64,000 nt of DNA from Pelagibacteraceae bacterium (GTDB taxonomy: Bacteria > Pseudomonadota > Alphaproteobacteria > Pelagibacterales > Pelagibacteraceae), in NCBI GenBank assembly GCA_038142265.1, contig JAYQJR010000007.1, forward strand, positions 96,061 through 160,060, given 5' to 3'. The position numbers and the translations under genes are program-made. Each line of letters begins with the position of its first letter. Position 1 is the first letter of the stretch. The notes under the pieces were generated by a model. That model saw nothing but the letters and a program-made list of their open reading frames with translations, had not been told where the DNA came from and ran no database searches. This document shows, in pieces, positions 1 to 64,000 of the stretch.

Positions 1-82
1 CCGATAACAATTAATTATCGGAATAAATAATACAACTATAATTAGATGTCAATACACTTGAAATTTAACTAATTAGATCAAC

Positions 83-457
83 ATGGAGCTTAAATTTAAG
101 AACGGATTAATTAAAATAAAGCCTATTGAGGATAACGATACGGCTAAAATAGCTATGAAATCATCAGGTTTTAAAGCTAAATTAAATACTTGGGGTGAAG
201 AGATATACTTTAAAACACCGTTTAAAGGGGTTAAATTGGATGATAAGGCCAGAGATTTAATCAATTTAGGTGAAATTGCTTATTGGGTTGAAGGAAACTC
301 AATAGCTATTGGTTTTGGACCTACTCCAGCATCAAAAGGTAAAGAAATTAGGTTAGTTTCGCCTACTAATATATGGGCTAAATTTGAATCTAATAAAATT
401 AATTTAGATATTTTGAGAAATCTAAATGATAGTGATATAGTTGAGTTTTTACCTTAA
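83..457 (+). CDS. Cyclophilin-like fold protein (DUF369/TM1367-like)
   Basis: WGEEIYF and GEIAYW...IAIGFGPTPAS motifs typical of the family. Confidence 0.75.
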   Translation: MELKFKNGLIKIKPIEDNDTAKIAMKSSGFKAKLNTWGEEIYFKTPFKGVKLDDKARDLINLGEIAYWVEGNSIAIGFGPTPASKGKEIRLVSPTNIWAKFESNKINLDILRNLNDSDIVEFLP

Positions 458-649
458 ATAATATAAAAAATATATATTAATCAATAATTTAATTAAAAAA
501 TATAATATTTTAAATTAATTTTAGTAAATAAATATATAAATAGAAAATTTTATATATATTTGAGATAATAGTCTTTATCCCAGGAATAAATAAAGATTTA
601 GCCATCTCAGTTTCTCCTGGGATACTAAAATAGTATTATTTATATAAAA

Positions 650-1264
650 TTACTCTTTAATTGAACCAGCTGACATTATAAATTTAGAAGCTTCTTCAAA
701 GCTCATATCTAAATAAATTACATCTTTTGTAGGAACAACTAGAAGAAAACCGCTAGTAGGATTTGGGGTGGTGGGAACAAAAATATTAACCATCTCCTCT
801 CCTACTTTTTTTGAAACCTCACCTTTATTGGAGCTTGTAGCAAAGCCAAGTGACCAAATTCCTTTTCTTGGATATTCTATTAGAACCATTCTTTTTTCGT
901 TATTTTCATCAGCTAAAGCAAAGCTTTTAGTAATTTGACCAAGACCTTTGTATATATTTCTTAAAACTGGAATACGTTCTAATAGTTTTTCGTTATATTT
1001 TAATAACCATTTACCAACAAAAGTTAATGATAGCATTCCAATAAAAGATATTAATATAAAGCTAATTAATATTTCCAAACCAGGGATATCAAATGGTAAA
1101 TAATAATTAGGATTTAATGTTTTAGGAAGTATGTTTGCAAAAAGCTTTTCAATAAAAAAAGCTAAATAAATAGTAGCACTTATAGGAATAAGAACGATAA
1201 CACCTGCTAAAAAATAGTTTCGAATTCTGGTTAAAAAGGGTTTTTTAACTTCAGGCTCTGACAT
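650..1264 (-). CDS. DUF502 family membrane protein
   Basis: Two N-terminal TM segments, then IEYPRKGIWSLGF and FVPTTPNPTSGFL. Confidence 0.9.
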   Translation of the reverse strand: MSEPEVKKPFLTRIRNYFLAGVIVLIPISATIYLAFFIEKLFANILPKTLNPNYYLPFDIPGLEILISFILISFIGMLSLTFVGKWLLKYNEKLLERIPVLRNIYKGLGQITKSFALADENNEKRMVLIEYPRKGIWSLGFATSSNKGEVSKKVGEEMVNIFVPTTPNPTSGFLLVVPTKDVIYLDMSFEEASKFIMSAGSIKE

Positions 1265-1404
1265 TCAGCTAGATTGTATGACCTGCTGAATAAATTATAA
1301 AAGCTAGTATTCAAAACCAGCATAACTATAAGAACTTTGTTATCTAAATTCATTTGAATCAATTGTTTAAATTATTAATAAATATATATATTATTTAATT
1401 TATA

Positions 1405-2233
1405 ATGAAAAGACGAGATTTTTTGACATATTTAGGCTGCGGGTGCTGCTCAGTCATGATCAGTTCTTGTGGTACAACACCAATAACACAAAGAAAACAA
1501 CTAAAAATTTATCCTGAGTCAGTAATAAACTCAAATGCTGCTAAGGCTTATGAGCAATTCAAGAAAAAAGCTAAAATTAGTAAAGATTTAGCAACTTAAA
1601 TATGATTAAAAGAATTGGTGCCAAAATGGAGAAAAAATCTATTTTTATTATTTTAAGAAAAAAAATTTTAAAGATCCTACCCAAAATTTTAAATGGGAAT
1701 ATATTTTGGTAGATGATGACAAGACACTAAATGCATGGTGTATGCCAGGTGGAAAAATTGCTGTATATTCAGGAATATTAAAAGTTACAAAAAATGAAGA
1801 TGGTCTTGCCAATGTTATGGGTCATGAAATTGGGCATGCGGTAGCAAAACATTCTGTTGAAAGAGCAAGTGCAGCGATGGTTTTAAATGTTGGAACTTTT
1901 GTTGGTGATATATTGTCTGGAGGTGTAATAAGCAGAACTAGAAATACTGTTGGACAAAATACAGGAGTAGATATTTTACAAGTGGGTATATTCAATCCTT
2001 TTACTAGAGCCCAAGAATCTGAAGCTGATTATTTAGGTTTGGCATTTTGTTCTTTAACAGGATACAATTTGTATGAAGGCGCAGAGCTTTGGAAAAGAAT
2101 GAAAGAAGAAATGAAAGGTAAAGAAATACCTCAATTTTTAAGCACCCACCCGTCTCCTTCGAATAGAATAAGACAAATAAGAAATTGGATACCTCAAATA
2201 AGAATGCAATTTCCTAAAATAAAAAATATCTAA
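1405..2233 (+). CDS. M48 family zinc metallopeptidase, lipoprotein (frameshifted, probably sequencing error)
   Basis: NAWCMPGGKIAVYSG, HEIGH, ESEAD, STHP motifs; N-terminal piece 1405-1599 is in a different frame. Confidence 0.85.
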
Positions 2234-2361
2234 ATCTTCTTAATTTTTTTGAAAGCTTTGGAGAGACATCTATCACAATAAGTTCTTTTTTTATCTCTGT
2301 AATCTTGAATAGTAACTTTTACTCTTTGTTTACACTTAAAGCAGTTTAAGTAATAAAACAT
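2230..2361 (-). CDS. 43-aa CxxC-x18-CxxC putative zinc-ribbon microprotein (not in ORF track)
   Basis: Manual translation MFYYLNCFKCKQRVKVTIQDYRDKKRTYCDRCLSKAFKKIKKI; fills the gap exactly; stop overlaps the M48 stop. Confidence 0.65.
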   Translation of the reverse strand: MFYYLNCFKCKQRVKVTIQDYRDKKRTYCDRCLSKAFKKIKKI

Positions 2362-2369
2362 ATATTTAT

Positions 2370-2445
<76 letters not shown>

Positions 2446-2516
2446 ACTTTTTCAACATTTTAAAACAAGTTGAGACTGACCTGTATTAAAAAAAATTAGA
2501 TAATTCAAGCTTTTTA

Positions 2517-3623
2517 TCAACTATTTAACCTTTCAAAATGTTGATTAAAAAATTCTTGAAACTTAAATTCACTAATTGATTGTCTGATCTTGGACATTAA
2601 ATCTTGATAAAAGGCAATATTGTGCCAAGTCAATAATGTAGATGCTAATATTTCATTACAATTAAACAAATGGTTAATATAATTTTTTGAATATAATTGT
2701 GATGCTGGACAATTTACTCTTGTATCAATTGGACTATCATCTTTAGCATATTTTGCATTTCTTAGATTAATTTTTCCGTCCCAAGTAAAAGCTAATCCAG
2801 TTCTACCTGTTCTGGTAGGTAATACACAATCAAACATATCTATACCTCTCTTAACAGCTCCTAATAAATCACCCGGTGTTCCTGTTCCCATCAAATACCT
2901 TGGCTTATTTTTAGGCATTAATACAGAAATTTCTTCAACAGTTTCAAACATTTCGTTTTGCGTTTCTCCAACTGCCAAACCTCCTAACGCATAACCATTA
3001 AAATCTATATCTTGCAGTTCCGTTAAACAAATTTTTCTCAAATCTTTAAAAATACCACCCTGCACTATTCCAAATAAATATTTGTCTTTATTTAAACCAA
3101 ATTCATCTTTTGATCTCTTGGCCCATCTTAATGATAAATTCATTGAGTCTTCTATTCTTTTTTTATCTTTTGAATATTCAGGGCATTCATCAAAAACCAT
3201 TACAATGTCAGCATTTAATTTTTTTTGAATATCGATGCTAATTTCAGGAGATATAAAAATTTTTTTTCCATCTATATGTGAATTAAATGTTGCACCTTCT
3301 TCAGTAATTTTTGTATTTTTAGATAAAGACATAACCTGAAAACCACCAGAGTCAGTTAATATAGGCTTGCTATAATTCATAAACTTATGAAGACCACCTA
3401 CTCTTTCAATTCTCTCAACTCCAGGTCTCAGAAAAAGATGATATGTATTACATAATATTACTTCAGAACCAGTCTGATTAACTTGATCAACTGTTAAAGC
3501 TTTTACAGTTGCAGCTGTACCTACTGGCATAAATGCAGGGGTATTAATAATCCCTCTTTTTGTAATTATTTTCCCTAATCTTGCATTACTGTCTTCACTA
3601 ACTAATGAAAACGATATGGACAT
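2517..3623 (-). CDS. tgt: tRNA-guanine transglycosylase
   Basis: TPAFMPVGT, TDSGGFQ, GGLAVGE, DMFDCVLPTR. Confidence 0.97.
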   Translation of the reverse strand: MSISFSLVSEDSNARLGKIITKRGIINTPAFMPVGTAATVKALTVDQVNQTGSEVILCNTYHLFLRPGVERIERVGGLHKFMNYSKPILTDSGGFQVMSLSKNTKITEEGATFNSHIDGKKIFISPEISIDIQKKLNADIVMVFDECPEYSKDKKRIEDSMNLSLRWAKRSKDEFGLNKDKYLFGIVQGGIFKDLRKICLTELQDIDFNGYALGGLAVGETQNEMFETVEEISVLMPKNKPRYLMGTGTPGDLLGAVKRGIDMFDCVLPTRTGRTGLAFTWDGKINLRNAKYAKDDSPIDTRVNCPASQLYSKNYINHLFNCNEILASTLLTWHNIAFYQDLMSKIRQSISEFKFQEFFNQHFERLNS

Positions 3624-3626
3624 TAA

Positions 3627-4190
3627 CTATTTAAGTTCTGTAATGCTTTCAATAATATCTGGTTGATCAACTGAACCTGATCCTGAAGCCCCTTTTTTAA
3701 TTTGATCAACAAATTCCATACCAGATAAAACTTTTCCAAAGACTGTGTATTGTCTATCCAAATGAGGGTGGCTAGCAAAACAAATAAAAAACTGGCTATT
3801 AGCACTATCTGGGCTCATCGATCTTGCCATTGATAGTATTCCTCTTTCATGAGGTATATCATTAAACTCGGCTTTCAAATCTGGTAAATCTGACCCACCA
3901 GTTCCAACCATCCCAGGATTAAATCCTTTTTTGGTATTTCCATGCTTAACATCTCCTGTTTGAGCCATAAAACCATCAATAACTCTATGAAAAGCTACTC
4001 CATTGTATGAACCATTATTTACAAGTTCTAATATTCTTGCAACATGATTAGGTGAAACATCTTTGAATAATTCAATTTTTACATCACCATATTTAAGTTT
4101 CATTAAAATTTTTGGATTTTCCATTGCTACTCCTTTAGTTAAAATTGTAAAAAATAAAAAAAATAGGAAAAAAAATCTTTTACAATTCAT
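3627..4190 (-). CDS. Cyclophilin-type peptidyl-prolyl isomerase with signal peptide
   Basis: FHRVIDGFMAQTGD, SMARS, SANSQFFI, YTVFGKV. Confidence 0.95.
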   Translation of the reverse strand: MNCKRFFFLFFLFFTILTKGVAMENPKILMKLKYGDVKIELFKDVSPNHVARILELVNNGSYNGVAFHRVIDGFMAQTGDVKHGNTKKGFNPGMVGTGGSDLPDLKAEFNDIPHERGILSMARSMSPDSANSQFFICFASHPHLDRQYTVFGKVLSGMEFVDQIKKGASGSGSVDQPDIIESITELK

Positions 4191-4687
4191 TATTTATATT
4201 TTTTTTTTAGAAAACTTACTGCAGACTTTGGTGCAAATTGAGAAACATCTCCCTTTAACGAAGCAATTTCTTTAACCATATTTGAAGATATAACTTGATT
4301 GTTAATATCAGCCATTAAAAAAATTGTTTGAATACTTGAATTAAGTTTGCTGTTCATTCCTGACAGCTGGAATTCATATTCAAAATCACCAACAACTCTT
4401 AGTCCCCTTACGATGATTGTTGCTTTAATTTTTTTACAATAATTAACTGTTAAATCTGAAATCAGAACAATTTTAATCTTTTTTCTAATTGGTAGTGGTA
4501 GCTCTTTTAATGCACTGTTAATTATAGAAACTCTTTCTTTTGGTTTGAAAAGAGTTTTTTTTGATCTGTTGTTAGCCACACCAATGTAAAGATTGTCAAC
4601 AATTTTTGCGGCACGCTTGATAATATCCAAATGTCCAAAAGTAATGGGGTCAAAAGTACCTGGATACAAAGCAATATTATTAGACAT
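4190..4687 (-). CDS. coaD: Phosphopantetheine adenylyltransferase
   Basis: [20 protein letters not shown]...DFEYE. Confidence 0.97.
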
Positions 4688-7265
4688 CCGTTTCAGCCAA
4701 TCTTACTGCAGTAACAACTTTTTCATCACTAGAGGTTTTAAATATTCTTACACCTTGCGTATTTCTACCTGCGACTCTTATTTCATTAACATTCACTCTA
4801 ATCATTTGACCTTTATTAGTTACAAGCATGATATCATCTTCAGAGCTTATTGGAAATGAAGCTGATACGTTTCCATTTCTATCTGTTGTAGCAATATTGA
4901 TTATTCCTTGTCCACCTCTACCAGTTTCTCTATATTCGTATGATGAAGATCTTTTACCATATCCATTTTCTGTTACTGTTAAAATAAATTCTTCATTAGA
5001 TTTCATCTCATCATATTTTGAAAATTTTTTTCCTCTAAAATAATTATCAATTTCATCAGCGCTATATATATTTTTATTTAATGTAGATAAAGAAACGACA
5101 TAATCATCTTTTTTTAAATTAATTCCTTTTACACCTTTGGAACTTCTACCTTTAAATAATCTTATTTTTTTACTATTAACTCTTAAACTTTTTCCATGAA
5201 ATGAATTTATCATTACATCATTTGACTTATCTAAGAGTTTTACAGATACAATTTTATCATCCTTATCTAATTTCATCGCTATTTTTCCGTTTGATTGTAT
5301 ATTTTTAAAGTCTTCTAAATTATTTTTTCGAATCTTTCCTAACTTGGTTATGAAAATAATTTCAAGTTTGTCCCAATCATTTTCATCTTCAGGTAGGGGC
5401 ATGATTGAAGAAACATAATCATCTGAAGATAATGGAAAAATATTATGTAAAGATTTACCTTTAGAAATATTTGATCCCTCAGGTATTTTCCATGTTTTAA
5501 TTTTATATACTGTTCCTTTGTTAGAAAAAAACAAAACAGGAGTTAAAGTATTTACTGAAAATAGTTGAGAAACAAAATCTTCCTCGCGTGTTACAATTCC
5601 GATCCTTCCTTTTCCTCCCCTTTTTTGGGTTTTAATTGAAGTAACAGGAGTTCTTTTAATATAGCCTTTATTAGTAACAGTAACTACAACTTGTTCTTTT
5701 TGTATAACATCTTCAATTTCTACTGAATCAACAGAATCTACTATTTTTGTTTTTCTCGGAGTAGAAAATTTGTCTTTTATTAAAATCAGTTCTTTTTTTA
5801 TAGAATTTAATAATTCATTTCTATCATTTAATATTTTTTTTAATGATAAAATTAAATTATGAAGATCTTTTAGTTCATTATTAATTTCGTCATAACCTAT
5901 TGCGGTTAACTTTTGCAATCTTAATTCTAAAATTGCCTTAACTTGATAATCAGTTAGACTGTATTCGGTAATTTTATCCAATTCATTTACAGATAAAATA
6001 TCTTTGCTTAATTTTGATTTTTTAAAATTCCATTTTTTATTTAATAGTTTTGATTTTGCTTCAGCTGGTGTTTTTGATTGTCTAATAATTGCAATAACTT
6101 CATCAATATTTTCAATTGCCATAAAAAGACCAATTAAAATATGGGATCTGTCTTTAGCTTTTTTTAAATCATAAAGAGTTCTTTTTATTACTGTTTTTTC
6201 CCTAAATTTTACAAAAATTTCAATAAATTGTTTAAGATTTAATAGCTCTGGTTTTTTCTCATTTATTGCAAGTGTATTAAAACCAAAAGAACTTTCCAAA
6301 GGTGAAAATTTATATAACTGATTAATGATTACATTTTCATTAATATTTTTTCTTGTCTCTATAACAATTCTAACACCTTCTTTGTTTGTTTCATCTCTTA
6401 AATCAGCAACACCTTCAATTTTTTTATCTCTAATAAGTAAAGCAATTTTTTCTATAAGAGCTGTTTTATTTATTTGGTATGGCACAGATTTAATAACTAA
6501 AAGTTTTCTATCTCTGGTACCCTCTTCAACTTCCACTTCTCCCCTTAGCTTTATTGAACCTCTGCCTTTTTCATAACCATTTTTAATTTCACTTTTGCCC
6601 AAAATAATTCCACCTGTAGGAAAATCTGGTCCTGGAATTTTTTTCATTAACTCAGCAACAGTTATTTTTTCATTGTTTAAATATTCTAAAGTTGCATCAA
6701 TAACCTCCCCCAAATTATGCGGTGGTATATTGGTGGCCATACCGACAGCAATTCCACCTGCTCCATTAACTAATAAATTTGGAAACTGTGCGGGCAAAAC
6801 AGTAGGTTCAGTTTCGGTATCGTCATAATTATTTTGGAATGACACTGTATTTTTATCAATATCTGATACTAAAAATTCAGAAATTTTTGCTAATTTGGTT
6901 TCGGTATACCTCATAGCTGCAGCACGATCGCCATCCAATGATCCAAAATTACCCTGACCATCAAGAAGCTTGGTATTCATTGAAAAATCTTGTGCTAATC
7001 TTACTAGAGCATCATAAACAGCTTGATCTCCATGAGGGTGATATTTACCAATTACATCCCCTACTACTCTTGCCGATTTTCTAAATTGTTTAGACCAATC
7101 ATAACCACCTCTATACATAGCGTAAATTATTCTTCTATGTACTGGCTTCAATCCATCTCTAGCGTCAGGTAATGCTCTAGAGACTATTACACTCATGGCG
7201 TAAGAGAGATAAGATGTTTTCATCTCATCACTAATGTTTCTAATACCAATTTTTTTTATGGACAT
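4680..7265 (-). CDS. gyrA: DNA gyrase subunit A
   Basis: [29 protein letters not shown], GyrA-box QKRGGKG. Confidence 0.98.
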
Positions 7266-7276
7266 TTAAAACTTGT

Positions 7277-7744
7277 TTAAAATGGAACTTCGTCGTCTAA
7301 GTCGTTTGAAGATATTTGATTATCAGATGGTAAGGAGCTTTGATCTTGGTTCATATTCGAGTCTTCAATCTTATTAGAAGAGCCTGATCCAGATCCACCA
7401 CCAAGCATAGTTAAAGTAGAATTATAACCTTGCAGTACTATTTGAGTACTATATTTTTCTTGACCATTATTATCTGTATACTTTGTAGTTTGAATTTGTC
7501 CTTCGATATAAATTTGAGCACCTTTTTTTAAATATTGTTGAACCACATTAACCAGACCTTCGTTGAAAATTACAACTCTATGCCATTCTGTTTTTTCTTT
7601 TCTTTCGCCCGAGTTCTTGTCTTTCCATGTTTCTGAGGTGGCTAGGCTTAGTCTAGCAACACTTTTTCCATTAGACATTTGCTTGATCTCGGGATCATTG
7701 CCTAATCTTCCAATTAATAATACTTTGTTAAGACTTCCTGCCAT
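7277..7744 (-). CDS. ssb: Single-stranded DNA-binding protein
   Basis: NKVLLIGRLGNDPE, TEWHRV, C-terminal DDEVPF. Confidence 0.98.
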   Translation of the reverse strand: MAGSLNKVLLIGRLGNDPEIKQMSNGKSVARLSLATSETWKDKNSGERKEKTEWHRVVIFNEGLVNVVQQYLKKGAQIYIEGQIQTTKYTDNNGQEKYSTQIVLQGYNSTLTMLGGGSGSGSSNKIEDSNMNQDQSSLPSDNQISSNDLDDEVPF

Positions 7745-7833
7745 AAATGTTAATATAAGTGATTTAAAATTGCTTTAATCTATCATATATCGGCTCTATA
7801 TTTAACTAATTTATAATTAATTCATCAACAGGC

Positions 7834-10719
7834 ATGCTAAAAAACATCGTAGTTAAAGGGGCTAAAGAGCACAATTTAAAAAATTTATCTGTAGAGATTC
7901 CAAGAGATAAATTTGTCGTAATAACCGGACTTTCTGGATCAGGAAAATCATCATTAGCATTCGATACGATATATGCCGAAGGTCAGAGAAGATACGTTGA
8001 GAGCTTATCTGCGTATGCAAGACAATTTCTTGATAAAATGAAAAAACCAAATGTAGATTTAATAGAGGGTCTCTCTCCAGCTATATCTATAGAACAAAAA
8101 ACAACGTCAAAAAATCCAAGATCAATTGTTGCAACGGTTACTGAAATTTATGACTATATGAGAGTACTCTATGCAAGAGTTGGTGTACCCTATTCCCCAT
8201 TTACTGGTAAGCCAATAAAATCTCAAACTGTATCTGAAATAGTAGACCGTATTTTAAAAATACCAAAACCATCAAGAGTAATAATTTATTCACCTTTGGT
8301 TAGAGGAAGAAAAGGTGAATATAAAAAAGAATTTTTATCATTAAAAAAACAAGGTTACGAAAAAGTAAGAATTAATGAAAAAATTTATGATTTAGATGAC
8401 GCGCCAACTCTAAATAAGAAACTAAAACACTATATTGATGTTGAAGTTGATACTTTTAATAATAAAAAAGATGATATTAAAAGAATATCTGAAAGTGTAG
8501 AAAACGCTTTAAGACTTTCTGATGGTCTTGTTTATGTAGAATACATAAATGAAAACATTCCTAAAGAACATCAAAAAACAGAAAAATATATTTTCTCATC
8601 AAAGTTTGCCTGTCCTGAAAGTGGCTTTACAATTGAAGAAATAGAACCAAGGTTATTTTCGTTCAATTCACCTTTTGGTGCGTGTACAGAGTGTGATGGA
8701 TTGGGTATGGATTTGTATGTTGACCCTAAACTTGTTGTACCAGATGAAAAAATAAGTCTTGCAGACGGTTGTATTAAGCCATGGTCAAATAGTTCATCTT
8801 TGTATTATGCACAAACATTATCTTCATTAGCAAAACATTATAAATTTTCATTAACTGACCCATGGAAAAAAATTTCAAAAAAAATTCAGGATATAATTTT
8901 GTATGGTTCAGGTGATGAGGAAATAAAATTTTCATATGATGATGGTTATGGAAAATATTCAAATTCTAAAACATTTGAAGGAGTCGTTAATAATCTAGAA
9001 AGAAAGTATTTAGAAACTGAGAGTGACTGGAAAAGAGAAGAAATATCTCAATATCAAAGTGAAAAAGAATGTGAAGGATGTAAAGGGCAAAGACTAAAAG
9101 AAGAAGCTTTATGTGTAAAAATCAATAATAAAAATATAAGCGAAGTTACAAAACTATCTATTAAACAAGCAAATAAATGGTTTGTTGATTTACCAAAATC
9201 TCTATCCGAAAAAGAAAATGAAATTGCTTTACATGTACTTAAGGAAATTAATGAAAGATTAAAATTTCTTGTAAATGTAGGTTTAGATTATTTAAATTTG
9301 TCTAGAGCATCTGGAACTTTATCAGGCGGTGAGTCACAGAGAATAAGATTAGCATCACAAATAGGATCTGGGTTGCAAGGTGTTCTTTATGTTTTAGACG
9401 AACCATCAATCGGTTTACATCAAAAAGATAATATTAAATTATTAGATGCTTTAAAAAGATTAAGAGATTTAGGTAATTCTGTAATTGTTGTTGAGCATGA
9501 TGAAGAAGCAATGCTTAATTCAGATTGGATAATTGATATTGGTCCAGAAGCTGGAATAAATGGTGGAAAAATTGTAGCTGAAGGAACGTCTGAACAAATT
9601 AAAAATAATAAAAATAGTATTACAGGTGACTATTTGTCTGGAAAAAAATTTATATCAATACCTCAAAATAGAAGATCTGCCAAAAATGGAAGATTTTTGC
9701 AATTAACAGGATGTACCGGCAACAATCTTAAAAATGTAAATTTGCAAATTCCTCTCGGCACATTCACTTGTGTTACAGGTGTTTCAGGAAGTGGAAAATC
9801 AACAGCTGTTCTTCATACTTTGTACAGAGCTTTAAATTTGATGATAAACAAATCTTTTTCAAGACAAATGCCGCAGCCCTTCAAAGGAATAAAAGGGTTT
9901 GAGTATTTAGATAAAATAATTGACATCGACCAATCGCCAATAGGAAGAACTCCTAGATCAAATCCAGCGACGTACTCAGGAGCTTTCACGCCAATAAGGG
10001 ATTGGTTTTCAGCACTTCCTGAAGCTAAAAGTCGTGGCTACAAACCTGGAAGGTTTTCTTTCAACGTAAAAGGAGGAAGATGTGAAGCTTGTGAAGGAGA
10101 CGGAGTAATAACTTATGAAATGCATTTTTTACCTGATGTTTTTGTACAATGTGACGTTTGCAAAGGAAAAAGATACAACAGAGAAACCTTAAGTGTTACA
10201 TACAAAGATAAAAGCATAGCTGATGTCTTGGATATGAGTGTTGATGAAGGTGTTAGTTTTTTTGAAAATATTCCAGTCATTAAAGATAAATTATTAACTC
10301 TTCAAAAAGTAGGTTTAGGATATATTAAGATAGGTCAGCAAGCCACTACGTTATCTGGTGGCGAAGCTCAAAGGATAAAGTTAGCTAAAGAATTATCAAA
10401 AAGATCTACGGGAAGAACAATATATATTCTTGATGAACCTACCACAGGTTTACATGCTCATGATATAAAAAAGCTTTTAGAAGTACTTCAGGCTTTTGTA
10501 TTGAAAGGAAATACAGTTGTTGTAATTGAACACAATATGGATGTCATAAAGACCGCTGATTGGATTGTTGATATGGGACCTGACGGTGGTGATAATGGAG
10601 GTAATATATTATTCCAGGGAAAACCTGAAGATTTAATTAATATAAAAGAAAGCTACACTGCCCAATATTTAGAAAAAATTATAAAATCACAAAAAGTAAA
10701 AATAAAAAAAATTGCCTAA
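7834..10719 (+). CDS. uvrA: Excinuclease ABC subunit A
   Basis: Two Walker A motifs ([16 protein letters not shown]), two LSGGE signatures. Confidence 0.98.
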
Positions 10720-11622
10720 GGCGTATTGTCAACAACTTCTGACCAATCTCGTTTTACATTAAAAATTAAAATTAGAGGCGAAGCTATAAATATTGAAGAA
10801 TAAGTTCCTACAATTACGCCCCATATCATAGCAAAAGAAAAACCTTTTAAAATTTCACCTCCAAATACATATATGGAAACTAAAGCTAATAATGTCGTAA
10901 TTGATGTTTTTAAAGTTCTTGGTAAGGTTTCATTTACAGAACGATTAATTAACTCAACTAAAGAAGAGTTTTCATCTTTTTTAAATTTTCTCTAATTCTA
11001 TCATAAATTACTACAGTATCGTTCATTGAGTAACCAACAATTGTTAAAATAGCTGCAATAATAGATAAGTTAAACTCAAAATTTAAAAAACTAAATACGC
11101 CAAGTGTAAACAAAACGTCATGAATAAGGGCAATAATAGCTCCCAAACTAAACTGCCATTCAAATCTTAACCAAATATAAAACAACATTAAAACTAAAGC
11201 TATAAGAACAGCGTATGTGCCGCTTTTGGCTAGTTCACCACTTACTTTTGGACCGACAACCTCAACTCTTCTAAAATTTATTTTTTTATTAAGATCAGCT
11301 TCTAATTTTTTTTGAATTTCTAATACAAAATTATTATTTTCACCTTTCTTTTCAAAAACAGCCAAAAAAGTAGAATTATCACCAAATTCTTTTACCTTCA
11401 CATCTCCTAAATTATAATCGCTAAGCTTAGAACGTATTTGATTTGCAGAAAATTGATTCTCAAATTTCATTTCAATGATCGTCCCACCCTTAAAGTCTAT
11501 TCCAAGATTTAAACCTTTAAAAAAAGCAAGAAAATAGATAGCAAAATATAAATTAATGAAAAAAAATAAAATTTTTTATAATTCTGAATAAACGGAATAT
11601 TTTTATTATATATATTAAACAT
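10716..11622 (-). CDS. secF: Protein translocase subunit SecF (at least two frameshifts, probably sequencing error)
   Basis: [41 protein letters not shown] in successive frames; ATG overlaps the secD stop. Confidence 0.92.
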
Positions 11623-13169
11623 TATATTTTTATTTCTTCACCTTTTTTTGATTTTATATAATAGGAAACAAATACTCGTCCTAAAGTATAAGTAGTAAAT
11701 ACAGATGTAATAACCCCTATAGCTAATGTGATAGCAAATCCTTTAATGGGTCCACTACCAATAAAATAAAGAACAAAAGCAGCAATTAAAGTTGTAATAT
11801 TTGCATCCAATAAAGTAGTTAATGCTCTTCTATAACCATTATCAAATGCAACAAGTAAAGTTTTTTCTTCTACCAACTCCTCTTTAATTCTCTCATATAT
11901 AAGTACATTGGCATCAACAGCCATTCCAACTGTTAAAATAATTCCTGCAATACCAGGAAGTGTTAGAGTTGCTTCAAGAATAGTAAGAACAGATAAAATT
12001 AAAACTAAGTTTATTAATAGCGAAATATTAGCAAATAGACCAAAAAATTTATAATTATAAATCATATAAATAACAACTAAACAAAATCCAATGATTAAGG
12101 ACATGATACCCTTTTCTATACTTTCTTTTCCAAGATCTGGGCCGACAGTTCTTTCTTCAATGATTTTTAATGGAGCTGGAAGAGCGCCAGATCTTAATAA
12201 TATTGCAAGATCGTTGGCTTCTTTAACTGTAAACCCACCTGAAATTTGTCCGTTACCAGTTGTTATGGCGTCTCTTATGACTGGAGCACTAACAACTTCA
12301 TCATCAAGAACAATAGCTAAATTCCTTCCAACGTTATTCTTAGTAGCATAAGCAAATTTTTTTGCTCCAAAGCCATCAAGCTTAAAATTAACAACTGAAG
12401 TATTATTTATGTTGTCGAAACCTGGTTGTGCATCAACTAAATTCTCACCAGATAAAATTACTCTTTTTTCAACATCATAAGTATCTAATTTATTTTTAGA
12501 TTTTAGTTTATCAAAATCTGATTTGGAACTTTCTTTATTAATCAAAAACCTAAAAGTCAGCTTAGCCGTTTTACCAATCAAATTTTTAATACCAGAAGGA
12601 TCTTTTAAACCAGGTAACTCAACTAAAATTCTATTGCTCCCTTGTGCTAAAATTGTTGGCTCTTTTGTCCCAACTTCATCAATCCTGGATCTTATAATTT
12701 CTAATGATTGCTCAAGAGCATTTTTTTCAAGTAAATTAAAATAAGCATCATTAAAATTTAAAGTAATTTCATCATTATTTATGTTAAATAAAAATTGATT
12801 GGAGCCCTGTGCGTCAATAGAATTTATATCTTTGGATGATAATATTGACTTAATTTTTGATAAATCTTCTTTTTTAAATTTAAATTTTATTTTTGATTCA
12901 CTAACTTCAAAAGTATCATAAAATACTCTCTCCGATCTAAATTTTTTTCTAATATCGTATGATTTAATTTGAAGTTTTTGTTGAAATAATGGTTTTGAGT
13001 CCACTTCTAACAACAAATAAGATCCTCCTTGTAAATCTAGACCAAGATTCACTTTTTGATCAGGAAATAATGGTATTTTTTTATTAAAAAAATTTGGAAC
13101 AAAAAAAAACAAACTGACAATAATTAAAAAAAATATTGAAAATAATTTTAGTTTAGAAAAATGTAACAC
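11622..13169 (-). CDS. secD: Protein translocase subunit SecD
   Basis: LGLDLQGG, LLRSGALP, GMAVDANVLIYERIKEE; GTG start. Confidence 0.97.
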   Translation of the reverse strand: MLHFSKLKLFSIFFLIIVSLFFFVPNFFNKKIPLFPDQKVNLGLDLQGGSYLLLEVDSKPLFQQKLQIKSYDIRKKFRSERVFYDTFEVSESKIKFKFKKEDLSKIKSILSSKDINSIDAQGSNQFLFNINNDEITLNFNDAYFNLLEKNALEQSLEIIRSRIDEVGTKEPTILAQGSNRILVELPGLKDPSGIKNLIGKTAKLTFRFLINKESSKSDFDKLKSKNKLDTYDVEKRVILSGENLVDAQPGFDNINNTSVVNFKLDGFGAKKFAYATKNNVGRNLAIVLDDEVVSAPVIRDAITTGNGQISGGFTVKEANDLAILLRSGALPAPLKIIEERTVGPDLGKESIEKGIMSLIIGFCLVVIYMIYNYKFFGLFANISLLINLVLILSVLTILEATLTLPGIAGIILTVGMAVDANVLIYERIKEELVEEKTLLVAFDNGYRRALTTLLDANITTLIAAFVLYFIGSGPIKGFAITLAIGVITSVFTTYTLGRVFVSYYIKSKKGEEIKI

Positions 13170-13170
13170 A

Positions 13171-13455
13171 CTATTTTTTTGGCTCAGTTTTGCTTAAAAC
13201 TTGAGAAATAGTGGACTTGATAACTCTGACAGTTACATTTTCAGAAATTTCTATTTCAGCTTTATCATCTTCCAAAACACGAACAACTTTTCCTACTAAA
13301 CCGCCAGCTGTAACAATATTGTCACCCCTACTTAGTGAATCTACCATGCTTTTGTGTTCTTTAATTCTTTTTTGCTGAGGTCGAATTAGCAAGAAGTAAA
13401 AAATTACAAAAATTAATATTAAAGGGATAAATTGTCCTAAAGCTTTGCCATCCAT
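13171..13455 (-). CDS. yajC: Preprotein translocase subunit YajC
   Basis: FYFLLIRPQQKR, GDNIVTAGGL; upstream of secD. Confidence 0.96.
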   Translation of the reverse strand: MDGKALGQFIPLILIFVIFYFLLIRPQQKRIKEHKSMVDSLSRGDNIVTAGGLVGKVVRVLEDDKAEIEISENVTVRVIKSTISQVLSKTEPKK

Positions 13456-13499
13456 GGGAGAGTATTTAAACTATAAACTATAGAATACAACCAAAAATA

Positions 13500-13754
13500 T
13501 TAACTAATGTATTCTTGAATTTTTTTAGAAATATTAATTTTTTCTACTTGATTTGATTTTTTTCCCATCACAAAAAAATCATTCAAATGCTTGTCGTCAA
13601 TTTTCAATAATTTTTCAAAATCATTAAGCTCATTTTCAGTTAATATGTGGGCAAATTTTTTAAAAAAACCTCCTAAAATAAGGTCCATTTCTTTTGTTCC
13701 CCTGTGGCTCGATCTAAAAAGTAATTTTTTTATACGAAACTCTTTATTGCTCAT
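13500..13754 (-). CDS. sdhE: Succinate dehydrogenase flavinylation factor (SdhE/Sdh5)
   Basis: LLFRSSHRGTKEMDLILG (RGxxE motif). Confidence 0.92.
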   Translation of the reverse strand: MSNKEFRIKKLLFRSSHRGTKEMDLILGGFFKKFAHILTENELNDFEKLLKIDDKHLNDFFVMGKKSNQVEKINISKKIQEYIS

Positions 13755-13789
13755 CTAATGAATAAATATAAAAAATATAAATATTAGCA

Positions 13790-15843
13790 ATGAAAAACAC
13801 ATTATTTGAGTCAATTATAAATGTTAAAGGAATTGGTCCAAAAATTAAAAAAAAATTAGAAGAAAAAAATATTTTTAATAAAATAGATTTGCTATTAAAT
13901 TTACCCACTGGTTCAATAGATAGAAGATTTTGTCCCAAGCTTGATCAGTTAGAGGTTGGAAAAATAAGCACTATTTTTATTACTCCTATCAAATACAATT
14001 TTCCAAGAATTAGAAATCTACCAAACAGAATTAATTGTATTGATGAATTTGGCAAAATTGATCTTGTTTTTTTTAACTCAAGAGAAAATTATATTAAACA
14101 AATTTTGCCTTTAAATGAAGAGGTTGTTGTTAGTGGAAAAGTTACCCTGTATAAAAACAAATTTCAAATTACTAACCCAGATTACATTAGGTCAACAGAT
14201 AAAGGTTCAGATTTAAAAAAAATTATGGCCAGATATACTTCTATATCTGGAGTTTCTGATAAAACATTACAAAAAATATATTCAGAAGAATCTCAACATA
14301 TAGATCAAATAAGTGAATGGCATGATAAAAATTTTATAAAAAAAATGTCATGGTTATCTTGGGGTGAGAGCTTAAAAAGATTACACAACCCTAAAACCAC
14401 TGCAGATATCAATAAAAACTCAATTTTTTTTGAACGGTTGGCATATGATGAAGTCTTTTCAAATCTTTTAATATTCAATGAAATAAAAAAAAAGAATAAA
14501 AAAAATCAAAAAAAAACCAAAAATAGTTAACAGTGATAATATAGATAAAATTAAATCAAATATTCCTTTTAAATTAACTAATTCACAAGAAAAATCTCTA
14601 AGTGAAATATTAAAAGATATTTCATCGACCAAAAAAAATGATGCGAGTTCTTCAAGGAGATGTTGGTTCTGGAAAAACAATAATTTCTTTAATTACCTCT
14701 TATTTGTGTCTTAAAAATAATTATCAGGTTGCTTTAATGGCGCCTACTGAAATTTTAGTTGAGCAACATTTTAAGCTTTTTTCAAAAATTTTATCTTTTG
14801 AAAATTTAAATATTCAAATCTTAACTGGTAAAACAAAAATAAAAGAGCAAAAAAAAATTAGGGATGATTTGAAGAATGGAAAAATTAATCTTATTTTAGG
14901 AACCCATTCACTTTTTCAAGAAAAAATTAATTTTCAAAAGCTTGGTCTGATTATTATTGATGAGCAGCATAAATTTGGTGTTAAACAAAGAATTAATTTA
15001 TCTCAAAAAGGTACTAAAGATACTGATGTTATATTAATGACAGCTACGCCCATACCCAGAACTTTAATTTTAACTAATTATGGTGATATGGATATTTCGA
15101 CAATTAATGAAAAACCATTTTCAAATAAAAATATTTCAACACTTATTAAACCAGCTAATAAAATCGAAGAAGTTATAAAATTTGTTCAATCAAGATTAGA
15201 AGATAAAGATCAAATATATTGGGTATGTCCTATTATTGAAGAAAGTGAAAAAATAAAAGCAACAGCTGCTATAAAAAGATTTGAATATTTAAAATCCAAA
15301 TTTAATTTTCCAATAGGTTTGATTCATGGTTCTTTAAAAAAAGAGGAGAAAGAAAAAACTATGAATGATTTTACAAATGGTACATTAAAAATGATTATTG
15401 CTACTACTGTAATTGAAGTTGGGATAGACAATCCTAATGCTAACACAATTATAATTGAAAATTCAGAAAGGTTTGGTTTGGCTCAACTTCACCAACTAAG
15501 AGGCAGAATAGGTAGATCGGGAAAAGATGCTTTTTGCTTATTGGTTTATTCTAGCTCAATTTCAGATACTGGGAAAAGAAGGTTAAAAATTATGAAAGAG
15601 TCTAATGATGGCTTTTATATTTCTGAAGAAGATTTAAAACTTAGGGGTTTTGGTGATATTATTGGTTATAAACAAAGTGGTGAAAAAGATTTTGTAATAG
15701 CAGATCCATTTTATCATTCACATTTATTTGAATTAGCTAAAAATAATATTGAAAACTGTCAAAATTTAAACCCAAAAAATTTTGAATTTTTATTAAAAAT
15801 TTTTAAAAAAGATAAAGTTTTAAATATTATAGATACTGGCTAA
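13790..15843 (+). CDS. recG: ATP-dependent DNA helicase RecG (frameshifted in poly-A runs around 14480-14640)
   Basis: QGDVGSGKT, DEQHKFGV, MTATPIPRT, LHQLRGRIGR; wedge domain in the upstream ORF. Confidence 0.95.
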
Positions 15844-16814
15844 GCTATTTTTTTATATCCAATTGCGGTCTCAAATTCATTTAACCTTTTATAGATGGAT
15901 CTAAGTTCTGTAATTGTTGTCCAGTTATGTGTAAATAGTGAAAAACTGCTATGTACTCTAGAGAAGGCGTTTGAAACCTGTATAACAAACCCTAGAGTAA
16001 TAGCGCCTGTAAATAGTCCTGGAGCCATAACTAAATAAGGTACTATAACCATAAATTGATCATAAATATTTACCCAGATATCAAAATACCCGTAATGCAA
16101 AAAAAGTCTGTGATAATTAAATTTAATTCCAGTAAAAAGTTGAAAAATAGTGTCTGGTTTTGCATAATTATCTCTATCATCTTCGCCATAAACTAATTCT
16201 TTTCTAAACTTTGCCTCAACTTTTTGATTATTGTATTCTAAGCCAGGTAATTTTATTCCAACAAACCAGCTAATTAATAAACTTCCTAGGCTTGTTGCAA
16301 ACGCAACCCAAACCAATGATCCTGGAATATCTTTTAAAAAATCTATTTCTACTTTTGAAGATAAAGACCAAAGAATTGGCGTAAAAGCAATTAAAGTCAT
16401 AATCGCTCTAACAACCTGCAAACCTAAACTTTCAACAATTTTTGCAAATCTCATTGTATCTTCTTGTAAACGTTGAGCAGATCCTTCGACCTTAACCCGG
16501 CCTGAAGTCCATACAGGAATGTAATCAAAAGTCATAGCTTCTCTCCACCTAAAAGCATATAATCTTGTAAAATAGGCTGTGAATGTTGCTAGAACCACAT
16601 ATGGCATAGCCAAGTAAACAAATTCTAAAATCTTTTCCCAAAACATAGAAATATCGTTTTCAGTAGGCTTTTGAAGAAGATCGTAAAATCCTTTATACCA
16701 CTCGTTAATTTTTACAGTGATTGTCACTTGTATAAGAAGGGATAAAATTAAAAAAAAACCTCCTCCCCAAGACCAAAGAAGCCATTTTTTATTTAAAAAA
16801 AAACTCTTTAACAT
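15840..16814 (-). CDS. SbmA/BacA-like peptide transporter (membrane domain, no ATPase domain)
   Basis: INEWYKGFYDLLQ, FRWREAM, EGSAQRLQEDTMRFA, NNQKVEAKFRKELVYGED. Confidence 0.85.
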   Translation of the reverse strand: MLKSFFLNKKWLLWSWGGGFFLILSLLIQVTITVKINEWYKGFYDLLQKPTENDISMFWEKILEFVYLAMPYVVLATFTAYFTRLYAFRWREAMTFDYIPVWTSGRVKVEGSAQRLQEDTMRFAKIVESLGLQVVRAIMTLIAFTPILWSLSSKVEIDFLKDIPGSLVWVAFATSLGSLLISWFVGIKLPGLEYNNQKVEAKFRKELVYGEDDRDNYAKPDTIFQLFTGIKFNYHRLFLHYGYFDIWVNIYDQFMVIVPYLVMAPGLFTGAITLGFVIQVSNAFSRVHSSFSLFTHNWTTITELRSIYKRLNEFETAIGYKKIA

Positions 16815-16817
16815 TAA

Positions 16818-17096
16818 TTATGAGGTAAAATTGTCCGCGTAAGATTTTAATATATTTTTTGTTTTTTTAGGTTCTATAATTTCAAAATCAATATTATTCT
16901 TTTTTGCATAATTTATAGCTTCATCTTTTGTAGAAAAATCCAACTTTACTTGATACTGGGTGTCTTCAGTTGAATCCCAACTCATTAAATGATCTGTTCC
17001 AGAATATTTCTTATTAAATTCCAACACCCATTTTAACGAATTATTTATACCTGATTGCATAGCGCTTTTAGAAGGTATATAAATTTTTGCTTTCAT
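16818..17096 (-). CDS. ETC complex I subunit family protein (NDUFS4-like)
   Basis: AKIYIPSKSAMQSG...WVLEF, LMSW, F.TKDEAI.YA, KSYADNF. Confidence 0.88.
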   Translation of the reverse strand: MKAKIYIPSKSAMQSGINNSLKWVLEFNKKYSGTDHLMSWDSTEDTQYQVKLDFSTKDEAINYAKKNNIDFEIIEPKKTKNILKSYADNFTS

Positions 17097-17423
17097 TTAT
17101 TTTTTAGTACATTTCCATTTTGTCTTTTCTAAGCCATAAACAATCATGCCAGAAAGGTCTTTTTTAAGTTCCCTTTTTACATCTAAAGTTTTTTTAGGAT
17201 TCATTGGATAAGGTTTTTCTGTAATAACCCAAACATAATTTTTTCCATCATCTTTTATTTCAACAGTTCTGTTTGCATAAGTTAAAGTTTTTTTATCATC
17301 AGATAGTTTAAAATCTAAAATTTCTAAACCTTCCATTTCTTGACCGTTGTTACAAGTAAATGAATTTGAAAAGGCAGTGTTAGAAATCATTAAAAATAAT
17401 AGTGTTCCAAATAATTTTTTCAT
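17097..17423 (-). CDS. Secreted hypothetical protein, 108 aa, two Cys
   Basis: Start MKKLFGTLL preceded by GGAG; the longer ORF-track start runs through tRNA-Pro and is not credible. Confidence 0.75.
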   Translation of the reverse strand: MKKLFGTLLFLMISNTAFSNSFTCNNGQEMEGLEILDFKLSDDKKTLTYANRTVEIKDDGKNYVWVITEKPYPMNPKKTLDVKRELKKDLSGMIVYGLEKTKWKCTKK

Positions 17424-17439
17424 TTTTACTCCTTTGTTA

Positions 17440-17516
<77 letters not shown>

Positions 17517-17621
17517 ATTATTCAATTATGCATGGTAAATACATTAAAAATATTAAAATTTAAAGAAATCTATAAATATAAAAACTTGATAATTAATTCA
17601 AAACTCTAGTATATAAAGCCT

Positions 17622-18873
17622 GTGAAACCATTATTACCAGAAATCATTGCCACATCGTTATTTGCTATAGCTGTATTACATACTTTTTCAGTAAAATATT
17701 TTCTTAAATTAGCACACAAATATCATAAGCATTCAAAACTATTTCACATTTTAGGCGAAGTAGAGGCAGTATTTGGAATTTGGGCAATTGCATTAATTTC
17801 TATATTCATGGTTTTAAAAGGTAAAGATTTCTCACTAAATTATCTTAGCACTTTGCATTTTACTGAACCTTTGTTTGTATTTGTCATCATGGTTGTGGCG
17901 GCTAGCAAACCAATATTAGATTTTGCTTTGTTTATAGTTTTAAGAGTCTCTAAAGCAGTCCCTATTCATCCAGCTACCAGTTTTTATTTTTGTACATTGT
18001 TTTTGGTTCCTCTTTTAGGATCATTTATTACTGAACCAGCAGCTATGACACTGGCTGCATTAATGCTTAAAAGACCATTTTTATTCAAAAGAAATTTCTA
18101 CAAAAATGAAGTTTGCTACAATCGGTGTTCTTTTTGTAAATATTAGTATTGGTGGAGTTTTAACACAATTTGCAGCCCCTCCAGTTTTAATGGTTGCGGC
18201 CAAATGGAATTGGGATTTAAATTTTATGTTTACTAATTATGGCTGGAGATCAATTTCTGCATGTTTAATTAATGCAATAATAGTTACTTACCTTTTTAAA
18301 AATGAATTAAATAAAATTAGATTAACGCACTCAGATGTAAAACTACCTTTGTTTATTTTATTTTTACATTTAGTACTTTTAACCGGAATAATTATATTTG
18401 TTCATGATTTGATAATTTTTTTAGGAATTTTTATTGTATTTCTCGGTTTGGCCACTGCTTACCCAAATTTTCAAAATAAATTAATGATGAAAGAAGCTTT
18501 TCTAGTTTCTTTATTTTTAAGTGGTTTGGTTATTTTGGGAGGCTTGCAAAAATGGTGGTTACAACCAATTCTAACATCTATGTCATCAAATCAGATTTAT
18601 TATGCAGCTACAGCTTTAACTGCAATTACAGATAATGCAGCTCTTACATATTTAGGTTCATTAGTTGATGGATTATCTGATGAGTTTAAGTTTGCATTAG
18701 TTGCTGGCTGTGTAAGCGGTGGTGGTTTAACAGTAATTGCAAATGCACCAAATCCTGCAGGTTATTCAATATTATGCTCTTCTTTTAAAGGTGGTGCAAT
18801 AAGTCCTCTTTATCTTTTAATTTCAGCTCTTGGGCCAACTATCACTACTATAATATTTTTTAATTTATTATAA
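17622..18873 (+). CDS. Putative Na+/H+ antiporter, DUF1504 family (frameshift near 18075)
   Basis: LGEVEAVFGIWA, GSFITEPAAMTLAA, FVNISIGG.LT.FAAPPVLMVA.KW, TDNAALTYLGSL, GGGLTVIANAPNPAG. Confidence 0.8.
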
Positions 18874-18878
18874 ATATT

Positions 18879-19406
18879 ATGAAAATTATTAAATATTTAA
18901 TAATTTTAACTTTTATAACATCAATGTCTTTAGCAAATAATAAAACTGCTTATGATTTTAAATTTAAAGATATTAATGGTGGTGAACTTGATTTATCTCA
19001 ATTTAAAGGGAAAGTTTTACTCGTTACAAACGTAGCAAGTAGATGCGGTTTTACTAATCAGTACAAAGGATTACAATCAATTTGGGAGGAATACAAAAAC
19101 AAAAACTTTGTTGTTATAGGTGTTTCTTCTAATGATTTTAATCAAGAATTAAAAAATAAAGAAGAAGTTAAAAAATTCTGCGAAGTAAATTTTGGTATAA
19201 ATTTTCCAATGACTGACATTACCGCTGTCAAAGGTGATAATGCACATCCTTTTTATCAATGGGTTAAAAAAACAAATGGAAACTCTCCAAAATGGAATTT
19301 TTACAAAATTTTAATCAGTAAGGAAGGAAATGTCGTTGAGACTTACAGCTCTTTAACAAAACCAGAGAGTAAAAAATTAAAATCAGCTATTGAAAAACTA
19401 CTTTAA
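18879..19406 (+). CDS. Glutathione peroxidase family protein (Cys-type, signal peptide)
   Basis: NVASRCGFTNQY, SNDFNQE, PKWNFYK. Confidence 0.93.
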   Translation: MKIIKYLIILTFITSMSLANNKTAYDFKFKDINGGELDLSQFKGKVLLVTNVASRCGFTNQYKGLQSIWEEYKNKNFVVIGVSSNDFNQELKNKEEVKKFCEVNFGINFPMTDITAVKGDNAHPFYQWVKKTNGNSPKWNFYKILISKEGNVVETYSSLTKPESKKLKSAIEKLL

Positions 19407-19481
19407 TGGCGGTCCCTAGGGGAATCGAACCCCTCTTTTATGGATGAAAACCACATGTCCTAACCGATAGACGAAGGGACC
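19407..19481 (-). tRNA. tRNA-Glu(UUC)
   Basis: GGTCCCT/AGGGACC acceptor stem, anticodon loop TT-TTC-AT, GTTCGATTC, encoded CCA. Confidence 0.96.
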
Positions 19482-19527
19482 TGAAAAAGAGTTTTTATTT
19501 ATTATTCTTATATAATCAATAAAAAAA

Positions 19528-21270
19528 TTATTGGATTAATTGAATATCTTCTACAATTAATTCGATTTTTGAACGATCGTTCCATTCATTTAATTTGATC
19601 TTGCCAGCAACATTAAAACTTTTTTTATAATTCATTAAATAATTTCCGATATTAGTATTTTTAGAGTTAAATGATATTGCGTCTAAATAAAAATTTCCTT
19701 TCTTTAGTACAACTTTCACATGATTATTATTTGTTTCAATTACTTTACTAACTTCAAAATTTTCAAAAGCAAATAATGGCTCTCTATTTCCAGATCCATA
19801 AGGTTCAAGACAATCAAGCTTGTTAACCAAATCCTGGTTGATAGCACTACTATCTAGATAACTATCAATATACAGAATAGTATTTTCAGTATTTTTTTTA
19901 TATTTTTTAAAAGTCGTGATTAATTCATTTTTAAAATTTTCTAATTGATCATCACTTAGGCTAAAACCTCCTGCCATAGGGTGTCCTCCGCCCTTTAAAA
20001 TTATGTTCATCTGTTTGCATTTTGTAATAGCCATTCCTATATCAAAACCATAGACTGATCTTGCGGATCCTTTGCATAAATTGCCAGATTGAGAGATAAT
20101 AAATGTAGGTTTATGAAAATGATCCTTTAATCTGCTAGCAACTATACCTATCAAACCTTCATGCCAATCATTTTTTACTAAAAAAATAATTGGATCATTA
20201 ATATTTTTTTCAGCTAAAATAATTGCTTCATCAAGAATTTTTTTTTCAAGATCTTTTCTTTTCATATTTAAACTATCAAGTTCACTTGAAATTAAATATG
20301 CACTCTCTGCATCATCAGTAGTTAACAAATTATATCCTAATTTAGACTTTCCAATTCTACCCCCAGCATTTATTTTTGGACCAAGAACATAACCAACTTC
20401 ATATGTACTAAGTTTTTTTCTAATTTTAGAAAAATCAACTAAAGTTTTAAGACCCAGATTCTCTCTTTTGGAAGCTATTTTTAATCCTTGATTTACAAAA
20501 GCTCTATTTAAATTTATCAATGGAACAACATCACACACTGTTCCCATCATGACCAAATCTAAAAAATTCAATAAATCAGGTTCTGAGGTTTTGTTTTCAC
20601 TAAAAAAATTTGTCTCTCTTAAAAAAGAATTTAAACCTACAAGAAAAATAAAAAGTACACCAGCTGCACATAAATAATAATAGTCTCCATTCTCATCTAC
20701 TCTATTGGGATTAATGATAGCATCTGCTTTTGGAAAATTTTCTTGAGATTTGTGGTGATCAATAACAATTACATCAATATTTTTTGACTTAGCAAAATCT
20801 ATTGCCTCAAAAGATGTTGTTCCACAATCTAAAGCAATAATTAAAGAAACATTTTGATTTATTATATTTTCAAAAGTAGCAACTGATGGACCGTAACCAT
20901 CTTTTTGTCTATCAGGAATAAAAACTAAATGATCAATAGATAAAAATTTTAAATATCTAGACATCATGCTACTCGATGTGGCTCCATCAACATCATAATC
21001 ACCAAAAATACATATTTTATTATTTTTTTTTATATGCTCTGAAAGTAAAGTTAAACCTTTCTCCATATCTTTAAAAATATAAGGATTTGGTAAAAAATTT
21101 TTTATTCTTGGGTTTAAAAAATGATCAATATCATTTGTATTGATGTTTTTAATTGCCAATAACTTTGAAATGAAAAAATCTAAATTGTAATTTTTAGATA
21201 TTAATTCAACTAAATTTTTGTCGTATTCTTTTAATACCCACTCTTTACCTTGAACAGAGTGATTACTCAT
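19528..21270 (-). CDS. recJ: ssDNA exonuclease RecJ
   Basis: GDYDVDGATS, DCG, IDHH, GSARS, GGHPMAGG. Confidence 0.96.
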   Translation of the reverse strand: MSNHSVQGKEWVLKEYDKNLVELISKNYNLDFFISKLLAIKNINTNDIDHFLNPRIKNFLPNPYIFKDMEKGLTLLSEHIKKNNKICIFGDYDVDGATSSSMMSRYLKFLSIDHLVFIPDRQKDGYGPSVATFENIINQNVSLIIALDCGTTSFEAIDFAKSKNIDVIVIDHHKSQENFPKADAIINPNRVDENGDYYYLCAAGVLFIFLVGLNSFLRETNFFSENKTSEPDLLNFLDLVMMGTVCDVVPLINLNRAFVNQGLKIASKRENLGLKTLVDFSKIRKKLSTYEVGYVLGPKINAGGRIGKSKLGYNLLTTDDAESAYLISSELDSLNMKRKDLEKKILDEAIILAEKNINDPIIFLVKNDWHEGLIGIVASRLKDHFHKPTFIISQSGNLCKGSARSVYGFDIGMAITKCKQMNIILKGGGHPMAGGFSLSDDQLENFKNELITTFKKYKKNTENTILYIDSYLDSSAINQDLVNKLDCLEPYGSGNREPLFAFENFEVSKVIETNNNHVKVVLKKGNFYLDAISFNSKNTNIGNYLMNYKKSFNVAGKIKLNEWNDRSKIELIVEDIQLIQ

Positions 21271-22208
21271 ATTTTATATTTTGTCTTAACTTTCTTAAAA
21301 AATTTCTGAGAATAATGTAAAGCAAATGTCTCTGCTTCAAACTCATTGTTATTAATTTTTACACCCGAAACTAACTCTCCATCAGTTACTCCAGATGAAC
21401 AAAAAATAACATCGCCTTTCACAATCTCTTCTAGATTATATTTTTTATTAAAATCAGAAATTCCTAATTTTTTTGCTCTATTAATTTCATCAGTATCTTC
21501 AATTTTTAATCTAGCTTGAAATTGACCTCCCAAGCATTTAATCGCTGAAGCAGCAAGCACTCCCTCTGGGGCGCCTCCAATTCCAACATACATATCTACG
21601 CCTGAATTATCTAAAGCCGAAAATATTGATCCAGCTACATCACCATCAGAAATTAGTTTTAGTTTACTGCCTAATGATTTTGCTCCATCTATGAAATGTT
21701 TATGTCTATCTCGCTCTAACATGCAGATACAAATATCTTTAACATCTTTATTTTTTGCTTTTGCTAAGTTTTTAATATTTGTTTTTATATCTTCATCCAA
21801 GTCAACAACATGATTAGGTAGTCCTGAACCAACAGAAATTTTATCCATATAAGTATCTGGTGCTTGTAAAAGCATACCTTCTTCAGATATTGAAATCACA
21901 GAGATAGCATTTGGTTGATTATTAGCTGCAAGCTTTGTTCCGTCTAAAGGATCTACAGCAATATCAATTTTTGGAGCTTCTGATTTACCCAATATTTCAC
22001 CTATGTATAACATTGGAGCTTCATCCATTTCCCCTTCTCCAATAACAACCTTACCGTTTATATTCATATTATTTAATTCGTTTCTCATAGCATCTACAGC
22101 AGCTTGATCAGCAGCATTTTTATCACCCATACCTTTTAATAAAGAAGATTTGTAAGCAGCTTTTGCAGCGACATTTATAATTTGGTCAAGCAAGCTTGGG
22201 TCTAACAT
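21267..22208 (-). CDS. glpX: Fructose-1,6-bisphosphatase class II
   Basis: VIGEGEMDEAPMLYIGE, DIAVDPLDGT, GGAPEGVLAA. Confidence 0.96.
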   Translation of the reverse strand: MLDPSLLDQIINVAAKAAYKSSLLKGMGDKNAADQAAVDAMRNELNNMNINGKVVIGEGEMDEAPMLYIGEILGKSEAPKIDIAVDPLDGTKLAANNQPNAISVISISEEGMLLQAPDTYMDKISVGSGLPNHVVDLDEDIKTNIKNLAKAKNKDVKDICICMLERDRHKHFIDGAKSLGSKLKLISDGDVAGSIFSALDNSGVDMYVGIGGAPEGVLAASAIKCLGGQFQARLKIEDTDEINRAKKLGISDFNKKYNLEEIVKGDVIFCSSGVTDGELVSGVKINNNEFEAETFALHYSQKFFKKVKTKYKI

Positions 22209-23502
22209 TATAGCTTTTTAAAATCTCTAACTCTAATCATAACTATTTTTTTAAATAGTTTCTTTTGCTTTTTTAAAGTTTTGAGAACTTTTTGAATATT
22301 TTGCTCTTTAGAAGCGTGTGTAACAAGCATAACATTAGCTAGTTTATTTCTAGAAGGCTCCTGGAATAAATTTGAAACACTTATTTTGTTTTTAGCGAGT
22401 GAAGAAGTAATTTTAGACAAAACTCCAGGAACATCTTTTGTTAAAAACCGAATATAATACTTTGATACATGGTTATCAAAATTAAATAATTTCATATTTT
22501 TTTTGGCTGATGGAGAAAGTCCAAATGAAAATTCATCATTGCCAAGCATAATAGATGTAATATCTGAAATTATTGCTGATGAAGTAGGTCCTTTTCCGGC
22601 TCCTGGTCCTTCGTAAATTGTTCTTCCTATTGGATTGCCGTCTACAACGATAGCATTTGTAACATCGTCAATATTTGCAACGTCCAAGTTAAAAGGTATC
22701 AAGCATGGATGAACTCTTTGTTTTATTTTGCTTCCTAATTTTTCAGATATTGCTAGCAATTTTATTTTGTAACCAAGGTTTTTAGTAAATCGAATATCAT
22801 CGATTTCAATATCTCGTATACCTTCAACTAAAAAACCTTTATTAATAATTTTTGATCCAAAACCTATAGAGCTTAATATCGAAATCTTAGCAGCTGCATC
22901 GTAACCATCAACATCAGCAGTAGGATTACTTTCAGCATATCCTAATTTTTGAGCGTCTTTTAATACATTTGGAAAATTTTCATTTCTTTTTTCCATTTCA
23001 GTTAAAATATAATTTGTTGTACCGTTTAAAATTCCGTAAATGTGGTGAAGCTTGTTAGCTATCAAGCCTTGTTTAATAGATCTAATAATAGGAATTCCAC
23101 CTCCAACAGATGCTTCAAATAAAAGATTAACTTGTTTCTTTTCAGCTAATACTGACAAAGCGTCACCGTGTTTAGCAATTAAAGCCTTATTTGCTGTAAC
23201 TACATGCTTGTTATTATTTAAAGCACCGAAGACAACTTTTTTGCCATACCATCGGCTCCACCTATCAATTCAACTATAATATCAATTTTAGGATTATTAA
23301 TAATTTTTAAAGGATTTTTTTCTAATACACCTTTAGAAAAGTTAACCCCTCTTTTTTTTTTAATATTTCTTGCTGAAGCTTTAATTATATTTAATTTAAA
23401 TCCAGTTTTTTTCTTAATATCAGAAGCATTTTTTCTAATATTTCTATAAACCTCAAGACCTATATTGCCTAATCCAACAATACCAATATTAAATTCTTTC
23501 AT
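22208..23502 (-). CDS. hom: Homoserine dehydrogenase with ACT domain (frameshift near 23235)
   Basis: GLGNIG, HVVTANKALIA, FEASVGGGIP, GILNGTTNYIL, GPGAG. Confidence 0.95.
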
Positions 23503-24515
23503 TATTCCAATCCTAATTTTTCATCAAAACCAAATCTAATGTTAAAGTTCTGAACAGCTTGGCCAGCAGCACCTTTTAACAAATTATCAATAGTACAAGA
23601 TACAATAAAGGATCCTTTCATTTTATTTTTAAAAATTGCTATATGAGCTTTATTTGTATTTACAATCTTATCTGTGTTGATTGCAATAGAATTAAAAACT
23701 TTAATAAATACTTCATTTTTATACTTATTATTTATCGCCTCAAAAAGCTCATCAAGTGAAAAAGTTGAATTGACATAAATTGTTGAAAGCATGCCTCTAA
23801 AAGTAGGAATTAAATGAGGAGTAAATGATGCCTCAATTTTTTTGTTAGCAAATTCGGATAAATAAAAATCTATTTCAGGCATATGTCTGTGATGACCAGC
23901 TCCATAGATAGCTATATTTTCATCGATGTTTGGGTATTGGTCATTATTATAAATTTTTTTTCCTGCTCCAGAATAACCAGATTTACTATCAATAATAATT
24001 GAATTTATATCAATTAAGTTATTTTTAACTAATGGATAAAGTGGAAGTAGAGCTGATGTAGGATAGCATCCAGGACAAGCAATTAAATTAGAGGTTTTTA
24101 TTTTTTCTCTATAAATTTCAGATAAACCATAAACAGAATTTTTTTGAAGTTCTGGGCTTTCATGTTTAACATTATACCATTTTTCATAAGTAGAAATCTC
24201 TGGAATTCTAAAATCAGCAGATAAATCTATAATCACAACATTTGAAGATACTTCATTTGCTATTTTATGAAGCTCAGCATGTGGTAGAGCTGGAAAAAAA
24301 ACATCACACTCTTCAATTAATTTAGGATCAATTTTTTTTAATTCCGGAAGATTGTTAATTTTTTTTGGTAATAATTTATAAATATCTTCATTGATGCTTT
24401 CATTTACAAACAAATATTTAATATTTGCATTAGGATGATTATAAAGTTTTTTGATTAACTCTAATCCTACAAAACCAGTTGCACCTGCTATAGCAATGTT
24501 TAATTTCTTGCTCAT
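23502..24515 (-). CDS. argC: N-acetyl-gamma-glutamyl-phosphate reductase
   Basis: GATGFVG, DLSADFR, ACPGCYPT, SGYSGAG, DNLLKGAAGQAVQN. Confidence 0.96.
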   Translation of the reverse strand: MSKKLNIAIAGATGFVGLELIKKLYNHPNANIKYLFVNESINEDIYKLLPKKINNLPELKKIDPKLIEECDVFFPALPHAELHKIANEVSSNVVIIDLSADFRIPEISTYEKWYNVKHESPELQKNSVYGLSEIYREKIKTSNLIACPGCYPTSALLPLYPLVKNNLIDINSIIIDSKSGYSGAGKKIYNNDQYPNIDENIAIYGAGHHRHMPEIDFYLSEFANKKIEASFTPHLIPTFRGMLSTIYVNSTFSLDELFEAINNKYKNEVFIKVFNSIAINTDKIVNTNKAHIAIFKNKMKGSFIVSCTIDNLLKGAAGQAVQNFNIRFGFDEKLGLE

Positions 24516-24569
24516 TATTAATAAATTTAAATGTGTTTGAATTTAAAACAATAAAAAACTAAAAGAATA

Positions 24570-24980
24570 TTATCTTTTAGAAAACTGAAATCTTCTTCTA
24601 GCTTTTCTTTGACCGTATTTTTTACGTTCAACCGTTCGAGAGTCTCTCGTAAGAAGTTTGTTTTTTTTAACTACTTTTCTAGTATCAGGAGCAGTACTAA
24701 CCAATGCCTTTGATATGCCGTGTGTAACAGCGCCTGCTTGACCACTCATTCCACCACCTTTTACAGTGCAAACAATATCATAAATATCTTTAGATTTTGT
24801 AATTGATAAAGGTTTTTCGATAGCTAGCTGATGAACAGGTCTCTTGAAATATTGAGAATAGTTTTTGCCATTTACAAATATTTTACCAGAACCCTTCAAC
24901 ATCCACACTCTAGCAACAGACTCTTTTCTTTTGCCAGTAGCGTATACAGCATCACTTGAAATTTTTACTACTTCGCTCAT
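24570..24980 (-). CDS. rpsI: 30S ribosomal protein S9
   Basis: [22 protein letters not shown]-terminal QFSKR. Confidence 0.98.
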
Positions 24981-25441
24981 TAATTAGATCTCACGTTTTT
25001 TTTATTTAATTTACCAAAATCAATTACTTTAATTTTTTGTGCATCATGAGGATGTTTGTCAGATGTATAAATTTTTAATTTTGTTAATTGTTTTTTTGAC
25101 AAAGGGCCACCTGGCAACATTCTTTTTACCGCTAGTTTTAGAATATCTTCAGGCTTATTTTTTTCTAATAAATTAGATGGAGTTTTTTCTTTAATACCGC
25201 CAGGGTAACCAGTATGTTTATAATACTTTTTATCTGTAAATTTTTTTCCAGTAAACTTAATTTTCTCTACATTTGTGACAACTACAAAGTCTCCATTATC
25301 CATATTAGGGGTAAATGTAGCTTTGTTTTTTCCTCTTAAAATTTTTGATATTTCAGCAGCCAATCTTCCAACTACAACATTAGTAGCATCTATATGATAC
25401 CAATTATTTTCTAATTCGCTTTTTTTAATAAAGTTTGTCAT
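24980..25441 (-). CDS. rplM: 50S ribosomal protein L13
   Basis: GRLAAEI...[20 protein letters not shown]. Confidence 0.98.
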
Positions 25442-25453
25442 TTTGAAAGCTGC

Positions 25454-25482
25454 TAATTACTGTCATTAAGCTCAAGTGTCAA
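25454..25482 (-). promoter_or_regulatory. Sigma70-type promoter of rplM-rpsI
   Basis: TTGACA-17 nt-TAATTA, 12 nt upstream of the rplM ATG. Confidence 0.6.
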
Positions 25483-26503
25483 TTAGCATTTCGATCGTTA
25501 TTTAGAGAAAATAAGGCATAAATTGCTGCTGTAATTAACAAAACCGAGCCCATTTGATGCATGCTGGCCAAGTAAATATTTAACCCAGAAATTAAAGTTA
25601 AAATACCCAAAGCTATTTGAACAAATAAAGCAAAATATACTGGGTAAATAAATTTTTTATTTTTTAATTTTCTAAATTTAAAAAAATATAAAAAAATAAA
25701 CAAAACAAAAATAAAATAAGCTAATAACCTATGAATTAATTGAACATAAGATGGGTTAGTTAAAGACATAGATGAAAAAATATTTAACATATTAATATCA
25801 TCAGCTATAAATCTACCATTCATTAAGGGCCAAGTTTGATACAATAATCCAGCATTAAGACCTGAAGTGAAAGCGCCCCAAACTATCTGGGCAATTATAA
25901 GTGTAATCATTATAAAAAGAACTTTAGAATTAGTATTAAAAATTAATTTTATTTTATTTTCTTTGTGATTAAAAAAAGCAAATAAAAGAAGACAATAAAT
26001 AATTATAGCAAGCGATAGATGGGCAGCTAATCTAAAATGACTGACATCTGTATCTGAAACAAGTCCACTCTTAACCATATACCAACCCATAAAACCCTGA
26101 GACAAAAATAATAAAAAAATAAATCCAAAAAATTTTTTATAAAAAGAGGTAATTTTTTCTTTATAACAAAAAGTATAAGTATGGAATTAAAAAAAACAAA
26201 ACCAAAAATCTCGCAATAACTCGATGCAGATATTCCCAAGCAAAAATTACTTTAAACTCATCCAATGTCATTCCATAATTAATTTTTTTATATTCTGGAA
26301 TTTCTTTGTATAAATTGAAATATTCTATCCATTTTTCATGAGTAAAAGGAGGAAGCAATCCTGAAAAAACTTCCCATTTGGTGATGGACAAACCTGATCC
26401 AGTAAGTCTTGTAAAACCTCCAACCCAAATAAGGAGGATCAAAAAGAAGGCAGCAGGTTAGTAACCAATAAAAATATATTTTATTTTGTTTTATTTCTTG
26501 CAT
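25479..26503 (-). CDS. ctaA: Heme A synthase, Cox15-type (at least two frameshifts)
   Basis: VGGFTRLTGSGLSITKW, WEYLHR, QGFMGWYMVKSGL, VSHFRLAAHL, HQMG. Confidence 0.92.
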
Positions 26504-26526
26504 ACTTTTATGTATATTTTTTTTAG

Positions 26527-26820
26527 ATGAAAAAAAACAATAAGTTAATAAATTTAAAAAAACTAGAAAAAGTTAGGTTCAATATAGATAAGATTGATAT
26601 TCAATTATTAAAGCTTTTATCAAAAAGAAAAAAAGAAGTTCTAAAAGTAGTTAAATACAAACCTAAAAGTAAGATTGTAGATAAAAAAAGAATTGCCTCT
26701 ATGCTCAAAAAAAGAGTAAGAATTGGAAAAAAATTAAATATCGAAAAATTCATTATTACCAATATTTGGCTTTCAATGATTAACTCTTTTATAAAACTGG
26801 AAAGAAAAAAATATAAATAA
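26527..26820 (+). CDS. Chorismate mutase type II (AroQ-like)
   Basis: L..VR.NIDKID.QLL.LL.KR...V.KYK...VD..R. Confidence 0.8.
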   Translation: MKKNNKLINLKKLEKVRFNIDKIDIQLLKLLSKRKKEVLKVVKYKPKSKIVDKKRIASMLKKRVRIGKKLNIEKFIITNIWLSMINSFIKLERKKYK

Positions 26821-26822
26821 AA

Positions 26823-27014
26823 TTATTTACTATGTGGTGGTAGTTTTTTTTCCACAAACCATTCATGCTTTCTGGTAGCAGGATTAAACTTTTTCATTTT
26901 TAATTTATCTTTAGCCTTTTCACCAGCAGAAGGTTTTTTTACGTAGTAATAAAATTTACTATCTGGTTTTTCTTCTGGAACTAGCCTTACTTTAACTGAA
27001 GATTTTTTAGCCAT
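26823..27014 (-). CDS. rpmG: 50S ribosomal protein L33 (Cys-free form)
   Basis: KL.MKKFNP..RKHEWFVEKK. Confidence 0.9.
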   Translation of the reverse strand: MAKKSSVKVRLVPEEKPDSKFYYYVKKPSAGEKAKDKLKMKKFNPATRKHEWFVEKKLPPHSK

Positions 27015-27366
27015 TTATATATTTTTTTAAATTTTTAATTTTATCTTTAAATTTTTTTAATTTTTCAGTGTTTATATTTGTATTTTGTGAAGTGTCAATC
27101 TCGTTGTTATTTAATGAAAGAGCTTTTATTGCTCCCTGTATTGTATGACCATCATCTTTTAATAACTTTTTTATTTTTTTTAAAAGAATGATATTTGAAT
27201 TAGAATAATAACGTCTATTTTTATAAATTAACGAAGGTTTTAAGTTCTTAAATTTTGACTCCCAAAACCTAATTACATGTGTCTTTCGTTTACCAGTTTC
27301 AGGATCAATAATGCCTAAAATATCACAAACTTCACCTATCGTTTTATAAGCTTCTTTTGATTTCAT
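27007..27366 (-). CDS. MerR-family HTH regulator (ihfA-associated type)
   Basis: YKTIGEV, HVIRFWESKF, RRYYS, GHTIQGA. Confidence 0.9.
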   Translation of the reverse strand: MKSKEAYKTIGEVCDILGIIDPETGKRKTHVIRFWESKFKNLKPSLIYKNRRYYSNSNIILLKKIKKLLKDDGHTIQGAIKALSLNNNEIDTSQNTNINTEKLKKFKDKIKNLKKYING

Positions 27367-27653
27367 TACTTGTTAATTTTTTTTAATAAAAACTTTGATG
27401 GTTTAAAAGTTATCACTTTTCTAGATGAAATTTCTTTTTCTTCTTTTGTTTTAGGATTCCTGCCAATTCGCGCTTTTTTATGTTTAATTTCAAAAGCGCC
27501 AAATAATGAGATTTTTACTTTATTATCCTCTTCAAATTTTTTTGAAACAACTTCAAACATTGAATCAACAAATTTGATGCACTCATTTTTTGAAATTCCA
27601 AGTTCTTTATGGGTTAAGTCGTATAATTCTTGACGAGTAATATTGTTAGACAT
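27366..27653 (-). CDS. ihfA: Integration host factor alpha
   Basis: VKISLFGAF...ARIGRNPKT...ITFKPS; position between plsX and MerR. Confidence 0.88.
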   Translation of the reverse strand: MSNNITRQELYDLTHKELGISKNECIKFVDSMFEVVSKKFEEDNKVKISLFGAFEIKHKKARIGRNPKTKEEKEISSRKVITFKPSKFLLKKINK

Positions 27654-28668
27654 TTAAATTAATAAAATTATTTTTAATTTTATTAATTAGATTACCATTT
27701 AATATTCTGTATGACAAACTGATCGAATTATAAAAAGCAAATGCATCAGCGCTTCCGTGGCTTTTTATTACTGGAGCATTTAAACCAAGAAAAATGGCAC
27801 CGTTAAACTTCCGTGGATCTAATTTTTTCTTAATATCTTTAAAAGCAAAATAACTAAACAAATAACCAATTTTAGAAAATATAGATTTAGAGAATGATTT
27901 TTTAATTTCTGTTGTTATAAAATTTGCAGTACCCTCGGCTGTTTTAAGGGCAACATTTCCTGTAAAACCATCTGTTACAATTACATCACAATCACCATTT
28001 TTGATTTCATTTCCTTCAATAAAACCTTTGTAATCAAAATTGGTAATTTTTTTTTCTAAAAGATAAGAATTGGCATTTTTAATTGACTCATGACCTTTTA
28101 TTTCTTCTGTGCCAATATTTAACAAAGCGCAACTTACTTTTTCTTTATTAAAAATTGCTCTAAAAAGCTCTGTTCCAAGAAAAGAAAACTCGATTAAATT
28201 TTTTTCAGTACATTCAACGTTTGCTCCTAAATCAAGTAATAAACTATAACTTTTAAAATTAGGCCATATTGCTGCTAAAGCTGGCTTATCGACACCATCA
28301 ATAGTTTTTAAAATCAGTTTAGACATTACAAGTAAAGCACCAGTATTTCCAGCGGATACAATAATATCACTTTCTCCACTTTTTACAGAATCAATTGACA
28401 TCCACATACTAGTTTGTTTTCCAATTTTAATAGCATCTCGAACAGAACATTCATTAGGAACTTTGTTTTCAGAATGAATTATTTTTGAATTTGATGAATT
28501 AATATTTTGATATTTTTTAATTTGAGAATTTATTAATTTTGTATCACCAAAAATGTTTAGGAAAGAATTTTTATTATCTTTTAGAAACATGTTTATTCCT
28601 TCTAAAACTTTTTCAGGAGAATTGTCACCGCCCATTGCATCAACTGCAATGTTAAATTGCTTATTCAT
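27646..28668 (-). CDS. plsX: Phosphate acyltransferase
   Basis: IAVDAMGGD, SAGNTGAL, DGFTGNVALKT.EG, KSHGSAD. Confidence 0.96.
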   Translation of the reverse strand: MNKQFNIAVDAMGGDNSPEKVLEGINMFLKDNKNSFLNIFGDTKLINSQIKKYQNINSSNSKIIHSENKVPNECSVRDAIKIGKQTSMWMSIDSVKSGESDIIVSAGNTGALLVMSKLILKTIDGVDKPALAAIWPNFKSYSLLLDLGANVECTEKNLIEFSFLGTELFRAIFNKEKVSCALLNIGTEEIKGHESIKNANSYLLEKKITNFDYKGFIEGNEIKNGDCDVIVTDGFTGNVALKTAEGTANFITTEIKKSFSKSIFSKIGYLFSYFAFKDIKKKLDPRKFNGAIFLGLNAPVIKSHGSADAFAFYNSISLSYRILNGNLINKIKNNFINLNV

Positions 28669-28674
28669 TTATGA

Positions 28675-28854
28675 TTAGTTTTTAGGCTTAAAAATTTGTT
28701 TACCGTTATACATACCTGTTTTTTTATCAACATGATGAGAAAGTCTAAACTCTCCACTTTTTTTATCTTCTACTACATTTTTAAATGTAGCAGCCAAGTG
28801 AGATCTTCTCATTCCTTTTCTTGAAACAGATGTTTTTCGTTTAGGTACAGCCAT
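28675..28854 (-). CDS. rpmF: 50S ribosomal protein L32 (59 aa, below ORF-track cutoff, Cys-free)
   Basis: Manual translation [19 protein letters not shown]...[22 protein letters not shown]. Confidence 0.95.
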
Positions 28855-28872
28855 AATTAATTTGGGGTAATA

Positions 28873-29307
28873 TCATTTAAATATTGTTAAATCAATATTT
28901 TATAATAATTTTGAAAAATTATTTTAAATAATTAGAAAAATTATCAATATTTTTAAATCCATTAAAATATTTTTCTATAAATAATTTTTTTTTTCATGAT
29001 GGCTTTTTATAATCAAATTTTTAAAATCTATCTAAAATAGAATAAAATTTTGTAACTATAATTTTCATTTTTTTATTTACAGACATATCTCCAAATCCAA
29101 GCTCTCTTAAATCTGTTTCAATTCTTTTAAAAATATAATCAAAAAAAGTTTGTTTGTTATAATCTTCTAGTATTCCTAAATTAAAAGCAAAAGACACACA
29201 AACTAAAAAAAGGATGATTTTATTATCTAAAGTTTCTTGTAAATAATCGATATAAATTTTTGGATTTCTAGAGATTCTAATAAAATTTTATTATATAAAT
29301 CTTCCAT
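28873..29307 (-). CDS. Ubiquinol-cytochrome c chaperone (Cbp3/UQCC1 family); several frameshifts, ends approximate
   Basis: Manual translation gives DLRELGFGDMSVNKKMK, the family hallmark; usual position divergent from bamE. Confidence 0.75.
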
Positions 29308-29769
29308 GTTCAATTCAAAATTTTTAATATTTGTAATAATAATTTTTTTTTCAGTTTTCATGTTCATTTAATAAAATAGATAAAGTTCATGGTGTTTCTA
29401 ATTTAAAAAATAAAATTGAAAAGATAAAAATTAATAAATCATAATAAAAATGATGTAATAAATATTTTTGGACCTTCAATATTAATTGATCAAAAATGAA
29501 AAAAAATGGACTTATTTTGAAGTAAGAGAGACAAAAAATAAATTTGGTAAAAAAATTATTTATGAAAATAACTACGTTGAAATAAAATATGACAAATATG
29601 GGTTGGTAAAAGAAAAAATCATCTTTGATTTAAAAAATATGAAAGAAATTAAATTTTCTGAAGATAAAACTGAAACTTATGCTTTGAAAGAAACTTTATC
29701 AAAAATATTCTTTCCTCTACTAGAAAACGTTTAAAGAATGCTAGAGATAAATATAAACCGATTAACTAA
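29306..29769 (+). CDS. bamE: Outer membrane assembly lipoprotein BamE-like (several frameshifts)
   Basis: Reconstructed signal peptide plus [31 protein letters not shown]; gene context. Confidence 0.65.
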
Positions 29770-31865
29770 TGAGCTATAATTGCTAAGAGCAATAAAGCAA
29801 CAATGTTAGTAATTTTAATCATTGGATTAACTGCAGGACCAGCTGTATCTTTATAAGGATCGCCTACTGTATCGCCAGTTACTGCTGCTTTGTGCGCTTC
29901 AGAACCTTTGCCTCCAAATTTACCATCTTCGATATATTTTTTAGCATTATCCCAAGCTCCACCACCAGCAGTCATAGAAATTGCTACGAATAAACCTGTA
30001 ACAATAACTCCTAATAACATAGCACCTAAAGCCGATAAGGCTGAAGATTGATCTGCAATAATAAGAACTACATAATAAACAACGATTGGAGACAGCACGG
30101 GCAATAAAGAAGGTATAATCATTTCTTTAATTGCTGCTCTAGTCAACAAATCAACTGCTCTAGCATAATCTGGCTTTTGTTTTCTTTTCATAATACCAGG
30201 CATTTTTTTAAACTGTCTTCTAACTTCATTAACAACAGCTCCACCTGCTCTACCAACAGCTTGCATTCCCATAGAACCAAATAGGTATGGTAATAAACCT
30301 CCGATCAATAAACCAACAACTACATATGGGTTTGAAAGATCGAAACTAACTTTAATACCACTTAATGCTGAACCGCTTTGAGCTGAAAAGTATTTGATAT
30401 CTTCTGTGTATGCTGCAAATAAAACTAATGCACCTAATCCTGCTGAACCAATTGCATAACCTTTAGTTACTGCTTTTGTCGTATTTCCAACTGCATCTAA
30501 TGCATCAGTAGTTTTTCTTACATTAGAAGGAAGTTTTGACATTTCAGCAATACCACCAGCGTTATCTGTAACTGGGCCATATGCATCAAGAGCAACTACC
30601 ATTCCTGTTAAAGCAAGCATACTTGTTACTGCAATAGCAATTCCAAATAATCCAGCTAACGAATAAGTAACAATAATACCTGCAACGATAATTAATGCAG
30701 GTAAAGCTGTTGCTTCCATAGAAACTGCTAAACCTTGAATTACGTTCGTTGCATGACCTGTTGTTGATGATGCAGCAACTGATTTTACTGGTCTGTAATC
30801 AGTTCCTGTATAATATTCAGTTACCCAAATAATTAGTCCTGTAATAACTAAACCAGCTACACCACAAAAATATAGATCTTGACCAGTAAAAATTAATTTT
30901 CCAACTTTATATGATGTATCTAAACCAATTACATAATCAGTTAGTTTATACATTCCGATTAAAGATAAAATTGATGTTGCAATAAAACCTTTATAAAGCG
31001 CACCCATAATATTTTTGCTTTGACCTAATCTTACAAAATAAGTTCCTATAATAGATGTAATGATACATAGACCGCCAATAGCTAATGGATAAACCATCAT
31101 AGCTGCACTTTTAACAAAGAATATTGAAGCTAAAACCATAGTAGCTACAACTGTAACAGCATATGTTTCAAATAAGTCTGCTGCCATTCCTGCACAGTCA
31201 CCTACGTTGTCACCAACGTTATCTGCAATAACTGCAGGATTTCTAGGATCATCTTCTGGAATCCCAGCTTCTACTTTACCAACCAAGTCTGCACCTACGT
31301 CTGCACCTTTAGTAAATATTCCGCCACCAAGTCTTGCAAAAATAGATATTAATGAAGCACCGAACCCAAGTGCAACTAAAGCATTAATAACTTCTCTTTT
31401 ATCTACACCGTTAATTAATAAAATTTTATAATAAACTGCGATTGCTAATAAAGCTAAACCAGCAACTAACATTCCAGTTATTGCTCCAGATTTAAATGCG
31501 ATATCCAAACCATGAGCAAGACCTTTTCGACTAGCCTCAGCAGTTCTTACGTTAGCTCTAACTGAAATTAACATTCCAATATAACCAGCTACACCTGATA
31601 AACTTGACCCAATTAAGTAGCCTACGGCAACAAGTGGACTAAATAAAAAACCTATTAAAACTAAAACAACAACGCCTACTACTGCGATTGTTTTATATTG
31701 TCTGTTTAAATAAGCTTGAGCACCTTCTTGAATTGCGCCAGCAATTTCTTGCATAGTTTTATTTCCAGTTGATGCGTTTAATATTTGGTTGCTAGCAACT
31801 GCTCCGTATATAAGAGCTGCAAATCCAGCAACAATCACATAAGTTAATATGTCTGATGGGTTCAT
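29766..31865 (-). CDS. hppA: Membrane H+-translocating pyrophosphatase, K+-independent type
   Basis: [26 protein letters not shown] (Lys marks K+-independent); likely start MNPSD. Confidence 0.95.
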
Positions 31866-31948
31866 TATATTTTTCCTTTTTGTAGTAGTTAAAAAGAGGC
31901 TAATTGCCAAATAAAATCAATAAAATCAACTTAAAAGAGCCTAAAAAA

Positions 31949-32323
31949 CTAGCTCAACTTAGTCGCAACACGATCCAAAACTCCATTTACAAGCCTTTTT
32001 TGGTCATTAGAAAAAAATACTGCAGTAACATCTAAATACTGATCGATAACAACCTTAAATGGAATTTTTTGACAATATTTTAGCTCATAAATTGAAGCTT
32101 TAAGAATAATTTTAAGAAGCTGATCTAGATTTTTATAATTGATTTTATCAGATAAAGATTCCTCTAATATCTTATTTAGCTCATCTTCTTTTTCAAAATA
32201 ACCTTTAAAAACTTTTTTTATATGCCGTAAATAAGGATCTTTACCAAAAGAAATCAATCCTTCTGGGTTGTTTATTTTTTCATATATTTTTTGAACAAGT
32301 TTTGTTCGTGTATCAGTCTTCAT
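31949..32323 (-). CDS. nusB: Transcription antitermination factor NusB
   Basis: IL.ASIYEL, IPFKVVIDQY, LVNGVLD; follows ribH. Confidence 0.9.
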   Translation of the reverse strand: MKTDTRTKLVQKIYEKINNPEGLISFGKDPYLRHIKKVFKGYFEKEDELNKILEESLSDKINYKNLDQLLKIILKASIYELKYCQKIPFKVVIDQYLDVTAVFFSNDQKRLVNGVLDRVATKLS

Positions 32324-32733
32324 TTTAAATTTTTTAAAACTGATATTAATGCTTTAGCTGCTTCAATGCCTTTATTTTTATTTTTTGAACTTCTTATTTT
32401 TGCTTGAGATATGCTTAAACAATTTAAAACACCATTAGATATCGGTAGATTATATTTTAAAGACAAGGACATGATCGAGTCCGAAATACTTTTTGAAATA
32501 ATGTCAAAATGAGGAGTTTGTCCTTTTATAATACACCCTAAAGCTAATGCGGATGAATATTTTTTATTTTTTTTAAGTATAATATTAATTAATTGAGGAA
32601 TTTCAAAAGAACCATCAACACAATAGGTCTCGAATTGAACTTTATTTTTTTTCAAAACAGTTAAAGCACCATTTAAAATATTTTTAGATATTTCTTTATA
32701 ATAATCAGAGTAAACAATTAAACATTTTTTCAT
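32320..32733 (-). CDS. ribH: Lumazine synthase
   Basis: GSFEIP, ALGCIIKGQTPHFD, NKGIEAA. Confidence 0.95.
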   Translation of the reverse strand: MKKCLIVYSDYYKEISKNILNGALTVLKKNKVQFETYCVDGSFEIPQLINIILKKNKKYSSALALGCIIKGQTPHFDIISKSISDSIMSLSLKYNLPISNGVLNCLSISQAKIRSSKNKNKGIEAAKALISVLKNLK

Positions 32734-32737
32734 ATTT

Positions 32738-33825
32738 TTATTTAAATATTTCCTGTTTTAAAATCTTAATATCAAACCCTTCTAAACCTACTATTCTTTT
32801 TTTTGATTTTGTAACCAATACTATCTTTTTTAATCCTAATTTTTTAATAATTTGAGCACCTACCCCGTAATTTCTAATTAAATTTGATTTAAATTCTCTA
32901 TCTGATTTTGAAAATTTTATATAATTAGACATGTCTTCATTCATACCACTTTGTATAACAACTAAAGCAAATGAATAATTTTTTTTCATGTAATAAAGAT
33001 TGTTTAAAATATATTTGTTTAATAAATTTTTTTTAAATACTTTGTCATCACTTAAAGCAATAACTCTAACTCGAGGAATACCTTTTTTAAATCATTTGAT
33101 GTAATTACAAGATGTTTTTTATTATCTATTTTATTTTTAAAAGTTCTTAAAAGGAAAGACTCTCCTTTTAGATTTAAATTTGTTCTCTTAATTTCATTAA
33201 TAAAAGACTCTTTTTTTAATCTATAAGATATCAAATCTTCAATTTTTGCTATTTTTAAATTATGCTTTTTTGCAAATTTAAATAGCTGATCTCTTTTTGC
33301 CATCGATCCATCGTCATTCATAATTTCACAAATAACTGCAGAATTTCCATTGATTGATAATTTTGCTAAATCAACTGAAGCCTCTGTGTGTCCCGCTCTA
33401 ATTAAAACTCCACCTTGTTTTGCTACCAAAGGAAATATATGGCCAGGTGAAACAATATCATCTTTTTTTGCATTTTTTTTAACAGCAGCTAAGATTGTTT
33501 TAGATCTATCAAATGCAGATATACCAGTGGTGACTCCTTTTTTAGCTTCAATGCTAACAGTGAAAGCAGTACTAAAACGAGATAAATTAGAATGAGACAT
33601 TAACTTCAGACCCAAACGTTCTGATTGTTTTTTATTTAAAGCTAAACATATTAAACCACGTCCATGCTTAGCCATAAAATTAATTTTTTTAGGAGTGCAC
33701 TTGTTTCCTAAAAAAACTAAATCGCCTTCATTTTCCCTAGATTCATCATCAACTAAAATAAAAATAGACCCACTTTTGGCAACTTTGATAATACTTTCTA
33801 TACTTGTAAATTTATTTTTAGTCAT
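32738..33825 (-). CDS. ribB: DHBP synthase fused to a degenerate GTP cyclohydrolase II-like domain (RibBX-type; frameshift near 33085)
   Basis: VDDESRENEGD, RAGHTEASVDL, ICEIMNDDG; C-terminal RNYGVGAQII. Confidence 0.92.
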
Positions 33826-33826
33826 T

Positions 33827-34398
33827 TTATTTTAGAAATTTTAATAACAAGTCATACTCTAAATTTAAAAAATCATTTTTTTTAATTTTTGGAAAAATTG
33901 TTTTTCTAAAAGTATGAGGAATAATATTAACTCTAAAAGTATTTTTTTAACATCATTAATAGTCAAAGAAATACCATTAACAGTAATTGAACCTTTTTTT
34001 ACTAAATATTTTTTATACTTTTTAGAAAAAGTAATCCAGCATATCCAAGAATTTTTATCTTTAGATAATGACAAAACTTTACCAACATCATCAATATGAC
34101 CTTGCACAAAATGTCCAGCAATTTCATCTCCATATTTTAAAGATCGTTCAAGATTAAAAAAATCTCCAACTTTATTATATTTTAGATTAGTGATTTTTAA
34201 TGTTTCGGGAGATATATCAAAAAATAAATTTTTTTTATTAATCACTTTGGTTAAAGTTAAACACACACCATTAATAGAGATAGAAGTGCCTAAATTTTTT
34301 TTATATAGAGTTTTGGAATTAAGAATAAATGTAAAATTTTTATTATTAGATTTAATTGCTTTTAATTTAGCTGTTTCTTGAATTATTCCTGTAAACAT
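33827..34398 (-). CDS. ribE: Riboflavin synthase alpha chain (frameshifted near the 3' end)
   Basis: MFTGII, GVCLT, GHFVQGHID, KGSITVNGISLT. Confidence 0.94.
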
Positions 34399-35458
34399 TT
34401 TTAAGTTTGTAATTCAAAATAACATCATCTTCTACTGTAATTTTGCTACTTAAATGCTTTTTTTTAAATTTGAAAAAAAAATTTGCTTTTATAAGGCCAT
34501 TTTTTTTAAAAAATTTATTATTTTTAATTATATATTGTTCATTAATCAAATTTGCCTCGAGAAAGCTTTTGGTAGTTAGAGATCCACCCTCAATAAGAAG
34601 CTTAACAAAGCCAAGTGAATAAATTTTATTTAATATTAAATTTTGAAGATTTTTCGTCTCAAAATCTAAATAAATCAAATTAAAAAATTTTTTTAGCTTT
34701 TTTATTTTGTATAAATCTTTTGATGAATGAAAAACGTATGATTTTTTTAAAAATTTATTTTTTAATACTTTTTTTGAAAAAATTAAATTTTTATTGATAA
34801 TAAAAACAGCCAATTTTTTTTCTAAACCTGGAATTCGGCAATTTAATTTAGGATTATCTTCGATAAGCGTTTTTCTTCCAATTAAAATAGAGTCTGACTG
34901 ATATCTAAGCAAGTGTGCAAATTTTATTGCTAGTGTACCAGTAAATAGTCTTTTTGAATTGTGCTTGGTATAACCATCAGAACTAATAGCAATTTTAGAA
35001 ACAACGTAAGGAATTTTATTTTTTTTAGAAAAATTATGAAACGTAGAGGATAATGTTGGCAAATTCAAATATTTAATAGATATATTCCTTTTATTTAAAA
35101 TTTTTTTAGTTTTGCCTTTTACTCTTTCATCTTGATCTTTTGCGGATGTAATTACTTGATTAATTTTATTTTTAATAATTAAATCTGTACATGGCGGGTT
35201 TTTTCCATGGTGGCAGCATGGTTCAAGTGACGTAAAAATTTTTTTTATATTTTTATTCTTATTATTTTTTAAAAGATCAAACTCTGCATGTGGAGATCCA
35301 CCTTTACCTGTGAAAGAATAATTAATTTCATCATTTTTTTTTAATATTACTGCACCAACAGAAGGATTTGGGAAAGTATTGTATCGATTTATTTCTGAAA
35401 GTTTATTGGCTAGTTTTGTTAAATAAATATCAAAATCTTTATTTTTTAATTTGAGCAT
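34367..35458 (-). CDS. ribD: Riboflavin biosynthesis deaminase/reductase
   Basis: [27 protein letters not shown]. Confidence 0.93.
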
Positions 35459-35900
35459 TAATATTATCTACAAAATCCTCAAAATCTTTTGCTTCTTTAA
35501 AATCTGTATATACAGAAGCAAATCTAACATAACCCACATGATCTAAGTCTTTTAAACCATCCATCACAAACTTTCCAATAGTTGAAGACATTATTTCGTT
35601 TTGTCCAAGATCTTCTAGGTTTCTATAAATTTTTGAAACAAATTTTTCTATCGTATCATTGTCTATAGGTCTTTTTCTAAGAGCAATCATAACTGATTTG
35701 GTTAATTTTTCTCTATCAAATGGAGATTTTCTTCCATTTTTTTTAATAACCATAAGCTCTCTAAACTGAACACGTTCAAAAGTTGTAAATCTTTGCTTTC
35801 CACAACCACATAGCCTTCTTCTTCTTATTGCGGTACCGTCTTCTGTTGAACGAGAGTCAATTACAGATGTATCTTTTTCTTTGCAGAATGGACAAAGCAT
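35439..35900 (-). CDS. nrdR: Transcriptional repressor NrdR
   Basis: [27 protein letters not shown]. Confidence 0.96.
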
Positions 35901-35903
35901 AAT

Positions 35904-37190
35904 TTAATAAATTGGAAATTTTTTACAAAGTTCAACTACTTTTAATTTCACTGAACTTTCTGCTTTTGAATTATCTTCTTTATTATTTTTTAAACCGTTC
36001 AACACTTCATGAATTAATTCAGCAACTTGTTTGAATTCAGCCAAACCAAAGCCTCTAGTTGTACAAGCAGGCGTTCCTAAACGAATACCTGAAGGATTCC
36101 ATGGCTTTGCTTCATCATAAGGAATTCCATTTTTATTGCAGGTTAAATTAGCTTTGCCTAAAGATATTTCAGCATCTTTTCCCGTTAACCCTAAAGGTCT
36201 TAGATCAATTAAAACTAGATGAGTATCTGTTCCACCTGAAAAAATCTTATAACCAAAATTTTTTAAAGTTTCTGAAAGAATTTTAGCATTCTCGATAACA
36301 TCTTTTGCATATATTTTAAAATCATCTTGTAATGCCTCTTTAAAGCAAACTGCTTTAGCTGCAATTACATGCATTAAAGGTCCGCCTTGCAGACCAGGAA
36401 ATACAGCAGAATTAAATTTTTTTGCTAAATCTTCATCGTTGGTTAAAATAATTCCTCCTCTTGGCCCTCTTAAAACTTTATGAGTCGTTGAGGTAACAAC
36501 ATGCGCATGATCACATGGATTCGGATAAGCTTTTCCTGCAACTAAACCAGAAAAATGTGCCATATCAACCATCAAATATGCGCCAACGCTATCAGCAATT
36601 TCTCTAAATTTTTTAAAGTCTATAATTCTAGAATAAGCACTTCCACCAGCGATAATAATTTTAGGTTTATGTTTTTTTGCCAGTTCATCAACCTGACTGT
36701 AATTTAAAAGACCTGTTTCTTTTTCTACTCCATAAGCAATTGCATTAAACCATTTTCCAGATTGTGCAGGTGCCGCACCATGAGTTAAGTGTCCACCCTG
36801 ATCTATTCCCATTCCTAAAATTGTATCACCTGGTTTAATTAAAGCTAAAAAAACAGCTCCATTAGCTTGTGCTCCAGAATGAGGTTGAACATTAGCATAT
36901 TTAACATTAAATAATTTTGTAACCCTATCGATTGCTAAATTTTCTGCTTTATCTACAAATTCACAACCACCATAATATCTTTTACCAGGATAACCTTCTG
37001 CATATTTATTTGTTAAAACAGTTCCCTGTGCTTCAATAACAGCTTTTGATGCAATATTTTCTGAGGCAATTAATTCTAAATGATACCTTTGTCTATTTAA
37101 TTCTTCTTCAATTGAACTAAAAAGTTCAGAATCTCCCTCTTTTAAGTTTTGCTTAAAAAAATTATCATATATTTGTGGCTGCTTAGACAT
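35904..37190 (-). CDS. glyA: Serine hydroxymethyltransferase
   Basis: [33 protein letters not shown]. Confidence 0.98.
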
Positions 37191-37635
37191 TTTTAAATTT
37201 TTTAATCCTCCTTAAGTGTCTTCCTTTTAAAAATAAAGTTGTAAAAAAAACCTCAGTTATCTTTAAAGCATTTTTTTTCTTTAATATTCTAGAACCTAAT
37301 ATTAAAACATTTGCATTATTATGCTCTCTGGCAAGTTTAGCAGTTTTATTATTATGTACTAAAGAAGCTCTGACATTCTTATATCGATTCGCCATGATAG
37401 ACATTCCAATACCAGAACCACATATTAAAATTCCAAAGCTATTATCCTTGATTTTTTTAGATAATTTTTTTGCATAATCAGGATAATCAACAGATTCTTT
37501 TGAGAAAGGTCCAAGATCAATCGTTTTAAATCTTTTTTTCTTTAAAAAACTTATGATATTTTTTTTTAAATCAAATCCGGCATGATCTGAGGCAATTAAA
37601 AGCTTTTTTGTGATATATTTCTTAGTATTTTTCAA
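37183..37635 (-). CDS. rpiB: Ribose-5-phosphate isomerase B
   Basis: [33 protein letters not shown]. Confidence 0.95.
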
Positions 37636-37720
37636 AATAATTTACCTATATATTATAAAAAAATATCTACAATAAGTTACAACATTATATTAAAAAACTT
37701 ATTTTATTAACAGGTAATTT

Positions 37721-38702
37721 ATGTTTCCAAGACAAAGATTAAGAAGAACTAGGTTAAAAAAGTGGTCAAGAGAATTAATTAGTGAGCACTCTATAAAATC
37801 CTCAGATTTTATTTTGCCTATTTTTATATGTGATGGAAATAATAAAGAAACAGAAATAAATAACTTGCCAAATATTTTTAGATATTCAGTTGATAATATC
37901 TCAATCCCTATTGATAGGGCTTTAAAAAACAAAATACCTGCTATCATATTATTTCCAGAAACTCCCTATAGAAAAAAAAGATGAAAAAGGATCTGAGGCT
38001 TTAAATGAAAATAATTTGATTTGTAAATCAATTAAAGAAATTAAAAAAAAATATAAAGATGAAATTGGAGTTATTACTGATGTTGCATTAGATCCGTACA
38101 CGTCTCATGGACACGATGGGATATTAAAAAATGATATTGTAGACAACGATCAAACTATTGAAATTCTAAAAAAACAATCACTTTTACAATCAACAGTTGG
38201 CTCAGATATTATTGCACCTTCGGACATGATGGATGGTAGAGTTGGAGAAATTAGAGATTACTTAGATAAACACAATTATCAATATACACAAATAATGTCT
38301 TATGCAGCAAAATATGCTTCAAATTTTTATGGTCCATTTAGGAATGCAGTAGGTTCTTCAAAAAATTTAAAAACAGATAAAAAAAATTATCAAATGGATT
38401 ACAGGAATTCTCTCGAGAGTTTAAGGGAAATAGAATTAGACATCAATGAAGGTGCAGACCTTATCATGATTAAACCTGCTCTACTTTACTTAGATATTAT
38501 ATTTCAAGCTAAACAAAAATTTAATATACCAATTGTGTCTTACAATGTATCTGGAGAGTACTCGATGATACAAAATGCTATTAAAAATAAAATACTTGAT
38601 CGTAATTCAATTTATGAAACTTTAATTGCATTAAAAAGAGCTGGGTCAAATGCAATTGTTTCTTATTTTGCAAATGAATTTTTAGAAGAATTATCAAACT
38701 AG
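37721..38702 (+). CDS. hemB: Porphobilinogen synthase (frameshift in poly-A near 37975)
   Basis: RLRRTR, DVALDPYTSHGHDG, APSDMMDGR, MIKP, YNVSGEY. Confidence 0.95.
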
Positions 38703-39137
38703 AATTTTACTTTTAAAGAAAATAAGAGGTTTTTTTTTAGAATTTATTTTAAATTTTATTACTTTGTGCAAGATAATAATATGATCTCCTGCATTAAATT
38801 TTTTATATAATTTACAATTCAAGTAACCCATGGATTTTTTTAATAAATTTACTTCATACCTATGATCAAATTTATTATTTTTACTTGCTAATTTATAACA
38901 ATCTTTTTTTTGTTTGGCCGATAAAAAAATAATTTTATATTCTTTGTTTTTTTTTATAAAATTTTTTTTTGATTTTGTTTTTTTATCTAAGCACCACATA
39001 ACAATTGGCGGTTTTAAAGATACTGACGAGAAAGAATTTACAGTAATTCCCTCGTATAAATTATCTTCAGTCTGTGATGTTATTGCTGTGATACCCGTAC
39101 TAAACAAAGCTAAACATTTTCTTAAATTATTTTTCAA
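38694..39137 (-). CDS. Flavin reductase-like protein
   Basis: LR.CL..F.TGIT, GITVNSFSSVSL.PP, AGDH. Confidence 0.88.
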   Translation of the reverse strand: MKNNLRKCLALFSTGITAITSQTEDNLYEGITVNSFSSVSLKPPIVMWCLDKKTKSKKNFIKKNKEYKIIFLSAKQKKDCYKLASKNNKFDHRYEVNLLKKSMGYLNCKLYKKFNAGDHIIILHKVIKFKINSKKKPLIFFKSKILV

Positions 39138-39339
39138 ACTTCCCCCACTTTACTTTATCCCAAGCTCTTTCGTGAAAATAATAAAGTGCTAACTTTGTAA
39201 TAACTTCAATTGTAGCAATGGTAACTCCTATCGATATTTTTCCACTGACTAACCAAGATATTAAAAATGTATCAAGTGAAGCTAAAATTCTCCAGGACAA
39301 TGTTTTTGCCAAACTTCTCGTTCTTTTTTCTTTAATCAT
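39127..39339 (-). CDS. DUF2061 small membrane protein
   Basis: RSLAKTLSWRI...YYFHERAW..V.WG. Confidence 0.88.
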   Translation of the reverse strand: MIKEKRTRSLAKTLSWRILASLDTFLISWLVSGKISIGVTIATIEVITKLALYYFHERAWDKVKWGKFEK

Positions 39340-41573
39340 ATTTTTTAAAGTTATTTTCGAAACCTCTAGAAAAGTTTATATCAAGCTTATCATCAAGAAT
39401 TTTACCAGATTTGCCTCTATTAGCTATAAAACTATTTATTTTCTTTATTAACAAAGGTTTAGAGTGATTAGACTGATAATATAGATCATAATTATCGTTT
39501 GTTGCAAAAGCAAATTTTAATAAAAAACCTTTTGATTTAAAAAACTGGACACCACTTCCCTTTTGAAGCTCAGGAATTTCTTTTAATTTAAAAATTAATA
39601 ATTTATTTTTTTTTCCATCAGTTAATATTATCGAACAATTTTTATTATTATTAACATTTGCGATCCCAAGAAAACTATCATTTTTTTTAACATTAAAAAA
39701 TTTCTTTCCAGATTTTTTTAAAGACTCTAAATCGATTGATTTGACCAAGAAGCCTAAACCATTTTTGCTAAAAACTAATAACTTTAAATCTGGATTGTAA
39801 ACGAAAGCATCAACAATTTTTTCTTTTTCTTTAAGTTTTAAGTAAGAAGATAATAACGCCCCCTTAGAAGAACCAAATTTCAATCTTGAAGCTTCTAGAA
39901 TATAAGATTTACCAATATCAGATAAAAAACAAAGATTATCCGAGGTTTTACAATTTAATATAAGACTTGTATTTTTATCTTTATTCAATTCTTCAAATTT
40001 TGAACTTCCTTTTTTAGCTTTAAGATAAGAGTTACCAATTAAGGAAATATTTATATTTTCAATAACTTCTAATTTCTTTTCTAGTTCATCTTCCGAAATG
40101 TTTAAAAACTTTTCAAAGTTGCTTTTTCTTGGTCCAAAATCAGAATTATTTCCAAATTTTTGAATAATTTCTGTATATTCATTATTTATTTCATTTCTTT
40201 GTAAGGATTTAGATTTTAAAATTTTAAATAAACGTTTTTTTTCTTTTTCTAAATCTCTAAATTCATTTTTGATTTCTATTTCTTCAATTTTCTTCAAATT
40301 TCTTAATCTCATTTCTAAAATTGCATCAACCTGAAGAATAGAAAATCTATATTTTTTAATTAATTCTTTTTTTGGGTCTTTTGCCGTTCTAATAATTTTA
40401 ATTATTTTATTTAAATTGGCATAAACAATTAAAAATCCTTTCAAGATCTCTAATCTTTTTTTAATTTTTTCTAATCTAAAATTAATTTTTTTATTTAAAA
40501 TCACATACCGATGTTTTAATAATGAAGACAAGATTTCTTTTAAAGACATAACTTTTGGTTGGTTCTTTTCATTTAATACGTTCATATTTAGAAAAACTTT
40601 AATTTTTAAATCAGTTTGTTCGTATAGAGAATTCATCAAGTCTATAGGGTCAACATTTCTATTTTTGGGCCTCAAAACAATTCGAATTAGTTGATCAGAC
40701 TCATCACTTACATGATCTAATAGTTTGTTTTTTTTATTAATGATTATATCGGCAATTTTTTCAATTAACTTAGATTTATTAACAAGGTATGGTATCTCTG
40801 TTATTGCAATTTGATAAGAACCTCTTCCAAGATCTTCTACTTTATATTTAGATTTAAGTTCAAAAAAACCTTTACCAGTATTGTAGGCTTTAAAATTTCT
40901 TTTTATCTTCATTCAATATTCCTCCGGTAGGAAAGTCAGGGCCTTTAATATAATTTAAAATTTCTTTAAGTGTGAGATTAGGTTTGTTATTTAGCGCAAT
41001 CAAAGCCTCGCAAACTTCTTGAATGTTGTGTGGAGGTATGGATGTTGCCATACCAACAGCTATACCTGATGCTCCATTTGCTAAAATATTAGGGAATTGA
41101 GATGGTAATATCTCTGGTTCCTCAAGTTCACCATCATATGTTTTTTTAAAATTAACCGTTTCTTCCTCAATATCATTCAAAAGGTACTCGGATGTTAATG
41201 TTAATTTTGCTTCTGTGTATCTCATCGCAGCAGCATTATCCCCATCTATGTTTCCAAAATTTCCTTGGCCATCAACCAAAGGGTATTTTGTAGAAAAATC
41301 TTGAGCTAATCTTACTAACGCATCATAAACCGATTGATCTCCATGTGGATGAAATTTACCAATAACATCACCAACCACCCTAGCTGATTTTTTAAATTGT
41401 GATTTTGGATTTAAATTTAAAAGATACATTGCATATATAAGCCTTCTATGTACTGGTTTAAGACCATCTCTTAAATCAGGAAGGGCTCTTTGTGTAATGG
41501 TGGATAAAGCATACGCCAAGTAACGCTTTGCAAACTGATTGCTTAATTCATCTTTAATTATGTTATTTTTCAT
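39332..41573 (-). CDS. parC: Topoisomerase IV subunit A (frameshift near 40895)
   Basis: [34 protein letters not shown]; no GyrA box; second GyrA-like gene in the window. Confidence 0.94.
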
Positions 41574-42195
41574 TTAAATAATTTTCAATTTCAGATCTTT
41601 TGTTGATTTTGCTTATGTCAATTACTTCATTTAGTCTACTTTTTAAAATATTAGTATTAAGCCTGTAAATATTAATCAAATCATTAAAATGATAATCGCT
41701 GTCAGAATATTTTAATATCTTTTTTATATTTTTTATATCAAATTCAGAATCATCTTCATCAACGCCGTAACCTAAATTTTTTAATAAATGATATTCCCAA
41801 ACAAGATATGGTTTTAAATTATCTGTTTTTAATTCTTCTAAAAAATTCTCATATTGGTTAAAAATATTTTCATACTTTTGTCTTTCTGGTAAAACTTTTG
41901 ACAATAAACTTAATGAAGTAAGATATAAATTTAATTTTAGTTTTTCATTAAAAAATTTGATTGATATATTCTCTATCAACTCAATTGCGAAATAACCTAT
42001 GCTATCTTCAGTTTTAGATTTATAATTTATTTTAAGTTTATTTCCTATTTGAAGTTCTGGTTTTTTTTTTGATGAAGATGATCCATAAATGATACCAATA
42101 TAAAAACCATTTTGTTTAGTAAAAATTTTAGCAATAGATGAATTTTCTTTATTAGAATTAATTTCTACGAGGTAGCCTTCATCACTCCATTGCAT
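41563..42195 (-). CDS. recO: DNA repair protein RecO
   Basis: MQWSDEG, LQIGN, LPERQ, WE..LL..LGYG; follows era. Confidence 0.85.
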
Positions 42196-42197
42196 AG

Positions 42198-43004
42198 TTA
42201 TACTTTTGATAATTTAATTTTTATAAAAAGATTTACTTTTTTCTTCATTATTTTTTCAAGCTGGATCCTTGCATAAATGCCAATTTTTTTAATCATAGAA
42301 CCATTTTTACCCAAAATAATTTTTTTATGAGCTTCAGTCTTTGCAAAAACAGTCTGATGAATTGTCAAAGATTGTTTTTTGACAACATTATTAGTTACAA
42401 TAATTGTTTTGTAAGGAATTTCTTTATGAATATAATTTAATAACGCCTCTCTTGTAATTTCTGAGAAAAATTTTTCCTTAGAAGATTTTTTTGAAAATTT
42501 TGATGTAGTATCTTTTGAATTCTTAACAACATAATCTAATAATTTCTCTACATTTTTTTTCTTCAAAGCCGAAATATAAAAAACTGCATCAAAAAGATTT
42601 ATAAAGTCTATTTCTTTAATCCTCTCAAGAACATAGTCATTATTTACAAGATCAATTTTATTAAAAACCAAAACCTTTTTTTTAAGTTTTTTTATATTAT
42701 TTTTAATTTTATCTAGGTGTCTAAATTTATTATTTATATCGAGTAAAAAGAAAACAATATCTGACCTCTCTAACCCTTCAATTGCATCTCTCAAATAATT
42801 ATCATTTATATTGTCCTTATAAAATCCAGGTGTATCAATAAAATTAATCTGACAATTTTTGTAATTTAAAGCAAATTCAACATTAAAATTTGTTGTTTGA
42901 ATTTTTTTTGAAACAATTGAAACTTTCTTATTTAATAAGCTATTAAGCAGCGTAGATTTTCCTGAATTTGTGGGGCCAGAAAGTGTAACAAAACAAGATT
43001 TCAT
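42198..43004 (-). CDS. era: GTPase Era
   Basis: G.TNSGKSTLLN, DTPG, NKID, EIPY, KH-type IILGKNGSMIKKIG. Confidence 0.94.
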   Translation of the reverse strand: MKSCFVTLSGPTNSGKSTLLNSLLNKKVSIVSKKIQTTNFNVEFALNYKNCQINFIDTPGFYKDNINDNYLRDAIEGLERSDIVFFLLDINNKFRHLDKIKNNIKKLKKKVLVFNKIDLVNNDYVLERIKEIDFINLFDAVFYISALKKKNVEKLLDYVVKNSKDTTSKFSKKSSKEKFFSEITREALLNYIHKEIPYKTIIVTNNVVKKQSLTIHQTVFAKTEAHKKIILGKNGSMIKKIGIYARIQLEKIMKKKVNLFIKIKLSKV

Positions 43005-43678
43005 TAAATTTTAAGAGTATCTAACAACTTTTTAGCAGCAAATGTTTCTGCAATTTTTTTTGAAGAACCAGAACCTGTGAAAGATTTTGAACCTTCAATA
43101 GAAACAGAAACTTTAAAACTAGGTTTATGCGATGGACCTGTGTTTGAAATAAAATTGTAAATTGGTAGTTTTTTAAATTTCTTTAATGAATATTCTTGTA
43201 GTTGAGTTTTTGGATCAATAACTACATTTACAGATTTTTTTAAGTTTTCTTTCCATAATTCTAGTATAACTTTTTTAGATATCTCAAATCCTTTATCTAA
43301 AAAAATAGCTCCTATTAATGATTCACAAAGATCACCATATATTTTTTTATTACCAGCTTTATTTTTTTTTTGAGATTTGCTTAGATTTATAAATTTATGA
43401 AGATTGAAACTTAAAATGATATTTGAACAAATCTCCTTATTAACCAGGGCTGCTAATTTTTTATCTAATGAACCTTCACTATCTTCAGGATATTTTTCAT
43501 TTAAATAATTTGCAATAACTAAGCCTAAAACTCTGTCACCTAAAAACTCGAGCCTTTCATTATTTAATTCATTTTCCTTTGAAATGCTTTTATGAGTAAA
43601 AGCTTTCTGCAATAATACCTTATTAGTAAATTTAACTTTTATTATTTTTTCAATTTGATTAATATTTTTTTTATCCAT
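43004..43678 (-). CDS. rnc: Ribonuclease III
   Basis: NERLEFLGDRVLGL; C-terminal dsRBD DPKTQLQE. Confidence 0.97.
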   Translation of the reverse strand: MDKKNINQIEKIIKVKFTNKVLLQKAFTHKSISKENELNNERLEFLGDRVLGLVIANYLNEKYPEDSEGSLDKKLAALVNKEICSNIILSFNLHKFINLSKSQKKNKAGNKKIYGDLCESLIGAIFLDKGFEISKKVILELWKENLKKSVNVVIDPKTQLQEYSLKKFKKLPIYNFISNTGPSHKPSFKVSVSIEGSKSFTGSGSSKKIAETFAAKKLLDTLKI

Positions 43679-44403
43679 TAAATAATTCTTTTTAGTATAC
43701 GATCAAATCTAATTGATTTATGCCACTTCCAAAAAGTAAAAAAATTTCCTATATCACCATTATTTGAAAAAAATAAAAACCTAGCTTTTCCAACAAGATT
43801 TTGTTTTTTTACATATCCAACGCTCATTAAAAAACGACTATCCTTAGAGCAATCTCTATTATCCCCCATAAAGAAAAAATGATCTTTTGGAACAACATAA
43901 GGATCCGTATCTTTCATAGAATCGTTTTTAAAATATGATATCTCATATTTGCTGCCAGAGAATATTTCTTCACGAAATACATCTACTTTAATAGTTTCGT
44001 TTCCGCATAAAACAGTAGAGCTACGTATAAATTTTTTTATTATTTTTTTATCATTTATAAAAAGATCACCTTTGATCAATTGAATTTTGTCTCCAGGAAG
44101 TCCTATCAGTCTTTTAATATAATCAGTTCTATTATCAGATGGAGTTTTAAAAACTATAACATCTCCTCTATTTGGCTCTGAATAAAAAAACCTTTTTTCA
44201 AATAAGCCGGGGCTAAATGGAAACGAATGCTTACTATAACCATAAGAATATTTTGTAACAAATAATCTATCACCAATTAGCAAAGTGTTCTCCATAGATG
44301 AAGATGGTATAAAAAATGGTTGAATTAGTAATGATCTAATAATGATAGCTAATATTAAAGCTATCAATAAAGTTTTAATATTTTCTATAATTTTTCTTTT
44401 CAT
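43678..44403 (-). CDS. lepB: Signal peptidase I
   Basis: IPSSSM, YIKRLIGLPGD, MGDNRD.S.DSR. Confidence 0.97.
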   Translation of the reverse strand: MKRKIIENIKTLLIALILAIIIRSLLIQPFFIPSSSMENTLLIGDRLFVTKYSYGYSKHSFPFSPGLFEKRFFYSEPNRGDVIVFKTPSDNRTDYIKRLIGLPGDKIQLIKGDLFINDKKIIKKFIRSSTVLCGNETIKVDVFREEIFSGSKYEISYFKNDSMKDTDPYVVPKDHFFFMGDNRDCSKDSRFLMSVGYVKKQNLVGKARFLFFSNNGDIGNFFTFWKWHKSIRFDRILKRII

Positions 44404-44784
44404 TCAGGCTTTCGATATAATAACTGTTGCATAAGCAAAAGGAGAATCATCACTAATTGATAAAAAAATCTTATATTTTTTTACCTTTAACCTTTTGGAA
44501 ATAATTTTATTTATTTTTGGCTCTAATTTTATTGATGGTTTTCCATATTTATCGTGAACAACAATAATATCTGAAAATTGAATTATAGACCCAATACCAG
44601 TTCCTACAGCTTTAGAAAAGGCCTCTTTAGCAGCAAATCTTTTTGCAATCATCTCTGGTGTAATTTTTTTTACAAATTCTCTCTGATTTAATATTCTTTT
44701 TAGAAATAGCTTTTTATTTGATGATAAAATTTTTTTTATTCTATTAATATTTACAATATCTGAGCCTAATCCTAAAATTGACAT
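44404..44784 (-). CDS. acpS: Holo-ACP synthase
   Basis: GLGSDIV, AKRFAAKEAFSKA.GTG, LSISD. Confidence 0.95.
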   Translation of the reverse strand: MSILGLGSDIVNINRIKKILSSNKKLFLKRILNQREFVKKITPEMIAKRFAAKEAFSKAVGTGIGSIIQFSDIIVVHDKYGKPSIKLEPKINKIISKRLKVKKYKIFLSISDDSPFAYATVIISKA

Positions 44785-45505
44785 TTATTTAATAATTTTT
44801 TTAAAATTTTTAATAACTTTTGACAATCCTTCGAAAATAGATTCTCCAATTATAAAATGCCCAATATTAAGCTCATTAACATTCTTTAACTTCATTAAAT
44901 ATTTTGTAGATCTGTAATCAAGTCCATGACCCAAGTTAAACTTTACCTTTTTTTTAATACAAACTTGCTCACATTTTTTTATTTTATTAAATTCTAAAAA
45001 TATTTTTTTTCTATTATTATCTTTGGTTGCTTTAGCAAAATTACCTGTATGGATTTCCACTGCATCAGCACCTAGCTTAAAAGAATAATTAACATCTTTA
45101 AAATTAGGATTTATAAATAAAGAAACTTCAATATTTTTTTTTTTAAGTTTATTGATAATCTTAAATAAATTTTTATTTTTAAGATTTAAACCTCCCTCAG
45201 TAGTCAGCTCTTTTCTTTTTTCAGGAACGATGCAAACATATTTGGGCTTTAATTTTAATGCAAAATTTAACATGTCATTAGTTGGGGCCATTTCTAAATT
45301 GATGGGTTTAGTAATTTTATTTTTCAATAAAACTGCATCACTTTTCTCTAATGTGCCTTTGATCCTCTCTAACATGGATTGTGATTGTATCTGCACCATA
45401 TTTAATAACATTTTTTGCAGCTTTAATAATATTAGGATGCCCTTCATTTCTTGTATTTCTTAAAGTTGCAACGTGATCAATATTTACCCCGAGCTTAGTT
45501 TTCAT
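44785..45505 (-). CDS. pdxJ: Pyridoxine 5'-phosphate synthase (frameshift near 45340)
   Basis: True N-terminus [16 protein letters not shown]...HVREDQRHI from 45505; [30 protein letters not shown]. Confidence 0.94.
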
Positions 45506-45508
45506 TTT

Positions 45509-46084
45509 TTATATTTTTCTGCTGCCGGGTTTTATAGCTTCAATATTTTTCAAATGATCAGGTAAATTATCTGGTTGGTAAGTTGGGATATCAAACTTTA
45601 TCTGGGAAATAATATTATTAATTTTTGATTTGCCTCCTGATCGATCAACAATGCTAGCAAATCCAACAATAATACCCCCTTCATTTTCAAGACGTTTTGC
45701 ACATTCTAAACTTGATTTGCCAGTTGTAATTACATCTTCTAGAATAATAACTCTTTTATTCTTGCAATCAAAACCTCTTCTTAAACTAAAAACATTATCT
45801 ACTCTCTCAACAAAAATATTAGGAACATTTAAAAATCTTGAAACCTGATAACCTACTAATATTCCGCCTATTGCAGGAGATGCTACTAAATCAAATTAAA
45901 TTTTTTCATTTTTAATTTTTTCTGCTAAAGATAAACAAACCTGCTCGGCTAAATTTGAATTCATCATCAGTTTTGCACACTGCAAATATTTATCACTTCT
46001 AAGGCCCGAAGATAAAATAAAATGACCTTCTAAAAGAGAATTTGTCTTTTTTAAAATTTCAATAGTTTCTTTTTCAGATAACAT
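45509..46084 (-). CDS. pyrE: Orotate phosphoribosyltransferase (one in-frame TAA at 45896-45898)
   Basis: GHFILSSG.RS..YLQCA, SPAIGG, ILEDVITTG, KPGSR, all in one frame across the stop. Confidence 0.94.
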
Positions 46085-47781
46085 TAATTAAGTTTTCTAT
46101 GCCTAATAATTTTAAAATTTATAGATCTTACTTTTAACTCTGAAATTAAGTTTGTAAAATCTTTTAGATTTTTAATTTCTATATCAAATATAAAGCTTAT
46201 AAAATCTTCTTTTTTATCTTCTAACTCGACATTAAAAATATTACATTTGTGTTTTCCAATTAAAGTGCAAATTTCTCCAAGAGTGCCAGCTTCATGACTT
46301 AATAAAACCCAAATACTTGATTTGTGGATTCTTTTCTCTTTATTGACTGGCAACTTATCATGCCAATATCTTCTAATTGAGCTTCTTGCTTTACCAGTTT
46401 TTGCATAAGACAACCAATGAAAAGATGGAGTTTTTTTTGAAGAAGTTAAAATTTCAACACTGTCACCGTTTCTCAAACGAGATTGTAATGGTGATTCTTT
46501 TCCATTAATTTTACATCCAGTACACGCATCACCAACGTCAGTATGAACTGCGTAAGCAAAATCTATAGGGGTTGCGTGTTTAGGCAAACGAATTACAGCT
46601 CCTTTTGGGGTGAAACAAAATACTTGATCTTGGTACAATTGGAGTTTTGTATACTCATAATAATGTTCAGGGTTTTCACCAGACTCTAGAAGTTCGACAA
46701 GATCACCTAGCCAAGAATATTCAAATTTTTTTGGAACGCCTTTTTCATTTGTTTTGTAAAGCCAGTGAGCTGCTACTCCTCGTTCTGCGTAATCATTCAT
46801 TTCTTTTGTTCGAATTTGTATTTCCATTCTTTGATTTTGAGGACCAATCACAGTTGTATGAATAGACTGATAATGATTAGATTTTGGCGTTGAGATATAG
46901 TCCTTAAACCTACCAGGTACCATTTTCCATTTTTGATGAAAAATACCTAAAACTCCATAACAGTCGCTAATACTATTAACAATAATCCTAAATCCAATTA
47001 AATCGGTTACTTGTTCTAGTGATATTCTTTTTTCATTAACCTTTCTCCAAATTGAAAAAGGTGTCTTTTCTCTTCCTGTAACTTCTGCTTCAATCTGATT
47101 ATCGATTAATATTCCCTGGATAACCTTAGATATATCGTTAAAAACTTTTATTCTTTCTGGCGCTATTTGGTTTATCTTTTCTATAATTAAATTTCTTGCT
47201 TGATTATTTAGTATATCAAAAGCTTTATCTTCGAGTTCATCTCTCACTTTATGCATACCCATTCTTTCGGCTAAAGGTGAATAAATTTCCATTGTTTCAC
47301 GAGCTATTCTTTCTCTTTTTTCCTTATTATCTATTGAATAAATAGTTCTCATATTGTGAAGTCTGTCAGCTAATTTAACCAATAATACTCTGATATCTTT
47401 TGAGGTGGCTAAAATTAATTTTCTAAAATTATCTCCAGCAGTTAATGATTTATTTTCTGACTCAAGTTTTGAAATCTTAGTAACGCCGTCAACTAAACTG
47501 GCAATTTCATCACCAAATATTTTTTTTAATTCCTCAAATGTTGCTTCTGTATCTTCTAGTGTGTCATGCAATAAAGCTGTTGTTATTGTGGGCCCATCCA
47601 GCTTTAATTCAACTAATATATCGGCAACAGCAACAGGATGAATGATATAAGGATCTCCTGAATGTCTTTTTTGCATTTTATGGGCTTTAAATGCATAATC
47701 ATAAGCATGCTTAATCTTTTCTTCATCTACGTAAGCATTATATGATTTTATTTTCTCAATTAATTGAGCTTCTTTAAGCAT
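46084..47781 (-). CDS. spoT: Bifunctional (p)ppGpp synthetase/hydrolase, shortened
   Basis: HD motif LLHDTLEDT, KLADRLHNMRT, RFKDY, TGS (TPIDFAY.VHT), ACT. Confidence 0.93.
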   Translation of the reverse strand: MLKEAQLIEKIKSYNAYVDEEKIKHAYDYAFKAHKMQKRHSGDPYIIHPVAVADILVELKLDGPTITTALLHDTLEDTEATFEELKKIFGDEIASLVDGVTKISKLESENKSLTAGDNFRKLILATSKDIRVLLVKLADRLHNMRTIYSIDNKEKRERIARETMEIYSPLAERMGMHKVRDELEDKAFDILNNQARNLIIEKINQIAPERIKVFNDISKVIQGILIDNQIEAEVTGREKTPFSIWRKVNEKRISLEQVTDLIGFRIIVNSISDCYGVLGIFHQKWKMVPGRFKDYISTPKSNHYQSIHTTVIGPQNQRMEIQIRTKEMNDYAERGVAAHWLYKTNEKGVPKKFEYSWLGDLVELLESGENPEHYYEYTKLQLYQDQVFCFTPKGAVIRLPKHATPIDFAYAVHTDVGDACTGCKINGKESPLQSRLRNGDSVEILTSSKKTPSFHWLSYAKTGKARSSIRRYWHDKLPVNKEKRIHKSSIWVLLSHEAGTLGEICTLIGKHKCNIFNVELEDKKEDFISFIFDIEIKNLKDFTNLISELKVRSINFKIIRHRKLN

Positions 47782-47798
47782 ATATAAATTATACCAAT

Positions 47799-48305
47799 TT
47801 AAATTATTTTTTTAACTTTATTTATTTGGTCTTGGCTAAAATTTGCAATCATATCTTCAATAGTAGCCTTACTTTTAGGGTGTAACCATTCAACAGAAAG
47901 ATCCCTAATGGGCAAAAGTACAAAAAGCCTATTCTGAATTTCTTTATGAGGGATGTCTAAATTGATATTTTTATCTTTTATATTAATTATTTGTCCATCA
48001 TAATCCAAAATATCTATATCAAGAGTCCTGGGGCTATTTTTTTGATCTCTAACTCTACCAAATTTTTTTTCAATTTTTAATATTTTTTCAAGCAAAACTT
48101 GGGCAGATAAATTTGTTTCAATTTTAATTGCACTATTAATAAACTTAGGATCCTTGTTATTTGGATAAGCTTCACTCTCATAAAAAAAAGATTTTTTTAA
48201 AATTTTAACTCCTTCATTTTCTAATTGATGATAGGCCTTTTTAATATTATCAATCGGTAAATTGTTTTGATATTTTAGATTTGATCCTAAGGCTAAAATT
48301 TTCAT
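47799..48305 (-). CDS. folK: HPPK
   Basis: ALGSNL, FIN, IE..FGR.R, PRTLDIDIL, PH...NR.FVL.P. Confidence 0.95.
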   Translation of the reverse strand: MKILALGSNLKYQNNLPIDNIKKAYHQLENEGVKILKKSFFYESEAYPNNKDPKFINSAIKIETNLSAQVLLEKILKIEKKFGRVRDQKNSPRTLDIDILDYDGQIINIKDKNINLDIPHKEIQNRLFVLLPIRDLSVEWLHPKSKATIEDMIANFSQDQINKVKKII

Positions 48306-48775
48306 TAACTTGATTTTCTAAATACTCTAGACTTTTCTCTGTTCCAGTCTCTCTGTTTTTTTGTATTTCTTTTATCATGAAGATTCTTCCCTTTAGCAAC
48401 TGCTATTTGAACCTTTGCTATTCCTTTTTTATTAAAATAGATTTTGGTTGGAACAACCGTGAAGCCATCTCTATTTATACTTCCAATAATTTTGTTAATT
48501 TCTTTTTTATTTAACAAAAGTCTTCTTAATCTTCTTGGGTCGTGATTATTGTAGCTACTTTGTTTATATTCTGGGATATAAGAATTATGTAAAAAAATCT
48601 CTCCATCATGATCCAATGCATACGCATCAACTATGCTACCCTTTCCACTTCTTAAAGATTTTACCTCAGAACCTAAAAGCTCTATTCCAGCCTCTAATAT
48701 ATTTTCAAAAAAGTAATTAAAACCTGCTTTTCTATTTTGTGAAACAATGTTGTCAGGTTTTCTATTTTTATCCAT
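48305..48775 (-). CDS. smpB: SsrA-binding protein
   Basis: [25 protein letters not shown]. Confidence 0.97.
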
Positions 48776-49647
48776 TAAATTAAAGAAAGGTTTTTGAGAA
48801 CTTCTTTAATTTTTTCTTTTGAAGAATTTTCAGCAGTCACTAATGGTAGCCTAACATCTTCAGTCATCATACCCATTAAACTCAAGCTATATTTTGCTGG
48901 AACAGGATTGCTTTCAATAAATAGTACATCATGCAATGGTAAAAGCTTGTCAAAAATAGGTTTTGCTTCATCAAATTTATTAGCATTGCATAAAGCATGG
49001 AATTCAGAACACAATTTCGGAGCAACGTTAGCAGAAACTGAAATACATCCAACGCCACCTAATTTATTAAACTCATAAGTATTTTCATCATTGCCTGAAA
49101 GCATAATAAAATCATCTCCTAATTTTTTTTTATGATCAGTAACTCTTGTTAAATCTCCAGTGGCATCTTTAACGCCAATAATATTTTTTAACTTGAAACA
49201 TCTTGCCATTGTGTCAACACTCATATCGACTACTGACCTACCTGGAATGTTGTAGATGATAATAGGAATATTCGTGCTATCATTAATTTTTTTATAATGC
49301 TGCTACAATCCTTCTTGAGTAGGTTTATTGTAATACGGTGTAACAATTAAAGCAGCATCTGCCTTTGCTTTTTCTGCAAATTGAGTTAGCTCAACAGCTT
49401 CCTCTGTAGAATTAGATCCTGTACCTGCAATAACCGGTATTCTTCCATTTGAAATTTTAACAGAAATTTCAATAATTTTTTTATGTTCATCGTGGCTTAT
49501 AGTTGGCGACTCACCAGTTGTTCCACCTGGAACAATGCCATTGGTTCCATTTGAAATTTGAAATTCAATAAATTTTTCAAAGCTATTAACGTCTAATTTA
49601 TTGTCTTTAAATGGGGTAACTAATGCTGTTATAGATCCTTTAAACAT
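48775..49647 (-). CDS. dapA: 4-hydroxy-tetrahydrodipicolinate synthase (one in-frame TAG at 49303-49305)
   Basis: ALVTPF, GTTGES, TPYYNKP, YNIPGR, GVKDATG, all in one frame. Confidence 0.95.
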
Positions 49648-49682
49648 AATAATAAAATTAATTATATATATACAAAATTTGA

Positions 49683-51970
49683 ATGAGGAAAGTGAAAACT
49701 ATTAATAAAATCATATTTGTAATTTTGTTCATATTTTTACTATGTGAACAATCAATGGCAGGCTTAATCAAGCCAGAACCAAAACCTATTGAATTTCAAA
49801 ACCTTAAAGAAAATAAAAAATTATCTAAACCTGTAAAGAAAAATGAAAAAATTGAAAATAAAATTAAAGTTAATGAAAAAAAAGATCAAATAGAAAAAAA
49901 AATAACTAAAGAAAAAAAGCAATCTGAACCTAAAAAAGAAGTTTTAAAAAAAGAAAAAATAGTAGAAAAAAAAGAAATCTTAAAAAAAGATGATGACTAT
50001 TCAGTATCTAATCAAATATTGCCTGTAAAGAAACCTTTAGATTTGGGTATAAAAAATAAAACATCAAAAATATTATCTCCAAAAGATTTCAAAATAGCAC
50101 AAAAAACTTTTAATTTAATAAAAAGAAAAAGATGGAATTCAGCTATGGTTGAAGTTGGTGTTTCAAGCTCACCTATACTAAAAAATTTAGTTACATGGAT
50201 GTATTTAAAAGAACCTCAAAATAAAGCTACTTTTTATGATTACAATAAGTTTATTAAAAAAAATTCTAAATGGCCAAGAATTAGTAGATTAAGATATTTG
50301 GCTGAGCATAAAATTGATTTCAAATTAGTTAAACCCAATGACGTTATTAATTTTTTTGAAAAAGAAAACCTTTAAGTGGTTATGGCTCAATTAAATTAGG
50401 AGAAGCCTATCTTCTTAAAGGTGAAAAAAATAAAGCTCATGATTTAATTGCAGAAGGATTTAAAACAGCAAATTTAAGCAGAGATGATCATAGATATTTA
50501 AATAAAAAATTTAAAAATTTACTTAATGCTAATGATTATGTTGCAAGAGCAGAGTATTTGGCATGGGAACAGGATTTTTATGAATTAAAAAGAACACTCA
50601 AATATTTGCCAAAAGGATATAAGGAGCTTTATTTTGCAAGATTTGCTTTAATGACAAGATCATATGGTGTTGATAGCGCCATATCAAAAGTTCCACCATC
50701 ATTTGAAAATGACATCGGTTTAAAATTTGATAGAGCTAAATGGAGAAGGAAAAGAGGAAGATATGATGGAGCACTTGAAATTATTAATAGTCTTCCAAAT
50801 GATCCTAAATTTTTGGTTAAACCAGATCTTTGGTTTAAAGAAAAATTTATTATTGCTAGAAAAAAAATTGATAAGAAAAAATTTGATGAAGCTTACGAGC
50901 TTTTAATAAATCATGGAGTTATTGATAGCGGATTGCTGGCAGAAGCTGAATGGCATGCAGGTTGGTTAGCGCTAAGATTTTTAAATAAACCTAAAGAAGC
51001 ACTTAACCATTTTAGAAAAATGTATGACGGAGTTAATTATCCAATAAGTAAATCGAGAGCTGCATATTGGGTTGGTGAAACATATAACCATTTAGGAAAT
51101 AAAAATTCATCTAAAGAATGGTATGGAAAAGCTGCAATTTTTAATACCACTTTTTATGGACAGTTAGCTGCATCTAAAATTGATAAAACGAAATTTAGAG
51201 TAAAAAACAATTTTTCTTTTACAAAAGAAGAGTTAAACAAATTATTAAAAACAGAACTTGGAAAAGCTGTAGTTTTATTGGACGAACTTGATGAATCTCA
51301 AGAAGCTAAAGATATTATAAAACATTTAGGTTCTGAAGAAAGTACACTAAAAGAACAAATCCTAGCAGGTTTATTATCTCAAGAAATTGGAAGATTGGAT
51401 TTTGCAGTTCAAATAGCTAAACAATCTTCATATCAGAATAAAAATTTATTAGAACTAAATTACCCCATTATTGAAACTCCTAAAATGGTTTCAAAAAAAA
51501 TAATTTTACCTCAAGAAATAATTCTTTCTTTGATTAGGCAAGAAAGTGAATTTGATAGAGAAGCAAATAGTTGGGCTGGGGCCAAAGGTTTAATGCAGAT
51601 AATGCCAGCTACTGGAAAGCTGGTAAGCAGAAGTGCAGGTTTACAATACTCAAGATCCAAACTTATTAATGATGAATATTTTAACATTCAGATAGGCTCT
51701 TATTATATATCTACATTGACACAAGATTTTGATGGAGCAATTTACATGGCATTTGCAGCATATAATGCTGGTCCTCATAGAGTTAAACGATGGATTAAAA
51801 GATTTGGAGATCCTAGAAAAAAAGAAATAGATCCTGTTGATTGGATTGAATTAATACCATTTAGCGAAACGAGAAATTATGTCCAAAGAGTTATGGAAAA
51901 TATGCTTGTTTACAAGTATGTGTTAAATAAAAAGTCTGTAGAAAATGATATTGAAAAATATCTATTTTGA
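49683..51970 (+). CDS. Slt70-like lytic murein transglycosylase (frameshift near 50370)
   Basis: [35 protein letters not shown]. Confidence 0.92.
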
Positions 51971-52696
51971 AAAATAATCCTTAAAAGAATAAGAAATTAC
52001 AGCAAATATAGTAATATAATTTAAATAAGAGATATAGAACGATCCGACATCAAATAAAGGTTTAATAACACTGTAAATATCTTTGTAACTTGTCATAAAA
52101 GATAATTGCAAAGTTAAAAAAATCATTGATGGAACAAGAAAAACAACAGTTACAATAGTAAATATTAAAAAGAGTTTTGCACCAATTGAATTTAATTCTC
52201 TTAAACTATAACTAAAATCAGAGCCTGATGAAATCTTAGGTAAAATAAAAATTAATTTTAAAGATAATATAGTAGTAAAAATCCATAAAATTAATAAACC
52301 AGATAAATGCTCACTCTTCATTCCAATTATTTTTACTGAAAAAAAATGAATTAAAAGTGGTGATAAAGCTAAAATTGTAAGTATTAAAAAATTAAAAAAG
52401 TATTTTAAAGATCTAAAAGATAAAAATTCTCTTAGAAAAAATGTTTTTTTTTTATTTACGATTTCATCATGCACACAAACTCCAATCGCACTGGTGACAA
52501 TCATTGTAAAAATAAAAAATAAAATAACGGTAAAGTTGGTAGCTACAGACTTGGTTATTAAAAAATTTAAGATATTGAATACAATTGTTATAAGTATTAC
52601 TGCTGGAAAACCTTCTTTTAATCGTTCACCAAAATTATTAATTAGAAATTGGAAAGAATTTGCTAATGTTTTTCCAATAGAAATATTGTTTTTCAT
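51962..52696 (-). CDS. Hypothetical integral membrane protein (about 6 TM)
   Basis: Long hydrophobic ORF; start MKNNIS chosen because the upstream ORF-track start lies inside tRNA-Ser. Confidence 0.7.
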   Translation of the reverse strand: MKNNISIGKTLANSFQFLINNFGERLKEGFPAVILITIVFNILNFLITKSVATNFTVILFFIFTMIVTSAIGVCVHDEIVNKKKTFFLREFLSFRSLKYFFNFLILTILALSPLLIHFFSVKIIGMKSEHLSGLLILWIFTTILSLKLIFILPKISSGSDFSYSLRELNSIGAKLFLIFTIVTVVFLVPSMIFLTLQLSFMTSYKDIYSVIKPLFDVGSFYISYLNYITIFAVISYSFKDYFSK

Positions 52697-52701
52697 ATTA
52701 A

Positions 52702-52779
52702 TGGCGGACAAGGAGGGATTCGAACCCTCGTTACGATGTTACTCGTAAGGCTAGTTAGCAACCAGCTGGTTTCAACCAC

Positions 52780-52793
<14 letters not shown>
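52702..52793 (-). tRNA. tRNA-Ser(GCU)
   Basis: GGACAGG acceptor arm, anticodon loop TT-GCT-AA, long variable arm, GTTCGAATC, encoded CCA. Confidence 0.96.
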
Positions 52794-55375
<2,582 letters not shown>

Positions 55376-56023
55376 TTAAAGAACATGAAGTTCTTCAAGT
55401 CCTTCGTATAAAGCATGACCGCCTTCATAGCCAAAATAAATAGCCATAATAAAAAGCAGTACGCTAGAAACTCTAAAAAAAGTTCCAATTGGAATTATTT
55501 TTGTTATTTTATTTAAACCAAAATAAACAATTAGTAATGCAGCTAAACCTGCACCAGCTCCAAAAATCACTGGAACAGTGCTAGAAATTCCTGATGTAAA
55601 TAATGCAGCGTAAAATAATACTATTTCAAAACCTTCTCTAATAATCGCCATGAAAACAGTGAAAGATAAAACAAAAGAACTTCCAGTTTTTATTGCCTTA
55701 TCAACTGAACCTTCAACATGTTGTTTTGCGCTATGACAGAAAAAAGCAACATAAGTTAACATCCCAGACGCAATTAACATTGTAGCGCCTTCAAAAAGTT
55801 CTTCGTGCGCATGAGTTACACCTTGAATTTTTTTAAATGCTAAAGCAATCAATAAAGAAACCACAACACCAAGAACTAAACCCCAAACAACTGCAGGCTT
55901 TTGATGCTTTGCGTTCATTTTATCAATGTAGACAAATACCAATGTAGCAATCAGTAATGCTTCAAAACCTTCTCTTAAAAGAATAAAGAATGAGCTTAAA
56001 AAAGGTGTAATTGCTGAAGTCAT
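55376..56023 (-). CDS. FTR1/EfeU-family iron permease
   Basis: Two REGFE motifs within TM segments. Confidence 0.92.
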   Translation of the reverse strand: MTSAITPFLSSFFILLREGFEALLIATLVFVYIDKMNAKHQKPAVVWGLVLGVVVSLLIALAFKKIQGVTHAHEELFEGATMLIASGMLTYVAFFCHSAKQHVEGSVDKAIKTGSSFVLSFTVFMAIIREGFEIVLFYAALFTSGISSTVPVIFGAGAGLAALLIVYFGLNKITKIIPIGTFFRVSSVLLFIMAIYFGYEGGHALYEGLEELHVL

Positions 56024-56034
56024 AATTTTATGAG

Positions 56035-56085
56035 TTATTATTAAGAATTATTCTCAAAGTCAACCTAGTTAAGAATGATTCTCAT
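56035..56085 (-). promoter_or_regulatory. FTR1 promoter with two Fur/Irr-type palindromes
   Basis: TTGACT-17 nt-TAATAA; the spacer is TTGAGAATAATTCTTAA; second copy ATGAGAATCATTCTTAA 28 bp upstream. Confidence 0.75.
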
Positions 56086-56125
56086 ATATTTATCAATATA
56101 TAGCACCTAATAAGATTAAATACAA

Positions 56126-56428
56126 CTATAAGTAGTTTTTATATGATTTGTCGCGTATTTTTTTTCGCTCAATTTCAAATTTTTTTAAATTTTTAAGAGA
56201 TTTATTATGAACTCTTTTTCTCCAAAGTCTGAAGGAAGATTCTTTAAGTTCAGACCTCATTATTTTTATGACCTCTGATTCTGTCTTGCCGGTTTGTCTT
56301 TTAATATCTTCAAAAGTAATACGATCAGCCCAAGCCGCCCAAATAATCCAATTTTTACTATTTTTATCTTTTGGTTGTGGTTTGATTGTTTTTGTAACTG
56401 GTCTTTTAAAAGACTTTTTAGAAGTCAC
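56126..56428 (-). CDS. TIGR03643/DUF2805 family protein
   Basis: WAAWADRITFEDI, EVIKIMR.ELK.SSF.LWRKRV. Confidence 0.85.
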   Translation of the reverse strand: MTSKKSFKRPVTKTIKPQPKDKNSKNWIIWAAWADRITFEDIKRQTGKTESEVIKIMRSELKESSFRLWRKRVHNKSLKNLKKFEIERKKIRDKSYKNYL

Positions 56429-56907
56429 TATTTATTTTCTTTAAGAAAGTTCATCATAGTACCTGGATCACTAACATCAAATTTTCCATCTTCATCTTTA
56501 AAAATTTTGATAATGTTTCCATCATCAACATACATAGAATATCTAAACGATCTAGGACCCATACCTGATGCACTTCGATCTGAAATCATTCCCATATCTT
56601 TTGTAAATGTTCCATTACCATCAGGAATAAACTGAACATTCTTAGCTCCAGATGTAGTTTTCCATTGTTCAACAACAAATGGATCATTCATGCTAATACA
56701 ATATACTGCGTCTATTCCTAAAGTTTTTAGTTTATCAAATTCTTGTTCATAAGCTGGGAGATGATAACTTGAACATGTTGGTGTAAATGCTCCTGGTAAA
56801 GCAAATGCAACTACTTTTTTGCCTTTAAAATAATCAGCAATATTTTTTTCAACAAACTTCTTATCTTCTCTAACAACTACTTTAGAATTAGGTATTTTTT
56901 TGCTCAT
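56428..56907 (-). CDS. Peroxiredoxin (Prx5/redoxin type)
   Basis: LPGAFTPTCS..HLP, S.NDPFV, DGNG.FT, RS.RYSM. Confidence 0.94.
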   Translation of the reverse strand: MSKKIPNSKVVVREDKKFVEKNIADYFKGKKVVAFALPGAFTPTCSSYHLPAYEQEFDKLKTLGIDAVYCISMNDPFVVEQWKTTSGAKNVQFIPDGNGTFTKDMGMISDRSASGMGPRSFRYSMYVDDGNIIKIFKDEDGKFDVSDPGTMMNFLKENK

Positions 56908-57790
56908 TAATTTTACTATTGTTAATATTAAATTGTCTCATTGCAAATCTTTTTTTTTGATCATTTGTTAATTTGTCATGACATTTTGGACATGTAACTC
57001 CTTCTACGTATTTTGAAGACTGTTTATCTACAGAATTAATAGGGAGTCTACATCCAAAACACATTGAATAGCTTCCTTGTTTGGATCCGTGCTTAACTGC
57101 TACTCTTTTGTCAAAAACATAGCATTCACCTATCCAACTAGATTGGTCTTCTTTTGTATTATCTAAATAATTTAAAATTCCACCTTCAAGTTGGTAAACA
57201 TCATTCATATCTAAATTTTTTAAATGATCAGCGGCTTTTTCACATCTAATTCCACCTGTGCAAAAAATTGCTAACTTTTTATTATTTTTTCTCAAAAAAT
57301 CTTTTGAAAAATATTCTTTAAATTCTCTGAAACTATTAACTTTCGGATTAATAGCGCCTTCAAAAGTTCCGATTTCATATTCAAAAGGTTTTCTCACATC
57401 AACGCACATTACATCCTCTCTTGATATAAACTCATCCCATTCTCTTGGTTTTAAATGATGTCCTTCTCTATTGCTTGTCTTGATTTCAATTGGAACCACT
57501 TCTTTTTTAATTTTAACTTTTGGACGATTAAATGGAATAAAATTTCCTTGCGATGCGTTTGTTATATCGAATTTATCAATACTTAAAATTGAACAAGCAA
57601 AATCAGAAAAGGATGAAAAAAAATTATTTGAACCTGATAACGTTCCGTTAACACCTTCAGGAGACAAAATAATTGTTCCTTTTAATGTGTTATCAATCAA
57701 ATATTTTTTAAACTGAATTCTTAAATTTTCAGATACATTAATTGAACAAAATTTATAAAAACTAACTATATCGTACTTTTCTTTTTGCAT
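56888..57790 (-). CDS. trhO: tRNA U34 hydroxylase, UPF0176 rhodanese family
   Basis: FYKF, GTI.LS.EGVNGT, KVKIKKEVV, FCTGGIRCEKA, L.GGILNYL, W.GECYVFD.R. Confidence 0.9.
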   Translation of the reverse strand: MQKEKYDIVSFYKFCSINVSENLRIQFKKYLIDNTLKGTIILSPEGVNGTLSGSNNFFSSFSDFACSILSIDKFDITNASQGNFIPFNRPKVKIKKEVVPIEIKTSNREGHHLKPREWDEFISREDVMCVDVRKPFEYEIGTFEGAINPKVNSFREFKEYFSKDFLRKNNKKLAIFCTGGIRCEKAADHLKNLDMNDVYQLEGGILNYLDNTKEDQSSWIGECYVFDKRVAVKHGSKQGSYSMCFGCRLPINSVDKQSSKYVEGVTCPKCHDKLTNDQKKRFAMRQFNINNSKINEQKNT

Positions 57791-58416
57791 AACATTATTC
57801 CATCGCCTATGGAAATTAATGAAGTTTCAAAATAATTATCATTTTTTACATGATTATTAAACTCTTTAATTTTAAGAGTTTTTTTATCATCTGTATCTTC
57901 GGCCACCTTCCCTCTCCAAAGAACATTATCAAAAACTAATACACCATCATCAGTTATAATTTTTTTACATTTCTCGTAATAGTGAATGTAATTAGTTTTG
58001 TCTGCATCAATAAATATAAAATCAAATATAGAGCTAAGTTGATCAATTTCTTTTAAAGCATCTCCAGTAATAGATGTTATTTTGTCTAAAACACCTGCTT
58101 TTTTCCAGAATTTCCTTGCTATATCATTTGTAGAACTGTCTTTATCAATTGTGGTAATTTTACCTTTTGTGGCTAAAGCCATGGATAAGGCGCTATAACC
58201 TAAATAAGTGCCAAGCTCTAAAATATTTTTATAATTACCAATTTTAATGATTAATTTTAAAAATTCAGACTGATCAGGTGATATTTGCAAATGAGACGAG
58301 TTTGAATGATTTTTTTCATTATATTCCCTTAACTCTTTTTCTATTTGAGTCTCGTTAACACCAAACTCGTAAATATATTTGTCTAAATTGTCTGATTGTT
58401 CTAATTTTTTAAACAC
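57766..58416 (-). CDS. SAM-dependent O-methyltransferase (CCoAOMT/TrmR-like)
   Basis: LELGTYLGYSAL, FDFIFIDADK, DNVLW.G. Confidence 0.9.
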   Translation of the reverse strand: MFKKLEQSDNLDKYIYEFGVNETQIEKELREYNEKNHSNSSHLQISPDQSEFLKLIIKIGNYKNILELGTYLGYSALSMALATKGKITTIDKDSSTNDIARKFWKKAGVLDKITSITGDALKEIDQLSSIFDFIFIDADKTNYIHYYEKCKKIITDDGVLVFDNVLWRGKVAEDTDDKKTLKIKEFNNHVKNDNYFETSLISIGDGIMLCKKKSTI

Positions 58417-58419
58417 TAA

Positions 58420-59886
58420 TTATTTTAATTTATTTTTTAAAATATCATTAATCATTTGAGGGTTACCTTTGCCCTTCATTTCTTTCATTACTTGTCCTAC
58501 AAAAAAACCAAAAAGTTTATCTTTTCCAGATTTATACTGCTCAACCTTATCCTGATTAGCTGATAATATTCCATCAATAATATTTTCAATTTCTTTAGGG
58601 TCTGAAGTTTGTTTTAAACCTTTTTCTTCAACAATTTTAGAAGGGTCATTATTTGACTTAACCATTTCTTCAAAAACAGTTTTTGCGATTTTTCCAGAAA
58701 TAGTTCCGTCTTTAATCAAATTAATCATTTTTGCTAAGTTTGATGAGCTTACTGGACTTTCTGAAATTTCTTTTCCTTCTTTATTTAAAATAGCAAATAA
58801 CTCTCCCATAATCCAAGTTGCTGCTAATTTATAATCAGAGTTTTTTGCTACTTCTTCATAATAAGATGAAACTGCTTGATCAGAAATGATTACACTTGCT
58901 TCATAGTTGGATAATTTAAATTCTGAAATCAATCTTTGTTTTTTTTGATCAGGAAGCTCTGGTAAGCTTTTTTTAATAGTTTCAATATAATTTTGTTCTA
59001 ATTCCAATGGTAATAGGTCAGGATCTGGAAAATATCTGTAATCATGGGCATCTTCTTTGCTCCTCATAGATCGAGTTTCTTGTTTCTTAGTATCAAACAA
59101 TCTTGTTTCTTGATCGATTGATTTTCCTTCTTCAATTAAATCAATTTGTCTTCTAGCTTCATATTCAATTGCTTGCTGCATAAATTTAATTGAATTGACA
59201 TTTTTAATTTCACACCTAGTACCAAACTCTGAAGATCCCTTTGGTCTTACTGAAACGTTAACATCAGCTCTAAGCGATCCTTGCTCCATATTACCATCAC
59301 AAGTATTTAAGTACCTCATAATTGATCTTAATTTTTTTATATATTCGCCAACTTCCCCTGGAGATCTTAAATCTGGTTTGCTTACAATTTCCATTAAAGC
59401 AATACCTGATCTATTTAGATCAACAAATGAATTTTTTGGATCTTGATCATGAATACTTTTTCCAGCATCTTGCTCTAAATGAAGTCTTTCAATACCCACT
59501 TCTTTTGTTCCATAAGGCATATCTAAAATTACTTTTCCCTCTCCTACAATTGGATGTTTGAATTGAGATATTTGGTATCCTTGCGGAAGGTCAGCATAAA
59601 AATAATTTTTTCTATCAAATATTGAATACGTATTTATTTTAGCATTTAAGCCCAAACCTGTTTTAACAGCTTGTTCCACACAAAATTTATTAATCACTGG
59701 TAACATTCCAGGCATAGCTGCATCAACTAAGCTTACTTGTGTATTAGGTTTAGAACCAAATTTGGTAGCTGACGAAGAAAAAAGCTTAGCCTCAGACAAA
59801 ACTTGTGCATGTACCTCAAGTCCAATAATGACTTCATATTCACCTTTCTCTCCTTTTAAATAATAATCAAATTCTTTATCTGACAT
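58420..59886 (-). CDS. gatB: Asp/Glu-tRNA amidotransferase subunit B
   Basis: [33 protein letters not shown]; ATG overlaps the gatA stop. Confidence 0.97.
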
Positions 59887-61346
59887 CAAATCCACCAATC
59901 TTTATAATTTGGTTTAAAATTAATATTTTTTTCAATTGCATATGCATTGTTTAAAATAGTTTGTTCATCAAAAGATCTTCCAATTAGTTGTAGACCTAAA
60001 GGCAAATTATTTTGATCATACCCTGCAGGTATCGATATACCAGGTAAACCGGCTAGATTAGTTGGAACAGTAAATACATCGTTTAAATACATAGAGATTG
60101 GATCATCAATATTTTTTCCTATCTCAAAGGCTGATGATGGGGTTGTGGGTGTTAAAATAGTGTCTACTTTTTTAAATGCTTCATCAAAATCATTTTTAAT
60201 TAATCTTCTAACTTTCTGAGCCTTTAAATAATAAGCATCATAATAACCTGATGACAAAACATAGGTACCTATTAAAATTCTTCTTTTAACCTCATCTCCA
60301 AAACCTTCTGCTCTTGTATTTTCATACATTTCAATAAGATCTTTGCCCCCAGCTCTAAAACCATAACGAACACCATCATATCTTGCTAAATTTGATGAAG
60401 CTTCAGCTGGAGCAATAATATAATAAGTTGGCAATGCATATTTTGTATGCGGAAGAGATATCTCTTTAACTTCGCAGCCAAGTGATTTTACAATTTCAAC
60501 TCCCTTGTTCCATAGATTAATAATTTCCTTAGGCATACCATCAACTTTATACTCCTTGGGAATGCCAACTTTTAAACCCTTAATATTTTGATTTAAATTT
60601 TTACTGAACGGCTCAACTTCTTTTTGAGCAGAAGTAGAATCTTTTTGATCATGACCTGATATCACTTCTAATAATAAAGCGGCATCAGCAACATCTTTTG
60701 TCATTGGACCAGCCTGATCCAATGAGGATGCAAAAGCAACAATTCCCCATCTAGAACAACGTCCGTAGGTAGGTTTTAAACCAACTGTTCCAGTAAAAGA
60801 TGCAGGTTGTCTTATTGAACCGCCCGTATCTGTTCCAACAGTAGCGGAAGTTAAATTTGCTGCAACAGCAGAAGAAGATCCTCCTGATGAACCCCCAGGA
60901 ACTAAATCTTTATCATTTCTGTAAGGGTTAATAACATTTCCAAAGTGGCTAGTTTCGTTTGATGAACCCATGGCATATTCATCACAATTCAATTTACCTA
61001 ATAAGATAGCACCTTGGTTCCATAATTTTGATGTAACAGTAGATTCATATTGAGGCTTAAAGCCTTTTAACATTTTGCTAGAAGCTGTGGTTTGAATCCC
61101 TTTAGTGCAGAATAAATCTTTAACCGCCATTGGTGCTCCAAAAAGTTTATGATCAGGATTATGTTTTTTATCTAATTCTTTAGCTTTATTTAAAGCCTCA
61201 TCAAATGTTTCGCTAATATAACAATTTAATTTTTTTGATTTAGAAGCTCGATCAACATAGGACTTTGTAGCTTCTTCACAAGATAGTTCTTTTGATTTTA
61301 TTTTTTTAACTAACTCTGTAAGACTTAATTGATAGATCTCGCTCAT
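59886..61346 (-). CDS. gatA: Asp/Glu-tRNA amidotransferase subunit A
   Basis: [29 protein letters not shown]. Confidence 0.98.
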
Positions 61347-61633
61347 TACTCAATAACTTTCGGAACAACGTAAAAATCTTCATTATCCGCTGGTGAATTT
61401 GCAAGAATATCTTTCTTTTCATTCATTAACTTAACAATGTCGTCTCTTTTAATAAGTTCTTGTTCAACCGTTGAAGCTAAAGGTTCAACTTTTTCAATTT
61501 TAATTTCATTCAATTGTTCAACAAATTTTAAAATAGAATTTAAATCTTTAATCATATGCTCCTCGAATTTTTCATTGGAAGCAATTCTTGCTAACTTAGA
61601 AATTTTTTTGACTGTATCTTTAGTAATTGACAT
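61346..61633 (-). CDS. gatC: Asp/Glu-tRNA amidotransferase subunit C
   Basis: Start [17 protein letters not shown]; C-terminal YVVPKVIE. Confidence 0.95.
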
Positions 61634-61670
61634 TAGACTTTGATAAAAATTGCGGTAAAATAACACTTTA

Positions 61671-62141
61671 ATGGAAACTATCAACCTTTGCGAAAATCAA
61701 GACTTCTCTTCTAAAGTTGGAAAAAATTCTAGAATATTAGGGATTGATCCTGGAAAAAAAAACATTGGTATATCAGTCAGTGACCCTAATCAAAAAGTTG
61801 CAACACCTTTAAAAACTATTGTGGTAAAAAAGTTTAAAAAATTTATTGAAGAATTAAATAAAGTTATTTTAGACTATGGTATAAAAGGGATTGTAATTGG
61901 CCATCCTATTAATATGGATGGATCAGAAGGTCCTAGATCTCAATCGGCTAAAGACTTTGCACAAAATATTTCAAAAATTACAAAAATTCCTATTACTCTT
62001 TGGGATGAAAGGCTATCTAGTGAAGGTGCATTTAATAGTATGCAAGATCTTGAAATAAATACTTCAAAAAAAGTAAAAAAGTTAGATGAACATGCCGCCG
62101 CTTTCATCCTTCAAGGCTATTTAGATTATCTTAACAAATAG
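61671..62141 (+). CDS. ruvX: YqgF/RuvX pre-16S rRNA nuclease
   Basis: LGIDPG.K.IGIS.SD, WDERLSS, D..AA.FILQGYLD. Confidence 0.94.
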   Translation: METINLCENQDFSSKVGKNSRILGIDPGKKNIGISVSDPNQKVATPLKTIVVKKFKKFIEELNKVILDYGIKGIVIGHPINMDGSEGPRSQSAKDFAQNISKITKIPITLWDERLSSEGAFNSMQDLEINTSKKVKKLDEHAAAFILQGYLDYLNK

Positions 62142-62142
62142 C

Positions 62143-62171
62143 TTGCTATATTTTTGAAATAAGCCTATAGA
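62143..62171 (+). promoter_or_regulatory. Putative sigma70 promoter of pyrB
   Basis: (C)TTGCTA-17 nt-TATAGA, 10 nt before the ATG. Confidence 0.45.
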
Positions 62172-62181
62172 TCTGGTTTTA

Positions 62182-63135
62182 ATGGCTTTATTCAAAACTA
62201 AACAAGCTGTTAAATATAAAAAGAAGCACCTTCTAGGTATTCAAGATTTATCTATTCCAGAAATTGTCGACATTCTAAATGAAAGCCAAGCTTTTGTTGA
62301 ACTAAATAGAAAACAAGAAAAAAAATTAGATCTTCTAAAAGGAAAAACTCAAATCAATTTATTTTTTGAAAGTTCGACTAGAACATTAAGTTCTTTTGAG
62401 TTGGCAGGAAAAAGACTCGGGGCAGACGTTATGAATATGAATGTTTCAAATTCAGCAATAAAAAAAGGTGAAACATTAATAGATACTGCAATGACATTGA
62501 ACGCAATGCATCCAGATATTCTAGTCATCAGACATCAAGACTCTGGTGCAGCAAATCTTTTGTCTCAAAAAGTAAATTGTTCAGTCATAAATGCAGGTGA
62601 TGGATGGAGAGAGCACCCTACTCAAGCATTATTAGATGCAATGACAATTAAAATGAAAAAAGGAAAAATTGAAGGCTTGGTAATAGCAATATGCGGTGAC
62701 ATTATGCATTCAAGGGTGGCAAGATCTAATATTTATCTTCTTACAATGATGGGTGCTGAGGTTAGAGTAATAGCTCCATCTACTTTAATGCCAAAAAACA
62801 TTGAACAGTTTGGAGTTAAAGCATTCACTAATATGGAGCAAGGTTTAAAGGGTGCAGACATTATTATGATGCTAAGAATGCAGCTCGAGAGAATGGATGG
62901 CTCTTATATTCCGTCTACTAGAGAATATTACGAATTTTTTGCACTAGATTATAAAAAAATAAAATATGCAAAAGATGATGCTGTGATTATGCATCCTGGT
63001 CCAATGAATAGAGGAATAGAAATTGATGCAAGTTTAGCTGATGACATTAACAGAAGTATTATAGTTCAACAGGTAGAAATGGGTGTTGCTGTAAGAATGG
63101 CATGCTTGAAAATTTTAATGGAAAACGCTTCATGA
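62182..63135 (+). CDS. pyrB: Aspartate carbamoyltransferase catalytic subunit
   Basis: [32 protein letters not shown]. Confidence 0.97.
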
Positions 63136-64000
63136 AAACAGCTATTTTAAATTGTAGAATAATTGACACCAAAAATGATATTGATGAAGTTGGTGGAATA
63201 TTAATTAATGAAAAAGGATTAATAGAAGCTATTGGAAAGTCAGTTTCTAAAGACAATATTGGCGAAGCAAAAATTTATGACTGTAAAAATAAAATAGCTA
63301 TTCCTGGAATTATTGATGGCAGAGTTTTTGGAGGGGAACCAGGATACGAATATAAAGAAAACTATAGAACACTTAGTCAGGCAGCTTTATCAGGCGGTGT
63401 TACGTCTGTTGTTACAGTTCCGAATACCAACCCAATAATTGATAACGTTTCAACATTTGATTTTTTAAAAAGGAGAGCAAGAGATAAGTCTATTATTAAA
63501 ATTTACCCACTAGCTAGTCTTACTAAAAATATTGAAGGCAAAGATATTACTGAGTTTGGTTTGTTAAAACTAAATGACGCTTATGGTTTTACTGATGGCT
63601 TAAGATCTGTTGAAAACAATAACGTAATGGACAAAATATTTAATTACGCTGAAAACCAAGATGTCTTAATTGTTCAATTTCCATTAGATAATAATCTATC
63701 TAACAATGGCGTTATTAATGATGGCTTGGTAGCAACAAAACTGGGATTAAAAGGCATACCAGACTACGCAGAACACCTGATAATAGATAGAGATTTGAGG
63801 CTTCTGCAAAGATATAAATGCAAGTATCATATCTCTCCCATTTCTTCTAAAGGGTCATTAAAAATCATTGAAGAATGGAAAAATAAAGGTTCAAAATTTA
63901 CCACGGCTGTTTCTATCAATCATTTATCACTGAATGAAAATGACATTGGTGACTTTAGAACATTCTTAAAACTTTCTCCCCCTTTGAGATCAGAAGATGA
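63132..64000 (+). CDS. pyrC: Dihydroorotase-like protein (PyrC'-type), truncated by the window end; not in ORF track
   Basis: Manual translation [33 protein letters not shown]; ATGA overlap with pyrB. Confidence 0.88.

Follow-up and report, generated by a model that had tools for sequence, protein, structure and literature searches.

The window, a 64,000-nucleotide stretch of a Pelagibacteraceae contig, contains a closely packed string of genes, all on the minus strand, that opens with gatC (61346..61633), gatA (59886..61346) and gatB (58420..59898) in that order. Each subunit scores above the cut-off of its NCBIfam equivalog profile: GatC matches TIGR00135 with 76.7 bits (cut-off 47.1), GatA matches TIGR00132 with 603.7 bits and also PF01425, and GatB matches NF004015 with 844.7 bits and has both the GatB_N and GatB_Yqey domains. 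The open reading frame listed for gatC is longer (61346–61684), with the profile match covering its residues 20–112, and the probable start is the ATG at 61633. After a gap of 3 nt, gatB is followed by a gene with a GTG start at 58416 (57766..58416) whose 216-residue product matches PF01596 (3.9e-60); we refer to it as OMT, a predicted cation-dependent class I O-methyltransferase resembling SafC, SynOMT and CCoAOMT, and a candidate ho5U34 methyltransferase. Next is trhO (yceA family; 56888..57790), encoding a 300-residue predicted O2-dependent tRNA U34 5-hydroxylase; its ATG lies 25 nt within the OMT gene, and this overlap (57766..57790) probably couples translation of the two. The ORF coordinates and profile matches thus bear out the layout given in an earlier note on this DNA, which described gatC-gatA-gatB, a 3-bp gap, an O-methyltransferase and a trhO gene overlapping it by 25 nt, all on one strand.

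The dense packing extends past trhO, first to a peroxiredoxin gene of the Redoxin family (56428..56907, minus strand; PF08534, 3.7e-26), for which we claim no role in the pathway discussed below and which is retained downstream of trhO only in the closer genera, and then to the last gene of the string, encoding a DUF2805/TIGR03643 protein (56126..56428, minus strand; PF10985, 1.2e-24; TIGR03643, 88 bits). The peroxiredoxin gene overlaps trhO by 20 nt and the DUF2805 gene by 1 nt, so that overlapping genes are nothing unusual in this genome. Scans for promoters and terminators gave counts no higher than those in shuffled sequence.

The identification of trhO made in the earlier note is well founded. 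The predicted protein matches NF001133 with 248 bits against an equivalog cut-off of 170, and all three domains of the family architecture, UPF0176_N, Rhodanese and Rhodanese_C, are detected, although the last of these (24.1 bits) falls slightly below its cut-off of 26.9. Among proteins of known structure it matches 4f67 (2.4e-56) and 9j5o (1.9e-36). The catalytic-cysteine loop CTGGIRCEK, from C177 to K185, is intact and invariant in alignments of 9 and 35 TrhO sequences, with C177-T-G-G-I-R-C183 unchanged over the 35. By these sequence features the protein is a bona fide member of the TrhO family that keeps its catalytic cysteine.

Other enzymes of wobble-uridine modification were also sought. 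Searches of the source genome for cmoA, cmoB and trhP (U32 peptidase) were negative, as were those of 41 Pelagibacterales for cmoB and U32 peptidase and of 201 Alphaproteobacteria for cmoB, in agreement with the absence of cmoA and cmoB that the earlier note had asked to see confirmed. In E. coli, CmoA and CmoB form cmo5U34 from the same TrhO-made ho5U34 intermediate, but they are enzymes unrelated to OMT and use a carboxymethyl donor. The small tRNA set to which the note pointed, citing tRNA-Pro(UGG), is also evident. This tRNA, a predicted TrhO substrate found by ARAGORN (17440..17516, minus strand), is the only proline tRNA both in the source genome and in a complete congener (G010), whose 32 tRNAs serve Ala and Pro with a U34 species alone and lack C34 species in the remaining boxes.

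The placement of OMT within its family is less straightforward. The note had called it TrmR-like, which is correct in that PF01596 membership, the SAM site, the metal site and the catalytic lysine are common to both proteins, but OMT is not a TrmR orthologue. Its closest relatives by sequence among proteins of known structure (phmmer) are 3cbg (3.4e-40), 3r3h (1.3e-38) and 8gxo (2.2e-37), with 2hnk and 3tr6 also among them, whereas the TrmR entries 5zw3 (9.3e-25) and 8k1f (1.9e-24) rank only about 29th, after catechol OMTs. The AlphaFold model of OMT (pLDDT 96) gives a similar order, with structural Z-scores of 32.7 for SafC, 32.5 for 3tr6, 31.7 for 3cbg and 28.6 for TrmR; its alignment with TrmR has 33% identity and an rmsd of 1.9 over 204 residues. 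From these phmmer E-values and structural Z-scores, rather than from a tree, OMT belongs to the SafC/SynOMT/CCoAOMT catechol-type subgroup, with TrmR a distant cousin. This accords with a further remark in the note, that the family includes catechol-type members: the nearest neighbours, SafC (5LHM/5LOG), SynOMT (3CBG), and the Coxiella (3TR6), Legionella (3R3H) and Leptospira (2HNK) proteins, are of that type both in sequence (3e-40 to 4e-36) and in structure (Z 31.7–32.7). The catalytic apparatus of SafC/SynOMT-type enzymes is identical to that of OMT; those with known activity use small catechols, several others are structural-genomics proteins, and none has been reported to be coupled to trhO.

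Close neighbours of TrmR have been described in Firmicutes only, by a criterion of about 1e-41 and more than 40% identity (Ryu 2018, PMC6158493); OMT, at 9e-25 and 33% identity in an alphaproteobacterium, falls well outside it. TrmR of B. subtilis (YrrM; PDB 5ZW3/5ZW4) is nonetheless like OMT in Pfam family, fold, SAM residues, the Asp-Asp-Asn and Lys set, and proposed reaction, and both genes adjoin that of a ho5U hydroxylase, TrhP1/P2 for TrmR and TrhO for OMT. In OMT, G69, S75, D91, D137, K140, D163 and N164 are conserved, corresponding to the SAM site, the Asp-Asp-Asn metal site and the lysine; the metal ligands and catalytic lysine (D137, K140, D163 and N164) are invariant among relatives, the SAM-binding, metal and lysine residues are invariant over 33 SAR11 sequences, and the ring-stacking Trp-167 is kept. 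Together with the confident model, these residues suggest that OMT is an intact enzyme. The two proteins differ at an arginine characteristic of TrmR: mapped by motif spacing rather than by residue-level superposition, with E85, D113/A114, D133, K136 and D159/N160 of TrmR anchored on D91, D119/A120, D137, K140 and D163/N164 of OMT, TrmR Arg-90 corresponds to Thr-96 (T, F, I or S among SAR11 relatives) and Arg-86 to Lys-92, and R178, in a variable loop, lies outside the map. The calculated pI of OMT is 6.15.

The conservation of the gene pair, which the note had put forward as a check, holds throughout the family. Every one of the 20 family relatives with an assembled region has the gatB-OMT-trhO arrangement, even where OMT identity drops to 39%, and additional marine contigs and named Pelagibacteraceae records, HIMB058 among them, have it too. 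At all 29 SAR11-type loci the spacing of OMT and trhO falls in the range -28 to +1 nt (values of -25/-28, -1, 0 and +1). Five family genomes have neither OMT nor TrhO, and co-loss of the two was considered and rejected; because gatB is missing there as well, these are assembly gaps. We note that SAR11 synteny is conservative in general. There is only a single PF01596 gene among the approximately 1,100–1,300 genes of the source genome, and it directly abuts trhO; since trhO would turn up beside it by chance in about 0.15% of cases, the pairing is beyond chance for one lineage, and over all bacterial lineages about one chance case is expected.

Associations of TrhO with PF01596 proteins also occur outside SAR11. 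Three proteins (P0001, P0003 and P0004), of a kind encoded in eukaryotic contigs, are fusions of TrhO with a PF01596 domain. The OMT domains of these stramenopile TrhO(YceA) fusions fall in the same SafC/SynOMT-like subfamily in trees and have the same PDB profile as SAR11 OMT (3tr6, 3r3h and 3cbg at the top; TrmR at 1e-12 to 1e-13), but they differ in being part of a single eukaryotic polypeptide rather than the product of one of two translationally coupled genes, they share only 29–34% identity with the SAR11 protein and form a separate clade, and their activity is putative. No TrhO fusion was found among the 150 closest OMT representatives, the long ones being tandem OMTs or unrelated fusions. 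Within the order to which Calothrix PCC 7103 belongs, 7 of 30 trhO loci have an adjacent, convergent OMT gene of the SafC/SynOMT-like subgroup, an arrangement present also in Rivularia. Linkage of YceA with PF01596, including gene fusion, served to find TrhO (Sakai 2019, PMC6599085), and the idea pursued here is therefore not unprecedented. The earlier note knew of no description of the linkage in SAR11. Our literature search found no paper containing both 'Pelagibacter' and 'TrhO', but the linkage in the wider sense was already in use.

Across the sampled Pseudomonadota the two genes are distributed independently. Among 251 Pseudomonadota, TrhO is present in 125 and an OMT of this subgroup in 77, with both in 40 (38 expected), and no trhO/OMT adjacency outside SAR11 was seen; a gammaproteobacterial pair was likewise absent both from these genomes and from 80 trhO loci, samples too small for exclusion. 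Among 201 Alphaproteobacteria, an OMT of this type occurs in 57 of the 134 TrhO-negative genomes and 19 of the 67 TrhO-positive ones, and is absent from the other 48 TrhO-positive genomes. In the sister SAR11 family, trhO has unrelated surroundings and an OMT of this type is lacking. Two candidates for a partner there were rejected: its PF01596 gene encodes not a TrmR-like substitute but an animal-type COMT homologue (5.6e-32) and adjoins FMO-like genes, and its 262-residue methyltransferase is a generic class I enzyme with a weak CmoB match (48–51 bits, cut-offs 209–275). The latter is only 26% identical to the methyltransferase domain that P0385 carries in fusion with TrhO. We also looked for a residue signature common to the SAR11- and cyanobacteria-linked OMTs yet missing from unlinked ones, and found none.

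Hydroxylation of U34 is an activity shown for the TrhO family, and the SAR11 protein would be expected to share it, with O2-dependent hydroxylation at C5 of U34 in the tRNAs that serve four-codon boxes: Ala UGC, Pro UGG, Val UAC, Thr UGU, Ser UGA and Leu UAG. In a putative second step, the translationally coupled OMT, as a metal-dependent catechol-type methyltransferase with its Asp-Asp-Asn metal site and catalytic lysine intact, would methylate the 5-hydroxyl with SAM as the donor, yielding mo5U34. A catechol-type active site may suit such a substrate, since the 5-hydroxyl and 4-oxo groups of ho5U may chelate the metal as catechol hydroxyls do. Both genes would be carried on the gatCAB transcript, and OMT would descend from the SafC/SynOMT/CCoAOMT-like branch of PF01596, its pairing with trhO having arisen separately from Firmicute TrmR. 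A precedent for methylation of ho5U to mo5U by a PF01596 member is provided by TrmR (Ryu 2018, PMC6158493), which acts in B. subtilis with TrhO and TrhP1-TrhP2 to form mo5U34 (Ryu 2018, PMC6158493; Sakai 2019, PMC6599085). By analogy with the Bacillus pathway, we regard OMT-TrhO as a plausible non-orthologous route from ho5U34 to mo5U34, for which the prospects seem evenly balanced. In its favor are the conserved linkage, the fusions, the second bacterial lineage, the lack of an alternative partner, the intact enzyme, the TrmR precedent and the tRNA set, and against it are non-orthology to TrmR, the lack of phyletic association, partnerless TrhO, the other contexts of relatives, the lack of a shared residue class, the pI of 6.15 and the generic nature of the overlaps.

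The main alternative is that OMT is a small-molecule cation-dependent methyltransferase acting on a catechol, a hydroxycinnamate or a similar compound, and that it sits between gatB and trhO through a historical accident, frozen in a compact genome with conservative gene order; we consider this possible, though rather doubtful. Its closest matches in sequence and in structure are all of the catechol type, the metal triad, lysine and Trp-167 are retained, and the signature Arg-90 of TrmR is missing. The independent distribution of the subfamily and of TrhO, and the frequency of overlaps between unrelated genes in this genome, fit this explanation too, and the nearest relatives outside SAR11 lie in other contexts, the close relative P0157 adjoining the homogentisate-pathway genes for HPPD, fumarylacetoacetase and GST. 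TrhO also functions alone elsewhere, not only in the sister SAR11 family but in Bartonella henselae, an alphaproteobacterium whose tRNA has ho5U34 with no further modification step and no cmo5U (PMC10965804), and TrhO without a methyltransferase is therefore a viable end state. A frozen accident does not, however, readily account for a link that has a chance expectation of about 0.15% per lineage and yet is seen in SAR11 and cyanobacteria and, as a gene fusion, in eukaryotes, nor for retention of the gene by every family member in streamlined genomes of 1.0–1.3 Mb, and no gene of aromatic metabolism neighbors the SAR11 locus.

OMT might instead work with TrhO or the translation apparatus on another substrate, such as some other hydroxylated nucleoside or RNA, or a carboxylate on a protein, which seems improbable. 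Some enzymes of PF01596 have come to act on proteins, as with the Anaplasma enzyme (PDB 4OA5/4PCA) that methylates glutamates of Msp4 (PMC4636158) and whose structure aligns with the OMT model at Z 28.7–29.2, and the rest of the gene string (gatCAB and trhO) is tRNA-related. Yet the Anaplasma enzyme (9e-21) is no closer to OMT than TrmR is, nothing at the locus indicates a specific alternative substrate, and the sole known product of TrhO is ho5U34. A complex prediction for TrhO and OMT, each with its own alignment, scored 0.00 and carries no weight either way.

Returning to the methylation of ho5U34, we suggest tentatively, and at somewhat less than even chances, that part of the orphan catechol-type group that includes SynOMT and the Coxiella, Legionella and Leptospira proteins may be tRNA ho5U34 methyltransferases that entered into partnership with TrhO on three or more occasions (SAR11, cyanobacteria and the eukaryotic fusions), and that one of the ocean's most abundant bacterial lineages would thereby decode four-codon boxes with mo5U34. 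The weight of the pathway proposal is limited by the putative function of OMT and by the fact that the fusions are a published clue. If the SAR11 pathway is real, mo5U34, so far tied to Gram-positive bacteria, would also be a product of a dominant alphaproteobacterial lineage of the sea, through an enzyme of separate origin from TrmR, at least some widespread orphan catechol-type methyltransferases would gain a physiological role, and it would become clear how a 32-tRNA genome manages with a single tRNA for the Ala box and a single one for the Pro box. The sister SAR11 family, with TrhO alone and ho5U expected, offers a natural contrast for the effect of the methyl group on decoding.

All five genes of the string described in the earlier note are borne out by the ORF map and family scans, and all lie on the minus strand: gatC (61346-61633/61684), gatA (59886-61346), gatB (58420-59898), a 216-aa O-methyltransferase gene with a GTG start (OMT, 57766-58416; PF01596, 3.9e-60) and trhO (56888-57790; NF001133, 248 bits, above the cut-off of 170). 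The gatB-OMT spacing is 3 nt and the trhO ATG lies 25 nt within the OMT gene; the tight packing extends past trhO, which overlaps a peroxiredoxin gene by 20 nt, and this in turn overlaps a DUF2805 gene by 1 nt. The TrhO protein contains the invariant CTGGIRCEK cysteine loop and matches 4F67 and 9J5O in the PDB. There is one PF01596 gene in the genome assembly (1.0 Mb, 76% complete), and a search of the same assembly for cmoA, cmoB and peptidase U32 gave no match; neither cmoB nor a U32 peptidase was found in 41 Pelagibacterales genomes, in agreement with the expected absence of the CmoA/CmoB route. We note that katG (53157-55336, minus strand) is frameshifted, with a 573-aa first ORF (53615-55336) spanning model positions 4-565 of 725 and a 130-aa C-terminal part with the peroxidase domain in another frame (53157-53549); the break marks either a true pseudogene or, in a 76%-complete genome, a mistake in the assembly. 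The next gene, of the DUF2784 type, is at 52780-53160.

Comparison with 40 relatives, 24 in the same family and 16 in a sister SAR11 family, shows that the OMT-trhO pairing is conserved, as had been anticipated. Both genes are present in 19 of the 24 family genomes and both are missing from five, from which gatB is missing likewise, so that the region is simply unassembled there; wherever it is assembled, the gatB-OMT-trhO order is kept, with an identity floor of 39% for OMT, about 43-47% for TrhO and, for GatB, about 63-70%. The block also occurs in low-GC marine contigs and in records named Pelagibacteraceae, 'Ca. Pelagibacter' and HIMB058. At 29 loci the trhO start lies -25/-28, -1, 0 or +1 nt from the end of the OMT gene; beyond trhO, the peroxiredoxin and DUF2805 genes are kept in the closer genera only. 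TrhO is encoded by 13 of the 16 sister-family genomes, in unrelated neighbourhoods, and no OMT of the window's type was found in these 16, only an animal-type COMT homologue elsewhere. This 209-aa protein (L025:1399-2028, minus strand), which matches COMT structures of rat and human at 5.6e-32, adjoins another methyltransferase and FMO-like monooxygenases. A second sister-family locus (L206:1847-3250) has a 262-aa class I methyltransferase beside a small single-domain rhodanese gene; it matches CmoB weakly, and a search of the window's family at E<=1e-10 did not find it.

The tRNA set is what one would expect if a wobble base of the xo5U type were required, and it does not tell ho5U from mo5U. 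The incomplete genome of the window has 25 tRNAs, with UGG the sole Pro and UAC the sole Val species. The complete congener genome G010 has 32, in which Ala and Pro are each served by a single species (UGC and UGG), while Val, Thr, Ser(UCN) and Leu(CUN) each have U34 and G34 species without a C34 species.

The description of the methyltransferase as TrmR-like holds at the level of the Pfam family and fails at that of orthology. The closest sequences are SynOMT (3CBG, 3.4e-40), OMTs of Legionella, Leptospira and Coxiella, and plant CCoAOMT-type enzymes, with B. subtilis TrmR at 9.3e-25 (5ZW3) and 1.9e-24 (8K1F). The predicted structure (pLDDT 96) is likewise nearer to SafC (Z 32.7), 3TR6 (32.5) and SynOMT (31.7) than to TrmR (28.6). 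We mapped TrmR residues onto OMT by the spacing of SAM and metal-ligand anchors, which is equal in the two proteins (28 residues for TrmR E85-D113 and OMT D91-D119; 26 for TrmR D133-D159 and OMT D137-D163), and therefore Arg-86 and Arg-90 of TrmR correspond to Lys-92 and Thr-96. An arginine at the Arg-90 site is also absent from the SAR11 relatives and from the fusion proteins discussed below; the metal triad and catalytic Lys are invariant. From the sequence and structure rankings, the arginine sites and the invariant metal triad and lysine, the window's protein is an intact catechol-type OMT and not a TrmR orthologue.

Links between trhO and this OMT subgroup recur elsewhere. A search for longer homologues revealed three proteins (P0001, P0003 and P0004) in which a complete TrhO is fused with a PF01596 domain. 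They come from eukaryotic contigs, where the neighbouring genes encode histone H2A, a mitochondrial carrier and a split P-type ATPase. Searched against the PDB, the OMT domains of these fusions give the same ranking of entries as the window's OMT, with TrmR at 1e-12 to 1e-13. A TrhO-profile scan of species genomes yielded 80 loci, in which OMT is upstream of trhO in all 11 SAR11-type loci, and in two cyanobacteria, Calothrix PCC 7103 and Rivularia, the gene directly downstream is a convergent OMT of this subgroup. The convergent pair (L103:5001-6572, L097:5001-6505, L144, L148, L155, L158, L163 and L169) is present in 7 of 30 trhO loci sampled from that cyanobacterial order, its OMT being closest to SafC (3.6e-75) and SynOMT (7.5e-65). 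Tree building groups the SAR11-linked OMTs in a single clade (support 0.94) and those of the cyanobacteria in a second (0.99), with the domains from the fusions placed elsewhere; the link to trhO has thus arisen at least three times.

Other observations argue against the partnership being general or necessary. Among 201 Alphaproteobacteria, TrhO is present in 67 and no CmoB was found; an OMT homologue (E<=1e-12) occurs in 19 of the 67 TrhO-positive genomes versus 57 of the 134 TrhO-negative ones, and adjacency is confined to SAR11. In 251 Pseudomonadota, with TrhO in 125 and OMT in 77, both occur in 40 against 38 expected, and no adjacency was found besides that in the window's genome; some of the TrhO-negative genomes could obtain ho5U from TrhP. 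In Bartonella, tRNA has ho5U34 and no derivative made from it (PMC10965804). The contexts of the nearest non-SAR11 OMT representatives include a site following rplK-rplA and, for P0157 (L037:4001-7402), a position directly upstream of the genes for 4-hydroxyphenylpyruvate dioxygenase (HPPD), fumarylacetoacetase and a GST, which make up the homogentisate pathway, an aromatic-metabolite setting; others lie in different surroundings. No residue class separating TrhO-linked from unlinked OMTs was found, and the calculated pI of OMT is 6.15.

For a single lineage, the probability that its only PF01596 gene falls next to trhO by chance is about 0.15%, and we estimate that about one such adjacency is expected over the several hundred bacterial families with both genes. 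The link is observed in two bacterial lineages and in a eukaryotic fusion, and set against this expectation its recurrence makes a functional trhO-OMT link in SAR11 probable. The most economical form of such a link is ho5U34 methylation, in which OMT would convert the ho5U34 made by TrhO to mo5U34. Against this count the non-orthology to TrmR and the missing arginines, together with the phyletic independence of OMT and TrhO and the viability of TrhO alone, and we hold the predicted activity on ho5U34 to be about evenly balanced. That OMT is instead a small-molecule catechol methyltransferase is a realistic possibility, though one we lean against, and action on another macromolecular substrate, for which an Anaplasma OMT reported to methylate Msp4 (PMC4636158) offers a precedent, seems very unlikely.

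A pathway from TrhO and a PF01596 methyltransferase to mo5U is already known, and TrhO itself was reportedly identified via yceA-'trmR' fusions in Phytophthora and Phaeodactylum (Sakai et al. 2019, PMC6599085). On the suggestion that the linkage is undescribed in SAR11, our literature search returned no paper naming Pelagibacter together with TrhO; the fusion clue had been published, and IMG already carries the label 'predicted O-methyltransferase YrrM' for such proteins. The novelty would lie in the enzyme, a putative ho5U34 methyltransferase from a catechol-type branch other than TrmR, its gene probably coupled translationally to trhO downstream of gatCAB in an alphaproteobacterium.

Other partners are fused to TrhO. 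The commonest long form (P0273-P0392) measures about 530-550 aa and ends in a fused glutathione S-transferase domain, with a glutaredoxin-like part in some cases. It occurs in Myxococcota, cyanobacteria, Comamonadaceae and numerous metagenomes, and hints that the rhodanese cysteine has a thiol or redox partner. In P0385 (543 aa; 23 member sequences) TrhO is joined to an unrelated class I methyltransferase of the Methyltransf_11/25 type, making this enzyme, from a different family, another candidate for modifying ho5U.
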